Of a DNA stretch of 62,008 nucleotides, positions 1-62,008 are shown piece after piece. Each line of letters begins with the position of its first letter. The stretch's first letter is position 1. Made by a program: the position numbers and the translations under genes. The notes under the pieces were generated by a model that did no database searches, was not told the origin of the DNA, and worked only from the letters and a program-made list of their open reading frames with translations. Source of the DNA: a virus (Duplodnaviria > Caudoviricetes); the IMG/VR virus record IMGVR_UViG_3300043419_000785, positions 1 to 62,008 of that record. One strand, 5' to 3'.

Positions 1-231
1 ATTTGTTTGTTTCGTGTTGGGTCTTGTGCACTTGCTTGTATTTCATTAATGATGCCGTTTTGTGTGCGCATCATTTGCCCTAGTTCTACAACTGACTGTG
101 CAATATGTGCCTCATAAGCATTGATGCCATACTCGTATTTAAATGGGTAGTTATTAATATCTGCGGTCATCACTGCATATGTCAGAGCCGTGACCATTTC
201 TTCTTCATGAGTCGTGTTAAGCCACACTCCA
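1..231. repeat. Terminal direct repeat, left copy (circular assembly overlap)
   Basis: 1-231 matches 61778-62008 except position 111 C vs 61888 A. Confidence 0.97.
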
Positions 232-3200
232 CGCCCTTGAGCAGTGTCAATTAATCCACGGTTAGCACCATATTGTAATTTGGTCATCTCGATACTAGGG
301 AATCTAGACCTTAATATGTCGTGATAAACAGCTCTTGGCATTGATTGCAACAACATGTGATGCAGTTCATGGACTTTAGTTTCTATAGTAGTAGTTGATT
401 CAACAACGCCATATCGACCAACATTGACAAACGTACCGTCTACTAGTACACGTACAGCGCTGTCAACGTATGCAAGGTCATGACCAGGTCTCATCAATTC
501 AGCTGCACCAGCACTAAGTTGTCCAAACGAACCAAGATGCTGTTCGTAATAAACCTGCTTCAGATCAGCTAACAACTGCTTGTTTGCACGTGTGTTATTA
601 AATATGCTGATTTCTCTAAAGTCTTTTTTCCACGAGTCAAACGTCGTGTATGTTTGTGTGACTGGCACAGTATATTCATTGCCATTCACCTTAATCTTGC
701 CACCTGAATTTACTGCCTCAGCAGCAAGTGTTTTTATCTGTTGAGGTGTGGCATTTATGTTGTTTTCCTTGAGAGTATCTTGGACAGATTTCTCTACAAA
801 TGCTGTGTAACTTGCTTCAACTTCAGCATTGGTTTTCCTAGCCATTAACCGTTTATTGAGGTTGATACCTTCCATACGTGCAACAGTCATGGCCCAACCA
901 GTAGCCCAGCCGTCGACGTATCGTGCTATAGCCTTAGCTTCTTGTTCCGTGCTATTCCATCTCTGCTGTAAAACACGAACTACATCTTGTTCACTACTGA
1001 CGCTTTCAACTTGTATAGCGGCAACTAGTGTTGAGTTATCTTTAGCCCCAAATGTCCAGTTGACATCCATCACACGTGGGCGAGGTTGTAGTGGTGAATA
1101 CGCTTTCAGGATAGACTTTATTTCTTCGTCAGTTACACTGGCTGTAGTTCTAAGTTCCTCTCCTTCGGTTTGTCGATACCATTCATAGCCTTCTTCACGT
1201 TCACCCGTGGCTTTACCTTCGGTTGACGTGGTGCGCTGTGGGAGATTTTCTTCAGGCTCTATATCTTTAGATGCAAATTTGTCTCCAAAACTAAGAGATG
1301 CATCCCGTGGTGTCTTTGTACCCATCTGTATTTTTTCAACAGCTGAATCAAAGTTAGGACCACGCATAACTTCTTTGTCAAATGCTTCCGCACTTGGTGC
1401 AACAATGATGCCATCTTCTTCTAATTCACTATAAGCCTGGTCAACAATCTCACGATTAACGCCTTGCCTTGTGCCAGTATCTTTAAACCTTTTTAACTGC
1501 TCTAGTGTTTGCGGAATAAAATCTTGTGATTCTAATTCCTGTTGTGAGATTGCCGGCTTGGTGGCATTTGTTTTTTCTCTTAGATATCGGACGATTTGCG
1601 ATTTTACAAAGTCGACTCCACTATCTCCACGACTTAGAACCCTTGGCGCTTCTCCATCACCTGAACCGTCACCAGGACCCTCTCCCTCATCTGTACCAGC
1701 ACCTGGGCCTTCACCTTCATCGCTACCAGCACCTGGCCCTTCACCTTCATCAGTGCCATCACTTGGGCCTTCGACACCATCACCTTCTTCAGTGGTGTCC
1801 GTCTTTGCATCTTCTACCTCGGTAGTTTTCTTCAGAGACTCTTTAATCTTAACTGCTTCCGACACATCAACAGCATCGGCATAACTCATCACGTATGGTT
1901 CAAAGACACGATTGTCTACATCGTAGACAAGCATGCCAACCATGCGTCGACCTTCTACAGTTTGGTCAACGTGACGAAGCAACACAACACGGTCACCGCT
2001 AAATCGGTCAGCGAATACTGCACCACGCTCAACCTGCTGTAACTGCCCTATACGTTCGTCTACATCAGAATACTGATCTCGTAGAACATCTACGTCGTAA
2101 CTGTCTTTCCAGCCTTCCTCATCGCCGGCAGTGACCTTTTCACGGTCATCCGGACTAATTCGCCAGTCAGATTCAGCAAACCGTACAGCATCACCTACAA
2201 CATCATTTGGACGATAGGATTTACGGTATGCACGCTCAGGCCATGCCGATTGCTTTACCGTTGTGATTGGCTTACCTGCGCCATCTCGTAACGTGCTGAT
2301 TGGAACTCTATAGTAGTTACCACTGAATGTACGCACGCCAACACTTTCGTTGCGTGTGTCTACATCTGATACCGCACGAACTGGGATGTCGACGCCGTCC
2401 TTACGAAGCTTGTAGATGTCTGGCTTCCAGTTACCAGCCCTGTCTTTGACTGGTACACCACGAAGGTCGTTCTCAGTGTTGTATGTTCGCCGTTCGCGCC
2501 CTGGTACATCTTCCGATTCAGCGGCTGGATCATACTTATATGGTCGTTGCTCAGGCGTTGACCTATCAATGAACGTAGTCGTGCCAAAGAATCTGCCAGC
2601 TTGATCTTTGAGTTCTTGTGGCAGTTCAGTCCACCCGTACGACCGCACCTCAGTAGTTCCATCGGCATTGCGATGCAGCACGTTGAAGTCGTTATCAGCA
2701 TTCATGCCGATAAGTTTCTGCGCTCCTTCAGAGGTAGGCGTAAATGCTACTTCCTTATTGGCATTTCGGCTGAACTGCACATTGAACTTTTGTACGACTT
2801 CGCCCGACTCTTTACGTGTTGGGAATACACCAACTTCAGTACCACTACGCTCTTCGACGGTGATTGGAACACCACCTTCAATAGTCTCAAAACGTGGGTA
2901 ACTTCCAGCAGTTGCAACGCCTGTAGTAGGCGTGACTGGTTCTGTGGTAGACGCTTGTTCACGCTTATTGCGTAGTTGCTCTACCTGTCCCGCAATATCA
3001 TTGACGTTAAAGTCTGGACGTGGAGTTGTATCAATATGTCCAAGACGTCCAAGTGCAGAGCCTAGTCGTGTTGTCCCGCCAAGAAGGGCAGCCATGCCCA
3101 TGTCTGCTAATTTCTCAAACTGAGTCTTATAGCCAAATTCCTTTAGTTGATTAACATCCGTTGGAGCGTAACCATAAGCCTCTGTTGCAGCTTTAATTGC

Positions 3201-4250
3201 TTGCTGGTTGCCGGCGTCAACACCTTGACCTGCTTGCATCACAAAGAATCCACGTGTGCTCAGGTCTTTTACTGACGCCATCATGTATGGATTACGAGCA
3301 ACAGCCCCATAATCTTGGAATACCTGTGGCACAAGTTTACGCAGTGGTGCGCCAGCCAGTTTAATTGTTGGTTTAAACAGTGACAACGTAGCCGCAGTTG
3401 CACCAAGTTGACCACCTGGGGTCTGTGGGCCAAACATGCTTTCACCAACGCCACGTTCTTCTGGCGTTAGATTGCCACTTGTAATTGCTTGCTGTGCTTT
3501 TTCGGCCAACGATGAACCAATGTGGCCACCTTGGATTGCACCATACAGGTGTCCACCAAATCGCACGCCTCCTGCGATAGCACGCATCCATGCTGGAGAC
3601 AGAGACGTTACACCAGATGTCAGTGCTCCTGTGGCAATGTCACCAACAGCACCACCGAGACCCATTGTAGGAACAGACGCTGCTGTAGATGGGAACGTCT
3701 TGGCAAACGAATAGCCTGACTCAGCACCAAATTGCTTTGCGTAGTCGGTGTCACTACCAGCCTGTAAATATGCTAACTCTGGTGGAAGACCACGACTTTT
3801 AAGTTTGCTTGCCGCTATATCAGCAGCGCCACCTCCAGCAAAACCTTGTAGGTACGCAGGGATTTGACCGAGAAGACCACGCCTTTGAAGTTTTTGCTCA
3901 GCGGCAATCCCTCTGGCACCAGATGCTTTAGCTTGTTGCCTAGCAGCCTGTGCTTCTTCAACAGAAGGCATAAGTACGCCTTCTGGGCCTAATCTTTGTG
4001 GGCTAGTCTTCCGGATCCTTGTACTGACTTTATTGCGTACATCTTGCAATATTGCAGTGTCTTTTGCGTCTAATCCTGTAAGAGCAGTAAATTCGGCAGG
4101 AGAATCTTTGGCACCACCAAGCAATGCCCTAAAGGCATTACTCATCACGAACTCATCGTCACCTATTTGTTCAAGCTTTTTGCGTGATGCCTTTGCATCA
4201 GGAGTCAACCCAAGCTGCTTAACAATATCTTTGAGTCGTTGGTTTTCCAT
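1..4250 (-). CDS. Giant virion/ejected protein, N-terminal part (continues across the circular junction)
   Basis: ATG at 4250 (MENQRLKDIVKQLG). In frame with 62004 (=227): 4250-227=4023=3x1341. No stop in the segments I translated, and the ORF track lists no stop-terminated ORF in this frame. Confidence 0.88.
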   Translation of the reverse strand, partial: MENQRLKDIVKQLGLTPDAKASRKKLEQIGDDEFVMSNAFRALLGGAKDSPAEFTALTGLDAKDTAILQDVRNKVSTRIRKTSPQRLGPEGVLMPSVEEAQAARQQAKASGARGIAAEQKLQRRGLLGQIPAYLQGFAGGGAADIAASKLKSRGLPPELAYLQAGSDTDYAKQFGAESGYSFAKTFPSTAASVPTMGLGGAVGDIATGALTSGVTSLSPAWMRAIAGGVRFGGHLYGAIQGGHIGSSLAEKAQQAITSGNLTPEERGVGESMFGPQTPGGQLGATAATLSLFKPTIKLAGAPLRKLVPQVFQDYGAVARNPYMMASVKDLSTRGFFVMQAGQGVDAGNQQAIKAATEAYGYAPTDVNQLKEFGYKTQFEKLADMGMAALLGGTTRLGSALGRLGHIDTTPRPDFNVNDIAGQVEQLRNKREQASTTEPVTPTTGVATAGSYPRFETIEGGVPITVEERSGTEVGVFPTRKESGEVVQKFNVQFSRNANKEVAFTPTSEGAQKLIGMNADNDFNVLHRNADGTTEVRSYGWTELPQELKDQAGRFFGTTTFIDRSTPEQRPYKYDPAAESEDVPGRERRTYNTENDLRGVPVKDRAGNWKPDIYKLRKDGVDIPVRAVSDVDTRNESVGVRTFSGNYYRVPISTLRDGAGKPITTVKQSAWPERAYRKSYRPNDVVGDAVRFAESDWRISPDDREKVTAGDEEGWKDSYDVDVLRDQYSDVDERIGQLQQVERGAVFADRFSGDRVVLLRHVDQTVEGRRMVGMLVYDVDNRVFEPYVMSYADAVDVSEAVKIKESLKKTTEVEDAKTDTTEEGDGVEGPSDGTDEGEGPGAGSDEGEGPGAGTDEGEGPGDGSGDGEAPRVLSRGDSGVDFVKSQIVRYLREKTNATKPAISQQELESQDFIPQTLEQLKRFKDTGTRQGVNREIVDQAYSELEEDGIIVAPSAEAFDKEVMRGPNFDSAVEKIQMGTKTPRDASLSFGDKFASKDIEPEENLPQRTTSTEGKATGEREEGYEWYRQTEGEELRTTASVTDEEIKSILKAYSPLQPRPRVMDVNWTFGAKDNSTLVAAIQVESVSSEQDVVRVLQQRWNSTEQEAKAIARYVDGWATGWAMTVARMEGINLNKRLMARKTNAEVEASYTAFVEKSVQDTLKENNINATPQQIKTLAAEAVNSGGKIKVNGNEYTVPVTQTYTTFDSWKKDFREISIFNNTRANKQLLADLKQVYYEQHLGSFGQLSAGAAELMRPGHDLAYVDSAVRVLVDGTFVNVGRYGVVESTTTIETKVHELHHMLLQSMPRAVYHDILRSRFPSIEMTKLQYGANRGLIDTAQGRGVWLNTTHEEEMVTALTYAVMTADINNYPFKYEYGINAYEAHIAQSVVELGQMMRTQNGIINEIQASAQDPTRNKQ
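1671..1772 (-). repeat. 30-bp tandem repeat encoding DEGEGPGAG(T/S) linker
   Basis: Units such as CACCTGGGCCTTCACCTTCATCGCTACCAG recur with a 30-nt period. Confidence 0.85.
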
Positions 4251-4263
4251 ACTTACCTTATCT

Positions 4264-6393
4264 TTATCTCGTCAACCTAATGTTTGATGGCTTTGGTGTT
4301 GGCTTTTTGCCAGGTGCTTTTCCCATTGCTACTAAAGAGTCTAATTGATCGGTTGTCAAATTAGGGTCAGATTTTTTCCACTGTAGCCTTAATTCTTTTC
4401 TACGTGCTTCGTCCCCTGTAAATTTGTCTCTTACTGCACCCTCATAACCTCGCAGTCCATCCAGAGATTCATTTGCGTCGGTAATTTGACGATCCAGTGT
4501 CGCTGCTTGAGCAACTTGTCTGTACAACTCCGTGCTTTCTCTAACAGCCATTTTCTGCTCTTCGGTTAGACTATTCCATTCATCCGGAGTTGTATCCTGG
4601 CCAGAACGAACTTTATCCATAATTGAAGCGTCGACAGAATTAAGCGATGTATGGTTAATCCATTGCGACGACGAAAGAGCACGTATTGTAGTGTTGACTG
4701 TGTTTAACCGTGCCTTCAATGTGTCAACGTTTTTCTGTGTTACATCACCAAGACTCTGTATAAACTTGATATCTTTTTGTCCGACTTCTTTGTTTTTCAA
4801 CCATCTGTCAAATCTGTCTTTATCGATATCAAAATTTAACCGTTCTCTTGATATACCAAGTTGCTGCCATCCACGTAATGATTCGTCATTAAATTTAAAT
4901 TGATCCCATTTTTGACGCCACGCGGCATTTTGCATATCGTCGTAAACTTTTTTAGTTCGAGCCTTTATAAGTTCATTGTTCGGTATACGATTCAAAATTT
5001 CAGTTTGCGTCTTAGCATCAGTCAACTTTGCAGTAGCCACTGCACTAAGAGCTGATGCTTTAGGAGCAATCGTAAACTTTTGTGTAACTGGTACTTGCTT
5101 TTGAGTTTGAGGCACAAACTCCATTGACGACCCTTCGCCTGTGACCATTTTGGCTGCAGCTCTGTGAAGCGTTGGTGCAATGTTAGGCCCTGCTAGTTGC
5201 AACGTAAATCGTAAATCCTCCATGTTACGGAACGGGTCAAAGTTTGGATTCACCGTGCGTTGCGATTGTATAAATTGCTGTAAACCTAGTTCCTCTTGTG
5301 TGGTTGGTGTTCCAGATAAAACACGTGTAGCAAACCCTCGTCGAAATTCTTTGTCTGGGTCTGCAAAATTAGCCGGAACGTTAGTAGGTGACGGATTAAA
5401 TATCGGCGCCATATTAAATTGACCCCTAGCAGGGTCAAAATTAGCGTCTGTAATTGTACCAAGAGTTTGCGGAGCGTTATATCTAGCGTCTTGGTAAGCA
5501 TCCCTCTCCGATTGCGGAGCAAACATACCAGGCGCGTCAGTGCCAAACATACCAAGTAACTGTTGTTGTGGGGCTGTTCTTCTTGCAATCCCACCTTGCG
5601 TTGGCATGCCTAAAAATGGATTAGTAGCATCGTCAAATTTTGGTGCAAATCTATCTTCAATTGCGCGTGGTGCCCCATCGACATTAATTGTTTTGGTGCC
5701 CATTTGAACATCGTCGCCAGGCAAATACGGAATTTCCGCCATAGCGTTACGTTTGCCGTATAACGCTGCAAGGTGGTCACGCAAGCCCTGCATCCTAGCC
5801 CTTGCGGCTTCTGTAGTCATTCCTGGTGACTCAGATATTTCCCTTATGGTGTCTCTTACTGCATTTTTATCAGTAATAGTAACTGGTGGTGCATAGGTGT
5901 CATAGACATCTTCTGGTATTACATACTTACCTGTGGCTGGGTCAAACTTTACTCCAGCCATGCCATGCATACCACCTAAAAACAAGTCAGGGTCTGCGTT
6001 ATTAAATCCAAGTTGTGGCCCATATGCATCTAGTGCAGACTGTATTTGTTGTCTGTGAAAAGGCATTTTGGCAATACCTTCATCAATGACACGCCTACGG
6101 TCAGCCAATGTTAATCCAGAGCCGACGTTTTTCTGCCATGATTCCCAATATTTACGAGTAGGGTCTATCATCCGGTCAAATATCAATGATGGACCGGTGT
6201 CTATATTGGGAGCTGGTTTGTCGGAATCTTTCTTCTTTAAGTACTCGAACTTATCCTGTTCAAGTTTGTACTGACGTTCACGGTCATCCTGTTGCGCCTT
6301 CAATGTTGCTTGGCGGATGCCACGATTTTGCTTGAGTTGGCGACCTTGCTGGTAGCCACCCAGTAACCCCGCTAACAAGCCTAAAGGTTGCAT
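4264..6393 (-). CDS. Putative internal virion/ejection protein (709 aa)
   Basis: N-terminal GLLAGLLGGYQQG followed by predicted coiled coil; lies between tail genes and the giant protein as in podoviruses. Confidence 0.6.
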   Translation of the reverse strand: MQPLGLLAGLLGGYQQGRQLKQNRGIRQATLKAQQDDRERQYKLEQDKFEYLKKKDSDKPAPNIDTGPSLIFDRMIDPTRKYWESWQKNVGSGLTLADRRRVIDEGIAKMPFHRQQIQSALDAYGPQLGFNNADPDLFLGGMHGMAGVKFDPATGKYVIPEDVYDTYAPPVTITDKNAVRDTIREISESPGMTTEAARARMQGLRDHLAALYGKRNAMAEIPYLPGDDVQMGTKTINVDGAPRAIEDRFAPKFDDATNPFLGMPTQGGIARRTAPQQQLLGMFGTDAPGMFAPQSERDAYQDARYNAPQTLGTITDANFDPARGQFNMAPIFNPSPTNVPANFADPDKEFRRGFATRVLSGTPTTQEELGLQQFIQSQRTVNPNFDPFRNMEDLRFTLQLAGPNIAPTLHRAAAKMVTGEGSSMEFVPQTQKQVPVTQKFTIAPKASALSAVATAKLTDAKTQTEILNRIPNNELIKARTKKVYDDMQNAAWRQKWDQFKFNDESLRGWQQLGISRERLNFDIDKDRFDRWLKNKEVGQKDIKFIQSLGDVTQKNVDTLKARLNTVNTTIRALSSSQWINHTSLNSVDASIMDKVRSGQDTTPDEWNSLTEEQKMAVRESTELYRQVAQAATLDRQITDANESLDGLRGYEGAVRDKFTGDEARRKELRLQWKKSDPNLTTDQLDSLVAMGKAPGKKPTPKPSNIRLTR

Positions 6394-7208
6394 TAACCGA
6401 ATCCTCCACCTGCCAGGCTACCAATGCCCTTGACAGCACCCATCATCGCTTGATCTGATGCAGCACGTCGTGCATCAGCCGAAGCTTGCAATCTACCGAG
6501 TACACCCATCATGTTCTGACGTCCGCCTTGCGCGACATTGAATGAGTTGTTTAGCATGCCAGAGCCTTGACTAAAGTCGTTAGCCGCTGCATTTGCACCG
6601 AATCCATATGCATTAGCTAATCCTTGGCGTCGTTGTCCCATCAATCCTGCAACACCACTAGCGAAGCCTGGGTTATATGCTGATGCCATTGCTCGAGATG
6701 CACCGAGGTTACCGCCCATCATCCCAAACCGAGATGAGATACCTCGTTGCCGTGCTGAGTCTTGTGCCGCAAGAGCCGCCATGTCGTACTGCATGTTTGC
6801 TGGGTTAGCCATTGTGTCCATGTACCGAGATCGATACATGTCTTGATCAGCAAGCCCACGGTTTTGTAGCATCTGACCAATACCACCTAGTTGCCCAGCA
6901 TATGCATTGGCATCGCCCATGCCACTGCGGCCTAGACCTTCTTGTTCAATCTCGTATCGTGATGGACCTTGTCTCCTGCCAAACATGGACATTAAGCCCA
7001 TCGCACCACCAACTATGCCGGCAGCACGACCCGACGGACCAAGGTTTTGCCACTGTTGATCTAAGAATCCAGATGGTCCACCACCTGGTTGTCCAGCATA
7101 CATTGTTCCGGCACTGGGATTAAATACTGGTGCATTTGCATTGGCTGCGGCAGCATTCATCCTGTAACCGGGGTCGTTCATATTAAGTCCGCCGTTAATT
7201 CCACCCAT
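6393..7208 (-). CDS. Putative ejection/pilot protein, Gly/Ala/Met-rich (271 aa)
   Basis: Low-complexity G/A/M/Q composition; C-terminal GIGSLAGG; syntenic position. Confidence 0.6.
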   Translation of the reverse strand: MGGINGGLNMNDPGYRMNAAAANANAPVFNPSAGTMYAGQPGGGPSGFLDQQWQNLGPSGRAAGIVGGAMGLMSMFGRRQGPSRYEIEQEGLGRSGMGDANAYAGQLGGIGQMLQNRGLADQDMYRSRYMDTMANPANMQYDMAALAAQDSARQRGISSRFGMMGGNLGASRAMASAYNPGFASGVAGLMGQRRQGLANAYGFGANAAANDFSQGSGMLNNSFNVAQGGRQNMMGVLGRLQASADARRAASDQAMMGAVKGIGSLAGGGFG

Positions 7209-7212
7209 TGCG

Positions 7213-7638
7213 TTATCTCCCTACCCAGCCAATGTATGTAGCGTTGTTGACAGCAGTATAATCACGAGCTGTGTATTGTGTTGTTATAGCTGCTGTTCCA
7301 CCGTAAATTGTTCCAGATGCAGTAGCAATGTTGACTGCGTTGCCAGTTGCATCCATCTTCTGGATTGTAACAGTTTTACCTTCAAACGTCCCGGGGTCAG
7401 GGAGTGTGACAGTCACAGCCGCTGTACTTGCACTAGCCAGCACAATCATTGGTGCAAACTCTACAGTTGCTGAAGCCGTGAGTTCCTTACTTGGCACAAA
7501 GTTAGTACCAAACGGATCCCATGGAGTAGACACAACAATTGGTGGGTCTTCGACTGTTCGGCTTGACCCTGTTGTTTGCCTTCCATTTGGCGCGGCGCCT
7601 TGCCCATCTGCTGGTGCTGGTGCTGTTGCTGATGCCAT
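7213..7638 (-). CDS. Small tail-associated structural protein
   Basis: VTVTLP...GKTVTIQKMD...N.V motif common in tail fibre-associated domains. Confidence 0.55.
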   Translation of the reverse strand: MASATAPAPADGQGAAPNGRQTTGSSRTVEDPPIVVSTPWDPFGTNFVPSKELTASATVEFAPMIVLASASTAAVTVTLPDPGTFEGKTVTIQKMDATGNAVNIATASGTIYGGTAAITTQYTARDYTAVNNATYIGWVGR

Positions 7639-10600
7639 TATGACCTCTGTATAGCAGCATCATAACAGTGTATGTGTGCTGCGTGTATGTAGAACGTACC
7701 TGACGACGTGCCCGACAGTTTAATCTGCAATGCCGTAGCTTTGATTGCCCTGTTCAGATTTCGTATTGCAATCGACCTGTTAGTATTTTGCGCAAAACTA
7801 TAGGTTGTTGCCGTGCTGTTGAAGTATTGTCCGTATTGATCTTCGATGCGCCAGTTGATTGTAAGTTTGGAGCCAGTTGTGTCGACTGCGTTGTTATTCT
7901 GTATATGCAAGTCTAACTGATAAGCGCGGTTTACAGCATGGTATGCAACGCCCTCAGAATACGTTTGGCCATGTTGCCTCGTAAGTATCGACCAAGATAT
8001 AGGAGCCGTAGTTGCGGTGTCCGAATTATCTGTCGTGCCTGTAAGCCTATACAGCTGCCCTGTAGTGCTACCCATCAAGACCGTCTGAATGCTGTCACTG
8101 AATGACAATACGCATCCAGATGTGTACGTCATATTGTTTATCGTGGTCCACTTGACCCAGCCATTCGTGCGCGTGTCGTACACGTATACAGTTTGATTAG
8201 CACCACCAGCACCGCTGGATGTTGATGTCAGCAACAAACGCCTGTTTGCGTATACGCTAAACGATTGGCGATAGTAATCCTTCGATATGTTTGCTGGACC
8301 CTGCATTGTGGGGTCGAGGGATAGTAACTTCCGCAGTTCAGTTGACCTTGGTGTTATTTGTCCTTGGTTGTATGAAACAACTCCATTTACGCCAAGCCAC
8401 ATTACCTGGCCGTCTGCGTTAATCAGTGAGTTTGGCGCGGCAATACCTGCACCAGGTGTAGATACCCATAACTGTGCAGTGAACGTAGTTGGGTCGAAAC
8501 CGATGATTGTGCTTATACTGTTGTCTTTGAGAATGTACAGGCTTGCTGAGTTTGAGTTGCTCTGCTGTATGTTCTCCGTAAACGAACTAACCATCGCTCG
8601 GATGATTTCTTTATCTTGATATCCACCAACAGTAAATGACGCGCCCTTCTTCTGGACACCAGGCTCGTTCAAGTCTGGCACCTGCGTTGTGTAGATACCG
8701 TACTCTTGTCCCTGCTCCAACTCCCACGACCCGAATATCACGTTTCCTTTACTGGCAAAGATGCGTGATTGGAATACCGCTATTGAACTTGCTCCAAGTG
8801 GAAGATTATCTCTTCCTATCTCAAGAATGTGTCCTTGCTTATACAATTCAGGTATGTACAACAAGTCTGTGTCCGGAACCGTATCTACCAACGTTACAAC
8901 GCCCGGAGCAGTTGCCGAGGTGTTATCGTACGTTGCTGTCCAGTTTGGACCTGTAATCGTCTGGGTTCCAGTCGTAGCCGGGTCATAAGGCACGGATGCA
9001 ATTAATCTGAACCGTCCATCTGGGAACAGTGTGTTGCATCGCCTATAAACCAATATGTGGCTGTACTGTGCTGGTGCCGTCCGCTGTATGGTCGCATACG
9101 TTCCAGCCACAGTGCTAGTGTTCGGCGTGACTACCGCTCCGCCCGATGACAACGATACAGTTATTGCCGTCCCTGAATTTGTCAGGACGTAATACGTCGT
9201 GCCACCTGTGAGGTTACCAAGAGTAGTCGTAAAGACAATAGTGTCACCTACAGCGAACGGAGCAACTACACTGATTGCATTAGTACTTGCTGTGACCGTC
9301 GCATAGTAGTTGACCTTTCCATACGCCACATAGTGCTCTAACCATATTGGCCCAGTCACAGAAGTTACATATCTTATCTTTCCGGATTGTGTCGTTGGAA
9401 CAGAGTAATAGTAATAACTTGTTCCAGACAGGGCTGTCCAACTTCCGGATGCAACTGTCACAGTAGTGCCATCTAGAGCGATATATGTTATAGAAGGCGT
9501 TGCGTTTGATGATATTAACCGTATCTGGTATTCAGCCGGCACACTGGTCACTAAGTGTTGATCAGTATTTGTAGCGTCTGTTACAGAGACTACTTTCTTT
9601 CTATCCTTAGACAAGTCGACCTGATAGCCCACACCTCCAGTGTCTACCAATGGGTTGAGGACTACACTTGCGGCTGACAAGGCTGGTGTAGTGAACACTG
9701 TGTTAGAAACGTCGGATAGATTAGACTCGTACCCATTTGCTGTTAGACCGTCCGCTAGAAGTTGATCAGGCCCAAGTTTAGATGTAAGATTTTCTGGATA
9801 CCATCTAGTGAAAGCATATTCATACCCGTTGCTTGGGGTCAGACTTGTACCAGCCTTGACTAGGTCACCAATCCCGAATGCTGGTTCCCACGTACTAAAC
9901 GATGTCTCATCTTCCTTAAATACGTCTTCCAAGAACTTTATATAGACATATTGGACAGACTTACGTTCTTCTCTTGTAAGCCTGAAGATGTTGAATGAGA
10001 TGTATCTATTAGTCTTATCCCATTCGCCAATACTAGACCATGCTATGTTTGTAGACCCAGACTTCTGTATTCCTAGAACTATGTTTGGGTACTTGCCATT
10101 AGTTTTTACAAGCGGTGCCTCAAAATCCCACTTAAATGACAACGTGTCAACCGTTTGGAAGTCCATGTATGGCGATGCAAAGAGCACACGGATTGCTCTG
10201 TTTTTAACGTAGCTTGCATTGCGTGATACTAGATTTGTGTTCTCTTGATAGAACTTTATTGACACCAGTCCAGCATCGTTGAACTCTGTAGTGGTCGATG
10301 TAGTTAAAGCGGCTACACTTGCGTGAAACCTAATGTTGTCTATGATGATGTCTTGATTTGCTATGACAGCGGCGTTTTCAATCCTTAGTTTTATCTTTAC
10401 TAGTTGGCTTGCAAACTCACGGAAGTCTACGACTACATTGTTTAAAATCCAGTCTGCTTCATTTGTAGCGTACGCTTGGTTGTATTCTTTGCTGAATATT
10501 GCACCTGCAATAACGTTGCCAGAGTTGTTGAGTCCAGACACAGTGACAATGTATTTGACACTAGCCTCGGTCTTTACAATGTTGGCAAACGAATACCACT

Positions 10601-11618
10601 GCAAGTTGAATAGACCAATCTTTGACGACGACGTTGCTGGCGGCCATTGTTCGTATGGCAAGTTCTCGATGACCTGCTCAACGTATTCACCGACGTTATC
10701 AAGAACTAGGTACTTCTTAGTGCCACCAACCGCACTGCTATAGGTACTACTGTTTGGTGCTTGCTTTACATTAGTGCCATCTTTCTGTGCCCACGTTACG
10801 TTTGCTTTTACAGATGCACCGCCATCACTCGTCCAGTCAGCATTAAAGTAAGTGTTACTACTAGATGCATTGTCGTCATAGCCATCAAAGTCTCCACTCG
10901 GGATAATTGGTGACAACGTAGGTGTGCGCGTTGAGTTTTTCAGCAGGTTGTCTGACCATGTCGACGGCCAACCTGTGGCGGCTGGTTTGCCAAATGCTGC
11001 TTCCGCAGTTGTCAGATATGCATTGTCAATGTCGGTGCGTGCCGCAATAGACTTAACGGTAACACCACTCAGCGTTACTTTGTTCTTGACAAACGTTTCT
11101 CCGTCCGTAGTAGCACCCTCTAACTGTGGGATGTACTCAATTGGGTTAGCCCCATCTGTTCTAAACATACAACCGCCGGTCAATGCCGGTGATGCACCCG
11201 CATCTGTGCCAGCACCAGGCACGCCATAGATATACTTACCAAGTTGTGTAAGCCTTACTTGGCTTGCGTCAGCCCACGGTCCATATCCAAGGTGAGCATT
11301 TGTGTTTGTAACAGGCGTTGACACGACGTGCGAATATATTGCATTCCCACTGACAAACACCGCTTTATTATCCTGATTGTCTTTGGTTCTATACCCTGTC
11401 AGTGCATAAATAGGGTTAGGTAATGATGACGTCAATTCCGCTTGCCAGCCTGGGCGCGGCGTCAGCGAAGAACCATCAACAAAAAGATTTGTTGAGTCCT
11501 GAATGTAACCTACGTCAAGAGCGTTAGGCTGAAGGTTGGTTTGTATGCCAACAAACCGTCGATCTCCTAAGACGTACGATTGCGTCCCTGAACTTACTTG
11601 TCTTGTATTATCTGGCAT
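7638..11618 (-). CDS. Tail nozzle / tubular-B-like (P22 gp10-like) protein with large insertions (1326 aa)
   Basis: N-terminal NLFVDGSSLTPRPG and C-terminal beta-propeller-like repeats (VYVYDTRTNGW); position. Confidence 0.6.
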   Translation of the reverse strand: MPDNTRQVSSGTQSYVLGDRRFVGIQTNLQPNALDVGYIQDSTNLFVDGSSLTPRPGWQAELTSSLPNPIYALTGYRTKDNQDNKAVFVSGNAIYSHVVSTPVTNTNAHLGYGPWADASQVRLTQLGKYIYGVPGAGTDAGASPALTGGCMFRTDGANPIEYIPQLEGATTDGETFVKNKVTLSGVTVKSIAARTDIDNAYLTTAEAAFGKPAATGWPSTWSDNLLKNSTRTPTLSPIIPSGDFDGYDDNASSSNTYFNADWTSDGGASVKANVTWAQKDGTNVKQAPNSSTYSSAVGGTKKYLVLDNVGEYVEQVIENLPYEQWPPATSSSKIGLFNLQWYSFANIVKTEASVKYIVTVSGLNNSGNVIAGAIFSKEYNQAYATNEADWILNNVVVDFREFASQLVKIKLRIENAAVIANQDIIIDNIRFHASVAALTTSTTTEFNDAGLVSIKFYQENTNLVSRNASYVKNRAIRVLFASPYMDFQTVDTLSFKWDFEAPLVKTNGKYPNIVLGIQKSGSTNIAWSSIGEWDKTNRYISFNIFRLTREERKSVQYVYIKFLEDVFKEDETSFSTWEPAFGIGDLVKAGTSLTPSNGYEYAFTRWYPENLTSKLGPDQLLADGLTANGYESNLSDVSNTVFTTPALSAASVVLNPLVDTGGVGYQVDLSKDRKKVVSVTDATNTDQHLVTSVPAEYQIRLISSNATPSITYIALDGTTVTVASGSWTALSGTSYYYYSVPTTQSGKIRYVTSVTGPIWLEHYVAYGKVNYYATVTASTNAISVVAPFAVGDTIVFTTTLGNLTGGTTYYVLTNSGTAITVSLSSGGAVVTPNTSTVAGTYATIQRTAPAQYSHILVYRRCNTLFPDGRFRLIASVPYDPATTGTQTITGPNWTATYDNTSATAPGVVTLVDTVPDTDLLYIPELYKQGHILEIGRDNLPLGASSIAVFQSRIFASKGNVIFGSWELEQGQEYGIYTTQVPDLNEPGVQKKGASFTVGGYQDKEIIRAMVSSFTENIQQSNSNSASLYILKDNSISTIIGFDPTTFTAQLWVSTPGAGIAAPNSLINADGQVMWLGVNGVVSYNQGQITPRSTELRKLLSLDPTMQGPANISKDYYRQSFSVYANRRLLLTSTSSGAGGANQTVYVYDTRTNGWVKWTTINNMTYTSGCVLSFSDSIQTVLMGSTTGQLYRLTGTTDNSDTATTAPISWSILTRQHGQTYSEGVAYHAVNRAYQLDLHIQNNNAVDTTGSKLTINWRIEDQYGQYFNSTATTYSFAQNTNRSIAIRNLNRAIKATALQIKLSGTSSGTFYIHAAHIHCYDAAIQRS

Positions 11619-12760
11619 CAGTCACAACCTTTTTTACCCCAACCAGAGGTTAGGGTCTGATTACGTTTGTTAGAACATGATAGCGACAAATCATTTTTGA
11701 ATTGATACGTCAATGATGCATCGTTTGCAAATCCATCGACTAACGTCACTTCTTCGCTAAATGTGTCTACAAGCGTGCCGTCTGGCATCCACGAAGGACA
11801 TTCACAATATAACTGATTGACAGTTACAACTGCACGCACAGACATGTTGACAACAACAACCGTTGTTGCACCGCCACTTTTTACGCCATACGACGTGACG
11901 ACCGCTTTACTACTTAGTTGTGTCTTGACTACTTTTGTGGCTCTAGCATTGTCTGTGATTACGACTTTACTGCTAAGATTACAACTAACATTTACGAACC
12001 CAGCTCGTGTAGCCGAGATGGCAGTTTTACTACTAAGATTACATACAGGCGTCTTTGTTACAGTCTGCCGTGTCGTTATGACAGTTGCCTTACTACTTGC
12101 ATTTGCTACACGAGTAACGGTGGCTGCTTGCCTTGTTGCAGCTACCGTAGCTTTACCGCTCGTGTTTACAACTACTTGTCGTGTAACGGTGAAAACGGCA
12201 GAGACAGATGTTTTACTACGTAGTAAGGCATTGGTGTTAGAGAACCCTGCTCTTGTCGCAGTTATTACTGTCTTACTACTAATCGCAGATACAACAGTTT
12301 CTGTTACAAGACTTCTTGTACTTGTAACAGTTGCTTTACTCGTTGCATTCGAAACGACAGTTTTTGTGACTACCTGCCGTGTGGCGGTGACCGCAGTCTT
12401 GCTAATTGTAGATGCAACACGGCTAAATGTAACAGATTGACGTACAGCACCAACTGATGTTTTACTGCTTGTGTTTAATACAGCAGTTTTTGTAATAGGT
12501 GCTCTAACAACTGTGACTGTAACTTTACTGCTTGCATTTGATACAGGCGTTTTTGTTACGGGTTGTCTTGTATTTGTTACCGATGTTTTGCTACTTAAGT
12601 TGCATTTGACAACTCTCGTAACATTAATGACAATTGTAATCGGGGATTTTGACGACGGATTACTAACGGCAGTCTTAGTTGTGCCGCCGGTACCCGAACC
12701 AAAAGGTACGCCCAAGACACTAAATCTTGGGCCACCTCTTCCACCGACTGATGCAGCCAT
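11618..12760 (-). CDS. Thr/Val/Ser-rich repetitive tail fibre-like protein
   Basis: Many ~22-aa repeats of type V.N.SSK..V.ATR. Confidence 0.55.
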   Translation of the reverse strand: MAASVGGRGGPRFSVLGVPFGSGTGGTTKTAVSNPSSKSPITIVINVTRVVKCNLSSKTSVTNTRQPVTKTPVSNASSKVTVTVVRAPITKTAVLNTSSKTSVGAVRQSVTFSRVASTISKTAVTATRQVVTKTVVSNATSKATVTSTRSLVTETVVSAISSKTVITATRAGFSNTNALLRSKTSVSAVFTVTRQVVVNTSGKATVAATRQAATVTRVANASSKATVITTRQTVTKTPVCNLSSKTAISATRAGFVNVSCNLSSKVVITDNARATKVVKTQLSSKAVVTSYGVKSGGATTVVVVNMSVRAVVTVNQLYCECPSWMPDGTLVDTFSEEVTLVDGFANDASLTYQFKNDLSLSCSNKRNQTLTSGWGKKGCD

Positions 12761-12766
12761 TTACTC

Positions 12767-13477
12767 TTAGTACTGGTCTATTGCTATACCCGTTGCAGCA
12801 GTATTAGCACCAATAGCAAACGACAACGTATCACCTGAGTTAAGTGTCACGGTGGTGAAGTCACCGTAATACAAAACTGGATTGCTAGTAGCAGTAGCCA
12901 AAAAGTCATTCGTCGTTGGTGTAGCCAAGTTGTTACGGCACACCAAGATTCCGCTACATGTATCACCAGTTCCAGTAATGGCAAAGTTGATTGCAACACT
13001 ATTAAACGCACGCTGGAAATCTGTTCCAGAAGATGGCGAACCAATCGTAAATGCCGGCAACTGTTGTGGTGTATACGTGAATGTAGCCATAACAAGACCA
13101 GTGCCAGTGTCAGTAGTTGGCACTGTTTTGACTAAGTACAAGTAAGGACTTGAGTTTGTTTGCAGAATAGACGCTGCTGACCACGGACCAGTACCTGACA
13201 ACGAGATAGCTGACCCACCAATGGTCGCAGAGATTGAAAATGTTGTGCCACCCGCCGTTGACACTCCCACTACATAATACGGTTGTCCAACAACAGCACT
13301 GGTTGGTGCAGTTGACACAAAGCGAACTATGTCTCCATTGATTAATCCATGAGCGGCACTAGCCGTAAGCGTGGTGGTTGACACACTGTTAACTGTTAGG
13401 TTGGTTGCTGGCGTATTAAGATATGCCGACAACGACCTACGTGCACTAAATTCCGTCATTGCTGCTACTACAGGCAT
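12767..13477 (-). CDS. Structural/tail protein
   Basis: C-terminal VLYYGDF...LNSGDTLSF typical of tail-fibre-associated proteins; contains the shared beta module. Confidence 0.55.
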   Translation of the reverse strand: MPVVAAMTEFSARRSLSAYLNTPATNLTVNSVSTTTLTASAAHGLINGDIVRFVSTAPTSAVVGQPYYVVGVSTAGGTTFSISATIGGSAISLSGTGPWSAASILQTNSSPYLYLVKTVPTTDTGTGLVMATFTYTPQQLPAFTIGSPSSGTDFQRAFNSVAINFAITGTGDTCSGILVCRNNLATPTTNDFLATATSNPVLYYGDFTTVTLNSGDTLSFAIGANTAATGIAIDQY

Positions 13478-13488
13478 TTATTTTCTCC

Positions 13489-14841
13489 TTATGATGGATC
13501 TACCGTTGTGATTGGGTTTACTCCTGCGGTCGCTGTTAAAGCCGCATTCCACGCAGCAGCAGTATCATCTTCTTGATATACAGTCATTGTACTACCGCTA
13601 ATGTCAACCTTGTTTCGTAGGTAACGGAGTGCAGACAGCATGTCACGACCGGTTACTTTAGTTGCAGTAAATGCACCTGTTGAACTTGTTGCAATAGGGA
13701 ATCCACCTTGAGTTGTACTAATAGTAAATGTCGTAGATGACAAGCTACCAGATACAACCCAATATATTGCACCCAATGCCAGGCTATTAGGAGCGGTACC
13801 GACAAATGTTATTCGGTCATCAACAGCCAATGTGTTTACTGCTTGAAATACGTTAGACACAATAGATGTGATTGCAATGTTGTTAGCTGCACCAGCTGTT
13901 GCAAAACTCCTCGTTAACATGCCATCTGCTATCTGTTCACGTGACCATACGTGATCACCAAGAACAACAAACGTATCACCAGCAGTTGGGGTTGTAGTCA
14001 GTGAATCTGCAAGTTGAATAACCCCGTTAGTAGATGTAAATGATGACACAACGGCTGTCTGTCCAGACAATGTACCAGTCGTAAACAACAACGTCTGACT
14101 GTTGTAAAAGTTATCAGCACCAGTCAACGATGTGCGGAAGTACACAGTTGAGTTTGCTGGAGACCCACTCGCTGAAACTGACCCTTCCGTTGCCGTGTTT
14201 GCTTTTCGCAGGATATCCATCAATTTACCAAACGTACCAGCGGTTGTATGACCTGAGTACGCCTCATCCCATACACCACCAGCAATCTCAATTACTGCAT
14301 CTGTAGCCAATGCCGATGCAGTAATTGAGTTTGCAGCAAAGGATGTCGATGTAAGTGCACCAGATGCAGTAGCAGCCACCGTAACCTGACCAGATGCGTT
14401 GCCTGTTGGCAAACCGCCGTTTGCGCCAGCTGCAGCGTTAGGTAGAGCAGTAATGCCAAGACGAACACCATCATCCGGATTAAACGCTACGATCTGATAC
14501 TCAAGCAGAATTGGTGCCATGTTAGTAGCACCCTTGAGCATTACAACTGATTTGTCAGCTGTGGCAAACACAGCATTAGGTACGTCAAATCTATAAAGCC
14601 CAGGCATGTTTGTGCCATCAACGGCAATGAAACCACCAGAAGACCAAGCTGCATCTGCGGAAGCTAATGTGGCCAGTGTAATACTTTGCCTTAGTCCACG
14701 CTCAACAACATAATCTGCAGTAAGACCAGCCGAGTTGAATACAAGACCAGTAAGTCCAGCACCTGTCGTACTTGATGAGTTTTGTATAAACACATACTCA
14801 GTACGACTAGTGTTATTCAATTGTACTAATTGCTTAGCCAC
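13489..14841 (-). CDS. Structural/tail fibre-associated protein (450 aa)
   Basis: T/A/S/G-rich; in the structural operon; contains the shared beta module. Confidence 0.55.
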   Translation of the reverse strand: MAKQLVQLNNTSRTEYVFIQNSSSTTGAGLTGLVFNSAGLTADYVVERGLRQSITLATLASADAAWSSGGFIAVDGTNMPGLYRFDVPNAVFATADKSVVMLKGATNMAPILLEYQIVAFNPDDGVRLGITALPNAAAGANGGLPTGNASGQVTVAATASGALTSTSFAANSITASALATDAVIEIAGGVWDEAYSGHTTAGTFGKLMDILRKANTATEGSVSASGSPANSTVYFRTSLTGADNFYNSQTLLFTTGTLSGQTAVVSSFTSTNGVIQLADSLTTTPTAGDTFVVLGDHVWSREQIADGMLTRSFATAGAANNIAITSIVSNVFQAVNTLAVDDRITFVGTAPNSLALGAIYWVVSGSLSSTTFTISTTQGGFPIATSSTGAFTATKVTGRDMLSALRYLRNKVDISGSTMTVYQEDDTAAAWNAALTATAGVNPITTVDPS

Positions 14842-15943
14842 GTATTCCCCCTGCCATTCCTGGATGAACTACCATTCCACCACCAGTGGATCCCGTAGCA
14901 CCGCCAATAACTAATTTCCACGCAGGACATACTGTATCTGTGTCAGTCCACGCACCAGCGTTGGTTCGTTCTGTTCTCATGTATGAACCACCACCAACAA
15001 ACGACCTAGCTACTGTGCTGTTTGCATAGTTGTTTTGCAGGAATGATGTAAAACCAAGCGAAGCATTAGTTACTTCAAGTGTGATTCGATAAGTACTACC
15101 GGCAGTAAGTTCGGACAATGTTGTCGCGTCAAATAATAACGTTCTTAGTAATGCAGTGGACGTACCAGCTTGTATCTCCGTAGCTGTAAAGGACTTACTT
15201 TGCAGTACCGTATTACTGCTGTCATACAATTTCATATTGGCTGTTGAAGCACTGTTGGTAATTCCCAAAACGCCTTGTATGCCCAACACGTTGTAACTGG
15301 TCGTCCATGACGACTCAAGGTTGAACTTGATTCCTATTTCATCTGGTGATGCACCGCTATTCCATGAAGATATGTTGGATGGCCCACCAGTCGAATTACC
15401 ATACGTTGCAGTTGATGACTCACAGTAAATACATGGTTGTGCTTGAGCTGCATTGTAGTTACTTGCTGCTCCACTGATAATTGCTTTTAGCGTAGGGAAA
15501 GCTGTAACGTATTGACCAACGCCAGAAAACTGCGTACCAAACTGCAAGTGATTTGTTGCATCCCATGTTCCTGACTGAGCTTGCATTACAATGGCGTACA
15601 ACTGCCCACGAGTAACGGTAGCTGAGCCAACGCCAGTGATGGATAGATTGATGTTGCTAAAGTTTGGAAAGTTTGTACCGTTGGCTGCGTAATCTGTATA
15701 TCCAAGCCACGTGCCACTTGGATCACCACTAGTGTTTACAGATTGAATTCCAACTCTACAAGTACCTGGTGAGCCGGTGCGCACATCAAAGTAAAAACCA
15801 ACTTTTGTAATTGTTGCAGCTTCTTCTGCTTGACGAATACAAGCACAATAGTCATTGACTGCTTGGATTCTTCGTTGACCAGATACAGATGTAGTCGTGG
15901 GTTGTGGGAAAGCCCACGGCCACATAAAGTCAACTCTAGCCAT
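14834..15943 (-). CDS. Structural protein, possible receptor-binding beta-sandwich (369 aa)
   Basis: Beta-rich composition; operon context. Confidence 0.45.
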   Translation of the reverse strand: MARVDFMWPWAFPQPTTTSVSGQRRIQAVNDYCACIRQAEEAATITKVGFYFDVRTGSPGTCRVGIQSVNTSGDPSGTWLGYTDYAANGTNFPNFSNINLSITGVGSATVTRGQLYAIVMQAQSGTWDATNHLQFGTQFSGVGQYVTAFPTLKAIISGAASNYNAAQAQPCIYCESSTATYGNSTGGPSNISSWNSGASPDEIGIKFNLESSWTTSYNVLGIQGVLGITNSASTANMKLYDSSNTVLQSKSFTATEIQAGTSTALLRTLLFDATTLSELTAGSTYRITLEVTNASLGFTSFLQNNYANSTVARSFVGGGSYMRTERTNAGAWTDTDTVCPAWKLVIGGATGSTGGGMVVHPGMAGGIRG

Positions 15944-16193
15944 TTTTCTCTATCCACGCACTATTAGGAGCATCTGTATCAAACACAGCGACAGTGCCTA
16001 ATTGGCTATCTGCAAAATACTTTTGCAACAGCAAAGACCTCATCAACGGCATTGGATAGTTGGTCTGACATTGATAAATCTCGTCGTCCCATTCCTGCTG
16101 AGTTAACGTTATTATTGGGCCAACACTAAACTCAATTGTTATAGTTGAATCTTCGTTGGACGTGACGCTAACAATTGAAAGAGTGCTTCGCAT
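15936..16193 (-). CDS. Hypothetical protein (85 aa)
   Basis: Overlaps both neighbouring genes, suggesting translational coupling. Confidence 0.6.
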   Translation of the reverse strand: MRSTLSIVSVTSNEDSTITIEFSVGPIITLTQQEWDDEIYQCQTNYPMPLMRSLLLQKYFADSQLGTVAVFDTDAPNSAWIEKNG

Positions 16194-16471
16194 TACTTCT
16201 CTAAACTCTTTATAAATCGTTCAGCTACAGCATTTACTAGCTGAACTGATCGCAGACCAAGTGTCCCTACTGCAAACGCAACACCTACAACCTGTTCAGG
16301 TGTATGCCATTGCATTTGCTTTGCAATTAGTGGTGTCAGATAAACAGCAGATAAAGTACCTACAATTACACCGGCAAGTCCATGCCAGACATTCTTGACT
16401 TTGGTCTTATCCCACCAGTCAGTTCCTGCTACGGCGCCTACTGCTCCAGCTATGATTTGCTCTTTATCCAT
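16193..16471 (-). CDS. Putative holin (92 aa)
   Basis: Start MDKEQ; 2-3 hydrophobic segments with SAVYLTP motif; charged C-terminus. Confidence 0.65.
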   Translation of the reverse strand: MDKEQIIAGAVGAVAGTDWWDKTKVKNVWHGLAGVIVGTLSAVYLTPLIAKQMQWHTPEQVVGVAFAVGTLGLRSVQLVNAVAERFIKSLEK

Positions 16472-16760
16472 CGATGTCCCTCGTTGCTTGGCTGACACGT
16501 TTCACCTCCGGTAGTTTAACTGAAAAAACTGGTAGGTTGCTATCTTGGCGCATAAAGAAGGCAATCAACGCAGTAGTCATAGCCGGTATACCAGCCCTGA
16601 CTCCTTCTATGCTACATAATAATAAACTGCGTGTCACCATGCCGAATGACGCATTGTCGTGTATGTGTTGTGACTTCCATGCAGCATCAAACTCAGGAGC
16701 CGCTGATGCTGTGAATGCTCCAATAGCAAGTAGTATCAAACGCCCCCAAGCGATGTTCAT
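16464..16760 (-). CDS. Membrane protein, possibly lysis-related (98 aa)
   Basis: Start MNIAWG overlaps the upstream stop; two hydrophobic stretches; next to the holin. Confidence 0.45.
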   Translation of the reverse strand: MNIAWGRLILLAIGAFTASAAPEFDAAWKSQHIHDNASFGMVTRSLLLCSIEGVRAGIPAMTTALIAFFMRQDSNLPVFSVKLPEVKRVSQATRDIDG

Positions 16761-17500
16761 TTTTGTGCCTGTTGAATCGGTGGTACAGCAAATGGTGCAC
16801 CGGATGTTTTCATATGTGCATCCATCTGCATCCATAACTTCATGCGTTGTCCGTCGTACCAGTCCCGCCAAAACATACGTTGTGCGAGGCTTGGGTCATC
16901 CACGTTTTTCATGATGAGTTTTATTGCAACGTAGGTAGCTAGAAGCTGTTTTAAAACATCATCTGGAAGAAAATCCAACGTTGTAGCCGCGTCATTAGCC
17001 GGCATAGGATGTACGCCACATCCGTAAATTGTAGTGTTTATTGGTGAACCACTAGCATTGCCTGGATAAACAGCAATACGATAAGCGTCTGGTCTATACC
17101 AATACAATACACCTGTGCTTCCTGCGGCTGTTGTTGTTTTGTAACTAAGGTCATTCGCACGAATTGATTGCTCACTAGCATGCGTTAGTCTGACTGACCC
17201 GCTGGTAATGAACACATCCGTGACTGACCAGATAGTGCCACTATTCGACACGCTAGTAGCTGACACTAACGATGACGACAGGCTGTTGTTTGCTATTGCT
17301 AATGTAGCATTTACAGGTATGTAAACACATGTCTTACAAAGGTCTGTGATGGCTTCTGCAATAAACGTTGTGACACCATCGGTTGAAATAATTGTGTCAG
17401 TGCCACCAGACCCGTCAGGCAATTGACCCAATACACTTGCATTGGTTTCGTTCAGTAACCTGTATGCTTCTTGCCGCACACTCTGTATTGATATTCCCAT
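16757..17500 (-). CDS. Head-tail adaptor / tail tubular-A-like protein 2
   Basis: N-terminal helix, IAVYP motif, C-terminal LPD..helix; resembles the adjacent gene. Confidence 0.55.
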   Translation of the reverse strand: MGISIQSVRQEAYRLLNETNASVLGQLPDGSGGTDTIISTDGVTTFIAEAITDLCKTCVYIPVNATLAIANNSLSSSLVSATSVSNSGTIWSVTDVFITSGSVRLTHASEQSIRANDLSYKTTTAAGSTGVLYWYRPDAYRIAVYPGNASGSPINTTIYGCGVHPMPANDAATTLDFLPDDVLKQLLATYVAIKLIMKNVDDPSLAQRMFWRDWYDGQRMKLWMQMDAHMKTSGAPFAVPPIQQAQK

Positions 17501-18147
17501 TACAGCGTTCTCCTGCTGTATACAGCGGCATTAGACTCGAGTATGCCTACTCGATCTTGGTACTTCTGAGTGTATATCTGTGCGGCGTCGCCATCGCGCA
17601 TCTGCAACGCCTTTTCCATAAGTACACCATATACAACAGCGTCATGCCCCGAGTCTGGCAACGGGCAGTCGTGTGCGTCCGTAAGCGTTACAGGGTTGCC
17701 GTTAGTGTCGTATACCCAGTAATCGCCCGGTATTGCATACCCTTCAATCATCAAACCGTTTGTTGTGCTGGTTGATGGCTGTGGATACAGTTTAATTCGA
17801 TTCATACCGAACACAATGGCGTGTGTTGGTGTAATGTCTGTGTCTGTTCTTCGATAGTCTTGAGATCTAGCATCTGCCCAATCAATCAATCGAAGGCGCT
17901 CGTAATCACCATCTGTCTGCAATGCAAATATATTCTTCACACGATATAAGTCGCTGTCACAATATTCACTTGTACCAGCGACTATATCTAAATAACGTCT
18001 ACCAATGTAACAGTCGGTTGACCGTGCTATTTGATTTGTGACTTCCACAATCAAGAGGTCGAGACCAAACGGGTCAAGGTCGTTGTCGCCAGAAAAGTAA
18101 TGCTTTCCCAGCAACCTTATGCGTCGTTTAATCTCGCCTCTTGTCAT
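17500..18147 (-). CDS. Head-tail adaptor / tail tubular-A-like protein 1
   Basis: MTRGEIKRRIR start, IKLYPQP, LPDSGHDAVVYG, typical of podovirus adaptors. Confidence 0.65.
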   Translation of the reverse strand: MTRGEIKRRIRLLGKHYFSGDNDLDPFGLDLLIVEVTNQIARSTDCYIGRRYLDIVAGTSEYCDSDLYRVKNIFALQTDGDYERLRLIDWADARSQDYRRTDTDITPTHAIVFGMNRIKLYPQPSTSTTNGLMIEGYAIPGDYWVYDTNGNPVTLTDAHDCPLPDSGHDAVVYGVLMEKALQMRDGDAAQIYTQKYQDRVGILESNAAVYSRRTL

Positions 18148-18155
18148 GTCATCAC

Positions 18156-19235
18156 CTAGCCAATAGCAGCAGAATCACGTCCGTATGCAAGGGAAGCGGA
18201 GTTGATGATAATACGTCCACTTCCTGATCCTGCTCCAACTACGTTAAGTCGAAGACTTCCCGCAAAGTTTGGTGCAATCGGAACTGACGCAATACGTCCT
18301 CCAGCAACCTTTGCAAATACAGTACTAGTAACTGTACCTGCAACTGTCAACGCAGTACCTGCCACACCAGCACCAAGATACAGTGAACCTGGTCCAAGAC
18401 CAATGGTGAACGAGTTATGCGTTGGGACAGACAATACTTGGTAGACAGATCCTGCAAGAGGGGTCTGACCATTCAACGTAATACTTCCGACAGTAGTCAT
18501 CTGAATGATGTCGCCTACTGCAAAAGCATGTGAGAAGTTTTGCACTGTTGGCGCTGTTCCACCACTAGTTGCTTGGATTGGTGTACCACCAAGTGTTGCA
18601 GACAACTGCATACTTGTTGTTGTACTAGAAACAACAAAGTAGTTCGTTGTCGCGGCAAATCCACCAGGAACCGCCGTACCAGCAACCTGCACAACACTAC
18701 CAATTGGGATAGGGTTGGTCTGCGCGGCAAACGTAATCGTTGGTGTAGTCGTGGAAAACGTTGCACTAATTGCAGTGGCTGCCGCAACAGTCATAACGTT
18801 ACTAGCTGTACTAGCAACTGTAGAGCTGTACACAGGTCCAATTAGTGCACCTGTTGCAATAGTAGTTCCAACTGGATACACAACGGGCGATGCGGCTGTC
18901 GCATCAGGTGTGCCTTCTACAACAAATCGCAGAGTGGTACTTGCTGTATAAGCTTCAGACACCGTATATGCAACACGGACATAAAGCTGATCACGGCTTC
19001 CTGAATGCAACAACGGTACGGATGGTGTGCCTGGTGCTGGTTGATCTGCCTGGCCGGCAAATACACCAGCGTCAGCCAAGGTGTTTAGAAACCCACCAAA
19101 GTTCATAAACAACGAGTAACTGTTTGTGAACGATGCACTCAGAGCTCCGCCGATTGTTTGACTTGAGTTTGGTAGTGACTTAACACCAGTAACACTGTTA
19201 TCCCACCTAAATGTGAGTTTTGCGTCTCTTGCCAT
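18156..19235 (-). CDS. Putative capsid decoration/cement protein with inserted beta modules
   Basis: Directly downstream of the major capsid gene; beta-rich. Confidence 0.5.
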   Translation of the reverse strand: MARDAKLTFRWDNSVTGVKSLPNSSQTIGGALSASFTNSYSLFMNFGGFLNTLADAGVFAGQADQPAPGTPSVPLLHSGSRDQLYVRVAYTVSEAYTASTTLRFVVEGTPDATAASPVVYPVGTTIATGALIGPVYSSTVASTASNVMTVAAATAISATFSTTTPTITFAAQTNPIPIGSVVQVAGTAVPGGFAATTNYFVVSSTTTSMQLSATLGGTPIQATSGGTAPTVQNFSHAFAVGDIIQMTTVGSITLNGQTPLAGSVYQVLSVPTHNSFTIGLGPGSLYLGAGVAGTALTVAGTVTSTVFAKVAGGRIASVPIAPNFAGSLRLNVVGAGSGSGRIIINSASLAYGRDSAAIG

Positions 19236-19253
19236 ATCTATTTCCTTTCGCTA

Positions 19254-20300
19254 TTACGCCGTTACAACACAGTCAAGACGACCTAGTGCACGTGTATGCG
19301 GAATCCAAAGTCCTACGCCCCAGTCGAACAGGACGTTATGCATGATTCCGTTTTCGTTGCTGAGGCCCAGATACTTAGGCTTGAATGGCTCAGACTGCCA
19401 TCCTGTCACGTATCCAGTGCCATACCGAACTGCAAAGATTGACGTAGCCTTAGCAGATGCCAACGAGCCAATTGTCTGCGTGTTGCTGATAATTGGAGTG
19501 ACACCATCAGACTTACGTCCAACAGTACGGATAGTAGCCGACTTGTACTTTTCTACAGGGCGGTCATAGGAGTCTTGTGTAATATCGAAACCTGCTCCGA
19601 TACCCATCACACGAACTGCCATTTCAACTTGGCGCTTAGCAAGTTCCGACATGTAGAGGACAATGCCGTCACCGTCAGGGCTGTTCATTGCGTCAAACAA
19701 TGACTGAATGTCAGCAAAGAACTTGTTTGCGTTTGCGACACCAGTTCCACCAGATGCAAACAGACCAGTGGTGTTGTTTGCAGAGATGTCTTGGGATGCA
19801 ACAATCATTTCCGCAGGAATGTCATAATCAGCCGCGTTTTTAAGGCGGTAGTTAAGACCTGGGAAACAGTCAGGGGTATTTCCGCCGGATGAAACCGACG
19901 GGTCGTTATTAATGAACTTGTCATTAAAATCATACGCAAACCCCTCGAGGAACATCTGTACCTGAGCCTCAATTGGATCGATGATTGAGTTTGGCTGGTT
20001 CAGCAAACGGCGGTCAACGGTCAACTTGTTGCGTACAAGGTACAACTGCTCTTCGTAAGACTTTGGCTTGGAGCGGAATGCTACAGGCTCGGAGTTGATT
20101 CCAGTCCAGTTTGGAGCAGGAATGTTAGCGTTGAGATAACGCATACCAACCTGACGCAAAGAAGGACTCGTCTGAAGTGGGATGTCCTTAAGAGCGTTCC
20201 ACGTCTTATGCAGACTTTTTGTAATCTCTTTTACGAGATTGTCGTTGGAGATGGCTGCGTAGTCTGCAAGTGTCAGCGCTCCATTGAAGTCAATTGCCAT
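19254..20300 (-). CDS. Major capsid protein (HK97 fold inferred)
   Basis: 348 aa; LTLADYA start; follows portal and scaffold; size and pattern like BPP-1-type capsids. Confidence 0.8.
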   Translation of the reverse strand: MAIDFNGALTLADYAAISNDNLVKEITKSLHKTWNALKDIPLQTSPSLRQVGMRYLNANIPAPNWTGINSEPVAFRSKPKSYEEQLYLVRNKLTVDRRLLNQPNSIIDPIEAQVQMFLEGFAYDFNDKFINNDPSVSSGGNTPDCFPGLNYRLKNAADYDIPAEMIVASQDISANNTTGLFASGGTGVANANKFFADIQSLFDAMNSPDGDGIVLYMSELAKRQVEMAVRVMGIGAGFDITQDSYDRPVEKYKSATIRTVGRKSDGVTPIISNTQTIGSLASAKATSIFAVRYGTGYVTGWQSEPFKPKYLGLSNENGIMHNVLFDWGVGLWIPHTRALGRLDCVVTA

Positions 20301-20316
20301 ACTGTTTTTCCTTTAC

Positions 20317-21132
20317 TTAGGAGTCTTTAGATATTCCTAGCAGTTGCGTTAGAGTTGACAGTCCTCTTTGTGCAGATGGTGCCTGTACCGCTGGTGCGGG
20401 AGTTCTACCACTGTTCATTGGTGTGACTGCTCCACCCTTGTTCAACCTGTTCGTTAAATCTGGGAGTAAAGCTTGCGCAGTTGCTTTGACGATGTTGTGT
20501 ACCTGTTGTGCAGCTTGGGCAGGATTGACTCCTGACTGCACTAGGCTCGCAACTAAGTCTGGCGACCGCTTTGCCAGAGGATACTGATCGATTGCTTCAG
20601 TCATCTGCTTATCAAGCATATACTGTTGCACTTCGCTCATCTGTCGTTCATAACGAAGACGAGTGATTTCAGCTTCCTGCTGAGCGTACGCGCTCTGCGC
20701 ATCAATGAGATTTGCTTCCGAAAGCCGCTCGTAGCGATCTCTGATTTCCTGTTCTTGCATTTGAACTTGTTGTTCAGCAAGAGCCTTCTGGACATCAGCC
20801 GCGCTATTAAAGCCTTGGTTGCGCAACTCATCGATAACACCTTGCCACTGACTTAATTCAGTCGATGTGGATTCGGCTTGCTTTGCGCGTTCATTGACCT
20901 CACGGAACCGCTCGTACGGGACATTACCGGGCTTGTCACCTTCCAGGCCAAGCAACTCGTTAATGACGTCATCCGCACTTGCATTGCTGACTGTATCTGC
21001 GTTTAACGCCCCTGTCGCATCACCTTCAGAACCGGCGGCGTCCTGAATGAATTCAGCAAAAGCTCCACTAAGGTTGGAGTCAGACGCTCCCGCTGGTGAA
21101 TCGGGAGTTGGTGTCACCATCTCGTCAGACAT
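20317..21132 (-). CDS. Capsid scaffolding protein
   Basis: Acidic N-terminus, VPYERFREVNE motif, coiled coil; between portal and capsid genes. Confidence 0.8.
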   Translation of the reverse strand: MSDEMVTPTPDSPAGASDSNLSGAFAEFIQDAAGSEGDATGALNADTVSNASADDVINELLGLEGDKPGNVPYERFREVNERAKQAESTSTELSQWQGVIDELRNQGFNSAADVQKALAEQQVQMQEQEIRDRYERLSEANLIDAQSAYAQQEAEITRLRYERQMSEVQQYMLDKQMTEAIDQYPLAKRSPDLVASLVQSGVNPAQAAQQVHNIVKATAQALLPDLTNRLNKGGAVTPMNSGRTPAPAVQAPSAQRGLSTLTQLLGISKDS

Positions 21133-21163
21133 TAGTTGTTTTCCTCACTTTACCACAACAGTT

Positions 21164-23389
21164 TTATTTTTTACTTGCAGATTGCGGCTTCTGCTTTCCT
21201 CCGGGCGTAGAAGACTCTTTTGGTTCCGGAGAAATTGCTTGCATTGCCATGGCATGATTTAGATCTGCAATCTTTTGTGCAGCATATTCTTCTTGCTTCG
21301 CTTGGCTCTGCATTTGTAGTTTTTGTTGTTCCATCTGTGCTTTTTGCTCAGCCAGTGCGGATTGTTTTTGAGCATCCAATTCGGCTCGATGACCTTCGGC
21401 TTCCGGGTCATATTGTTGCCCTCGTCCTTGTTGCTGTGCCATCATCTGTTGCTGTTGCATTTCCATCATCTGCTGTTGCATTTGCTGTTGTTTCTCAGCC
21501 TGACGCGCGAGATGATCAAGGATTTCACCAGTCTCTGGTAACTGCAACATCTTTACGACGAGTGCGTTAGTTTCTGGGTCGGCTGGGTCACCAAACAGAC
21601 CCATCTGGCGTAATGCCGCAATCTTCTGCAACTTCTGGTCTGGACTGTCTTCTTGAGACGACCCAGCGACATAGACGACCTTATACATGCCACCTTCACG
21701 GATAGCCTGGAAGTCAACGATGCCTTGCTGTGCAGGACTCTTGCTGTTAATCTGGTCGTCAACACTACCTACAAATGGTGCTGGAGCAAACTCTTTGACA
21801 AGAGCAATCTCCCATTCTTTAATCTTGGCGATACTGATTTCGATGTCAGCCCGGATGTACGAATGCTGTGTGTTGTCCGCACGTTGCAACAGCTTGACTG
21901 ATTCAGCCGGCGTGCCGGCTTGTGCTTGCCCTTGACTGACATCGTGTAGTCCAGCGATGTCCATCATATCTTTCTCAACTGTTTGCATAAAAGGGAACAG
22001 GTCTCCACTTATGCCGGGAGCACGCATGACTTGCGGAGGATGTGTCCCTCGATTAAAGTAGACCTTGCGATAGGTGCGGTTCTTGTCTTCAATCTCGTCG
22101 CTAGTGTTGTTGAACGCATCAGCACCAATGTTGCTGTTACGTTCGACCATCACGTAGTCCTTAGTTGTCTCAAATTGCTCTACAGCCCGAGAGTAAAGCC
22201 GATTGTACGTCAACTGCAATGGGCAGAGGTCAAAGCCAAGGCTGTGCCCGTATGGGGTTCCGCTACGTGGTTGCCATCGCAATGGCACGAATGGAAAGTC
22301 GTCTTTCTTTTCGTACGGCCATTCCGCTGCATAAAGCAATGCGCTGTTTGTACTGACGATAAATCGACCGTTTGGATACTGCTCGCTTGGCTTTTCCCAA
22401 TACTCGTATACGACGGCGGCTTTACGCTTATGGTCAGCGTTGTTTAGTCGTGCTGTCGACGGTTGCACCCATCCATAGCCCGTATTCCCCAACCCTTCCA
22501 AGTATGCATCAACATAACCCGCATTATCTCCAACAATAGCATCGGGGACTACTTTCTTACCTGCATCACCATAGTTGTCTACAAACCAAGATAGAGGGCG
22601 AATAGACGCATGGATAAGCCATCTGACTTGTTCATCCACCTGCGCTGTTGGGTCTAAGTAAATGTTGAAGCACGGAATAATCTGCTCTTCTACATCACCT
22701 ATCGCCATTGACTTAAAGCCTGTGACAGAACCATCCATGATTGAAAATTCAGGAACCACTTGTTCTGCTTTAGCATTCCACCAAACCTTTACATATGATG
22801 TGCCTGTGACACATGCCCAGCGCACACGTTCTTTTGTTTGCGTCTCTCGTCCAAACTTCCTAGTAAAGTGCCCGGCGATGAAGTTTGCTTCTTCACTAGC
22901 CTTCTGGTCAAACTCGCTATAGGACAATGGCACTGCGCGCGCGTCAGGAGCACACTGAGTCAACTTGCCAACAACTCCATCAATAAGTGGTCGCATCTTA
23001 TTGACAGTGACATACCTTGCCCCTTCGTTTGGGTTTTGTAGATTGACAAGGTTGCGTGTTTGGCTGTTAATGCGAAACCACTGACGCCCCTCGAAAAACG
23101 CCAGTGCTTGCGTCCACTCAAGTTCCATCTCTAGTCTCGATGTGTACGCTATATCAAACTGCTTCTTTACAAAGGCTATGACCTTCAGTGCTTCTTCTTT
23201 GTCCGCCTCTGGACTAACTCGCCATTCTGCCTTAGCGTGATCGAGCGACAGGTCATCTGACTTATTCAGTAATAAGTTCTCAACATCAAAACTGCCAGGG
23301 TTACCTTTACCTGTTGGTGCTTGCAACGCTGTAACTTTTGGCTGTTGCGTGCGTTGAATTGCCGCTTGCAATATCTCACGTATATCCAT
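21164..23389 (-). CDS. Portal protein (P22-like, with Gln-rich C-terminal barrel)
   Basis: 741 aa; F.EGRQW and VNKMRP..D motifs; Q-rich C-terminus; follows terminase. Confidence 0.85.
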   Translation of the reverse strand: MDIREILQAAIQRTQQPKVTALQAPTGKGNPGSFDVENLLLNKSDDLSLDHAKAEWRVSPEADKEEALKVIAFVKKQFDIAYTSRLEMELEWTQALAFFEGRQWFRINSQTRNLVNLQNPNEGARYVTVNKMRPLIDGVVGKLTQCAPDARAVPLSYSEFDQKASEEANFIAGHFTRKFGRETQTKERVRWACVTGTSYVKVWWNAKAEQVVPEFSIMDGSVTGFKSMAIGDVEEQIIPCFNIYLDPTAQVDEQVRWLIHASIRPLSWFVDNYGDAGKKVVPDAIVGDNAGYVDAYLEGLGNTGYGWVQPSTARLNNADHKRKAAVVYEYWEKPSEQYPNGRFIVSTNSALLYAAEWPYEKKDDFPFVPLRWQPRSGTPYGHSLGFDLCPLQLTYNRLYSRAVEQFETTKDYVMVERNSNIGADAFNNTSDEIEDKNRTYRKVYFNRGTHPPQVMRAPGISGDLFPFMQTVEKDMMDIAGLHDVSQGQAQAGTPAESVKLLQRADNTQHSYIRADIEISIAKIKEWEIALVKEFAPAPFVGSVDDQINSKSPAQQGIVDFQAIREGGMYKVVYVAGSSQEDSPDQKLQKIAALRQMGLFGDPADPETNALVVKMLQLPETGEILDHLARQAEKQQQMQQQMMEMQQQQMMAQQQGRGQQYDPEAEGHRAELDAQKQSALAEQKAQMEQQKLQMQSQAKQEEYAAQKIADLNHAMAMQAISPEPKESSTPGGKQKPQSASKK

Positions 23390-23517
23390 TACAAATACCT
23401 ATTTTCCTTGTAGTACCAGGGCGTCTTTATCAACGACTTTAGATACAAGTATATTGTAAATTGCAATGCGACAGACCCTGCCAGCAATATACACGCAATG
23501 CACGCAAGCACCATCAT
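23389..23517 (-). CDS. Small membrane protein (42 aa, MMVLACIACILLAG...)
   Basis: Fills the terL-portal gap, overlapping both; one hydrophobic helix; below the ORF-track cutoff. Confidence 0.55.
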   Translation of the reverse strand: MMVLACIACILLAGSVALQFTIYLYLKSLIKTPWYYKENRYL

Positions 23518-25247
23518 AGATAGTCCTCGTTCTTCTTTTCTTGTAACCAGTGTGGTCTAGTCGCAGGGTTAATAGAGACTTCATCGCATCGCACCGGATA
23601 CTCTCGCCACATGACTCCATAACGACATGAATCCAAAGCGTGGTCGCTCTTGGTGCCATTGTCTAGGTCTTCCGGATCTTTCGGGTCTGACATCGCCGCT
23701 TCCAACTCTCTTATAAGGTTTGGACAACTATTACGCAGAATACGGAACCTGGGTGTAACAACACCTTCGGTCATACGTGTAGCCGCAAGCCATTCCTTAA
23801 GTCGGCGCCATCCAGCCTTACGGTCTTTGACAGCACGTACTGCCGGCAACCCCTTACGCCACCAGACTTCAACTGGGTATTCACCAATGCGTTGATCGTA
23901 TTTCTCCGGCGGGAATGTGTTTCCCCAGTCAAAAGCAATAGCCTCTAACTTTGTATTCCATTGTCCGCCAGGGATATCTTTATCCACAGGAGCGGCCATT
24001 TCTCTAGCTTGCAATAGTTCCAGTGCGGCATCGGCTTGTTGACTAGATACCATTCCATTCTTATAAACTTCACCAATGACATATATGTTCTCCACATCGT
24101 CAGAAGCAAACAACAAAAATGCAGCAGGACTGTTTGTACCAAAGTCGTGACTAGCCCATACGCGCCACCACGGTTTTACGTCAACCACATCAACAACATG
24201 CCAAGGATTACCTTTTTCATCATGCTGTTTAAACTCAGGGAAGAATCTTCCGCCAACACCAACATCATGCTGGCACTCCCGCAAGAATGAAATTAAGCCA
24301 TAGTCGTCAATTTCGCGCTGACAGACTTCCAGCGACTTATGTTCCCATGATGCCGTTCCGCCAGTAATCTTGTAACCCATACGCCCATCTTCTTTTTCGA
24401 TTGGCTCATATCGAAGATCGATGACCGCAGGAACAATTGGCGACTGGATTCTGTTTTGAAGCATATCCAATTCACCAGATATGACTTGGCTCATGACAGA
24501 GTTTGCATGGATTCTGTTCTGCACAAATACGATTGCACAGTCGTTTGACTTAGCTGGCAAGATTGTTTGTGTTATAGTCGCTATCTTTTTATCCACTCTA
24601 GTAACACTGTCATCAAGTTCGTCAATGTCGTCCAAAATGATGAAATCAGGTCGTAGATGATCCAACTTAACCCCACGAGCACCAGTATCCAAACCAAAAG
24701 CCAATACGTTAAAACCATTAGCAGTGCGCAACTTGCTTGCATTCCAGCCTTTACTAAAGCCATATCGGTTCATAGCCCTTTCAATGCCACATCGCTCCAT
24801 AGTAGTTGCAATGTCGGTTACGTGCCGGTCTGCTGCTTCTTGCGTTGAACAAACATACAAAAGGAATCGTCTAGAACCTCTGACTGCAATACGTGCAGAG
24901 ATAAGTTCCATTGTTGTACTCTTGCCGCCACCACGGAACCAGCATTCGATAAGTGCGGGTGGTGGCTCACCCTGAACAATATTTTCCGCCCATTCCCATG
25001 CGCGTTTATGATGCTCGCCAAGCTTAGAACTGGCTGCGTGCGGGGCGTATGTTTTCAGCCACTTTTGATAATCTAGTTCTGCTCCGTTAATGGAATACGC
25101 CCTCCCGCTGTTGTAGTCACCAGTGTCGATAATGTCTTTAAGCCGTGCATCCATCGCTTCAAGTAGTGCATTTGCCAGTGGCTTATCTGGTCTTGCAAAC
25201 TGTTTAAACCGTTTTGGTGTAAGTTTTTCCAGGTCTCTAAGATTCAT
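23514..25247 (-). CDS. terL: Terminase large subunit
   Basis: Walker A RGGGKST, Walker B FIILDD, nuclease motifs SHDFG and DHALDSCRY. Confidence 0.92.
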   Translation of the reverse strand: MNLRDLEKLTPKRFKQFARPDKPLANALLEAMDARLKDIIDTGDYNSGRAYSINGAELDYQKWLKTYAPHAASSKLGEHHKRAWEWAENIVQGEPPPALIECWFRGGGKSTTMELISARIAVRGSRRFLLYVCSTQEAADRHVTDIATTMERCGIERAMNRYGFSKGWNASKLRTANGFNVLAFGLDTGARGVKLDHLRPDFIILDDIDELDDSVTRVDKKIATITQTILPAKSNDCAIVFVQNRIHANSVMSQVISGELDMLQNRIQSPIVPAVIDLRYEPIEKEDGRMGYKITGGTASWEHKSLEVCQREIDDYGLISFLRECQHDVGVGGRFFPEFKQHDEKGNPWHVVDVVDVKPWWRVWASHDFGTNSPAAFLLFASDDVENIYVIGEVYKNGMVSSQQADAALELLQAREMAAPVDKDIPGGQWNTKLEAIAFDWGNTFPPEKYDQRIGEYPVEVWWRKGLPAVRAVKDRKAGWRRLKEWLAATRMTEGVVTPRFRILRNSCPNLIRELEAAMSDPKDPEDLDNGTKSDHALDSCRYGVMWREYPVRCDEVSINPATRPHWLQEKKNEDYL

Positions 25248-25998
25248 TTACAATCTCCGCATCGACAATGTCGTCATCATCAGACGCTTGATAAACCTTC
25301 AACAACTTTTGAACGCCAGCCCGAATCGCAATCAACTCCTCTGATGACTTGACGTTATCTTTGACAATCTCAAGGACTTGCATTGCCAATGAAAACGCTT
25401 GGTCTATTTCAAGAGTATACGCCTTAGCATGCATCATTCTTTGTTCAGCTTCAACAATACTTACACGTTTATCGATTAATTCAATGACATCGCGGCTTGC
25501 GTCATACATTGTAAGCGTATCGGTAAGTACATCGCCGATTTGCTCAAATGCATCGACAAAGTCAGGACTGCCTAATTTGCTATGGGCTAAACCATATGCA
25601 GCTTGTACTTTCTTGTACTGGTCTATGCCGACGCCTTCGGAAGCGGCTTCCGCGCGCTTGTCCATGATTGCAGTAATAAACGCGGCGTCATCCTTAAGAC
25701 TAAACAAGTCGACGTCTTCACGCAACTCTTCAATACGCTCAAGCAGTTGTTGACCAACAGTACTAAATCGCTTCCTGTTAGTGCTTTGAAGTCCGGTCAC
25801 AAAGTTTGGATGAGCCGGTCCAATAAGAGATTTACCGCCGTGATACTGACAGTAATCTCTGCCTTTCATAGCTCTGGCATTACAGTTCCTTGTAGTGCCA
25901 TCAAGTGCATTATCAATGACTATGCCATTGCACAGTTTTGTTTTTGTTGACCCATTAATCCTATAACGCTTACCGTCGATAACTGTAATCTCTGACAT
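25237..25998 (-). CDS. terS: Terminase small subunit (HGGxSTG-like)
   Basis: C..HGGKS motif; directly upstream of terL. Confidence 0.7.
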   Translation of the reverse strand: MSEITVIDGKRYRINGSTKTKLCNGIVIDNALDGTTRNCNARAMKGRDYCQYHGGKSLIGPAHPNFVTGLQSTNRKRFSTVGQQLLERIEELREDVDLFSLKDDAAFITAIMDKRAEAASEGVGIDQYKKVQAAYGLAHSKLGSPDFVDAFEQIGDVLTDTLTMYDASRDVIELIDKRVSIVEAEQRMMHAKAYTLEIDQAFSLAMQVLEIVKDNVKSSEELIAIRAGVQKLLKVYQASDDDDIVDAEIVNES

Positions 25999-26007
25999 AA
26001 AGTCATA

Positions 26008-26949
26008 TTACCGCCGTCTATCCCAACTGTTGTATCCATAACCTGTCATTTTGCCATCAAGCATTTTAATGGCTTCTACGGTGTTTGCTTTGCTTGAATA
26101 GTCTTTTGGGATTGCACCAGCATCGACACCTGTCCGTAGAATGTCAGCCCCAGTTGCACCATACTTACGCTTTGCGTCTTTAATTCGCTGTTGTATTTGT
26201 TTTTCCGAAAGACCAGTGCGCTTACCATCTCGCACTATGCCAGACGTAATTGCTGACAATTCTGCCGCTCGTTTTTGTGCAAGTTTCCAAACTGAATTAG
26301 CATCGTCCATTCCCGCATTAACGTTTGCATTATGCTGGTATACGCCTTGGTTATACTCTCTGTCATAGTCGTCGTATGCTTCATCTGCACTATGAACTAT
26401 AGGAATATTGTAGCGATCTGGCTTATTTATGCCTGGCAGATTTACGTCTCTTGTAACTACATCGGCAAGCTTACTGACCGCATTCGCTTTTGCTAAAAAC
26501 GGCAATGACCCAGGTATAGGCAGTGATGCCGCATCCATCATTGTCTGTGCCGGCACGTCTAGCACATCGGCCACACTCCGAGTTAACGCAGCATACTTCC
26601 CTTCTGGGTCATATGCTTGATGAAACAAATCACGTGCAGCGTAAGGATCTAGTATTTCTCGTCCTTTTTGGATGGCACCTTCCCACGTATTTTTTGCACG
26701 TGTAATGCCGACGCCTGTTTGTCCGCCAATACCATTTGCCATCATGTCTAAATACGTGCCTGGCATCATGTAATGAATGCCTTGCTCTAATGACTTACTA
26801 GGTGCAAATGTTTGCCCTGCACCCATTGATGCAACGCCTTGCAATCCGGTCATGCCAGCGTTACCAGCAAACTGCCTTGCGGGTTTAGTCGATGTATTAA
26901 CGCGCTGAAGCAAGTTTATTAACTTGCTTAGTTTATTTGCCTGCGGCAT
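26008..26949 (-). CDS. Hypothetical protein (313 aa)
   Basis: Long ORF in the late operon. Confidence 0.7.
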   Translation of the reverse strand: MPQANKLSKLINLLQRVNTSTKPARQFAGNAGMTGLQGVASMGAGQTFAPSKSLEQGIHYMMPGTYLDMMANGIGGQTGVGITRAKNTWEGAIQKGREILDPYAARDLFHQAYDPEGKYAALTRSVADVLDVPAQTMMDAASLPIPGSLPFLAKANAVSKLADVVTRDVNLPGINKPDRYNIPIVHSADEAYDDYDREYNQGVYQHNANVNAGMDDANSVWKLAQKRAAELSAITSGIVRDGKRTGLSEKQIQQRIKDAKRKYGATGADILRTGVDAGAIPKDYSSKANTVEAIKMLDGKMTGYGYNSWDRRR

Positions 26950-28189
26950 TGTATTTTAACCATATTCGCGCGTTTGACGACATGCTCGCTCCTGATTGAG
27001 CAAGTTCTTTGATTCGCGCCAGTTTTTGACTTGCCGATACATTAGCGTACTTAGCATCAAGATGGTCAATAATCATTTGATCAACTTCGCCTATTGGTTT
27101 CGTATTTGCATTTGCTGTGGGCTGAGGTGATTGTTGGTTAACAACATCTTCGACCATTTTGTCTGCAGCGTAATTGTCAGCAACACCTTTCAATACACCT
27201 CCAGCAACTACTGCTCCAGTGCTTATTTTTGCACCAATTGGAGCACGCGCGACCCCACGAACAATGTTGCGTCCGGCTGCTTTTACTGCTGTCATGCCTG
27301 TGCCCGGCACGCGCAACCGACCTGCTTTGCGCAAATCCTTAATTGCTGTCCTGTATGCAGCCGTGCGTTCTGGTAATGTTTCTGGTCCTACAAAGTTATT
27401 ACTCTGTGTTGCAGGTAAAGGTTGTGCAACAGGTGGTGCCTCGGGTGCAACGCCTACCATTGGTGGTGTCATACGCAATCCCTTTACAGCAGATGGATGC
27501 CCTTGCGGTAGCCGTTGAGCAATTTCATTCATTGACATTCGCTGCGTAGGTTCTGTAAATCCTTCATTTGTAATAAGTGAGGATGTTGGAGCAGTTGACC
27601 CCATTGCACCTTGCTTCAATGCAGATTGGTTGACACCTTCTCCTACAAAATTCCAACTTTTATTACCTCTGTTAATTCGTGGGATTAACCCCCCGGATGC
27701 AACATGCTCTTGTGCTACGGTTGCTAACCCTTGTTTTCGTCCGACACGGTCTTGTGCCTGAGTAAGCACTGACTGTTGCACCGGCACAACTAGTTGATTA
27801 ATAGCTTCTCGTAATTGCAAGCCACCTTGGTTTTTTGGTAGTTTTGCTGTAATCCCGTGAACGGGATCCATAATAATCTGCCCAAGCGTTTTTTCCACGC
27901 CGTTGATTTTTACAGGCAATTCGTGCAATGGCATCGCCGGGTCAAAGGTAGCAGTGTCCATTCCAGTCAGCCTTTTAACAGCAGCCTTTTGCTGAGGATT
28001 AAGTTGCTCAATAGTGTATTTGTCAAATTGCCCGGCAACACGAGCCATATATCGTCTATCGAGTTTTTTGTTTGTGTTAAGGGCATTACTAATTAACGAT
28101 CCACCACCAGCAACTGTTCCAATTAGTGACGCACCTCCACCTATCATGCCAAGTAAACCCGCTAATTCTTGTTTCTTTTTTTCATCCAT
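26933..28189 (-). CDS. Hypothetical protein (418 aa), possibly internal virion protein
   Basis: Long ORF with Gly-rich hydrophobic segments. Confidence 0.7.
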   Translation of the reverse strand: MDEKKKQELAGLLGMIGGGASLIGTVAGGGSLISNALNTNKKLDRRYMARVAGQFDKYTIEQLNPQQKAAVKRLTGMDTATFDPAMPLHELPVKINGVEKTLGQIIMDPVHGITAKLPKNQGGLQLREAINQLVVPVQQSVLTQAQDRVGRKQGLATVAQEHVASGGLIPRINRGNKSWNFVGEGVNQSALKQGAMGSTAPTSSLITNEGFTEPTQRMSMNEIAQRLPQGHPSAVKGLRMTPPMVGVAPEAPPVAQPLPATQSNNFVGPETLPERTAAYRTAIKDLRKAGRLRVPGTGMTAVKAAGRNIVRGVARAPIGAKISTGAVVAGGVLKGVADNYAADKMVEDVVNQQSPQPTANANTKPIGEVDQMIIDHLDAKYANVSASQKLARIKELAQSGASMSSNARIWLKYNAAGK

Positions 28190-28190
28190 A

Positions 28191-28400
28191 TTAGCCTCGG
28201 AATCTGGTCTGTCTGGCTTGGGCGTTCATCAAATTGTTAATACCGCGCCCAGTACCATTCTGGGCACGCGCTTGCATCAGCCTAGAAAGCCCACGCATAG
28301 GCATATGCATTGGCATAGAGTTGTTTGGCATAACTGCCTTAATCTCTTCTTTGGTAGGCGTCGCTTTGCCTGTTCTTGGTTTACTGGACACGGTTTCCAT
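28191..28400 (-). CDS. Small basic Met-rich protein
   Basis: Coupled ORF; K/R/M-rich. Confidence 0.6.
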   Translation of the reverse strand: METVSSKPRTGKATPTKEEIKAVMPNNSMPMHMPMRGLSRLMQARAQNGTGRGINNLMNAQARQTRFRG

Positions 28401-28555
28401 TACTTACCTCGCTTGGCACCCATGACTGACATCATGCCTTTGCCTTTGCCTTGTGACGAAGGCTTCATACTCTTCTTGTCCATAGGCTTTTGCTTGCCAT
28501 TACACTTCATGCACGCCCCACCATACATAGGGCTGCCACAACCTTTACATGTCAT
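28400..28555 (-). CDS. Small basic protein with two CxxC motifs (51 aa)
   Basis: MTCKGCGSPMYGGACMKC...; TAATG overlaps with both neighbours. Confidence 0.6.
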   Translation of the reverse strand: MTCKGCGSPMYGGACMKCNGKQKPMDKKSMKPSSQGKGKGMMSVMGAKRGK

Positions 28556-28767
28556 TATCTTACTTCCTTACCTGACCTATGCTCTTTTGCTTCAATCTTT
28601 AGCATCTGTGCATACGTCGGTGCTCTTTTCAACCGGTGCTCTTTTTTCTCAATCTGTGAAAGCTCTTTTGTTGTTGGAGTTTTCTTGAGACCATGTTCCG
28701 ATACTTCCCGAGCAAAAAACTTTACTCTGGAAAGATGGTTCATGTGTTTGTCCATCTGGTTGACCAT
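28555..28767 (-). CDS. Small basic protein
   Basis: Internal repeat LK..PT...L..IE.KEH. Confidence 0.6.
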   Translation of the reverse strand: MVNQMDKHMNHLSRVKFFAREVSEHGLKKTPTTKELSQIEKKEHRLKRAPTYAQMLKIEAKEHRSGKEVR

Positions 28768-28771
28768 GATG

Positions 28772-29176
28772 TTACTTAGGTTTCGTTACCGGTTTCGCGC
28801 CGTCAGCCATCATCGCTTTAGTCACTGGTGCTTGGTAAGTAGACTTTGGTGCCTTTGCCCCAGTACTGGTTGTCTGACGTCCTGCCACTTTGCCACGATT
28901 GAATGCGTCGAACTTAGCGTTCTCTGCCATGTTCTTGTCGTATGCACCCTTAATAGCCATTGCAGAACCAACCAACGTTGCTCCAATACCTACGCCTTGT
29001 GAGCGACCACGGCTTTGAGTTCGAGCATGTGCTGCACGTCCTGGTGCCACAGCTTGTTGCGCTGCAGTCATTGGCCGACGTGACCCAGGTACAGATGTCC
29101 CACGTGCGGCATCCGAACGATTTATTCCGCGCTCACCACCGGGGTTTGCACTTTTAGGTGTAGTATCTCGTCGCAT
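28772..29176 (-). CDS. Basic low-complexity protein (134 aa)
   Basis: R/K/A/G-rich; GAAAGGA Shine-Dalgarno upstream. Confidence 0.6.
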   Translation of the reverse strand: MRRDTTPKSANPGGERGINRSDAARGTSVPGSRRPMTAAQQAVAPGRAAHARTQSRGRSQGVGIGATLVGSAMAIKGAYDKNMAENAKFDAFNRGKVAGRQTTSTGAKAPKSTYQAPVTKAMMADGAKPVTKPK

Positions 29177-29211
29177 TGTATGTTTTTCCTTTCACCCGTT
29201 AATGCCACGGG

Positions 29212-29388
29212 TTAGCACTTCTTTGATTTACCTTTGCCATACTCGGCAGCTTCGTGCTTCTTCATAGCACTAGGGGACAAGCCCTTCTTGCTATACTCTT
29301 TCTTTTCCATCTTTTGCATAGGCTTGCTCATGCCACTGTGTGCACCAGACTTAATGCCCATCATCTCCGACATAGATTGCTTTCTCAT
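29212..29388 (-). CDS. Small Lys/Met-rich basic protein (58 aa)
   Basis: ATG overlaps the upstream stop; KKHEAAEY motif. Confidence 0.6.
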   Translation of the reverse strand: MRKQSMSEMMGIKSGAHSGMSKPMQKMEKKEYSKKGLSPSAMKKHEAAEYGKGKSKKC

Positions 29389-29636
29389 TAACAGTCCCAC
29401 GCTCTTAGTGATTTATTGATACGGCTATTTGGGTCACGTGCTGTTTTAGCAGACGTGTTAGCCTTCTTCATGCCTTCCATGCGTGCACAGAACGACTTGC
29501 GCCGTGCAGCATCTTTTGCTGTCTTTGGGTTTGGTGCTGGTGGCTTCAAGTTGGCACCAGTGGTCTTTTTGAAATGGGCACGTCCTGCCGCATTCAAACC
29601 ACCCGCAGGATTCTGGTATTTTTTGACGACTCCCAT
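29388..29636 (-). CDS. DUF6321-like basic phage protein
   Basis: GGLNA.GR...RRKSFCARM...NSRINKSLRAW.C signature; GAGGT Shine-Dalgarno. Confidence 0.75.
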   Translation of the reverse strand: MGVVKKYQNPAGGLNAAGRAHFKKTTGANLKPPAPNPKTAKDAARRKSFCARMEGMKKANTSAKTARDPNSRINKSLRAWDC

Positions 29637-29655
29637 TTTGACCTCGTAAGTAGGT

Positions 29656-29664
29656 ATGCTATAA
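29656..29664 (+). promoter_or_regulatory. Extended -10 element TGCTATAAT
   Basis: Matches TGnTATAAT; upstream of the LuxR-type gene in a divergent intergenic region. Confidence 0.5.
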
Positions 29665-29708
29665 TCTCCGATTAAACACATCTGGATTGTACATTACAGG
29701 AGCATTAT

Positions 29709-30008
29709 ATGGAAGAATCCCGTGAAGGCATGTACTTTGACGGCTTCACATGGCGTTCACATGATGAAACCCCTGCTGAGCGTGAGACACGTACGGACGT
29801 AGTCTACGACTTATCAGATCGAGAACGTGAAGTTCTAGGCATGATGCCTAGCAAGATGACTGCTAAGCAAATGGCTGCTTCCTTGGGGATTAGCCATAGG
29901 ACTGTTCAGTTCCACATGGACTCACTGTATTGGAAACTTGGATGCAGTGGTCGTGACGCTCGAACGCAAGCGTGTAACAAGGGGCGTAAATTAGGATATA
30001 TTAAATAG
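29709..30008 (+). CDS. LuxR/GerE-type HTH regulator
   Basis: LSDREREVL...AKQMA..LGIS.RTV.FH...LY.KLG. Confidence 0.85.
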   Translation: MEESREGMYFDGFTWRSHDETPAERETRTDVVYDLSDREREVLGMMPSKMTAKQMAASLGISHRTVQFHMDSLYWKLGCSGRDARTQACNKGRKLGYIK

Positions 30009-30067
30009 GTACGACTTAAACGGAAAGACTAAGGACTCCTGTTTATGCAGCAGGAGTCCTTTTTGTT

Positions 30068-30460
30068 TTACGCAAACGGGTCTTCGATGTCGTCTGTTTG
30101 GATTGATGCCTGTGACGCACCACTTGGTTGTTGCGAAGCATCGCCCGAGCGTTCCTTGTACTCAAGAGGTGTCAGTTTATCCACCAAGATTTCAACTACC
30201 TTACGGTTTGTTCCATCCTTGGCTTGGTACTGCCGCATCTTCAGACTGCCAACGATGCCAACGAGCTGTCCCTTTTGAAGGTAGGTACATGCAAAGTCAG
30301 CATTCTTGCCGAAACATACAGCGTCAAAGAAGTCGGTTTCCTTCTCCCTCCCTTTTCGGTCTACAGCAATATTGAGTTTTGCTACGGCGGTAGCACCTGT
30401 TGTTTGTTTGTGTTCAGGAGCCGCACATAGTCTTCCGGTGAGTGTGACACAGTTAATCAT
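30068..30460 (-). CDS. ssb: Single-stranded DNA-binding protein
   Basis: IN.VTLTGRL, ETDFF, YLQKG.LVGI.G.L; acidic DDIEDPF tail. Confidence 0.95.
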   Translation of the reverse strand: MINCVTLTGRLCAAPEHKQTTGATAVAKLNIAVDRKGREKETDFFDAVCFGKNADFACTYLQKGQLVGIVGSLKMRQYQAKDGTNRKVVEILVDKLTPLEYKERSGDASQQPSGASQASIQTDDIEDPFA

Positions 30461-30761
30461 TTATCAGTTGGTCTTCTTTTGCCAGTGAATCAAGATGCGT
30501 TACGACGTATCGACAGACTGTATCTGTCTGCGTTCGACGCAACTCCAATGCAACGAATAGCCCTTGCATATAGTTCGGTTCCATTCCGAGCACTTCCGCA
30601 ATCTTCGGAACCATTGTCGCAATCGGCATACGCTTTCCGCTGAGCCATAGAGAAGCTGTTGATTCGTCAACTCCTACTTGCTCTGCAAACATACGTTGCG
30701 TCAAATTAGCCTTGTCGCACAAGTGGTGAAGCCTTGTGCGTTTTACGTGTGGTCTTGCCAT
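30453..30761 (-). CDS. XRE/Cro-family HTH regulator
   Basis: LTQRMFAEQVGV..ST.SLW.SGKR.P. Confidence 0.85.
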   Translation of the reverse strand: MARPHVKRTRLHHLCDKANLTQRMFAEQVGVDESTASLWLSGKRMPIATMVPKIAEVLGMEPNYMQGLFVALELRRTQTDTVCRYVVTHLDSLAKEDQLIND

Positions 30762-30816
30762 GTTGTACCTTTCAGGTAAGTATCTTGTGCGTTAACACAA
30801 GATACTTTACCACGAC

Positions 30817-31362
30817 CTAAAAGTTTATTGTGATGAATCCGCCGAACTGCCCGAGTTCAGACCAGTCACGTACTTTCGGGTAGAGACCATCACCATCACG
30901 GTCAACGTAATCATCGTCGTCTTGTTCAGGGGATGTGTTGCCTTCGATGGTAAGCACACCTGAACCGTCTGCACGCACTTTATCAATCATGCCCATGTGT
31001 GCATGCCTACCAAGTGCCTTGAAGTAAAAGCATACAATGTCACCTTCACGCAACCTACCAGGATTTGCTTTGGCATCTGCTACTGATATCCAATGACCAG
31101 TACGCTTTGCCCATCGAACCCAGTCAGGCGTGTAGCCAGTGCGAGGCATAGTTGCGTCGTATGTCGTCCCAAAGTCCGTAGCGGCTTGCTTTAGGCGGAA
31201 CCTTACGTGGGCAACACACCAGGGCGAGCCTGGTGGCAGTGATGGAATACAACTGGCCAGGTAGGCTTCGACTTCCTTGCCACGATTCTCTCCACCTTTT
31301 TCAATCACACCCAAGTTCAGCCGAGCGTTGGCAATAGCCTTAACTGCAATTGGTCGGTCCAT
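30817..31362 (-). CDS. CHAP-domain endolysin
   Basis: PWC, GDIV.F, H.G, TIEGNT catalytic motifs. Confidence 0.85.
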   Translation of the reverse strand: MDRPIAVKAIANARLNLGVIEKGGENRGKEVEAYLASCIPSLPPGSPWCVAHVRFRLKQAATDFGTTYDATMPRTGYTPDWVRWAKRTGHWISVADAKANPGRLREGDIVCFYFKALGRHAHMGMIDKVRADGSGVLTIEGNTSPEQDDDDYVDRDGDGLYPKVRDWSELGQFGGFITINF

Positions 31363-31666
31363 GCTTCATCCTCCTCCAATGTTTTGCTGTTTCATTCGAC
31401 GTAGCGTTTGGGCACTCGCCTGTATACGCAAGTACTAACTCTGTTACGAACGCAGTAAACTTCTTGTCTCGTGTAACGCAATACGTTAGATACCAGATTG
31501 CTTTACACAGGTCTTTCGCATATGTTGTGCCGGCTTTCTTCCCACGACGTTGCAAGTACTTGAGTGCACTAAATTCATATCGTGTAAGTTCCCAGTCATC
31601 CGAAACTGCGACTGCATCTAATGTGTTTTGTCCATAGTGTTCACTTAGCCCATGAACGACTGGCAT
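31340..31666 (-). CDS. DUF3310-like protein
   Basis: HY...ALKYL.R.GKK...DL.KA.WYL. Confidence 0.7.
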   Translation of the reverse strand: MPVVHGLSEHYGQNTLDAVAVSDDWELTRYEFSALKYLQRRGKKAGTTYAKDLCKAIWYLTYCVTRDKKFTAFVTELVLAYTGECPNATSNETAKHWRRMKHGPTNCS

Positions 31667-31667
31667 C

Positions 31668-32126
31668 TTATCTACCTGTTGATCCAAATCCTTTATCTCC
31701 TCGATTTGTCTCTCCGTCAAACAAGTCTCCTGTGTTGAGTTGGACAAGTTCTGCTTTGACAACGGGACTGAGCGATATCTGAGCAATTCGTGACCCCCTG
31801 CAAATGTGTTCTACGTTCTTCCCAAGATTCATCAAAATGACTTTAATTTCCCCTTGGTAGTCTTCATCGATAGTGCCTGGTGAGTTCAGCACAAATATTC
31901 CATACGATGCCGCTAAGCCACTGCGTGAACGTACCTGAAGTTCATATCCTTCTGGGATATTAATCTTCAATGCCGTTGGAATGACAGCATATTCGCCGGG
32001 CTGAATGGCTACTGGCTTCTTCACAGCTGCGGAAATGTCAAAGCACGCCGCGTTATTCTTATACTCAGGTAGAGTTATCATGTATGGCTCTATTCCATGA
32101 GGCATTACTTCGTAAACTAACTTCAT
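31668..32126 (-). CDS. dut: Trimeric dUTPase
   Basis: RSRSGLA, GTIDEDYQGE, RIAQ, RG..GFGSTG. Confidence 0.95.
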   Translation of the reverse strand: MKLVYEVMPHGIEPYMITLPEYKNNAACFDISAAVKKPVAIQPGEYAVIPTALKINIPEGYELQVRSRSGLAASYGIFVLNSPGTIDEDYQGEIKVILMNLGKNVEHICRGSRIAQISLSPVVKAELVQLNTGDLFDGETNRGDKGFGSTGR

Positions 32127-33577
32127 AAACTCTCTTTCTGTAACCTTTCACCAATCCACTTCATAACAGGCACTGCCATTGAGTTGCCTATTGCCTTGTA
32201 TCTGCCTGAATCTGACTCCTTTCCCGGCGCCTTCGCCCATTCATCCGGCATTCCTTGTAAACGTTCACATTCGGTCGGCGTTAGACGCCTGACGACCATG
32301 TTCACGGATAGATATTGATCTTGGCTTGCCAATATTGTGAATGCTTTCCCCTCTTGCCCAAGGTAACCTTTGCCACCGCCAGCACATCCACTGCGAATCT
32401 TAAACGTTGTAGGTTCTACCTTTAGTACAGCCGGCTGATTGTCGCCCATATCTGCACGTAACGTAGAACATACCGTGTCTAGCCCAGCAGGACCAGCGTT
32501 TCTGGCTATAGAACCCGGTTCAAATGCGTAGACTTCTGGTTGTACAACACCGTGCACGCCCGTAGCGTTCAACGTGTACATTGGCCCACCCACAGTAAAG
32601 CCATTACCGTTGCCACCATTGAGTGGCTGACGCCCTATCGTGTTCTCCGCTAAGGCTATTGGTTGTACTGCAAGGTTTGTGCTACGGATGTCACCAAGAT
32701 CAAACGTGTTTAAGGTGTTCGCAACTTCATCTTCGACCCACGTCTCATGGTCTTCAGTCGATTGAGCACGCCTCGACTTGCGATATGCATGCTGTACAAG
32801 TGGAGTATTGCCTCCACCTGTACCCCATCGAGCTGCAACTGTAGGTGATTCATCAAGAGGACCTGTAACTCGGCTATCATTAGGATGGTTTTCATAGAGC
32901 ACCGTGACTAAGTTGTATGCTTCGTCTCCGGCTGGTCCTCCTGCTCCTTTTGCCCACTTGCTGCTAACAGTGCCTGTCGTAGTAGCGGTGGGAGTGACTT
33001 TCCTCGTTTTTCGGCTCTCCGAAGGATGCCTTTGCACGCAGTCGGACTCAAAAAGTATTTTTCCGGCACGTCTTGGATCTCCTGAAGAATGTCCGATAAG
33101 GAAGATTCTTTGGCGTCTTTGGGGCACGCCGAAGTACTGAGCGTCCAAGACCCGGTAGGACCACCCATACCCGAGTTCTGAAAACGCCCCGAGGATGGAG
33201 CCAAAAGCCCTTCCTCTGTCAATTGACAAGACACCGGGTACATTTTCCCAGACAACCCATTCGGGTCTAAGGAAATCAACCATACCAGCAAAGACCAAGG
33301 AGAGATTTCCCCGAGGGTCTTCCATTCCTTTTCGCATTCCCGCAACGGAGAATGCTTGACATGGTGTTCCTCCAACGAGAACGTCAACTGCTCCTCTTTC
33401 AATTCCCCACTCCTTGTATTTAGTCATGTCTCCGAAGTTCTTGACATCTGGAAACTTGCCCGCAAGTACTCGACATGGGTATGGTTCAATCTCGGAAAAG
33501 CCAACTGGAGTCCAACCTAACTCATGCCAGCCTAAACTAGCTGCTTCCACACCTGAACACACACTCAAATATCTCAC
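32123..33577 (-). CDS. dcm: DNA (cytosine-5) methyltransferase
   Basis: Motifs SVCSG, GGTPCQ, WENV, QRRQR, RRLTPTECERLQG, YKAIGNS. Confidence 0.95.
   Translation of the reverse strand: MRYLSVCSGVEAASLGWHELGWTPVGFSEIEPYPCRVLAGKFPDVKNFGDMTKYKEWGIERGAVDVLVGGTPCQAFSVAGMRKGMEDPRGNLSLVFAGMVDFLRPEWVVWENVPGVLSIDRGRAFGSILGAFSELGYGWSYRVLDAQYFGVPQRRQRIFLIGHSSGDPRRAGKILFESDCVQRHPSESRKTRKVTPTATTTGTVSSKWAKGAGGPAGDEAYNLVTVLYENHPNDSRVTGPLDESPTVAARWGTGGGNTPLVQHAYRKSRRAQSTEDHETWVEDEVANTLNTFDLGDIRSTNLAVQPIALAENTIGRQPLNGGNGNGFTVGGPMYTLNATGVHGVVQPEVYAFEPGSIARNAGPAGLDTVCSTLRADMGDNQPAVLKVEPTTFKIRSGCAGGGKGYLGQEGKAFTILASQDQYLSVNMVVRRLTPTECERLQGMPDEWAKAPGKESDSGRYKAIGNSMAVPVMKWIGERLQKESL
32908..33402 (-). CDS. Nested alternative-frame ORF, M.EcoHK31I beta-subunit-like
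   Basis: TTG start 7 nt after AAGGAG; SLSDILQ...VPEKYFLSPTACKGILRRAEKRGK motif. Confidence 0.7.
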   Translation of the reverse strand: MKEEQLTFSLEEHHVKHSPLRECEKEWKTLGEISPWSLLVWLISLDPNGLSGKMYPVSCQLTEEGLLAPSSGRFQNSGMGGPTGSWTLSTSACPKDAKESSLSDILQEIQDVPEKYFLSPTACKGILRRAEKRGKSLPPLLRQALLAASGQKEQEDQPETKHTT

Positions 33578-33903
33578 TTAGTTCCGCCTTCGTATGGCTT
33601 ACCGTGCCCTTCCTTGATGAGCATGTCGCTCAACAGGACGCCGTCAACCATAACCTCAGCCAGTATACGCCCATATTTATCCTGACGCTCAAATACTTTA
33701 ATGCTAAGGCTTTTAGACTTTTGCATATTCTGGTCAGTGAATGCTTTGGCAAGAAGTCCTTCAGGAGTATTCTTTTCTGGTGAATTGACGTGCATGACGC
33801 GCACGTGTTTATCAATTAAGTAGATGCCAAATCCCAAGTCAACGTTTGCAACGAATGTGTCACCATCGACAACTCGCAGGTATTTAATCTTATACTCGTA
33901 CAT
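33574..33903 (-). CDS. Thermonuclease (SNase-like)
   Basis: RVVDGDT...DLGF...R...NSPE...DKYGRILA. Confidence 0.9.
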   Translation of the reverse strand: MYEYKIKYLRVVDGDTFVANVDLGFGIYLIDKHVRVMHVNSPEKNTPEGLLAKAFTDQNMQKSKSLSIKVFERQDKYGRILAEVMVDGVLLSDMLIKEGHGKPYEGGTK

Positions 33904-34148
33904 TAATCTTCATCCTCTAGTTCGTCAGCACTGAGAGATATACGCTCGTAGGCAAACTGCACCAGCCCGTAGGCAACAATGTCATCGCAGTTTCTTGCAA
34001 AGGATACACGAGTGCCTTGTGTAAACATACTCGACTCACGCATCAGGAGTACAACGTCAATCCCAGCAGCCCTAGCTTCCTTGATAAGATCGGCAAACAC
34101 ATCTGAAACTTGGTCATAGGAACGTGGGATTTCTTCTCCGTCAATCAT
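33903..34148 (-). CDS. Hypothetical acidic protein (81 aa)
   Basis: AGGAGAGG Shine-Dalgarno; coupled to the SNase gene. Confidence 0.6.
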   Translation of the reverse strand: MIDGEEIPRSYDQVSDVFADLIKEARAAGIDVVLLMRESSMFTQGTRVSFARNCDDIVAYGLVQFAYERISLSADELEDED

Positions 34149-34286
34149 AAACCTCTCCTCTATAAAAGAAAGAACCACCCTGACAGTGGCTGTATAAGGG
34201 TGGCTCTTTCACTTGCGATGGTAGTTGTTGTTCTTCGCAATACTCACCTTGCGGTGGCGAAAACAGTATACAATGACGACAGAGCA

Positions 34287-34673
34287 ATGAGTACAGCAAT
34301 CAAAAAAGATCCGGCAAAGTGGAAGGGTATTGTTGCAAGTGTCAAGGCTGGCACTAAGGGTGGTGACCCTGGTGAGTGGTCTGCACGCAAAGCGCAACTT
34401 GCCACACAAAAGTACAAAGCATCTGGCGGTACATACCAAGGTCCTAAAAAAGCAGACAACAGCCTGTCAAAATGGTCAGACCAAAAGTGGCGCACTAGTG
34501 ATAACACTCCATCCGAAGGCAAAAAACGGTACTTGCCAGATAAGGCATGGTCAGGTTTGTCTAGTGGCGAGAAAGCTGCAACTAACAAAGCAAAAGCCTC
34601 TGGTAATAAAGCCGGAAAACAATTCGTGGCTCAACCAAAGGCTATTGCACAGAAGACTGCAAAGTACCGCTAA
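34287..34673 (+). CDS. DUF5872-like basic phage protein
   Basis: WSARKAQ...YK..GG.Y, SL.KW..QKW, RYLP..AW motifs. Confidence 0.75.
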   Translation: MSTAIKKDPAKWKGIVASVKAGTKGGDPGEWSARKAQLATQKYKASGGTYQGPKKADNSLSKWSDQKWRTSDNTPSEGKKRYLPDKAWSGLSSGEKAATNKAKASGNKAGKQFVAQPKAIAQKTAKYR

Positions 34674-34915
34674 GGTTTATTTTTGATAAGCACCGTGCGT
34701 AAAGCATCTTTGCGTTTTAGGTTGTCCATGGCGTAACTAACGGCGTAGATTAATTCAGTAAACTCTGGGTTGTTAATCCTGCCGACAACTTCCCTCTGCC
34801 CATCTCGATCATAGACTAACTCAATGTACGGTTCGTCTGGGTTATCTTTGAAATGCTTATGTATAGCGGTAACCGCTAGGTACATATCGTCTTCAGTTGA
34901 AATCTTAAAGGTCAT
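34670..34915 (-). CDS. Hypothetical protein (81 aa)
   Basis: AGGAGG Shine-Dalgarno; ATGA overlap. Confidence 0.6.
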   Translation of the reverse strand: MTFKISTEDDMYLAVTAIHKHFKDNPDEPYIELVYDRDGQREVVGRINNPEFTELIYAVSYAMDNLKRKDALRTVLIKNKP

Positions 34916-35172
34916 TCCACTACCTCCTTTTTGTTGGAGACAACAATATGGTTTGCTTCGTCTTCCCACTCATCTACTTGCCAGTCATCAGCTGCTAGGT
35001 CAGATCCACGTAAAGGAGCAAGATGACACAAAACATGAAAGTCAAACTCTACTCTAGCTTCAGAAAACATATTCCAGTCATCTTCGTAGTATATAAAGTG
35101 ACCGTCTTGCCACCCTTTACGGTAGACAGGTAACCCACTCAGTAAGTCGTTCAGCACCTCAGCAAATGTCAT
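34912..35172 (-). CDS. Tad2-like (DUF2829 family) anti-defence protein
   Basis: MTFAEVL..L..G..V.RKGW ... DLAADDW signature. Confidence 0.65.
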   Translation of the reverse strand: MTFAEVLNDLLSGLPVYRKGWQDGHFIYYEDDWNMFSEARVEFDFHVLCHLAPLRGSDLAADDWQVDEWEDEANHIVVSNKKEVVE

Positions 35173-35449
35173 TGGCTTGCGCTTCCTTTGCTTTGTACTT
35201 CTCAATGACAACACGGATAGCATTGTCACCCCAAGGCATAGTCATCGGAGGACTAGGCACACCCATATCGACTAACCACTGCGACATCTGCCGACGAGTC
35301 CTACCTTCCTTATACCAAAGCCAAATCACGTCCTGTATCTCCGCAGGTATATGATCTAGCAGGTACACCCGCTTTTTGGGCGGCTCACCTGTTGAATTTT
35401 TAGACCTGGCACGCACAGAGCCAATCGATCTCGCATTACTTAAACTCAT
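35159..35449 (-). CDS. Hypothetical protein with recombinase-like HTH
   Basis: G.T.RQM...L...GVPSP....W....IR pattern. Confidence 0.5.
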   Translation of the reverse strand: MSLSNARSIGSVRARSKNSTGEPPKKRVYLLDHIPAEIQDVIWLWYKEGRTRRQMSQWLVDMGVPSPPMTMPWGDNAIRVVIEKYKAKEAQANDIC

Positions 35450-35679
35450 CTCTCCCACCACTTCTTCTTAGGCACTGCACGCAGAGCGTGGTCACCCTGG
35501 AGTCCCAACAACTCGTCAATAGACTCATCAAGCAAATCACTTAGCCGGCACGTTACATGGTTGCCAACAAGACCATTCTCCGACTGCATACGACGACGAA
35601 ACACCTCAACACGATACTGCATAAGCAGCATGTCTGACACCAACTCGTCAAACTCTGACCGCAAATCACGCTTGTTCAT
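35446..35679 (-). CDS. Hypothetical protein (77 aa)
   Basis: GGAG Shine-Dalgarno; first gene of the leftward operon. Confidence 0.55.
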   Translation of the reverse strand: MNKRDLRSEFDELVSDMLLMQYRVEVFRRRMQSENGLVGNHVTCRLSDLLDESIDELLGLQGDHALRAVPKKKWWER

Positions 35680-35789
35680 ACAAATCTCCGCTAGTACTAT
35701 ACAATATATTAATGACAGCACGCTAAAATGTTTTGTTGGATAAGCGAATCTACGTCGGTAGAGGGTAGTCGAAGAAAATATGTTCCGTA

Positions 35790-35888
35790 GGGGGCGGGGA
35801 GGATTATAGGAAAAAGGAGGGGCGGGGGCTTGCCATGTGGGGGTGGTTGACCCCGGGTGGGGGAGGGGGTAGGGGGCAGGGGAGGGGG
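35790..35888 (+). other. G-tract cluster (G-quadruplex-capable) at the strand switch
   Basis: About eleven runs of 3-5 G within ~100 bp. Confidence 0.7.
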
Positions 35889-35909
35889 TAATGCCGTAGC
35901 GTCATTCGT

Positions 35910-36017
35910 CCACGCTAGTACAGCGGAGATAGAGGGGCAGGGCCAACTACTTAACCCTCGCAGGTATGGGTGTGCTCTAGTTGGCTACACTGCGTCAAGT
36001 GTATATATATGATGTAA
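35910..36017 (+). repeat. Cassette element copy 1
   Basis: CCACGCTAGTA-N24-AACTAC-N8-CGCAGGTATGG-N9-AGTTGG-N15-TGTATATA-N4-ATGTAA. Confidence 0.92.
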
Positions 36018-36034
36018 CTAGGAGGTTACGAGTC

Positions 36035-36310
36035 ATGTTGCATGAGATATTCAGGGTCAAGGTCGCCAATCAGTTTGGCGACGTCGTCGTAGAAAAGCGT
36101 GTTGACTGGGTCGCGATGACAGACACCACTGACATGACATTCACAACCCGTGAGGTCACGGAGACACTTTGGTTGATTATGCCAAAGATGTGCAAGTGTG
36201 AATGGGACTTAGTCAAGGTAGGCGGGAACCGTCGTTTTCGCAAACTTTGGTTCGAGTCAATTGACGGGCGATATGTTCTATACATATCTGCCAGAAAGGA
36301 GCGGAAGTAA
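36035..36310 (+). CDS. Cassette 1 hypothetical protein (91 aa)
   Basis: AGGAGGT Shine-Dalgarno then ATG at 36035. Confidence 0.7.
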   Translation: MLHEIFRVKVANQFGDVVVEKRVDWVAMTDTTDMTFTTREVTETLWLIMPKMCKCEWDLVKVGGNRRFRKLWFESIDGRYVLYISARKERK

Positions 36311-36399
36311 TGCGAGAGATTCGCTTTACGGTTGCACAGGTTATCGCCTGTGTAATCTTCTGCGGCGCTGTTGGCGCCCTCATCGTCTTAAACTTCTAG
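36310..36399 (+). CDS. Cassette 1 small membrane peptide (29 aa)
   Basis: TAATG coupling; MREIRFTVAQVIACVIFCGAVGALIVLNF. Confidence 0.55.
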   Translation: MREIRFTVAQVIACVIFCGAVGALIVLNF

Positions 36400-36411
36400 G
36401 GAAACCTAGAA

Positions 36412-36439
36412 AGGAGGGCTTCGGCCCTCCTCTTTTTTT
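36412..36439 (+). terminator. Intrinsic terminator
   Basis: AGGAGGGC-TTCG-GCCCTCCT followed by a T-run. Confidence 0.9.
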
Positions 36440-36465
36440 GACCAAAAAAGCGGAGCATAACATAA

Positions 36466-36573
36466 CCACGCTAGTAATGCAGACTTGTCGACAGCGGACG
36501 AACTACATAAACCTCGCACGTATAGGTTGGCTTTAGTTGGCTGGACTGCGTCAAGTGTACTTATAAAGTGTAT
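36466..36573 (+). repeat. Cassette element copy 2
   Basis: Same boxes and spacing. Confidence 0.92.
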
Positions 36574-36613
36574 GGCGATATTGCCTACAACGTAATCGAA
36601 CGGAGGTAATACC

Positions 36614-36814
36614 TTGACGTATTCCTACCGTATGAATGGTGCCTTGCGAGTGGAATTCACTTACAAGGGATACGACTGCGAGATAGAACTATCTCATGGT
36701 GGTATCACAACCCTTCATATCGACAGCCTTGGCTGTTTTGAGTTTGATAGTGATGTATGCACATTACATCATCTAACAAACTTTGCGGATGCCGTCATCC
36801 GCCAATCATCGTAG
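36614..36814 (+). CDS. Cassette 2 hypothetical protein (66 aa)
   Basis: GGAGGT + TTG start. Confidence 0.65.
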   Translation: MTYSYRMNGALRVEFTYKGYDCEIELSHGGITTLHIDSLGCFEFDSDVCTLHHLTNFADAVIRQSS

Positions 36815-36859
36815 TGTTTGTGATTGCCCCTCGGGAAACTGAGGGGCGGAGGTTTCACC

Positions 36860-37042
36860 TTGAACAAAGGTTTATTGATGGGGCTTTTCGTCGTTGCAGT
36901 GATTCATACGGCTTTGTCGTTGCTGCTTGCTTTGGGTTTGCGGTCGTACTTTTGGTACGCTTCATTCCTAGCGACTGTGATTGTCGCTAACATCATCGGA
37001 CATCACCCTGCGGTTTACGCAGAGCTGACAAAGAAGGGTTGA
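36860..37042 (+). CDS. Cassette 2 membrane protein (60 aa)
   Basis: GGAGGT + TTG start; two hydrophobic segments. Confidence 0.6.
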   Translation: MNKGLLMGLFVVAVIHTALSLLLALGLRSYFWYASFLATVIVANIIGHHPAVYAELTKKG

Positions 37043-37047
37043 CCTTT

Positions 37048-37072
37048 GGAGGGCTTCGGCCCTCCTTTTTTT
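37048..37072 (+). terminator. Intrinsic terminator
   Basis: GGAGGGC-TTCG-GCCCTCC + T7. Confidence 0.9.
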
Positions 37073-37097
37073 CGACTTATGCGGGAGCATATGCACA

Positions 37098-37205
37098 CCA
37101 CGCTAGTAATGCAGAGTTAGTCAAGGAAGACGAACTACATACACCTCGTAGGTATGGATGTGCTTCGGTTGGCAGAATACCACGGTTTGTACTTACATAA
37201 TGTAA
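37098..37205 (+). repeat. Cassette element copy 3
   Basis: Same boxes and spacing. Confidence 0.92.
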
Positions 37206-37223
37206 CCAAGGAGGTTATATACA

Positions 37224-37469
37224 ATGCGGTACTTTGAATTGTGTCGGGTTCGTGATGTGTCGCCGATGTCAACTGATGTCGAATATTCGGCACCATGTGT
37301 CATGTGTGGTGACAAGGTCAAGGTGGTCGTGTCTGAACAAGACCACGTGTCAATGCGGTGGGAAAACAGTATCCCGCAGCATCTCGAGATTTCATCTCGG
37401 GAATTCTTCATGTCGGGTATGTGCTCGGGATGTCAGGAGGATGTTTTCAGCGATGAAGACGAGGATTAG
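37224..37469 (+). CDS. Cassette 3 zinc-ribbon-like protein (81 aa)
   Basis: AAGGAGG Shine-Dalgarno; CVMC...CSGC; acidic tail. Confidence 0.75.
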   Translation: MRYFELCRVRDVSPMSTDVEYSAPCVMCGDKVKVVVSEQDHVSMRWENSIPQHLEISSREFFMSGMCSGCQEDVFSDEDED

Positions 37470-37569
37470 ACTTTGGGATGCCATGATGGTCGCCATCATG
37501 GTTTTCGTCGGGCTGGCGTGGATGTGGATGGTCGCCAATGGCGTCTATCTCGTCGACTTTGAATTCTGA
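37453..37569 (+). CDS. Cassette 3 small membrane peptide (38 aa)
   Basis: AGGAGG upstream; one hydrophobic helix; ends just before the terminator. Confidence 0.5.
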   Translation: MKTRIRLWDAMMVAIMVFVGLAWMWMVANGVYLVDFEF

Positions 37570-37573
37570 ACTC

Positions 37574-37598
37574 AGGAGGCTTCGGCCTCCTTTTTTTT
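37574..37598 (+). terminator. Intrinsic terminator
   Basis: AGGAGGC-TTCG-GCCTCC + T8. Confidence 0.9.
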
Positions 37599-37625
37599 GT
37601 GTGCCAAATCGGGAGCACACCACCA

Positions 37626-37733
37626 CCACGCTAGTAATGCCAATGTGACCAACCAGGACGAACTACATAAGCCTAGCAGGTATGGGTTGGTTATAGTTGG
37701 TGGTGCACGTGGAAGTGTACTTATTAGATGTAA
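37626..37733 (+). repeat. Cassette element copy 4
   Basis: Same boxes and spacing. Confidence 0.92.
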
Positions 37734-37765
37734 GTGACGTACTTACAATGAAAGGTTTACTAATC

Positions 37766-37999
37766 ATGATTAGTATGACATTCGAGAAGTTTTGGGCGTA
37801 CGTGTCCCGATACATCTCAAACCGTATCGGCGTTGGATTGGACGACTTGGCTGATGTAGATATCTGGGATTATTACTCAGAGCATCCTGAGACCAAGGAG
37901 CATTGGCAAGGGGCTATTCGTGATGCAGCGGAGCACGCTATGTCTGAGCAGGACTGCGTAGACCCTGAAATCATGGCATTGTTCTCTACTCAGGACTAA
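37766..37999 (+). CDS. Cassette 4 acidic protein (77 aa)
   Basis: AAAGGT Shine-Dalgarno; D/E-rich. Confidence 0.7.
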   Translation: MISMTFEKFWAYVSRYISNRIGVGLDDLADVDIWDYYSEHPETKEHWQGAIRDAAEHAMSEQDCVDPEIMALFSTQD

Positions 38000-38053
38000 G
38001 ATATGCGGCCCGGGCTGACGTTCTCATGTGATACTCCGTCAGCCTTATACCGC

Positions 38054-38085
38054 AGAACCGGGGCTTCGGCTCCGGTTCTTTTTTT
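38054..38085 (+). terminator. Intrinsic terminator
   Basis: AGAACCGGGGC-TTCG-GCTCCGGTTC + T7. Confidence 0.9.
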
Positions 38086-38110
38086 GGCTGGTTGCCAAAC
38101 CACACACACA

Positions 38111-38218
38111 CCACGCTAGTATTGCCAATATCATCAAGCCAAACGAACTACATAGACCACGCAGGTATGGGTTGGTTATAGTTGGTGGTACGGCGACAAG
38201 TGTACTTATTATATGTAA
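38111..38218 (+). repeat. Cassette element copy 5
   Basis: Same boxes and spacing. Confidence 0.92.
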
Positions 38219-38237
38219 GCGTTGGAGGCTTACTATC

Positions 38238-38675
38238 ATGTATCAAGTCAAACAACGTTCACCGTTCGGTGAAACGTACGTGCACGGGCAATTTATGTCG
38301 TTTAGCAATGCAATGCATTGCTGCCTTGCAGTCAATGATACCCGTAGCAGGGCATTCAAGGCGTATCCTGCCTACATTTTTGAATCGGTAACACAACGTG
38401 TTATCAAGCCATCACGACGCCCTGCATATTATTATGCAATCTTTGTGAATGAAGGGCATTATGCATACGGCGGTGCTGAAATATTCACAAGTGTAAAGGC
38501 TATCAAGGCCGAGTTATTTGAGCGATTGAATAATCAGCGGCGATACCCTTGCGTGGATAAGCGGGCAAGTTTTGAGGTCTACTACCTCAATCCTGATGAC
38601 CTTGATTACACTTGCCCTGATTTTCGTGTGCACTTCGGTAAACGCGGCGGCGTCAAAATAACAAAATATGTTTGA
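38238..38675 (+). CDS. Cassette 5 hypothetical protein (145 aa)
   Basis: GGAGG Shine-Dalgarno; ends at the terminator; GKRGGV C-terminus. Confidence 0.7.
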   Translation: MYQVKQRSPFGETYVHGQFMSFSNAMHCCLAVNDTRSRAFKAYPAYIFESVTQRVIKPSRRPAYYYAIFVNEGHYAYGGAEIFTSVKAIKAELFERLNNQRRYPCVDKRASFEVYYLNPDDLDYTCPDFRVHFGKRGGVKITKYV

Positions 38676-38678
38676 CGC

Positions 38679-38705
38679 AGGGAGGCTTCGGCCTCCCTTT
38701 TTTTT
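38679..38705 (+). terminator. Intrinsic terminator
   Basis: AGGGAGGC-TTCG-GCCTCCC + T8. Confidence 0.9.
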
Positions 38706-38730
38706 GTCAGCCTGGCTGACCACACACACA

Positions 38731-38838
38731 CCACGCTAGTACTGCATATATAGACAACACGGACGAACTACACAATCCTCGCAGGTATGGGTCTGCTTTA
38801 GTTAGTGGTACGTGTGCGATTGTACTAAATAGATGTAA
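38731..38838 (+). repeat. Cassette element copy 6
   Basis: Same boxes and spacing. Confidence 0.92.
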
Positions 38839-38853
38839 CAGGAGGTTACTAAC

Positions 38854-39087
38854 ATGGATTGGATTACAGGAGAGCTGTTCGCATGGTACGGCGACAGCAT
38901 GGTTTTGCAGGTAGAAGAATCACGGGAACCCGTAACGGCTGATTGGTGCCGTGATTTCGTATATGAAGACTTCGATTCCTGCGAATTGAAGGAAGGCACG
39001 GCACTACATAGCATCTTTAATCATTTGCTTTGGTACGCCGAGTGGGACAAATTGGCAGAACGTGTAAACGCAGTATTGGAGGATTAG
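38854..39087 (+). CDS. Cassette 6 acidic protein (77 aa)
   Basis: AGGAGG Shine-Dalgarno. Confidence 0.7.
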   Translation: MDWITGELFAWYGDSMVLQVEESREPVTADWCRDFVYEDFDSCELKEGTALHSIFNHLLWYAEWDKLAERVNAVLED

Positions 39088-39405
39088 ATGGAAATTAGAC
39101 CAAGAGGTTTGGTGCGCCTTGATTGCATCGTTGTTACGGCAGTTAGTTTCATCGATTGGTTGGATTTATTGGTAGAGCTGAAAGAGATTACACCTCGCCA
39201 AGCAAAACTAATCGGCAAGCCAATTCGCCGCGAGATGCGAAAAACCGAGGGTAATTTCAAGTTATACGACATACGTGTATTGCTTGATGCAGGTTACGAG
39301 GGCGAGTGGTCGCCGGCGATTCATAATAACTGGCATCACTTAATCCAGTTATGCGCCAAAGACCTCAAGACATCGGAGGCGAATGACTTCTATGTGAGAG
39401 CATAG
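39088..39405 (+). CDS. Cassette 6 second protein (105 aa)
   Basis: Abuts the previous stop; ends at the terminator. Confidence 0.7.
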   Translation: MEIRPRGLVRLDCIVVTAVSFIDWLDLLVELKEITPRQAKLIGKPIRREMRKTEGNFKLYDIRVLLDAGYEGEWSPAIHNNWHHLIQLCAKDLKTSEANDFYVRA

Positions 39406-39408
39406 ACC

Positions 39409-39435
39409 GGAGGGCGAAAGCCCTCCATTTTTTTT
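39409..39435 (+). terminator. Intrinsic terminator
   Basis: GGAGGGC-GAAA-GCCCTCC + AT8. Confidence 0.9.
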
Positions 39436-39461
39436 GTTCGGCGCGGCGGAGCACACAAGCA

Positions 39462-39569
39462 CCACGCTAGTAATGCCAACATAGTCAAAACAGACAAACT
39501 ACATCATCCTCGCAGGTATGGATTGGCTACGGTTGGCGATACCTCCGCATTTGTACCTTTATGATGTAA
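39462..39569 (+). repeat. Cassette element copy 7
   Basis: Same boxes and spacing. Confidence 0.92.
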
Positions 39570-39608
39570 GCATGGTGCTTACACTGTTATCGTTTGAAGG
39601 ATACTAGC

Positions 39609-40412
39609 ATGTTTACAAAGCATGGCATGTCTCGACATAACACGTTCCTGCTATGGGCAGGACCCTCTGCAATCGATGGTGCACCTATCGGTTTGTTTGT
39701 GTCAGGATTGGCGAATCGTTCGCGCAATCGTAAAACAGGTGCAATGATTCAAACGTACATCATGCGTTTGGATGTCGACCCTGTATTTGCAATCGCAAAT
39801 GGGTTGGATGGTAGCATCTGCGGCATCGGAAAGAATCGATGCCCACACATGATGCAGGAACGCCGCAACGGTAATCGTGTCAAAATGATGCGTACCTGCT
39901 ACGTCAATGTTGGGCAGGGTCCATTGACAATATGGCGTGCATGGGAACGTGGAAACGTACCGATGCCAGACGTCCACACGGTACAGCGTGCAATCGCGGC
40001 GACGGGTCGCCCATTGCGAATGGGTGCATATGGCGACCCTGCGGCGATACCTCAACACGTGTGGGAGAGCATCCTACCGTTTGCGACGGGTCGCACGGGT
40101 TACACCCATCAATGGAACAACAAGATAGGATGGTGGCTTAAAGGTACCGTCATGGCGTCATGTGACAGCCCAGACGACCACCACCGTGCTGTCAATGTAG
40201 GGTGGGGAACGTTTACCGTTCTTCCGCATGACAACTACAAACAGTTGTTCAAATCATTGACACGTACCACGTCGTGCGTGTCCGACCCACAATTCAAGGG
40301 TCGGATGGAATTGATACCGTGTGAACGGTGCCTAAAGTGTGATGGCACACGTAACGTAGCGATACGTGCCCACGGCCCGTCAGAAAAGTGGGTAACCTTA
40401 CCCACCATCTGA
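39609..40412 (+). CDS. Cassette 7 conserved Cys-rich phage protein (gp88-like, possibly Fe-S) (267 aa)
   Basis: N.KTG.MIQT, SICG...CP...CYV, R.GAYGDP, GYTHQW, C..C.KCDG...I.AHG. Confidence 0.6.
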   Translation: MFTKHGMSRHNTFLLWAGPSAIDGAPIGLFVSGLANRSRNRKTGAMIQTYIMRLDVDPVFAIANGLDGSICGIGKNRCPHMMQERRNGNRVKMMRTCYVNVGQGPLTIWRAWERGNVPMPDVHTVQRAIAATGRPLRMGAYGDPAAIPQHVWESILPFATGRTGYTHQWNNKIGWWLKGTVMASCDSPDDHHRAVNVGWGTFTVLPHDNYKQLFKSLTRTTSCVSDPQFKGRMELIPCERCLKCDGTRNVAIRAHGPSEKWVTLPTI

Positions 40413-40415
40413 CAC

Positions 40416-40442
40416 AGGGAGGCGAAAGCCTCCCTCTTTTTT
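40416..40442 (+). terminator. Intrinsic terminator
   Basis: AGGGAGGC-GAAA-GCCTCCCT followed by a T-run. Confidence 0.9.
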
Positions 40443-40469
40443 GTGCCAGCTGCCAGGAGCACAAACACA

Positions 40470-40567
40470 CCACGCTAGTATTGAAAAATAGGGCAGGAGC
40501 CACAATCTACACAATCCTCGCAGGTATGGGTTGGCTACAGTTGACCCGCCCGACAGATGTGTACTTA
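40470..40567 (+). repeat. Cassette element copy 8
   Basis: Same spacing up to TGTACTTA at 40560; hairpin displaced downstream. Confidence 0.9.
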
Positions 40568-40630
40568 TATATTGTTCAAGGGTGTAGCGTACATTGACTA
40601 CATCACTTAGGACGTGTTGGAGAAACCACC

Positions 40631-41173
40631 ATGGACAATCAGTCCAAACGCATCGCAGACCTCGTCATCGAACTCATCGGAGCCATGAAGGTCGAACTGA
40701 CCCCGACTGGTTGCAAGGTTGAGGACATCCTCGGCTACATCGACGATGGCATCGCTCCTATCAAGCAGGAGTTTGTCGAGAACGTCTGCCGCATCGACAT
40801 CAACCACGACAACTACACTCTTGTGAACAACGAGCGTGTAGCCGACCTCACCGAGAAGGTAGACGAGGCAATCAACGACATCTCTTCGCTTGAGAGTCGT
40901 ATCGATGACCTCGAGTCCGACGACAAGGACATCGATGTCGAGGGTGAGATTGAGGCATTCCTTGACAACTACAAGGGGCAAAACCTCATCAGCTCTGCCG
41001 TGTCCGAAGCCATCGACAAGGACGAACTCATCGGCGACATCACCGATAGCGTCAAGGACGACATCGAATGGCTGCTCGATGACGACCAGTTCAGAACAAC
41101 GGTACGCCGTATTGTTCAGGAGGAGATCAAGAATGCATTGCAAGTCTTGGTCGCTCATTGGGAAGCCAATTGA
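40631..41173 (+). CDS. Cassette 8 highly acidic helical protein (180 aa)
   Basis: About 45 D/E vs about 17 K/R by hand count; visibly C-ending codons. Confidence 0.8.
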   Translation: MDNQSKRIADLVIELIGAMKVELTPTGCKVEDILGYIDDGIAPIKQEFVENVCRIDINHDNYTLVNNERVADLTEKVDEAINDISSLESRIDDLESDDKDIDVEGEIEAFLDNYKGQNLISSAVSEAIDKDELIGDITDSVKDDIEWLLDDDQFRTTVRRIVQEEIKNALQVLVAHWEAN

Positions 41174-41176
41174 GTT

Positions 41177-41208
41177 GGGTGGGGGGCTTCGGCTCCCTGC
41201 CTTTTTTT
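41177..41208 (+). terminator. Intrinsic terminator
   Basis: G-rich stem, TTCG loop, T7. Confidence 0.85.
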
Positions 41209-41234
41209 GTGTGCAGATTGGGAGCACAACACAC

Positions 41235-41332
41235 CCACGCTAGTATTGCCAACATAGACAGCCCCCACAATCTATATCGCCCACGCAGGTACCGTTCGCA
41301 TTCGGTCTGCCAGATTGTGGCACGTGTACAAT
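41235..41332 (+). repeat. Cassette element copy 9 (diverged)
   Basis: Box 1 at 41235, box 2 at 41281, TGTACAAT at 41325; spacing preserved. Confidence 0.85.
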
Positions 41333-41357
41333 TACTTTGCAGGTGGTGTGGTATGCA

Positions 41358-41418
41358 GATTCTGCACCCTCCCCTGTGACGTTACGACACGGAGGGGGTC
41401 GATTTCTGCACCCCTCCC
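41358..41418 (-). promoter_or_regulatory. Two inverted copies of the initiator iteron
   Basis: GATTCTGCACCCTCCCC and GTCGATTTCTGCACCCCTCCC nearly match the reverse complement of 48517-48537. Confidence 0.75.
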
Positions 41419-41624
41419 GTAGGCACGTAGGAGCCTCATACACGGACTCTACAAGAGTTCCAATATAGATGTATCAAAACAGGGGTTTCCTGTCTATTTC
41501 GTCCATATTTTCGCCTCTGGGCACAAGTTTGCTTGTCACAGATGTGGTGTATGTGAGCGATAGTGTCTTGTGTTGTGTTGTCTGGCTGTGTTCTTGTTTG
41601 ATTTGATTCTACGGAGGTTTGAGA

Positions 41625-42080
41625 ATGTCAGATTATTTGAATGGTGACCGTCCCGTCCTTATCGCAGAGGGACATCGTTTGGTTGAGGGTGTTCGTGTGA
41701 TGTTGTCACAAGGCGTCCCTGTGTGGCATGGTCAACTCTGGCTTGGCTTGTCCAAGTGGGGTATTGACGCACAGATGGTCGAGGACTTGTTCGAGCATCA
41801 TTACAACGAGGTGTCCGAGGAGGATGCAGAGGATGGTGCATTGACGAGCATGCCGCGGTGCATGCCGTTTGGTGAGTACCTTCGTATCCTTGCGGATGTG
41901 ATTGGTTTGGATGTTGTGATTGGTGATGTATGGGACTACGTGCATGGTCACGTTGACGCATGCGACGACCTTGGTGAGAATTACGACTACGCATTCACGT
42001 GGTTGCTCAACGAACTGGGTACGTTGCTTCCTGAGTTTGACGACCATCTGTTGTTGATGGAATTGGAGGTGGTTGCATGA
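41625..42080 (+). CDS. Hypothetical acidic protein (151 aa)
   Basis: GGAGGT Shine-Dalgarno. Confidence 0.7.
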   Translation: MSDYLNGDRPVLIAEGHRLVEGVRVMLSQGVPVWHGQLWLGLSKWGIDAQMVEDLFEHHYNEVSEEDAEDGALTSMPRCMPFGEYLRILADVIGLDVVIGDVWDYVHGHVDACDDLGENYDYAFTWLLNELGTLLPEFDDHLLLMELEVVA

Positions 42081-42430
42081 GTATGACAGTGTTGCCCGAC
42101 ATCAAGTCTCGCTTGGTGAAGGGTTCATCGCATATGGCTGGGTTGTTCAGTCGCTGTGCTTTCAGTAATCAGGGTTACTCATTCCAGTGTGACCGAAAGT
42201 GTCCGACGAAGTACAAGCGAGTCTTCGAGTTGACTGACGTACATGAGATGGAGTTGGTGATGACATTGCGTTACGCTATGCCCACTACCATGTTCCTTGT
42301 CACTAGCATCAACTGGGAGGACGACCCAGAGACGTGTTGGCGTGTTGAGTGGGAGAGTTATGGCATGCGGTACCGCATCCAGTTCTTCTACCCTAGATTT
42401 ATTAATATGGAGGTTGAGAGCGATGTCTAA
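42077..42430 (+). CDS. Hypothetical protein (117 aa)
   Basis: GGAGGT Shine-Dalgarno; ATGA overlap. Confidence 0.7.
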   Translation: MSMTVLPDIKSRLVKGSSHMAGLFSRCAFSNQGYSFQCDRKCPTKYKRVFELTDVHEMELVMTLRYAMPTTMFLVTSINWEDDPETCWRVEWESYGMRYRIQFFYPRFINMEVESDV

Positions 42431-42788
42431 GCATCCTTGTTGGAATATCGGTGCGTCCGAGCGTGCCTTGTTTGGTGCTGTTGATACTGCCATCGGTGAG
42501 CAGTTCATGTGTTGGCAATGTGCAGAGGGGGCTGGTCAGCCCCTGACGCATGAGTCATTTCATGTCATCACAGCACACGACATCGTTGATACTGGACTTT
42601 GGTTCAAGTGCGACAGATGCGGTGATGCGATTGATGAAGACATCCTGCTTGGTGTGGAGCCAGTCTACTCCTTGCCACAGAAGGACATGCCTGAGCAGGA
42701 CGTCGAGCGGTTCATGGAGGAGACTGCGGCAACGCAGTATGCCGACCATGTTGCAGAGTTGAAGGAAAGGGAGAGGTTGGACTTTTGA
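42423..42788 (+). CDS. Hypothetical protein with two CxxC motifs (121 aa)
   Basis: GGAGGT Shine-Dalgarno; CWQC, CDRC. Confidence 0.7.
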   Translation: MSKHPCWNIGASERALFGAVDTAIGEQFMCWQCAEGAGQPLTHESFHVITAHDIVDTGLWFKCDRCGDAIDEDILLGVEPVYSLPQKDMPEQDVERFMEETAATQYADHVAELKERERLDF

Positions 42789-43042
42789 AGAAGTTGAATT
42801 ATGTGGAATTGGATAACTGCCGTGAGCAGTATGCCGTCATCAACATCGTGACAGGAAAGGCTGATTCGTACGAACGGCACACGACTGCGGAGGCATCTGC
42901 ACGAAGAAGATCGCATTGCGGTCACACTCAGGTGGTCATTGACCTGCACACTGGTCGCATCACTGACGTGTTCGGAGCAGACTCACGCTTGACCGTGGGC
43001 ATCATGGGCGTACGCTTCGAGGAGTATCTTGACAATGAGTGA
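42785..43042 (+). CDS. Hypothetical protein (85 aa)
   Basis: TTGA overlap; GAGG Shine-Dalgarno. Confidence 0.6.
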   Translation: MKKLNYVELDNCREQYAVINIVTGKADSYERHTTAEASARRRSHCGHTQVVIDLHTGRITDVFGADSRLTVGIMGVRFEEYLDNE

Positions 43043-43247
43043 CAAACGCTATGACGGATGCATCACCGTCGACAAGACTGCGAAGACTGTTCAGATTTAC
43101 CGTTATGTGAGTTACAGCAACGGTCAGAACAATCTGCTCGACAACAGCACACACAAGTTCGACACCGTCGAAGACGCCATGCAGTTCGCAGAGCGAATGC
43201 ACGGGCACTACAAGAAAGACGGCGTGAGTCTGGTCGTAACCGACTAG
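43035..43247 (+). CDS. Hypothetical protein (70 aa)
   Basis: AGGAG Shine-Dalgarno. Confidence 0.65.
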   Translation: MSDKRYDGCITVDKTAKTVQIYRYVSYSNGQNNLLDNSTHKFDTVEDAMQFAERMHGHYKKDGVSLVVTD

Positions 43248-43295
43248 GCACGATGCCCTGCTGGTGGGGCGAAACACCAGCACAGGAGGTTTAGA

Positions 43296-43958
43296 ATGTT
43301 AGTTATCAGTTATGTGTATCGTGACCACGACGATAAGCTCGTCCTCGACAAGAAGCCCGTTTGTGCAATCGACAGCAAGACAATGCTTCATGACCTGCGT
43401 ACGGCATTGACCACGCTTGATTGGCACTCAATGTCTTGTGCCCTCACCACTGAGGACGCTGAACGCACCATCGAAGAGCATGTCAACCCATACACCCATG
43501 CGGCGTTCCTGCACAGTGCAAGCATCAATGGCTACCTGCAACAAGAGGCATATGCGTGGTTGCACTTGAATACAGCCTGGACTTTTGGCGACATCATCCC
43601 CGAGTTCGAGGCATGCGTCGAGCGTGAGGGATGCATCAGCACAGAATTGGTGATGGACACGATTCGCATGTGTATCGGTCTCCGTTGCAACAAGACGCTC
43701 GTGCAAGTGCAAGAGCAGTTCTACGAAGTCGATGACACCGAGTGGAGGCGTGACTACTTGATTGCCATCGAACGCATGGACGGACAACGCATCTCGTTCC
43801 GCTTCGAGTGTGGTGAATACGAGAATCGTGTGAAAGAAATCGAAGTACGTGCACGTGAGAGCGGAGACTGCAACCGTAGTGTTCACCGCTTCCCATTGCA
43901 GTCCCTGAGCGTACACCAACTGCGGGATCTTGGCGGGTTCGCATACAAACTCGACTAG
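43296..43958 (+). CDS. Hypothetical protein (220 aa)
   Basis: AGGAGGT Shine-Dalgarno; ends at the terminator. Confidence 0.75.
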   Translation: MLVISYVYRDHDDKLVLDKKPVCAIDSKTMLHDLRTALTTLDWHSMSCALTTEDAERTIEEHVNPYTHAAFLHSASINGYLQQEAYAWLHLNTAWTFGDIIPEFEACVEREGCISTELVMDTIRMCIGLRCNKTLVQVQEQFYEVDDTEWRRDYLIAIERMDGQRISFRFECGEYENRVKEIEVRARESGDCNRSVHRFPLQSLSVHQLRDLGGFAYKLD

Positions 43959-43960
43959 GC

Positions 43961-43987
43961 AGAGGGGCGAAAGCCCCTCTTTTTTTT
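43961..43987 (+). terminator. Intrinsic terminator
   Basis: AGAGGGGC-GAAA-GCCCCTCT followed by a T-run. Confidence 0.9.
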
Positions 43988-44002
43988 GGTTGTCAAAAGC
44001 AT

Positions 44003-44062
44003 CACACACACCCGCAGGTACAGCTCTGATTCTAGTTGCCGGCTGTTGCAGTTGTGTGGTTT
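44003..44062 (+). repeat. Cassette element copy 10 (internally deleted)
   Basis: CACACACA leader joined directly to CCCGCAGGTA, then TAGTTG. Confidence 0.65.
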
Positions 44063-44247
44063 AGTGCAAGATTGTGTTTTGGACACAACAAGTCATTTGA
44101 TTGAAGGAGTAAAGGATTGTTACATTTATTGCACCAGTTGATAGCCATCGCTATCATCTTGTTTTTCTTGTCGGGCGTTCTCGTTACCATCTACCATGTG
44201 GGACGGGGAGTGGTTGAATTCATTGTTGTTGCATCGAGGATATTGAA

Positions 44248-44691
44248 ATGACACGTAGTGATGCTGATGCAGTAGTGCATCTATTGATGAGCGAGTGGTC
44301 GAAGAACGCAGAGCCAGACCTGCAGCCTAAGTGGAATAAAGTCGCACCATTCATTTGGAAAAGCCCTAACGAGGTATACAAGTGCACGCTCAACTGGCTT
44401 GAATGGGACTTGTCGATTGTTACCTTTGATGTACCTAAGTCAATCAAGGGACTTGATGTCAATCGTGTACCTAACAGTCAGCACATCGTGCTGGTTGAAG
44501 ATTTGTTGACAGAGGACGGAAATCCTATCATCGTTCATGCTCAGGTCGCACAAACTAAGTACCCAGAGCAAAAACATGTACCTCTGTCCGCACCAGAAAT
44601 TTGCGATTCGTTCTTGGCTGGCGAGTGGACACCCTGGTGGACGTGCCGATGTTGCCATATGCGTAAACAACTACGCATCAAGCCGCAATGA
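44248..44691 (+). CDS. Hypothetical protein (147 aa)
   Basis: GAGG Shine-Dalgarno; coupled to the next gene. Confidence 0.6.
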   Translation: MTRSDADAVVHLLMSEWSKNAEPDLQPKWNKVAPFIWKSPNEVYKCTLNWLEWDLSIVTFDVPKSIKGLDVNRVPNSQHIVLVEDLLTEDGNPIIVHAQVAQTKYPEQKHVPLSAPEICDSFLAGEWTPWWTCRCCHMRKQLRIKPQ

Positions 44692-45197
44692 CATACTACA
44701 GAGTCACGTCTGGATACAAAACAGAGTGGTTCATTGATAAGGAACATGCCCATTCAGTTGCTACTGAGTGGGCGCGCTCTGCTGTCATAGACAAACAAAC
44801 AACCACCGTGGCTGTAGATGCTTACGTTATCAGCATGCGTTCCACTGAACGGCTCCTAGCTGCCCTAAATGGGCAACATCCAGCCCGGCGTCATTACATG
44901 ATTGGCATCGACAACGGTGTCATTACTGTTGAACAGAAATGGAAACGCAAGCGACAGAAGATCCACCTCGACCCCATCACGTCATACGCACATCCAACAC
45001 ACATACACGCTGATTGGATTGCTACAGTGCACGCAAACACGGAGATTGAGGACTTATTCAGGCGCGCTCCTGACCACAAGGCATGCTACATGGCATGCAA
45101 TATCGCCCAGGTTCACACATCTGCCAAAGGATACAAACTTACCCTGGGATTATGCCGATATTGCTGGGATTGGGTGCATTCAGTAAAGCGTAAATGA
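44688..45197 (+). CDS. Hypothetical protein with C-terminal Cys cluster (169 aa)
   Basis: ATGA overlap. Confidence 0.6.
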   Translation: MTYYRVTSGYKTEWFIDKEHAHSVATEWARSAVIDKQTTTVAVDAYVISMRSTERLLAALNGQHPARRHYMIGIDNGVITVEQKWKRKRQKIHLDPITSYAHPTHIHADWIATVHANTEIEDLFRRAPDHKACYMACNIAQVHTSAKGYKLTLGLCRYCWDWVHSVKRK

Positions 45198-45373
45198 CGG
45201 CGTAGATAAAAGTATTTTGCTACGCACACTAGATTGGCGTAAGATGAACTACTACGCCAGTAGAAATAACAGCAGCCCCACCCGGAGTACTAGGTGGAGC
45301 TGCTGCAAGGAACAAGAGGAGGTTTGAATCGTTCAGGGCAGATTCAACATAATCATACCACACGAGGTGGGTC

Positions 45374-45781
45374 ATGAAAGAAGAGTCTGCACTGCAACTA
45401 CTCGTCAAGAACACACTTGGTTTTCTTGGCTACACAGTCATTGAGACAGGCAAAGCAAGACGTAAAGTCCAATGTCCACGGTGCAAAAACATGCACTACC
45501 CCACAGGGTGGCAAGGAAACACGCTTGGTTGTCCTGACCTCTACATACATTGCCCACACTGGAAGATGCCAGTTGCCATAGCAGTCGAACTCAAGACTGC
45601 AAAGGGCGCTGTCCGTTCTGAACAGAAGGCAATGGCAGACCAGAAGATGACTGTTATATGCCGAAGCGTTACACAAGTGATTGAAACCGTACTGGAGTAC
45701 GAAAAGCTGTACGGAGAATCCGTTCAGTGCGACCGTCTAGAAAGGTTTATTGCCCGTAATGAAGTTTCCTGCAAACTATAA
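45374..45781 (+). CDS. VRR-NUC / PD-(D/E)xK nuclease
   Basis: E..LQ...GCPDL...VELKTAKG...EQK. Confidence 0.8.
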   Translation: MKEESALQLLVKNTLGFLGYTVIETGKARRKVQCPRCKNMHYPTGWQGNTLGCPDLYIHCPHWKMPVAIAVELKTAKGAVRSEQKAMADQKMTVICRSVTQVIETVLEYEKLYGESVQCDRLERFIARNEVSCKL

Positions 45782-46427
45782 CTACATCGTTCCAGATGAC
45801 CACCGAGCGTTGGTCTACTATGCATCCGCTGACAACGACAGCGTGCTTGCCGTTGAAACTGTCAACCATCGTGCTATCGTCTTGGCTAACACACCAGAGG
45901 AAGTCCTTGAAGTCGCCAAGCAGTTCAGCGATGACTCTTACACTGCTGGCGTAACAACATGGCACACACTCAGCGTTGATTGGCGAATGGCTATCTACAA
46001 TGGCGAACTCGTACTCATCAAGGGCGGTTTGACATGGCAAGCGACTGGGCTGACAGAAGCACCTGCACATGACGCATCTCTTGTTTGTGACCCATACACC
46101 TGGGCATATGTCGTCAAGGTTGGCGATGCTTACGTTGAACGTGACGGCGGTGTTGTTATTGGTGCTACACCTGCTGACCTTATGGTGCAGCTCGAAGGAT
46201 TCGACGTTGGTTCACTAGCCGAAGTCGGCAATGACGTTGTTGCAATCCCTCTGCTTCAACTAGCCAACAGCCAAGTGACCGCCATGTATCGTGGACAACT
46301 GCATGATGTAGCACAAGTCATGATGCGTAACACAGCATTCCTGATGGATCTTGTGAAGAACACTAGCCCAGCAGATGCTGTTGACCCTGAGCAGAACATT
46401 ATCAACAAGTTGGAGGAGACCGAATGA
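45759..46427 (+). CDS. Hypothetical protein (222 aa)
   Basis: AAGGT Shine-Dalgarno; coupled to the next gene. Confidence 0.65.
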   Translation: MKFPANYNYIVPDDHRALVYYASADNDSVLAVETVNHRAIVLANTPEEVLEVAKQFSDDSYTAGVTTWHTLSVDWRMAIYNGELVLIKGGLTWQATGLTEAPAHDASLVCDPYTWAYVVKVGDAYVERDGGVVIGATPADLMVQLEGFDVGSLAEVGNDVVAIPLLQLANSQVTAMYRGQLHDVAQVMMRNTAFLMDLVKNTSPADAVDPEQNIINKLEETE

Positions 46428-47047
46428 AGATAGAAGACCATCTCATTAAGATGAAAGGGGGCAAGCTTTATGCCCCCGTGTATGTTCGCATCGCATTGTT
46501 TCGTGAAGACCATCCAGTCGCTGACGGATGGGGCATCAATGCTGAGGTCATCAGCACTGATGAAACATCGTGCTTGTCACGTGCTGAGATTGTTGACCCA
46601 CAAGGTCGTGTCGTAGCAACTGGACACAAGCGTGAGCACAAGTCGCACTTCCCAGACTTTGAAGAGAAGAGTCTCACAGGCGCGGTTGGTCGTGCCCTGC
46701 TTATGGCTGGCTACGGCACACAGTACGCTCTTGACGAGTTGGACGAAGGAGAACGCATTGTGGATACACCTATCCCAGCACCAGCACAGGTAAAGGCACA
46801 GCCTACTGTGGAGAAGGCACCAAACCCATTCATTCAGCAGTGCCGGCGCCTATGGGGCGTTGACATCACCACCGAGGATTGCAAGGCAATCTTCACACGA
46901 GCCTGGCCAACAAGCACGGCAAATGCGGAGTCACTTGCAGCCGCAGCAACAGTACTTGGAAGTTATGCCGATGCAGAGGAAGCAGAGGCTGACTTGTTCA
47001 TGGAGAACGCACCTGAAATGGGGCAAGCCCCGGGAGTAACATCATAA
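46424..47047 (+). CDS. Rad52/Sak-like single-strand annealing protein
   Basis: Y..V..RI..FR..HP...ATGH..E...EK..T.AVGRAL...G.G. Confidence 0.65.
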   Translation: MKIEDHLIKMKGGKLYAPVYVRIALFREDHPVADGWGINAEVISTDETSCLSRAEIVDPQGRVVATGHKREHKSHFPDFEEKSLTGAVGRALLMAGYGTQYALDELDEGERIVDTPIPAPAQVKAQPTVEKAPNPFIQQCRRLWGVDITTEDCKAIFTRAWPTSTANAESLAAAATVLGSYADAEEAEADLFMENAPEMGQAPGVTS

Positions 47048-47622
47048 TGGCAACTGTAGTTGAAGACGATTGGATTATCGACACCGAAACAGGTGAGGTA
47101 ATCGGTATTGAGGGATGGCAAATCGAAGGCGCTGTGGAGTCCGAAAAGGAACTCTGGACTCTACAAAAGCGGATGCTTGAGACAGACGCTAAGATTTCCG
47201 CCGAACGCATGATGATGAAGTCCATCATCGCCAACTGCGAACAGCGCATCAAACGCCTTGAGTCACGCCAGAAGTGGCTCGATCTCCGCTACGGCGTCAG
47301 TGCAGCTGCAACAGCGAAGTCATTGTTGCTTAAGGGTAGCAAGACTTACACGTCTCCGTACGGAAAGATTGCATTCCGCACGACAAAGGACAAGATTGTC
47401 ATTGATGACCAAGAGGCGTTCTCCAAGTGGGCATCACAGCATTGCCCTGAAGCACTCAAGCAATCTGTTTTGGTCAGCAAGTTGCCAAAGGAGCAGGTTG
47501 ACCGATGGTTGAACATCGAAGAGTTCATGCCAAAGGGAATACACATTGAACCCGGTGGCGAGTCTGTAACATTTGTTGGCATCACAAAGGATGAACCAAA
47601 TGAGCGACCTGAACAAGATTAG
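47047..47622 (+). CDS. Gam / siphovirus Gp157-like DNA end-binding protein
   Basis: Coiled coil then KTY..PYGKIAFR; adjacent to the annealing protein. Confidence 0.65.
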   Translation: MATVVEDDWIIDTETGEVIGIEGWQIEGAVESEKELWTLQKRMLETDAKISAERMMMKSIIANCEQRIKRLESRQKWLDLRYGVSAAATAKSLLLKGSKTYTSPYGKIAFRTTKDKIVIDDQEAFSKWASQHCPEALKQSVLVSKLPKEQVDRWLNIEEFMPKGIHIEPGGESVTFVGITKDEPNERPEQD

Positions 47623-48163
47623 GGATTTCCCCGAAGGCGTTCACGGTACACCTACAGGCTTAGCGTTTACAGGAGATCTCCCATTTGACCAATGGGAGAT
47701 ACTCATGAACCGTCTATACACCATGAACGGAGCGATACAGTGGATGCTCGGCGATGCATTGAACTACGGTAGCCCACGCTACGGTGAGAAGTATAGCCAG
47801 GCATTGGAAAGCACCAAGCTAACTTACAGTGCACTCGCCAACTTCTCGTGGGTTGCACGTGCTGTACCACCAGAGAACAGGAATCCAAACCTGTCATGGA
47901 CACATCATCGGGCTGTAAGCAAACTTGACCATGAAGATCAACGACGACTGCTTGATGAAGCAGAAAGAAAGGAGTGGACAGCAGACACATTGACAGAGAT
48001 TGTGAGAGGCACACCAGTGACAGAGAAGAGCATCTCGGACAGCGTACCTATCCCCGTAGGGCTTAGTGCGACTGTAGCCAACGAGATTCTTGACACAGCT
48101 GCATGCTTACTCACGAACGATGTGAAACTGTGTGCCTACTGTCCGTATCACAGGAACAAATGA
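47600..48163 (+). CDS. LmbU-like DNA-binding protein
   Basis: F..W...QWMLGD.LNYG...YGEKY...LSWTHH. Confidence 0.6.
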   Translation: MSDLNKIRDFPEGVHGTPTGLAFTGDLPFDQWEILMNRLYTMNGAIQWMLGDALNYGSPRYGEKYSQALESTKLTYSALANFSWVARAVPPENRNPNLSWTHHRAVSKLDHEDQRRLLDEAERKEWTADTLTEIVRGTPVTEKSISDSVPIPVGLSATVANEILDTAACLLTNDVKLCAYCPYHRNK

Positions 48164-48984
48164 TTGGATTATTTCAGGGCAGTCTAATCAACAAGAAGCG
48201 ATTGAACAAGGGGTTTGTGGTGCTACACCATGAACTCCTTACTTGTCTCAAAGACTTTACTGCAAGCGAATGGATGGTTTTAACATGCCTGTCACTTCAC
48301 GCTGACGAGACAGGCTTCAGTTGCCCTTCAATTGCCCGCATAGCCGAGGAAACTGGCATCAGTAGCAGATTAGTCAGCCAGTGCATTAAAAGTCTCTCTA
48401 CAGCCGCCACACGGGCTTACATCGTGCTTCGTGTTGAACAGAGACACGCCATTTCGGGACGGCAGACCAGCAATGGATACGTCATATTGCCCGATGGTTT
48501 TAGTACACCAACAGAGGGGGAGGGTGCAGAAATCGACAGGGGGGAGGGTGCAGAAATCGACACCCCCATTACATTGAAGAATATACATAAAGAAGAATAT
48601 ATACCCCCTATAGCCCCCCAGAGGGGGGCACGCAAACGAACCATCAAGTTACCTAGCCTTGATGACCCAGCGAGGGGATTGTTCATTGCTTACCGTGAGG
48701 TATTCATGGATGCAGCCAAAGCAGAACTGTTCACCCTGGGTGAATGGCAGGGAGTACACATTGCTTTGCGACAGATGGTGCACCACGGTGTGTCCGAAAC
48801 GGAAGTTGCGGCTAGGGCACGATGCTTGATTGGCAAATGGCAAAAGCCACACATGGTTACTTTGCACGCCTTGTGGAAACATTGGGGCACAGCCGACCCA
48901 AGTAGTGCATCGTTTGGCACAACTTCTTTGAATCAGGCAGACAGAGTGTTTAGCACTCTGGACAAATTGTTTGGCGAAGGATAA
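48160..48984 (+). CDS. Replication initiator (lambda O-like, N-terminal HTH)
   Basis: PSIARIAEETGIS...N.Y HTH; central iterons; PPIAP linker; upstream of loader and DnaB. Confidence 0.8.
   Translation: MIGLFQGSLINKKRLNKGFVVLHHELLTCLKDFTASEWMVLTCLSLHADETGFSCPSIARIAEETGISSRLVSQCIKSLSTAATRAYIVLRVEQRHAISGRQTSNGYVILPDGFSTPTEGEGAEIDRGEGAEIDTPITLKNIHKEEYIPPIAPQRGARKRTIKLPSLDDPARGLFIAYREVFMDAAKAELFTLGEWQGVHIALRQMVHHGVSETEVAARARCLIGKWQKPHMVTLHALWKHWGTADPSSASFGTTSLNQADRVFSTLDKLFGEG
48517..48562 (+). repeat. Iterons in the initiator gene (probable origin)
   Basis: GGGGAGGGTGCAGAAATCGACA twice with a 24-nt period, followed by an A/T-rich tract. Confidence 0.75.
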
Positions 48985-49003
48985 AAAGGACTGGAGGTTT
49001 GAA

Positions 49004-49540
49004 ATGAATAGACAGGTGTTTGCTGGTGTGTGCAGTGTGTTGAGTACGCTGCCATCTAACGTGCCTTGGACAGATGACGTAGCGACAACGTACGCCATTG
49101 CCATGAAGGGCTGGGATGATGCTGTTGTAGGGCTGGTTGCACGGCATGTGTTGTTCAACTGTGAATGGCGCCCTACCGTTGCTCAACTGCGTACGATTGC
49201 CATTCAGTTGGTCGCTCCGAACATTAATGCTCACACAATCCACAACATAGTGAGTCGGATTATTCTGCACGCATACACTAGTGAAGAGCGTGACAAAGAA
49301 CTGGATGAGGAGATGGAAGCAGGGACGTTGCCTCCATATACGAGGCAGATCATTGACCGTGCTGGTGGCTGGAAGTTTCTAGGCTCTCGTTCAACTGAGT
49401 ACAATCTTCAGTTCATTCAGGACTTCATTAAGGATAACTGGTCGTCATATCAGTTAGACTCGTTGATTACTGCTCCTCCACAAAGCCCTGAACTTTTGGA
49501 GGAAGGGACGACCATGGTCAAGGCGTTGCTAGAAAAATGA
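49004..49540 (+). CDS. Helicase loader/inhibitor (G39P-like)
   Basis: W.PTVAQLR motif and GGW; between initiator and DnaB. Confidence 0.65.
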   Translation: MNRQVFAGVCSVLSTLPSNVPWTDDVATTYAIAMKGWDDAVVGLVARHVLFNCEWRPTVAQLRTIAIQLVAPNINAHTIHNIVSRIILHAYTSEERDKELDEEMEAGTLPPYTRQIIDRAGGWKFLGSRSTEYNLQFIQDFIKDNWSSYQLDSLITAPPQSPELLEEGTTMVKALLEK

Positions 49541-50859
49541 ACGTCGTAGACATCAAAGCTCCTAGTGACATAGAAGCAGAGATGGCTGTACTGGGTGCCA
49601 TCATGTTGGACAATCGCAAGTTGTCTGACGTGATGAGCATCCTTTCTGCTACTGACTTCTATCGTCTTGCTCACAGTGTCATCTTCTCTTCCATGAAGTT
49701 GTTGTATGACTACGGTGACCCTATCGACATTGTTTCCCTGAACGCTATGCTGTCCGAGGATGACGACATCAGCAAGGTTGGTGGGATTGCATACCTCATG
49801 CAGATTGGTGACTTTGTCCCAACCACTGCAAACATCATGTACTACGCTGAGCGCGTTAAGACTGTGGCTAATCAACGCCACATGATGGAAGCATACATCC
49901 GTGCGGCTCAACTTGCTGAGGATGGTGAGGTTGACCAAGCCAAGTTAACCGCTACCGATATGCATGGTTCACTCGGGGCAACTAGTGTAAAGGTGCGACA
50001 CGTTGCTGATGTATTAGAGTCAAACGTGAACAACATGGAGTCTCGGACAGACACTGAGACCCAAGTTATCACAACCGGCTTTGATGCTATCGACTTCCTG
50101 ATTGGTGGTTGGAAACAACGTGAACTGGTTATCCTGGGTGCTCGTCCTTCTATGGGTAAGTCTGCTCTGGCTATGCAGTTTGCAGTCAATGCAGCACGGC
50201 GTAACTGCTCGACGCTTTTCATGAGCATTGAGATGGGACTCGATGACTTAGTCCAGCGCCTTCTGGCTATGGAGACAGGCATCAACAGTCGCCGGTTGCA
50301 AACGACTGTGCTGTATCCTTCAGAACTAGCGAGCACACGTGGCGTGGTGAAGTCATACAAGGAGTTCCCTTTGTACTTGTCAGATGACAGCCCGTGTACG
50401 CTACAGATACTGCAAAACCGTGCCATGCAGGTCAAGGCAAAGTGTGGCACTCTCGATCTCATTATCGTCGACTATCTACAGATGATAACGACGAAGGGTG
50501 GAGACAATCGAAGTAACGAACTAGATGCTGTAAGCCGTGGACTGAAGGCTCTTGCTAAAGAGTTGAACACTACAGTTATAGCGTTGGCAAGTTTGAATCG
50601 TGGTGTTGAGAAGCGTGACGACAAGCGACCAATCATGTCAGACCTACGTGAGGCTGGTGGCATTGAGTTTGATGCGGACAAGATATGCTTCCTATATCGT
50701 CCGATGTATTACTCAACACCTGACGAGAGGCATGACTTGGAAACGGAAGATGCTGAGTTTATAGTGACCAAGAACAGGAACGGTCAAGTTGGGTCAGTTA
50801 AACTTACGTTCCTTCCAACAGTGCCAAAGTTTATGAACTGGGATGGTGACATGCTGTGA
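49537..50859 (+). CDS. dnaB: Replicative DNA helicase
   Basis: GARPSMGKS, IIVDYLQ, LKALAKEL, RP.MSDLRE.G.IE.DAD, KNRNG. Confidence 0.96.
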   Translation: MNVVDIKAPSDIEAEMAVLGAIMLDNRKLSDVMSILSATDFYRLAHSVIFSSMKLLYDYGDPIDIVSLNAMLSEDDDISKVGGIAYLMQIGDFVPTTANIMYYAERVKTVANQRHMMEAYIRAAQLAEDGEVDQAKLTATDMHGSLGATSVKVRHVADVLESNVNNMESRTDTETQVITTGFDAIDFLIGGWKQRELVILGARPSMGKSALAMQFAVNAARRNCSTLFMSIEMGLDDLVQRLLAMETGINSRRLQTTVLYPSELASTRGVVKSYKEFPLYLSDDSPCTLQILQNRAMQVKAKCGTLDLIIVDYLQMITTKGGDNRSNELDAVSRGLKALAKELNTTVIALASLNRGVEKRDDKRPIMSDLREAGGIEFDADKICFLYRPMYYSTPDERHDLETEDAEFIVTKNRNGQVGSVKLTFLPTVPKFMNWDGDML

Positions 50860-51134
50860 TTAAGAAGGTCAGCCCTTGGCATAGATGGGTAGTCATAGTT
50901 ACCCTACTTGCCAAGGATTACGCCGAAGCACGGAAGTACCTAAAGGTAAGTGCTCATCAACACTCGGTCATGCTACGTGACGTCAAGGCTGTACTTGGCG
51001 TCACAACACTTAATCACGCAGCTCTCAAACTCAACCTACTTCGCATAAACTACGAAGAGTTGCCTACATGGGTCGGGCAATCTAAAGTCGAACTAGGCCC
51101 AGGCGTGACAGTTGATTTGGAAGGAGAAGAATAA
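50856..51134 (+). CDS. Hypothetical protein (92 aa)
   Basis: GTGA overlap with dnaB. Confidence 0.6.
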   Translation: MIKKVSPWHRWVVIVTLLAKDYAEARKYLKVSAHQHSVMLRDVKAVLGVTTLNHAALKLNLLRINYEELPTWVGQSKVELGPGVTVDLEGEE

Positions 51135-51403
51135 TGTTGACAGTCGTCTTATGCACAGCGTTAGCAACAAGCAGTGTTTGGTTTATCATCACTGCTATCT
51201 TGGTTAGCAAAGTAGCCGACCGCTACAAAGTCGTCGTAAAGAAACGTGCTGGTGAACTAGTGACGTTCAAGACAAGTAGTGGCATTCTTAAAAGTGCCAC
51301 GCTATCTGTGGACTGGATGCCTAATGACAAGTATGTCATTGTCGAAGGTCTTAAGGTTAACTATGTTCCCTACGTTGTACGTGCTGAAAATGTAGTCAAT
51401 TAG
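51134..51403 (+). CDS. Hypothetical membrane-anchored protein (89 aa)
   Basis: AGGAG Shine-Dalgarno; N-terminal hydrophobic helix. Confidence 0.6.
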   Translation: MLTVVLCTALATSSVWFIITAILVSKVADRYKVVVKKRAGELVTFKTSSGILKSATLSVDWMPNDKYVIVEGLKVNYVPYVVRAENVVN

Positions 51404-51430
51404 ACACGTAATTAGACACGTAATTAAACA

Positions 51431-51459
51431 AAAGACCACCCATTGTCAGGGTGGTCTTT
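51431..51459. terminator. Probable bidirectional terminator between convergent operons
   Basis: AAAGACCACCC-ATTGTCA-GGGTGGTCTTT. Confidence 0.7.
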
Positions 51460-51552
51460 CGCTTCCAAGCACCGGTTTGTTCTTTCTTTGTAGTCAGGTT
51501 GCCCTGCTATCTGCATTGTAAGTTGTCAAGTATTTCCTTACAACTCAGATTG

Positions 51553-54500
51553 CTAATACTTTCCGGTCATTGTCTTGTTCACGATACCGATTGCTGCATC
51601 CTTAGCATCTGGATATTTCTTGTTAGATTTAGCAATGACATCCATGATGGTAGGTGCGGTCTGCCAGTTCTTCTCATGCTGTCGGATGATTTTCTCACGC
51701 TTCATGAGCGACTTCGGAATGTATTTGTCGTATTGCAAGCGTGTACCAAGTGTACTTGCTATAGCTTGCGTAAGGATAGCTGCTTCACGAACACCTTTAT
51801 CTTCGTACTTGGACTCGAATGTTGTGTCGACAACTTCATTGAGTCCTGTCGGGAATGTTGACGTGATGTACTGCGACATATTCCACTTCTCAGGTGCAAA
51901 TGCAACTGCTGGCTTAATTTTTCTGTCATACAGATACCTCCATTCCTCGTCAGTTTCGTACACTGATCTACCGATGACATCCTTGCCAGACAGTGGTTCA
52001 AATATCATCTTGATAAGTGCAGGGCTGACGTTATAACCAAGCCTATTGCTTGCTCCAATCAGCCAGTCTAGTTCAGGCGTGTCACCAAACCGTTCTTCTG
52101 ACTTGATTGGTTTGTTCACAGCATCGTATACGGTACGCAGTTTATTGAGGTCGTCCCATACGCCGCTACTGTCAGCGTATACCCAGTCACCTATGCGGAA
52201 CTTACCAACCTTTGTTGGGTCAGCCTTGACGTCTTCTCGTTTGAACAGCAGTTGCCCCAAGTAATGGACAGCTGCTTGAGCTGCCGCAACCCAAATCATA
52301 GACCCGTATATAACGCTGTACTGATAGTTGCGTAAGTCTGGGTTAGTTTGATTTGACGCAACAGCATTGAATACACGGTTTTGCTCACCAAGCAACTTAC
52401 GTGTGATTCTCATGTTGCCAAACAAGTAGTTCCAGTGTGGTTTCATCAGCCAGTTTGCTAGTTGCCACCGAGGTGCAACAGACACCCACTTAGCTGCACG
52501 ACCCACAACCATGTCGATGTCTTCATTGGTTGAGTACTGGAAGTCACCCAAGCTAAGAGCCACGAAGTTAGCGACCTCTTTGGCTGACCGTTGATACTTC
52601 AAGTCTTTGAGAGGAACGTCTTTCAACAATGGGTTGTTTTTCAACTGCCACTTCACCAAGTTGAACATAAGTACATCGTGGTTCAAAGACGTAAACCGTT
52701 CAGCCATACCTGCAACAGGCAGCTTGTTAACCATTGCGTCTTTGACCATGTCTTGCTGTACGTGCCCGACTTCACTGATTTGCATGAGGTCAACGTAAAT
52801 GTCTTGCCAGTTCGTCTTCCCCTTACCTTCTTGGTACATACGTTGCCGTGCTTTACCTACAGCACGTTCATAGTTATAGAAGTTTAGTGGAACACCAAGT
52901 TCCTTCATGACCTCGTAGTATGGGTCATTACTAATCTCCAAGAACAGCTTGATGTATTCACGGCGCCCCATGTGTGCACCAATTTGCTTGCCCTTTTCAC
53001 CTGTGAATGCAAGTCTTGGGGCAAGCCCCTTAGCTGCACTCTTGAATGCGTTGAGCCAGATTACGGTGTCGTATGGACGGCCTGTGAATATACCCATGGC
53101 ATACTTGCCACCCTGGATAACTGGGTACGCTAAGTCCATTGCGAGGCTTAGACGTGTCAAGCCCTGCCATTCACGTTCAAGCCTGTCTAATCCCTCAAGT
53201 GCTTGCATACCCATAGTTTTATTGGCTTTGACTTGACCCGCTGTAATAGTTAGCGGCGGAGCAGCTTCTTTACCTTGATACATAATTGGCGACATGGCTG
53301 GCATGCTAGGTGCTTCGTCCAATGGCATGTCTGCTGTGTACTCATTGATGACCTTTGCTGTTGGCTTTACAGCGGAATCAGCTGCCGTACCAAGCATATT
53401 GGATGCAGTTCTGACGTTGGCGTCATTGAGTGTGTATGCAACTGCTGTTGTTTCGGGCGTTGTCGATGTTTGTACAACATTAGTGAACACGACACCGTCA
53501 TGCTTCCCGCTCATAGCCGCCTTGATTGCATCGTTACGCATTGGAACACTCAAACCAGTGTTGCCGGCGTCAATCACCAATGGGTTTTCCATCTTGATGA
53601 ACCGTGGTTGTTGCATACGGTTTTTCTTGACATGGCTACCAGTGACAAGATCGTGGACTTGTATGCCTGGAGTTGTGTCATATAGTGTTCCGTCAACCTC
53701 TGGGCTAAATGCCAACGTGGTAAATGCAGACCCTGTTACAATCTTCTGTTCAGCCTGTAATTGACTATCGTAAACCTTTGCCATCTTTGCAATGTCTGCT
53801 GACATAAAGCGTTCGATGTATCGATCTACCTCCATCATGATTGGAGCAACGTCCTCACCTTTTTGTGTCAACTTGTCGAATGATCGATCAAGTTGTGCAT
53901 CGTTTAAGTGGGAGCCTAGTGTTTCACCATAGAGTCTCTTTGCGTTCTGATATGTTTCCTCGGTTGGTTCCGTGCTGTGGAACTTCAACGTTTGTCGTAG
54001 CTTCATAGCATCGAATACACGCAACGCCTTGAACTGCTCTGCACTTACTTGTGGATTAATAGTCAACCCGTTGCCGGCAGACATGGACTCTAAGTTGTCA
54101 AGCATTGTTCCGGTAGCCCATGACTTAAATGAGGGGTGTTCCGTCAATGCGTAAATTTCAAGTGCCTTGTTACGTCCTAGTCCAGATTCAACAAGGTTTC
54201 GGTAGATGTGACTACGATTACCATCTTCACGGTACACGGAGTAGCCGAACTCATCACGACCAACCTCATTGTTGTGGTTCAGGACAACACGTTGGCGACG
54301 GTCAATGGAAGGTTGTAGCCACTTACTGATTACTGGATTAACAAATGCGCGCCGTACACCTGGGTCGATGGTTCCGTATTCCATGTCAACCTTGGCTGGT
54401 GACATTGCTGGTTGCGTGTACATCTCAGTGCTTGGGCCAAAGTCTTCAGGACGCCGCATATTGGCGATACCGTGCCAATACACCGCAGGTACTGCCTTAG

Positions 54501-57500
54501 TATTGGTGCGGATGCTTTCGATGAGCGTTTTGACAGCATCTGCATGCGTAGCCATAGAGCCACCAATCCATTGCTCACCTGGCCGTTTAGCTATAGTCAT
54601 CAATAAGTCCAACTGCTTAAGTTGTGCTATATCCAATGCCTTTAGTTGCTCTTGGAATCCTTCACCTAAACCGCTGGAAAGGCGTGACCATTCTTCCGTT
54701 TTAGTTTTAGAACCAATTGCCATAACTTCTTCATGGTTGATGGTTGAAACTTTGCCCGTCTTGTAGTTAATTGTGTACTTCTTAACTCCTTGTTCGTACA
54801 CATCAACCTCTGCACCGTTCTGACGATATTCGTATCCTACGTACGAAAAATCGTTCATGCTACGAACAAGTTCTAGTCTTGCACCAACAAGAACTCGAGC
54901 CTGTGCTTGGACATACTCTTTGACTTTGTTAGCGATAAGTGCTACGTGTTGTTGTTGAGCCGTACTCATAGTCCGTGTTGCAACCAAGGACGAATGACCT
55001 GTAATCAGGTCTTGTATCTTGACTCGTCCACGGCCAACGTTGACACCGAGTTCAGCCAAGTTACGGCTGATTTCCAATGACAACGGTCCATCCTTTATGC
55101 CCTCTTGCAGTGCTTTTAGGTTGTTGGTTGCAGTCATCTCCACATGCACAGCCATGCGGCGTGTTTCAGATTCAAGTTCTGACGTCTTACCCTTCATCGC
55201 AGGAATCTTGATGTTTCTAGCACCAGCCGGTTGAGATCCGGTAAGCAGAATGTCAGTGATGCTCTTGATGTTTAGTTTTTCTGGGTTGTTCAAGAAGTCC
55301 ATCATCAAACGCTTAGCATCTGTTTTTAATTCACCAACTTGTTTGAGTAGGTCACTTACAACAGAGTTTGCGTTACTTGTCAGCAGTTCTGTTTGGCTAA
55401 GCAATGTCCCACGAACTTGTTGCTGTTCTGCATCAAGAGCGTCGGATTTTACATCACGCATAATTCCCGTCAATACATAACTAGACTCAGGGTCATTGTT
55501 GTATCGTACTTCAGCCTGGGTAATCGAAGACGTTTTAATTGCTGCCTCGTATCCAGCAGTAGCAATCATCTGCTCAAGAGCTTCAAGGTTTTTCAACTGC
55601 TCTGTATATGCAAGAAGGCGCTCGTCTTCAGGTTTGCCTTCCATAGTTTTATCTATGTATTGGCGGAGTGCATCTGGTGTTGGGAACTCACCTGTGGCAA
55701 TCATAAAGTCACGTGGGATGTTGCCTTGGCGTGTCTGTGTTATGTGCCAGTAATCAGCAAAGAACGCAGTTCGGTCAGCATTACTCCACATCGAATCGCG
55801 CAATTCCATATTGAGTTCATGGAACGACATCTGTGACATTAATCTATTTGATGATTCCAGTCGAGATTTCAGTGGGTCGACAATGTACTTATCTCGTGCA
55901 CTAACGAGTTCTTTCCATACTGCATAGCGATTAGGTGCAGTGCCTTGCTTCTCAGTTAATGCCCACAGGTCTTTATTTGATAGATACGCCACTTCAATTC
56001 CGTCAGCGTTGAGCCGCGTAATCAACTGCTCAAAGTTGAAGTTACGAGCCTTCGTTGAATACCGGAACCAGTTGACATCATTGTTTGCCAGCCATGACTG
56101 TATCTTTTTTGGTACATCCGATGGGACTTGATCTTTGATGGTAATAGATCCAGTGTTCGTGTACCGGAGGTTTTCATTCCGCAATGGGAATCGCATCACC
56201 AGTGAGTCAAGTACGTCATTTGTATAACGTAACACAGTGGATTTGAACTGCTGTTCTGTAGCCCTAGACGTATCAAAGTCGGAGATTGCCCGACTAAACA
56301 GGTTGCGTACGTTTTCAGACAAAGCTCTACCAATTGGTAGTCCATCTACAGCATTGTTCTCTACAAACCATGATGTGAGAATGTATGCTTGTTTCTCCAT
56401 TGGCGTGAGATTGTTTGGCAGGAACGAATGATTGCTTTTAAACGTGACACGTCCTGTTGTGGCAGAGTAAAAGCTGGATGGTACCAAAATGCGTTGACCA
56501 CGCAATGCCAACCATGATTCAGATGTTGCTCCTTTGACATGCTCGTCAAGCACAATGAACGACACGTAGTCTCCGTGCTGTTTTAACTGTGCATTTACCT
56601 GCGTTGTATCAACAGGGATTGACTTCTTGTCCTTCGCCAAGAATCCAAACGCATCTTCCATACGTGCTATATCTCGCAGCACACGGTCCATGCCACGAGC
56701 AACAAGGTTGTAATGCCCATCTTGATTCAAGCGAGCGTTGTCCATATGACGTTGCATCTGACCGTTTTCAACATCAGCTTGCCGTTTCAATGCAGACTTT
56801 ATTGCGGATTGGACTTCGCCAGTTCCACGTTGCGTTGCGTTCATAACAGCCGTCGAGAATGACTCCTGAGCAGTCATGCCATTCTTTAGGACATGTTGCC
56901 GTTTCATCTCAAGCACCATGTCTTCAAGAGGAGTAACTGATTTAGCTAACTGCTCGTACAACATCGACATGTCTGTAGAAGCATTTGCTGGTTTACGGTA
57001 GTTATCAACAATCTTATTGATTAAGAACTCTGTAGTTCTGATTTCATTGTTCACAGACTTAAGCAACTGTTTGTTTGCTTGCAACTCACTTATGGGCTGG
57101 TCAAGATATCCCTCCGTTTTTTCAGTACCATTCCATAAGTCTCGGTTAGATGCGACTCGTTTTATAAATGACTCATACTCACCAGGCTCACTGATGATTG
57201 ACTGCACATTGGACTTCAATCGCTCTGTGGTGAATGCTAATCCAGTAACGAGATCCTCCAGTGACACACCACTATCTTTTAGTGTTTCATTGAGAGCTTC
57301 TCGCAATGTAGTTCCAGCTGCCCACTCTTTATCTAACGTGCCACGGACTACCAATGACTCGGAATATCCAGCAAACGTAGACGTCATAAACAATGTGCGT
57401 GCATTACGTGCGCCAGCGTTTCGCAGAAGATTAGCAATAAAGAATCTGCGCTTCTCGTTTTGAGTCATATCAACGCTTTGCTTGATACCTTGCATGTCAA

Positions 57501-60500
57501 CTGCGAGGTCATACAGCACGCCCGTTAATTCACCCATTTTTTCTAGACGAGCATCACCCTTAAGTTTGAGTCCATCAGCAAAGTTCTCAACCAGCAGTGT
57601 TAATGCGTCAACCTTTTTACCGACAAGACTAAACATTGGGTCGTTTTGTTTTTGGAATTTATCAAACGATTCCTTGTATCTCTTATTCAGTTCGACCCTA
57701 TCCTGCACAGCACGGTTCATACGGTCCGTAATGTCTTTGTCTCCAGGGCTTGCTTTGAGCATCTGTTTGAAGTCACCGATTTCCGAACTCAACTTATTGA
57801 TTGCCTCAATAGTTTGATTGAACGTTAGGAAGTCAGCGGCTGACGTGGCTTTCTCAACTCCTATCTTCATTACGAATGGTCTATTAGAAAGCTCACGAAT
57901 GAATGATTCAGAAAACTCACCAGTCAGGATTCCACTGTTGGATGAATTCACCGTATTAAACAAGTTGTAGAACTCGACTCGGTCAGCCTTGTCAGAATCC
58001 ATTGACTCTAAATAGTCAAACGTAAATCCTTGTTCAATTGTAAACGTTTCGTCATCCTTGCTGATTTCATTTGTGACGGTACGTGCAATGCTGTTTTGGC
58101 GTCGCTTTCGTTCGAGTAGAGATCGATTACTTTTAACCTGTGCTTCGACATCATTGACGTCGATTCCAAGCATACGCAAAGTTCGCTTACCATCAGCACC
58201 TACACTCCATACAGATGGCTGATACGCAGACTGCCGTTCATGCATTGATGCCCTAAACAACAAGCCTGGTACATTGCGGGTGTATGCTGTGTTTTCGATG
58301 TATTCCCGGAAGTCATCGAATCCTTGCTGGTCACGCTCAGCGTCCTTTGCCATTGACGCAAGTTCATTAAGCTGCTCAAGAGATAAGTCTGTAAATCCAT
58401 ACGCATCAGACTCTAGTGCACCAGACTTCTTTATACGGATAGCATCATTGACAGCGTCAACTACATCAATGTAAGCGTGTCCAGTTGCGTCGTATGCACT
58501 GATTGCATTGTTGAAGGACTCTTCAGTCTTATACTTCACGCCATTGAATTCGACAGTCTTCCACGCTTCACCAGGTTTGTTGCCAGCATCACGACTTGCT
58601 TGCATAGCAGACTCAATAACACGAGCCGCTTGGTCAGCGTATGCACCACGGTTCTTTATGCCGGCAGCCATTGAGTAAATCGTATGACGGCGCAACGCTT
58701 CTTCCTGATGTTGCGACGCTGTAGGCTGTGTGTTCTTCCAAGCAATGTCATTATCAAGGTCGTTTTCAGCACGTTTAATCTTGACTGTAATATCAGGAGC
58801 AATCGTAGCAGTCGGGTCGACTTGTGCAAAGAATTGACCTGTCGCTGTACGAGCAGTGCTACGCATCAGTTTCATCATCACGTCTGTGTATTGATCAAAC
58901 GTAAGCTTTTCTGATGGAATCAATCCCTGCTTTTCATTGTACGAATCATAGATGTAATACCTCACTCCATTCTCGGTAACCTGCCGAGTATTGAGTATGA
59001 GGTTACGCACTTCCTTCAACACTTCAATGTTGACAGTCTCTACGAACTCACGTCTAAATTCAGTAGCCTTTGGACCAAATGGATTCCACGAATCTAACGT
59101 TCTCTGTACAGTATCTTGTTGCGATTTGACGTGCGTTAGTGCCTCATTAAGCGTTCCCCAGTTAGATATTTTGTAGGTTACTTTTTTACCGTTGAGTAGG
59201 TCGTCATACTGTTGCGAGTCAACCTCTAGGCGTGTATATCCTGCTCGTTGGAACTTTGGTTTATCCAAATCCCTCAATACCATCTCAACTGATGCACGCC
59301 ACTCAACCTTGTGGTATTCGTACACCCAGTCAAGAAAACGTTGCTTTAGTTGCGGGTCGTTTGTCTTAGAAAGAAAACTCAGTATTAAGTCCTTGTTGTT
59401 CTCAATGACTTCACTGGCTTTTGTTTTCGGGCTGTTGCCCACTTTAAATGATTTCCTAAAGGTATCTAGCAGTTCGTTCAACTCAGTGATTTCACGAGCT
59501 GCTGTCAACTTCTTATTGGCAAATTCCGTCTTGTACATGTTGCGCATAATTTGGCGCCATGTAGTGCGCAGGATTTCTACTTGCCTGTAATCATAATTTG
59601 TTACTCGTTTAACACCAGACTCCATGTCGCCCCAGGTGCTTAGTTCTGCCGCGGCATTGGAAAGGCCAGAGCGAATCGTGCCGACATCAAAACTACCAGC
59701 AAGGTAATCAAGGACACGAGTGTTTTTAGCTAATGGGTAACGAAGGTACATGGCTTCCGGAACGCGCTGTCTAAAACCTTTCATGACCCAGTTGTTGATG
59801 TAGGCACCAAAAATATTGTTGGCAATAACACGTTTCCACAACTTGGTATTAGATGCAGCTTTAGCCTTATCAGTCATTGCCTGTTCAAGGACGACGTTTA
59901 ATTGTTTCTGGAAGAATCGTGCTTGTTCACCATTGTTGTCCTGTCGGTCGATTTGCATCTGCAACCGCAACTGCTCTTCCTCGTAGTTGCGCAACTGCTG
60001 TGCTTCTTGAGCTTCAGCATCGGTCATATTGTGATTAGCCAAAATGCGTTGAATTGATCGATCAACCATATCGGTAATCATTTTTTTATCAAGGACGCCA
60101 GCGTGCTCATCTTCTAATCGTTGGATAAGGTCTGCTTTAGAACCCTCAAGCATAGATTGCTTTTGGGCATACGTCATCGATGTTTCGTTAACTTCACCGT
60201 CAACTACTGTCGACATTATGCTGTCAGAAACTGAACGTTCTATGTTCGACTTTAATGACTTGTATATGTCGTCAGATATACGCTCAAGTGCTGATGCACG
60301 TGCGGACTCTTGTCGAGTGCGTGCAATACGTCCGAACCGTGCATCTTGATCTGCACGACGTTGACCGGTGTTTGTTAGTAGGTCAACTACATGTTTCGTA
60401 AGTGCTTCAACTTTTTCAGGATTGCTCTTGATGCGTGCCAGATAATCTAGTGCTACATCATCACCGTTGCCGGCTTCAGATGCTTGCTCAAAGTATTTAC

Positions 60501-62008
60501 GGATGCGCTCGGTGAGTGCAGTCTTACCTGCTTCATCATATTCAGCAACGTAAAAACCTACTGAGCGTTTAGTCTTTTCGTTGTAAATTTCTGCCGCATC
60601 ATCGCCTTCCACCAACTTAGACATAATCGCATCAGCAACAATCTTGTCTTCGTTTGCTAGTTTATTAGTCAAAGTCTCCTTAGATAGGAAGCGTCGTTCT
60701 GTTGGAGCACCATATATGTCTAGGTTTTCTTTATCAACAACTAGACCTTCGTCTACATTGATTTCTGATTCTGGGCGTGGACTACGCGCAGGAGTTGGAG
60801 CCTCCATTACATCAAAGTCGAGTTCAAAAGGCTTATCTCCGCCAGCGTCTAGTGCGCCATCTTCGACCTTGATAATCTCGGTGCCGACTGATTCTTCGGC
60901 TTCTGCGTCTACCTTTTCAGTTTCTTTACCTGCATACCACGCTTGTTCACGAGCGTTAGCACTGTTGTATATGTCTTCCATCACTTGGTATGACATGCCT
61001 GTTGGTTCTGCCAGTCGCTTGACGTGAGTTTCATGTGACGCAGTAGTTTTTCCACCTGCTAACTGAACCCATGACGAATATCCACTAACATCAAGCCAAC
61101 CAAGATATGAATCTCGCATTCTATTCTGAAGGCGTTTCTTCGTCATGTTTCCTTGGTAATAACCTGGTTGTGGTTTGCCTACAGTTCCATAATCAGCAGC
61201 CGCAGTTTCGGCATTTACATACCACCTATAACCGGCAGAATATGCATAACCCTTTGTCATATGGGCTGAATGAATTGCTTCTAATTGTGGCTCAGACGTT
61301 AAAGAACTTGGTGCTATTGGAGCAATATCTTTAATCTGCTGATTTACAAATTTTTGATAGTGTCCTAAAACACGTGCTACAACATCACCTGTTTCTTTTA
61401 ATGCAGGATTAGGCGTACCTTTGCGTTGGATTGAGAACTTTGAAGTATCGCTTAACGTATTGAAATCTACTCCAGTCATGTCAAACTTGTTGCGCATCAC
61501 TGGGCTATCTAACTCAGACTTACTAAGCAATTCTGTAAGTTTGATAGTTTTTTCACCGAATTCAAATTTTACAGTTATGCTAACGTCTGCCAGCTTTGGT
61601 TTTTGTGACCCTGTAGTACTCAGACCTTCTAATTTTAAAACACGACCTTGGGACGACAACTTCTCAACATTGTTAGTAACAGTGACAAACGTACCTCGTG
61701 TATATTCAAATTTGAGTACATTACCAGCAGCGTCCTGTGCAGACAGTGGTTCACCTCTGCCAAAAAACGTACCTAATATTTGTTTGTTTCGTGTTGGGTC
61801 TTGTGCACTTGCTTGTATTTCATTAATGATGCCGTTTTGTGTGCGCATCATTTGCCCTAGTTCTACAACTGACTGTGCAATATGTGCATCATAAGCATTG
61901 ATGCCATACTCGTATTTAAATGGGTAGTTATTAATATCTGCGGTCATCACTGCATATGTCAGAGCCGTGACCATTTCTTCTTCATGAGTCGTGTTAAGCC
62001 ACACTCCA
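51553..62008 (-). CDS. Giant virion/ejected protein, C-terminal part; total ~4,824 aa; large polyvalent protein-like
   Basis: 3483-aa ORF in the track. Last gene of the structural operon after ejection-type genes. Contains FIKMENPLVIDAG...HDGVVFTNV. Confidence 0.88.
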   Translation of the reverse strand, partial: GVWLNTTHEEEMVTALTYAVMTADINNYPFKYEYGINAYDAHIAQSVVELGQMMRTQNGIINEIQASAQDPTRNKQILGTFFGRGEPLSAQDAAGNVLKFEYTRGTFVTVTNNVEKLSSQGRVLKLEGLSTTGSQKPKLADVSITVKFEFGEKTIKLTELLSKSELDSPVMRNKFDMTGVDFNTLSDTSKFSIQRKGTPNPALKETGDVVARVLGHYQKFVNQQIKDIAPIAPSSLTSEPQLEAIHSAHMTKGYAYSAGYRWYVNAETAAADYGTVGKPQPGYYQGNMTKKRLQNRMRDSYLGWLDVSGYSSWVQLAGGKTTASHETHVKRLAEPTGMSYQVMEDIYNSANAREQAWYAGKETEKVDAEAEESVGTEIIKVEDGALDAGGDKPFELDFDVMEAPTPARSPRPESEINVDEGLVVDKENLDIYGAPTERRFLSKETLTNKLANEDKIVADAIMSKLVEGDDAAEIYNEKTKRSVGFYVAEYDEAGKTALTERIRKYFEQASEAGNGDDVALDYLARIKSNPEKVEALTKHVVDLLTNTGQRRADQDARFGRIARTRQESARASALERISDDIYKSLKSNIERSVSDSIMSTVVDGEVNETSMTYAQKQSMLEGSKADLIQRLEDEHAGVLDKKMITDMVDRSIQRILANHNMTDAEAQEAQQLRNYEEEQLRLQMQIDRQDNNGEQARFFQKQLNVVLEQAMTDKAKAASNTKLWKRVIANNIFGAYINNWVMKGFRQRVPEAMYLRYPLAKNTRVLDYLAGSFDVGTIRSGLSNAAAELSTWGDMESGVKRVTNYDYRQVEILRTTWRQIMRNMYKTEFANKKLTAAREITELNELLDTFRKSFKVGNSPKTKASEVIENNKDLILSFLSKTNDPQLKQRFLDWVYEYHKVEWRASVEMVLRDLDKPKFQRAGYTRLEVDSQQYDDLLNGKKVTYKISNWGTLNEALTHVKSQQDTVQRTLDSWNPFGPKATEFRREFVETVNIEVLKEVRNLILNTRQVTENGVRYYIYDSYNEKQGLIPSEKLTFDQYTDVMMKLMRSTARTATGQFFAQVDPTATIAPDITVKIKRAENDLDNDIAWKNTQPTASQHQEEALRRHTIYSMAAGIKNRGAYADQAARVIESAMQASRDAGNKPGEAWKTVEFNGVKYKTEESFNNAISAYDATGHAYIDVVDAVNDAIRIKKSGALESDAYGFTDLSLEQLNELASMAKDAERDQQGFDDFREYIENTAYTRNVPGLLFRASMHERQSAYQPSVWSVGADGKRTLRMLGIDVNDVEAQVKSNRSLLERKRRQNSIARTVTNEISKDDETFTIEQGFTFDYLESMDSDKADRVEFYNLFNTVNSSNSGILTGEFSESFIRELSNRPFVMKIGVEKATSAADFLTFNQTIEAINKLSSEIGDFKQMLKASPGDKDITDRMNRAVQDRVELNKRYKESFDKFQKQNDPMFSLVGKKVDALTLLVENFADGLKLKGDARLEKMGELTGVLYDLAVDMQGIKQSVDMTQNEKRRFFIANLLRNAGARNARTLFMTSTFAGYSESLVVRGTLDKEWAAGTTLREALNETLKDSGVSLEDLVTGLAFTTERLKSNVQSIISEPGEYESFIKRVASNRDLWNGTEKTEGYLDQPISELQANKQLLKSVNNEIRTTEFLINKIVDNYRKPANASTDMSMLYEQLAKSVTPLEDMVLEMKRQHVLKNGMTAQESFSTAVMNATQRGTGEVQSAIKSALKRQADVENGQMQRHMDNARLNQDGHYNLVARGMDRVLRDIARMEDAFGFLAKDKKSIPVDTTQVNAQLKQHGDYVSFIVLDEHVKGATSESWLALRGQRILVPSSFYSATTGRVTFKSNHSFLPNNLTPMEKQAYILTSWFVENNAVDGLPIGRALSENVRNLFSRAISDFDTSRATEQQFKSTVLRYTNDVLDSLVMRFPLRNENLRYTNTGSITIKDQVPSDVPKKIQSWLANNDVNWFRYSTKARNFNFEQLITRLNADGIEVAYLSNKDLWALTEKQGTAPNRYAVWKELVSARDKYIVDPLKSRLESSNRLMSQMSFHELNMELRDSMWSNADRTAFFADYWHITQTRQGNIPRDFMIATGEFPTPDALRQYIDKTMEGKPEDERLLAYTEQLKNLEALEQMIATAGYEAAIKTSSITQAEVRYNNDPESSYVLTGIMRDVKSDALDAEQQQVRGTLLSQTELLTSNANSVVSDLLKQVGELKTDAKRLMMDFLNNPEKLNIKSITDILLTGSQPAGARNIKIPAMKGKTSELESETRRMAVHVEMTATNNLKALQEGIKDGPLSLEISRNLAELGVNVGRGRVKIQDLITGHSSLVATRTMSTAQQQHVALIANKVKEYVQAQARVLVGARLELVRSMNDFSYVGYEYRQNGAEVDVYEQGVKKYTINYKTGKVSTINHEEVMAIGSKTKTEEWSRLSSGLGEGFQEQLKALDIAQLKQLDLLMTIAKRPGEQWIGGSMATHADAVKTLIESIRTNTKAVPAVYWHGIANMRRPEDFGPSTEMYTQPAMSPAKVDMEYGTIDPGVRRAFVNPVISKWLQPSIDRRQRVVLNHNNEVGRDEFGYSVYREDGNRSHIYRNLVESGLGRNKALEIYALTEHPSFKSWATGTMLDNLESMSAGNGLTINPQVSAEQFKALRVFDAMKLRQTLKFHSTEPTEETYQNAKRLYGETLGSHLNDAQLDRSFDKLTQKGEDVAPIMMEVDRYIERFMSADIAKMAKVYDSQLQAEQKIVTGSAFTTLAFSPEVDGTLYDTTPGIQVHDLVTGSHVKKNRMQQPRFIKMENPLVIDAGNTGLSVPMRNDAIKAAMSGKHDGVVFTNVVQTSTTPETTAVAYTLNDANVRTASNMLGTAADSAVKPTAKVINEYTADMPLDEAPSMPAMSPIMYQGKEAAPPLTITAGQVKANKTMGMQALEGLDRLEREWQGLTRLSLAMDLAYPVIQGGKYAMGIFTGRPYDTVIWLNAFKSAAKGLAPRLAFTGEKGKQIGAHMGRREYIKLFLEISNDPYYEVMKELGVPLNFYNYERAVGKARQRMYQEGKGKTNWQDIYVDLMQISEVGHVQQDMVKDAMVNKLPVAGMAERFTSLNHDVLMFNLVKWQLKNNPLLKDVPLKDLKYQRSAKEVANFVALSLGDFQYSTNEDIDMVVGRAAKWVSVAPRWQLANWLMKPHWNYLFGNMRITRKLLGEQNRVFNAVASNQTNPDLRNYQYSVIYGSMIWVAAAQAAVHYLGQLLFKREDVKADPTKVGKFRIGDWVYADSSGVWDDLNKLRTVYDAVNKPIKSEERFGDTPELDWLIGASNRLGYNVSPALIKMIFEPLSGKDVIGRSVYETDEEWRYLYDRKIKPAVAFAPEKWNMSQYITSTFPTGLNEVVDTTFESKYEDKGVREAAILTQAIASTLGTRLQYDKYIPKSLMKREKIIRQHEKNWQTAPTIMDVIAKSNKKYPDAKDAAIGIVNKTMTGKY
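61778..62008. repeat. Terminal direct repeat, right copy
   Basis: Begins ATTTGTTTGTTTCGTG at 61778, identical to the window start; implies a 61,777-bp circle. Confidence 0.97.

Follow-up and report, generated by a model that had tools for sequence, protein, structure and literature searches.

Nine copies of a conserved unit, probably insulated transcription modules, precede small, presumably early gene sets in an uncultured freshwater phage

The window analysed here is the 62,008-bp genome of an uncultured freshwater phage, and the parts of the array and the regulator locus given below lie on its plus strand. A G-rich tract with runs of 4–6 G (35770–35890) marks the point at which the leftward and rightward gene arms diverge. 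Directly behind it begins an array of nine copies of one intergenic element, which start at 35910, 36466, 37098, 37626, 38111, 38731, 39462, 40470 and 41235. The nine copies, as listed in an earlier sequence-only reading, were recovered at these positions and align in register without a gap. In the related contig L083, a similar G-rich tract lies ahead of the first element.

The first eight copies each head one or two genes. Copy 1 (35910–36029; boxes 35910–36017, 5′ hairpin 36014–36029) is followed by c1a (36035–36310), c1b (36310–36399), which encodes a hydrophobic peptide of 29 amino acids, and a terminator (36412–36431). Copy 2 (36466–36590, including a bulged hairpin) precedes c2a (36614–36814), c2b (36860–37042; hydrophobic product) and a terminator at 37048–37065. 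Behind copy 3 (37098–37218; hairpin 37202–37218) lie c3a (37224–37469), with two CxxC pairs, c3b (37453–37569), for a hydrophobic peptide of 38 amino acids, and a terminator (37574–37591). Single genes follow copy 4 (37626–37746, hairpin 37730–37746; c4a 37766–37999, terminator 38054–38079) and copy 5 (38111–38233, hairpin 38215–38233 with GGAGG in its loop and 3′ arm; c5a 38238–38675, terminator 38679–38698). Copy 6 (38731–38849, with hairpin) heads c6a (38854–39087) and c6b (39088–39405), closed by a terminator at 39409–39426, and copy 7 (39462–39582, hairpin 39566–39582) heads c7a (39609–40412; phrog_2554; terminator 40416–40435). In copy 8 (40470–40605) the hairpin is shifted a few bases downstream, ahead of c8a (40631–41173), which encodes an acidic protein, and a terminator (41177–41202). 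Copy 9 (41235–41342) has intact boxes and a diverged 3′ half; some 280 nt of conserved non-coding leader (41343–41624), a six-gene operon (41625–43958) and a terminator (43961–43980) follow. Beyond it, at 43990–44062, we considered a decayed copy and rejected this: the stretch is a conserved one-box short form, a tenth form of the element, with a CA leader, a single CGCAGGTA box, TAGTTG and then TGTG. It heads an operon of p1, p2, p3 and replication genes, and is conserved in the relatives G001 and L023.

The genes behind copies 1–8 share no detectable similarity, in keeping with the unrelated genes of the sequence-only reading (0 blastp pairs at E ≤ 0.01). Pfam searches gave no significant match for any of the ten cargo proteins tested, and a strong PHROG match was obtained for only one of the ten. 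The open reading frames are led by a Shine-Dalgarno (SD) sequence and begin 18–54 nt past the element. Each of copies 2–9 is preceded, again as proposed, by a strong intrinsic terminator whose loop is TTCG or GAAA and whose T-run ends 25–27 nt before box 1; with the one at 43961 that closes the operon behind copy 9, nine plus-strand terminators stand in register with the copies. Together with the SD-led frames and the ORFan cargo, these terminators support the proposed resemblance of the units to promoter-terminator modules of early ORFan genes. The length of about 108 bp given earlier proved too short: a GGAGCA motif and a CA-rich leader lie upstream in seven of the nine copies, and a conserved hairpin with an SD sequence lies downstream. 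The full unit, of about 130 bases, comprises the terminator, two boxes, an unusual putative promoter and an RNA hairpin.

Box 1 (CCACGCTAGTA) is exact in all nine copies and is found elsewhere in the genome only as mismatched sites. With at most one mismatch allowed, it has 11 matches genome-wide against 0.8 expected, a number reached by none of 100 shuffles; the two matches outside the array are the mismatched sites at 17248 and 24593. Box 2 (CGCAGGTATGG) starts 46 bp after the start of box 1 and is exact in five copies, with one mismatch in two and two mismatches in the other two. Of the other motifs, AACTAC is exact in 7/9 and AGTTGG in 4/9 copies, and the core TGTACTTA-N4-ATGTAA is exact in three, has 1–3 mismatches in five and is unmatched in copy 9.

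To this set we added 33 copies from seven related metagenomic contigs, which gave 42 copies from eight genomes, 41 of them aligned; no cultured relative was found. In the alignment, the 38 box columns are 96% identical in orthologous and non-orthologous pairs alike, and the other (spacer) columns are 56% and 47% identical, respectively. Within the unit, conservation is highest in box 1, which lies about 100 bp from the gene. In three copies from relatives, box 1 reads CCACGCAGGTA, so that the two boxes, correctly described as related direct repeats 46 bp apart, are interchangeable among relatives. The invariant spacing reported before holds in the window, but not among the 42 copies, six of which have indels of 1–2 nt, all in spacer 1. 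RNAalifold yielded 0 consensus pairs over the element, which argues that the boxes are conserved as sequence. Conservation of two related direct repeats fits protein binding, as had been suggested.

The core consists of a TTGnnn-like element, 13 nt, an invariant TGTA and an AT-rich stretch. No register fits a sigma70 promoter consistently across the 41 copies: in the hexamer at the invariant TA, position 2 is A in 41/41 but position 6 is T in only 4/41. The window's core is a poor sigma70 promoter, the best matches anywhere in the region reaching 4–9 of 12 without a shared register, although this consensus may not be the host's. Cores of the L083 lineage score 10 of 12 in three of five copies (TTGACG or TTGACC, 16 nt, TATAGT or TATATT). 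Offsets 95–100 are ~79–100% A+T, as would suit DNA melting shortly before offset 104, and transcription would start at the invariant G of TG|TA or beside it.

In 29/41 copies, a stem of 5 bp or more begins exactly at offset 104, where the positional profile is highest; a second peak at offset 90 (25/41) arises from self-complementary TGTA/AT-rich sequence. In two subsets all hairpin cells pair (48/48 and 42/42), which is partly due to selection, since the subsets comprise 19 of the 36 c1–c8 copies and were picked for equal hairpin length. Double changes occur at 2/6 and 3/6 pairs, the covariation score was reached by 1/500 and 0/500 shuffles, and controls slid along the sequence pair at 12–52%. 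Because G-U pairs occur, the hairpin is a fold of the sense RNA. It has a stem of 5–7 bp, with the SD sequence placed in the loop or the 3′ arm; in c8-type copies it lies a few bases downstream, and c9-type copies lack it. Bacterial mRNAs can be shielded from RNases by 5′ stem-loops, as described in a review that cites Emory et al. 1992 (PMC7509114). The hairpin shares with such stabilisers of bacterial and phage mRNAs a short stem-loop at the 5′ end of the transcript, here a predicted one and with compensatory changes, and differs from them in bearing the SD sequence and in belonging to a repeated DNA module. By analogy, it may protect the RNA or affect its translation.

We infer from these sequence features a promoter role and early timing, and consider it probable that each repeat is a complete, insulated and autonomous transcription module of the early region of a lytic phage. 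Among the sequencing runs listed, none registered as RNA contained this stretch. The intrinsic terminator would stop the preceding unit. About 25 nt further on would follow the CA-rich leader and two direct CGCWRGTA-type boxes with an AAYTAY motif between them, centred ~99 and ~53 bp ahead of the putative start, and then the predicted core promoter. The transcript would begin at or beside the G of TG|TA and fold at once into its 5′-terminal hairpin, presenting the SD sequence a few bases ahead of the start codon of one or two small ORFan genes. A trans-acting regulator on the two boxes would switch the nine promoters together. In a secondary role, the modules may act as homologous linkers for gene conversion and, rarely, for rearrangement or loss of a cassette.

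Small regulators of the GerE/LuxR family, such as GerE of B. subtilis, both activate and repress promoters. The phage encodes such a protein of 99 amino acids, essentially a GerE-type HTH alone (locus 29638–30008; gene 29709–30008), and an XRE-type HTH protein. The gene of the 99-residue protein is preceded by the genome's only canonical host-type promoter (29638–29665; TTGACC, 16 nt, TG-extended TATAAT), which is also its best sigma70-type site (11 of 12 plus TG, 44 nt before the gene); such sites occur 0.03 times per base-shuffled genome. Both G001 and G002 retain the TG-extended -10, and the promoter spacer contains a box-2-like 9-mer (29650–29658). GYAGGTATG occurs nine times against 0.97 expected, seven times as box 2 and once in this spacer; TGNTATAAT occurs once with 1.72 expected, which is not above chance. 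Box-like sequences lie far upstream of the nine predicted promoters and within the candidate regulator's own. Since the sole canonical promoter drives this gene and carries a box-like 9-mer, its product is the foremost candidate for the box-binding protein, a hypothesis based on one post-hoc 9-mer match and promoter quality. Alternatively, the XRE-type protein or a host factor could bind them. The boxes resemble none of the recognition sequences that could be checked.

Because the core is non-canonical although canonical promoters are evidently read by the host, the boxes are most likely regulator-binding sites, and the regulator is more probably an activator than a repressor. The opposite case, in which host polymerase alone reads the cores as immediate-early promoters and the boxes are operators for joint early shut-off by a phage repressor, appears unlikely. 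It would suit the L083 lineage, where good sigma70 cores may make activation needless, as well as the two HTH proteins and the 9-mer of the LuxR-gene promoter, which occupies a repressing position between -35 and -10. However, sites centred near -99 and -53 are beyond the polymerase footprint, as activator sites typically are and those of simple repressors seldom are, and the window cores lack a usable -10 ending in T.

We regard it as rather improbable that the cores serve a virion-delivered enzyme or a phage-modified polymerase. The candidate is a protein of 4,901 amino acids, encoded where the structural gene block ends, by a reading frame that closes across the contig junction; it would be injected and either transcribe the array in the manner of N4 or crAss-like phages or modify the host RNA polymerase. 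The invariant TGTA, the AT-rich stretch, the G at the presumed start and the sigma70 misfit would agree with this. As a lead only, its C-terminal 2,046 amino acids resemble viral 'large polyvalent protein' clusters (scores 0.91–0.92), some members of which bear an ADP-ribosyltransferase domain. Nevertheless, the protein shows no polymerase signature, no Pfam or PHROG family and no simple metal-site motif, neither sequence nor profile comparison matched it to a solved structure, and its N-proximal 2,046 amino acids have no atlas match. No RNA polymerase was recognisable in the phage genome, and six-frame searches matched neither sigma70 region 2, with no sigma factor found, nor PF00940, although the latter search matched no control genome either. 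Finally, the SD sequence and G-U pairs of the hairpin place it in the sense RNA, unlike hairpins of the N4 type, which form in template-strand DNA.

Six of the seven related contigs, at ~70–80% DNA identity, keep the cargo collinear in order and content; by the criterion given with the earlier reading, this largely refutes frequent shuffling. The best-conserved cargo, c7a, has 91–94% amino-acid identity in four relatives. The sole permuted order occurs in L083, one short metagenomic contig assembled through repeats. Nonetheless, the copies do recombine, as suggested. The c5 copy of G001 has a -35/-10 segment 97% identical to its own c2 copy against 56–69% to c5 orthologues, revealing homogenisation of cores within a genome, and the c1 copy of G002 is a mosaic of a c1-like 5′ half (0.78–0.79) and a c6-like 3′ half (0.89–0.92). 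Crossovers in mosaic copies lie at or near boxes. In G001, two identical terminators flank c1b, which G002 lacks. Recombination between copies is thus occasional and not an integron-like traffic. No tyrosine or serine recombinase (integrase or resolvase) was matched in six frames, in agreement with the integrase-free array postulated before, and the postulated Rad52-like protein was not recovered, as no Rad52 domain was found; a VRR-NUC/resolvase-like and a Gam-like protein were seen. That the boxes are chiefly DNA-level sites for recombination, DNA entry or replication, with cassette traffic primary and promoter activity incidental, is highly improbable: the conservation of box 1 far from the gene, the crossovers, the permuted contig, the terminator-flanked c1b of G001 and its absence from G002 would suit it, but there is no tyrosine or serine recombinase in the six-frame searches and no conserved inverted-repeat fold, cargo is mostly collinear, genes also turn over in the element-free operon behind copy 9, contigs of four runs, which cannot reveal rare forms, hold no element-to-element joints, and each copy keeps one position and orientation with respect to terminator, SD sequence and start codon, as transcription signals require.

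The likeness to integrons therefore extends to the layout, a tandem array of small, unrelated, mostly single-gene cassettes with a repeated element between them, and to no other defining feature. Integrase, attC-type folded site and common Pc promoter are lacking, and each cassette has its own predicted promoter and its terminator, in an order that is stable among relatives. The layout of SPO1, too, includes a host-takeover module of small early genes with many promoters. In the account of Kayvirus (PMC7698491), such modules likewise form clusters of small early genes at one end of the early region, with numerous promoters and Rho-independent terminators. The early promoters described there are strong canonical sigma-A/sigma70 promoters (TTGACW, 17 bp, TRTGN-TATANT), without long conserved upstream boxes or a repeated homologous unit of 130 bp.

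The closest known system is the set of PeSL cassettes of T4-type phages, rightly named as a precedent (Arbiol et al. 2010, PMC2839356; Comeau et al. 2014, PMC4122927), whose authors themselves drew the comparison with integrons. As described there, PeSLs are likewise conserved intergenic composites of ~100 bp with a stem-loop terminator and an early promoter, end in an SD sequence and start codon directly upstream of ORFans, form a dense array, and recombine with each other to give chimeras. The carrier here is unrelated, an uncultured 62-kb phage with a P22-like portal. In these descriptions, the PeSL promoter has a sigma70 consensus with an AT-rich upstream region, and the stem-loop varies in position (five subclasses); here, the core is non-canonical, two G+C-containing direct-repeat boxes reach out to ~-104, the terminator always lies upstream and its distance to the putative promoter is fixed, and the unit also has a covarying 5′ RNA hairpin. 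Mini-circles and promoter and terminator activity are reported from experiments for PeSLs, the unit described here being known from sequence. Placed before nine small, presumably early gene sets, the same control unit resembles the shuffling-prone control cassettes of T4-type phages.

A repeat search recovered the element as gap-free families of nine copies starting at 35910, 36466, 37098, 37626, 38111, 38731, 39462, 40470 and 41235, exactly where the sequence-only reading had placed them, with copy-to-copy spacings of 556, 632, 528, 485, 620, 731, 1008 and 765 bp. The element offsets found here also agree exactly with its consensus and its N24, N8, N9, N15 and N4 spacers. Box 1 (CCACGCTAGTA) is exact in all nine copies of the window; at one mismatch or fewer, the genome holds 11 matches versus 0.8 expected, a number reached by none of 100 shuffles. 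The boxes 3' of it are looser: CGCAGGTATGG is exact in five of the nine window copies and TGTACTTA-N4-ATGTAA in three, with no match in copy 9. Copies 2 to 9 are indeed each preceded, as described earlier, by a strong intrinsic terminator whose loop is TTCG or GAAA, in register in eight of the nine copies, and the end of its T-run lies 25–27 nt from box 1. In seven of the nine copies, a CA-rich leader and a GGAGCA motif lie 5' of box 1. What is repeated thus extends from the terminator through a further 130 bp or so to the start codon, and little besides the ORFs is left as cargo.

Copy 9 has intact boxes and a diverged core, and is followed by a non-coding leader of about 280 nt (41343-41624) and a six-gene operon. 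This leader is kept in the related contigs G001 and L023 and less strictly in L059; a strong CCCTCC/GGAGGG hairpin lies within it, and its G001 version has about 31 nt duplicated. It has no Rfam match and is possibly a regulatory leader or a small RNA. A short form of the element with one box (43990-44062) is likewise kept in G001 and L023. On the plus strand, five further matches to the box motif CGCWRGTA (31427, 33461, 33875, 35342 and 35689) lie inside genes of the leftward arm, within 4.5 kb left of the array; about six are expected in the whole genome on both strands, and these five may be extra binding sites or chance matches. On the minus strand, TGTACAATCCAGATGTG at 29677-29693 resembles the array core (TGTAC-N5-AGATGT). 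This site has no upstream boxes, and a DUF6321 gene probably starts about 45 nt further on; the site is the sole intergenic match outside the array to the loose core motif TGTAY-N8-TGTR and was excluded from the copy count.

The units lie directly 5' of their cargo ORFs and end in a Shine-Dalgarno (SD) sequence and a start codon. The cargo of units 1 to 8 comprises 12 small proteins, none of which resembles another or has a significant Pfam match. The only strong PHROG match (phrog_2554, function unassigned) belongs to c7a, the first gene of unit 7 (39609-40412), which shows 91–94% amino-acid identity in four relatives versus 36–88% for its neighbours and, alone among the array genes, is probably strongly constrained. 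Small hydrophobic peptides of 29–60 aa are encoded at 36310-36399, 36860-37042, 37453-37569 and 44117-44251, as the second gene of units 1 to 3 and the first gene after the short element; a soluble protein paired with a membrane peptide is a recurring pattern.

The genome itself is one contig of 62,008 bp with 47% G+C, rated 100% complete, and has two divergent gene arms that both start at a G-rich tract (35770-35890, plus strand) with many runs of four to six G. Such a tract might fold into G-quadruplexes, or it might lie at a genome end or an origin; a similar one lies 5' of the first element in L083, another related contig. The rightward arm begins with the array, followed by a VRR-NUC/resolvase-like gene, a Gam-like gene, a replication initiator and DnaB. 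The leftward arm encodes an SNase-like nuclease, a methyltransferase, a dUTPase, a CHAP lysin, an XRE-type helix-turn-helix (HTH) protein and an SSB, as well as the terminase, a P22-like portal, a capsid protein and structural genes, and ends in a 4,901-aa ORF. Neither tRNAs nor Rfam families were found in the genome; searches revealed no close cultured relatives, and no T4-like relatives among 50,697 phage records.

Among viral contigs, pattern scans detected the element in two; several metagenomic contigs carry it as well. Single hits with other spans, as well as L020, L055 and L085 from the metagenome scan, were taken as chance matches and dropped before all counts. A scan of the genome collection gave single chance hits only, and a search of the viral collection for distant relatives, anchored on c7a and p3 (a gene of the operon after the short form), returned G001 only. 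The family comprises 42 full copies: nine in the window, nine in G001, four in G002 (those before its contig end), eight in L023, three in L039, two each in L045 and L059, and five in L083. The relatives are few, all from metagenomes, and share about 70–80% DNA identity with the window. In an alignment of 41 copies, box 1 is the most informative part, and the positions CCACGC..GTA, A..TA, C..G...GTA, GT, TGTA and TG are invariant. The thirty-eight box columns show 96% identity for orthologous (74) and non-orthologous (746) pairs alike, whereas identity in the remaining columns is 56% for positional orthologues and 47% for other pairs. Indels occur in six of the 42 copies, each of 1–2 nt and all between box 1 and AACTAC; the interval from box 2 to the core has none. 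Constant boxes, diverged intervening columns and near-fixed spacing reveal purifying selection on boxes and spacing rather than recent duplication.

RNAalifold predicted no consensus pairs over the element in the 41 copies, which indicates that the upstream boxes are conserved as sequence, as protein-binding sites would be. A structured cis-regulatory leader RNA, either riboswitch-like or acting by antitermination, was rejected as an explanation of the boxes on these grounds and for want of any Rfam match. Covariation is confined to a short 5' hairpin 3' of ATG/TAA, which begins at the identical base in seven of the first eight window copies, namely the G at offset 104 from the element start. 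A stem of at least 5 bp starting at this offset is found in 29 of the 41 copies, the maximum of the positional profile; offset 90 ranks second (25 of 41), owing to self-complementary AT-rich sequence. In two hairpin subsets, 48 of 48 and 42 of 42 cells are paired versus 12–52% in slid controls, although the subsets (19 of the 36 copies of units 1 to 8) were picked by equal length, which inflates the percentage paired and leaves the compensatory changes unaffected. Such double changes occur at two and three of six pairs, respectively, and the covariation score was reached by one and none of 500 shuffles.

In copies 1, 3, 5 and 6, the loop or 3' arm of the hairpin holds the SD (GGAGG), with the start codon a few bases on. 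The hairpin must therefore be transcribed, and since it includes G-U pairs that the complementary strand could not form, it belongs to the sense RNA. Its fixed start and enclosed SD match the appearance of a 5'-terminal mRNA stabiliser (PMC7509114). From the fixed start base and the SD inside the hairpin, we infer that transcription starts with the G at offset 104 or with a base adjacent to it; offsets 95–100, which are rich in A+T, would suit a melting region.

No sigma70 register fitted all 41 copies. Around the invariant TA, position 2 of the hexamer is A in all 41 copies and position 6 is T in four, and the -35-like site reads TTG in 19; a good sigma70 promoter can be read in the L083 lineage only. 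The region 5' of the core holds conserved G+C-containing boxes and no AT tract. Sigma54-type spacing and other sigma classes were rejected by eye on the alignment. We did not detect sigma70 region 2 among the phage-encoded proteins, and a T7-type polymerase gave no match with a profile that matched in no control genome either. The sequencing runs on record that include the array region comprise 24 DNA runs and no RNA run. The whole window contains seven sigma70-like sites at a score threshold of 10, fewer than the mean of 18.6 in 30 base shuffles, which may reflect selection against stray promoters or an effect of coding composition.

The best sigma70-type site of the genome, and the only near-perfect canonical one, lies at 29638-29665 (TTGACC, 16 nt, TG-extended TATAAT). 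It scores 11 of 12 plus the TG, for which 0.03 sites are expected per base-shuffled genome. A gene for a 99-aa LuxR/GerE-type HTH protein (29709-30008; GerE, E = 3.6e-13) follows 44 nt downstream, on the strand opposite to its neighbours. The gene and the TG-extended -10 are kept in G001 and G002, and the -35 in G002 but not in G001. Given this canonical promoter in the phage genome, the host is probably one that uses canonical promoters, and the array cores are probably weak on their own and probably not usable by the host polymerase alone. The 9-mer GYAGGTATG, the core of box 2, occurs nine times versus 0.97 expected: seven occurrences are box 2 itself, one lies in the giant gene, and one, a post-hoc observation, lies in the spacer of the 29638-29665 promoter. 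The last of these puts the LuxR-type protein first among the candidates for binding the boxes; it would activate from about -99 and -53 and repress its own promoter.

The proposal that the elements serve to shuffle early cassettes holds in part. The order of units 1 to 8 and of the following operon is collinear in six of seven related contigs (tblastn, 36–95% amino-acid identity), an observation that the sequence-only reading itself had named as counting against shuffling, and which argues against frequent shuffling. Individual copies are nevertheless mosaic. The -35/-10 segment of copy 5 in G001 is 97% identical to that of copy 2 in the same contig versus 56–69% to its orthologues, while the sequence on both sides is of the copy 5 type. 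Copy 1 of G002 has a 5' half like copy 1 and a 3' half like copy 6, and the copies 3 of G002 and L023 have a 3' half of the copy 2 type. The core is homogenized within genomes, with TGTATATA predominating among the copies of L023, L039, L045, L059 and L083 and TGTAC among those of the window, G001 and G002; the L023 paralogues have a core identity of 0.91–0.96. In L083, the order is permuted to G-rich tract, c3, c1, c2b, c4 and c5 (numbers denote units, letters their genes), and c2a and c1b are absent; this permutation comes from one contig of 2.4 kb, whose assembly passes through repeats with identical stretches of 20–30 nt in common, and could be an assembly error. Taken together, the mosaic copies, the homogenized cores and the permuted order suggest that the copies do recombine.

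At the repeated terminators, too, genes are gained and lost on a small scale: c1b is flanked by two identical terminators in G001 and is absent in G002. Genes also turn over in the element-free operon behind copy 9. In the freshwater runs X4 and X5 (36000-40341), contigs cover the cargo and stop at the elements, and several differ much from the window, which points to co-occurring strains and to assemblies broken at the repeats. Neither element-to-element joints nor ends were detected in the assembled contigs of four runs, which cannot show rare forms. The Rad52-like protein invoked for such exchange could not be recovered, as Pfam Rad52 was not found in the genome. Overall, copies often undergo gene conversion, whereas cassettes are seldom seen to move.

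Among known systems, the PeSL of T4-type phages, which had already been put forward as a precedent, comes closest. PeSLs are intergenic composites of about 100 bp, made of a stem-loop terminator and an early promoter, which lie 5' of ORFans and end in an SD and ATG (PMC2839356); they reside in hyperplastic regions of T4-type myovirus genomes, and their copies recombine into chimeric copies and mini-circles, with insertions, deletions and replacements between related phages (PMC2839356; PMC4122927). Compared with this account, the array shares the composite structure, with terminators in register with eight of nine copies, a conserved unit of about 130 bp and a putative promoter, as well as the placement before ORFans. 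Chimeric copies and conversion tracts are clear in the array, but six of seven relatives are collinear and the one permuted contig could be misassembled. The array differs in that the phage is unrelated, with a P22-like portal and not T4-type, and in that the putative promoter departs from sigma70 and lacks an AT-rich region 5' of it. In addition, the unit reaches to about -104 through its two direct-repeat boxes, its terminator has a fixed position, and a covarying 5' RNA hairpin is added. The array thus appears to work like a PeSL array, yet it falls outside the PeSL family.

SPO1-like host-takeover modules have a layout of many promoters and many terminators, with canonical promoters. The same holds for the Kayvirus modules (PMC7698491). 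The array is like them in layout and unlike them in its non-canonical cores. Three element 11-mers searched in the literature occurred among the matches listed only as unrelated strings, and never as an element.

N4-type early promoters carry a short template-strand DNA hairpin 5' of the start, which is read by a giant virion RNA polymerase. A giant protein is present here too, namely the 4,901-aa ORF on the minus strand (4250-1 joined to 62008-51553), which continues over the contig junction and occupies about 24% of the genome; Pfam, PHROG, PDB and atlas searches revealed no similarity to a polymerase, and sequence and profile searches of Pfam, PHROGs and PDB gave no match at all. Only four homologues were found (3,962–4,852 aa), all in close relatives, and an invariant HExxH motif lies near residue 1314. 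The C-terminal 2,046 aa scored 0.91–0.92 against viral 'large polyvalent protein' clusters in the ESM atlas, a likeness that serves as a lead only; the other part queried returned nothing. The hairpin of the array must be transcribed, given the SD inside it, and contains G-U pairs, unlike the template-strand DNA hairpin of N4.

Integrons encode an IntI tyrosine recombinase beside the array, their attC sites are imperfect inverted repeats that fold as single strands, and their promoterless cassettes are expressed from one common promoter. The suggested likeness to an integron fails on all three points. As had been proposed, there is no integrase: PF00589 has no match in six frames of the complete genome, with a positive control in 14 of 14 genomes, and the resolvase-type recombinase PF00239 has none in six frames either. 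In contrast to attC, the 41 copies share no consensus pairs, and the AACTA/TAGTT inverted pair is not kept in the L039, L059 and L083 lineage; each cassette, unlike those of integrons, lies between a promoter-like unit and a terminator of its own.

On our best reading of the sequence, the array is a repeated module of terminator, promoter and leader that would give each small early gene set an insulated, co-regulated transcript, and the same module also serves as material for gene conversion and, rarely, for rearrangement. A more specific proposal, tentative and on balance rather unlikely, is an activator-gated version of the PeSL principle. One canonical host-type promoter would make the 99-aa GerE/LuxR-type protein, which would bind the paired CGCWRGTA boxes about 99 and 53 bp 5' of nine weak non-canonical promoters, fire all nine together, and shut its own promoter through the box in the -35/-10 spacer. 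The 130-bp module of terminator, boxes, promoter and SD hairpin would then be a portable linker, such that any ORF between two copies would be insulated, co-regulated, stabilised and translated. Such a role, if true, would explain why spacing is held base-exact while cargo and spacers drift.

These results suggest that the plug-and-play early cassettes of T4-type phages evolved also in an unrelated, uncultured lineage of freshwater phages, with a richer control unit that combines two far-upstream boxes, base-exact spacing and a 5' hairpin with a ribosome-binding site. The comparative data provide one of the few estimates of the frequency with which arrays of this kind rearrange, and the module would be a ready-made insulated expression part. 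The most interesting point is the possible gating of all nine units by one small LuxR-type protein: if true, one canonical promoter, one regulator and nine dependent promoters would provide a compact model for the timing of anti-host ORFans.
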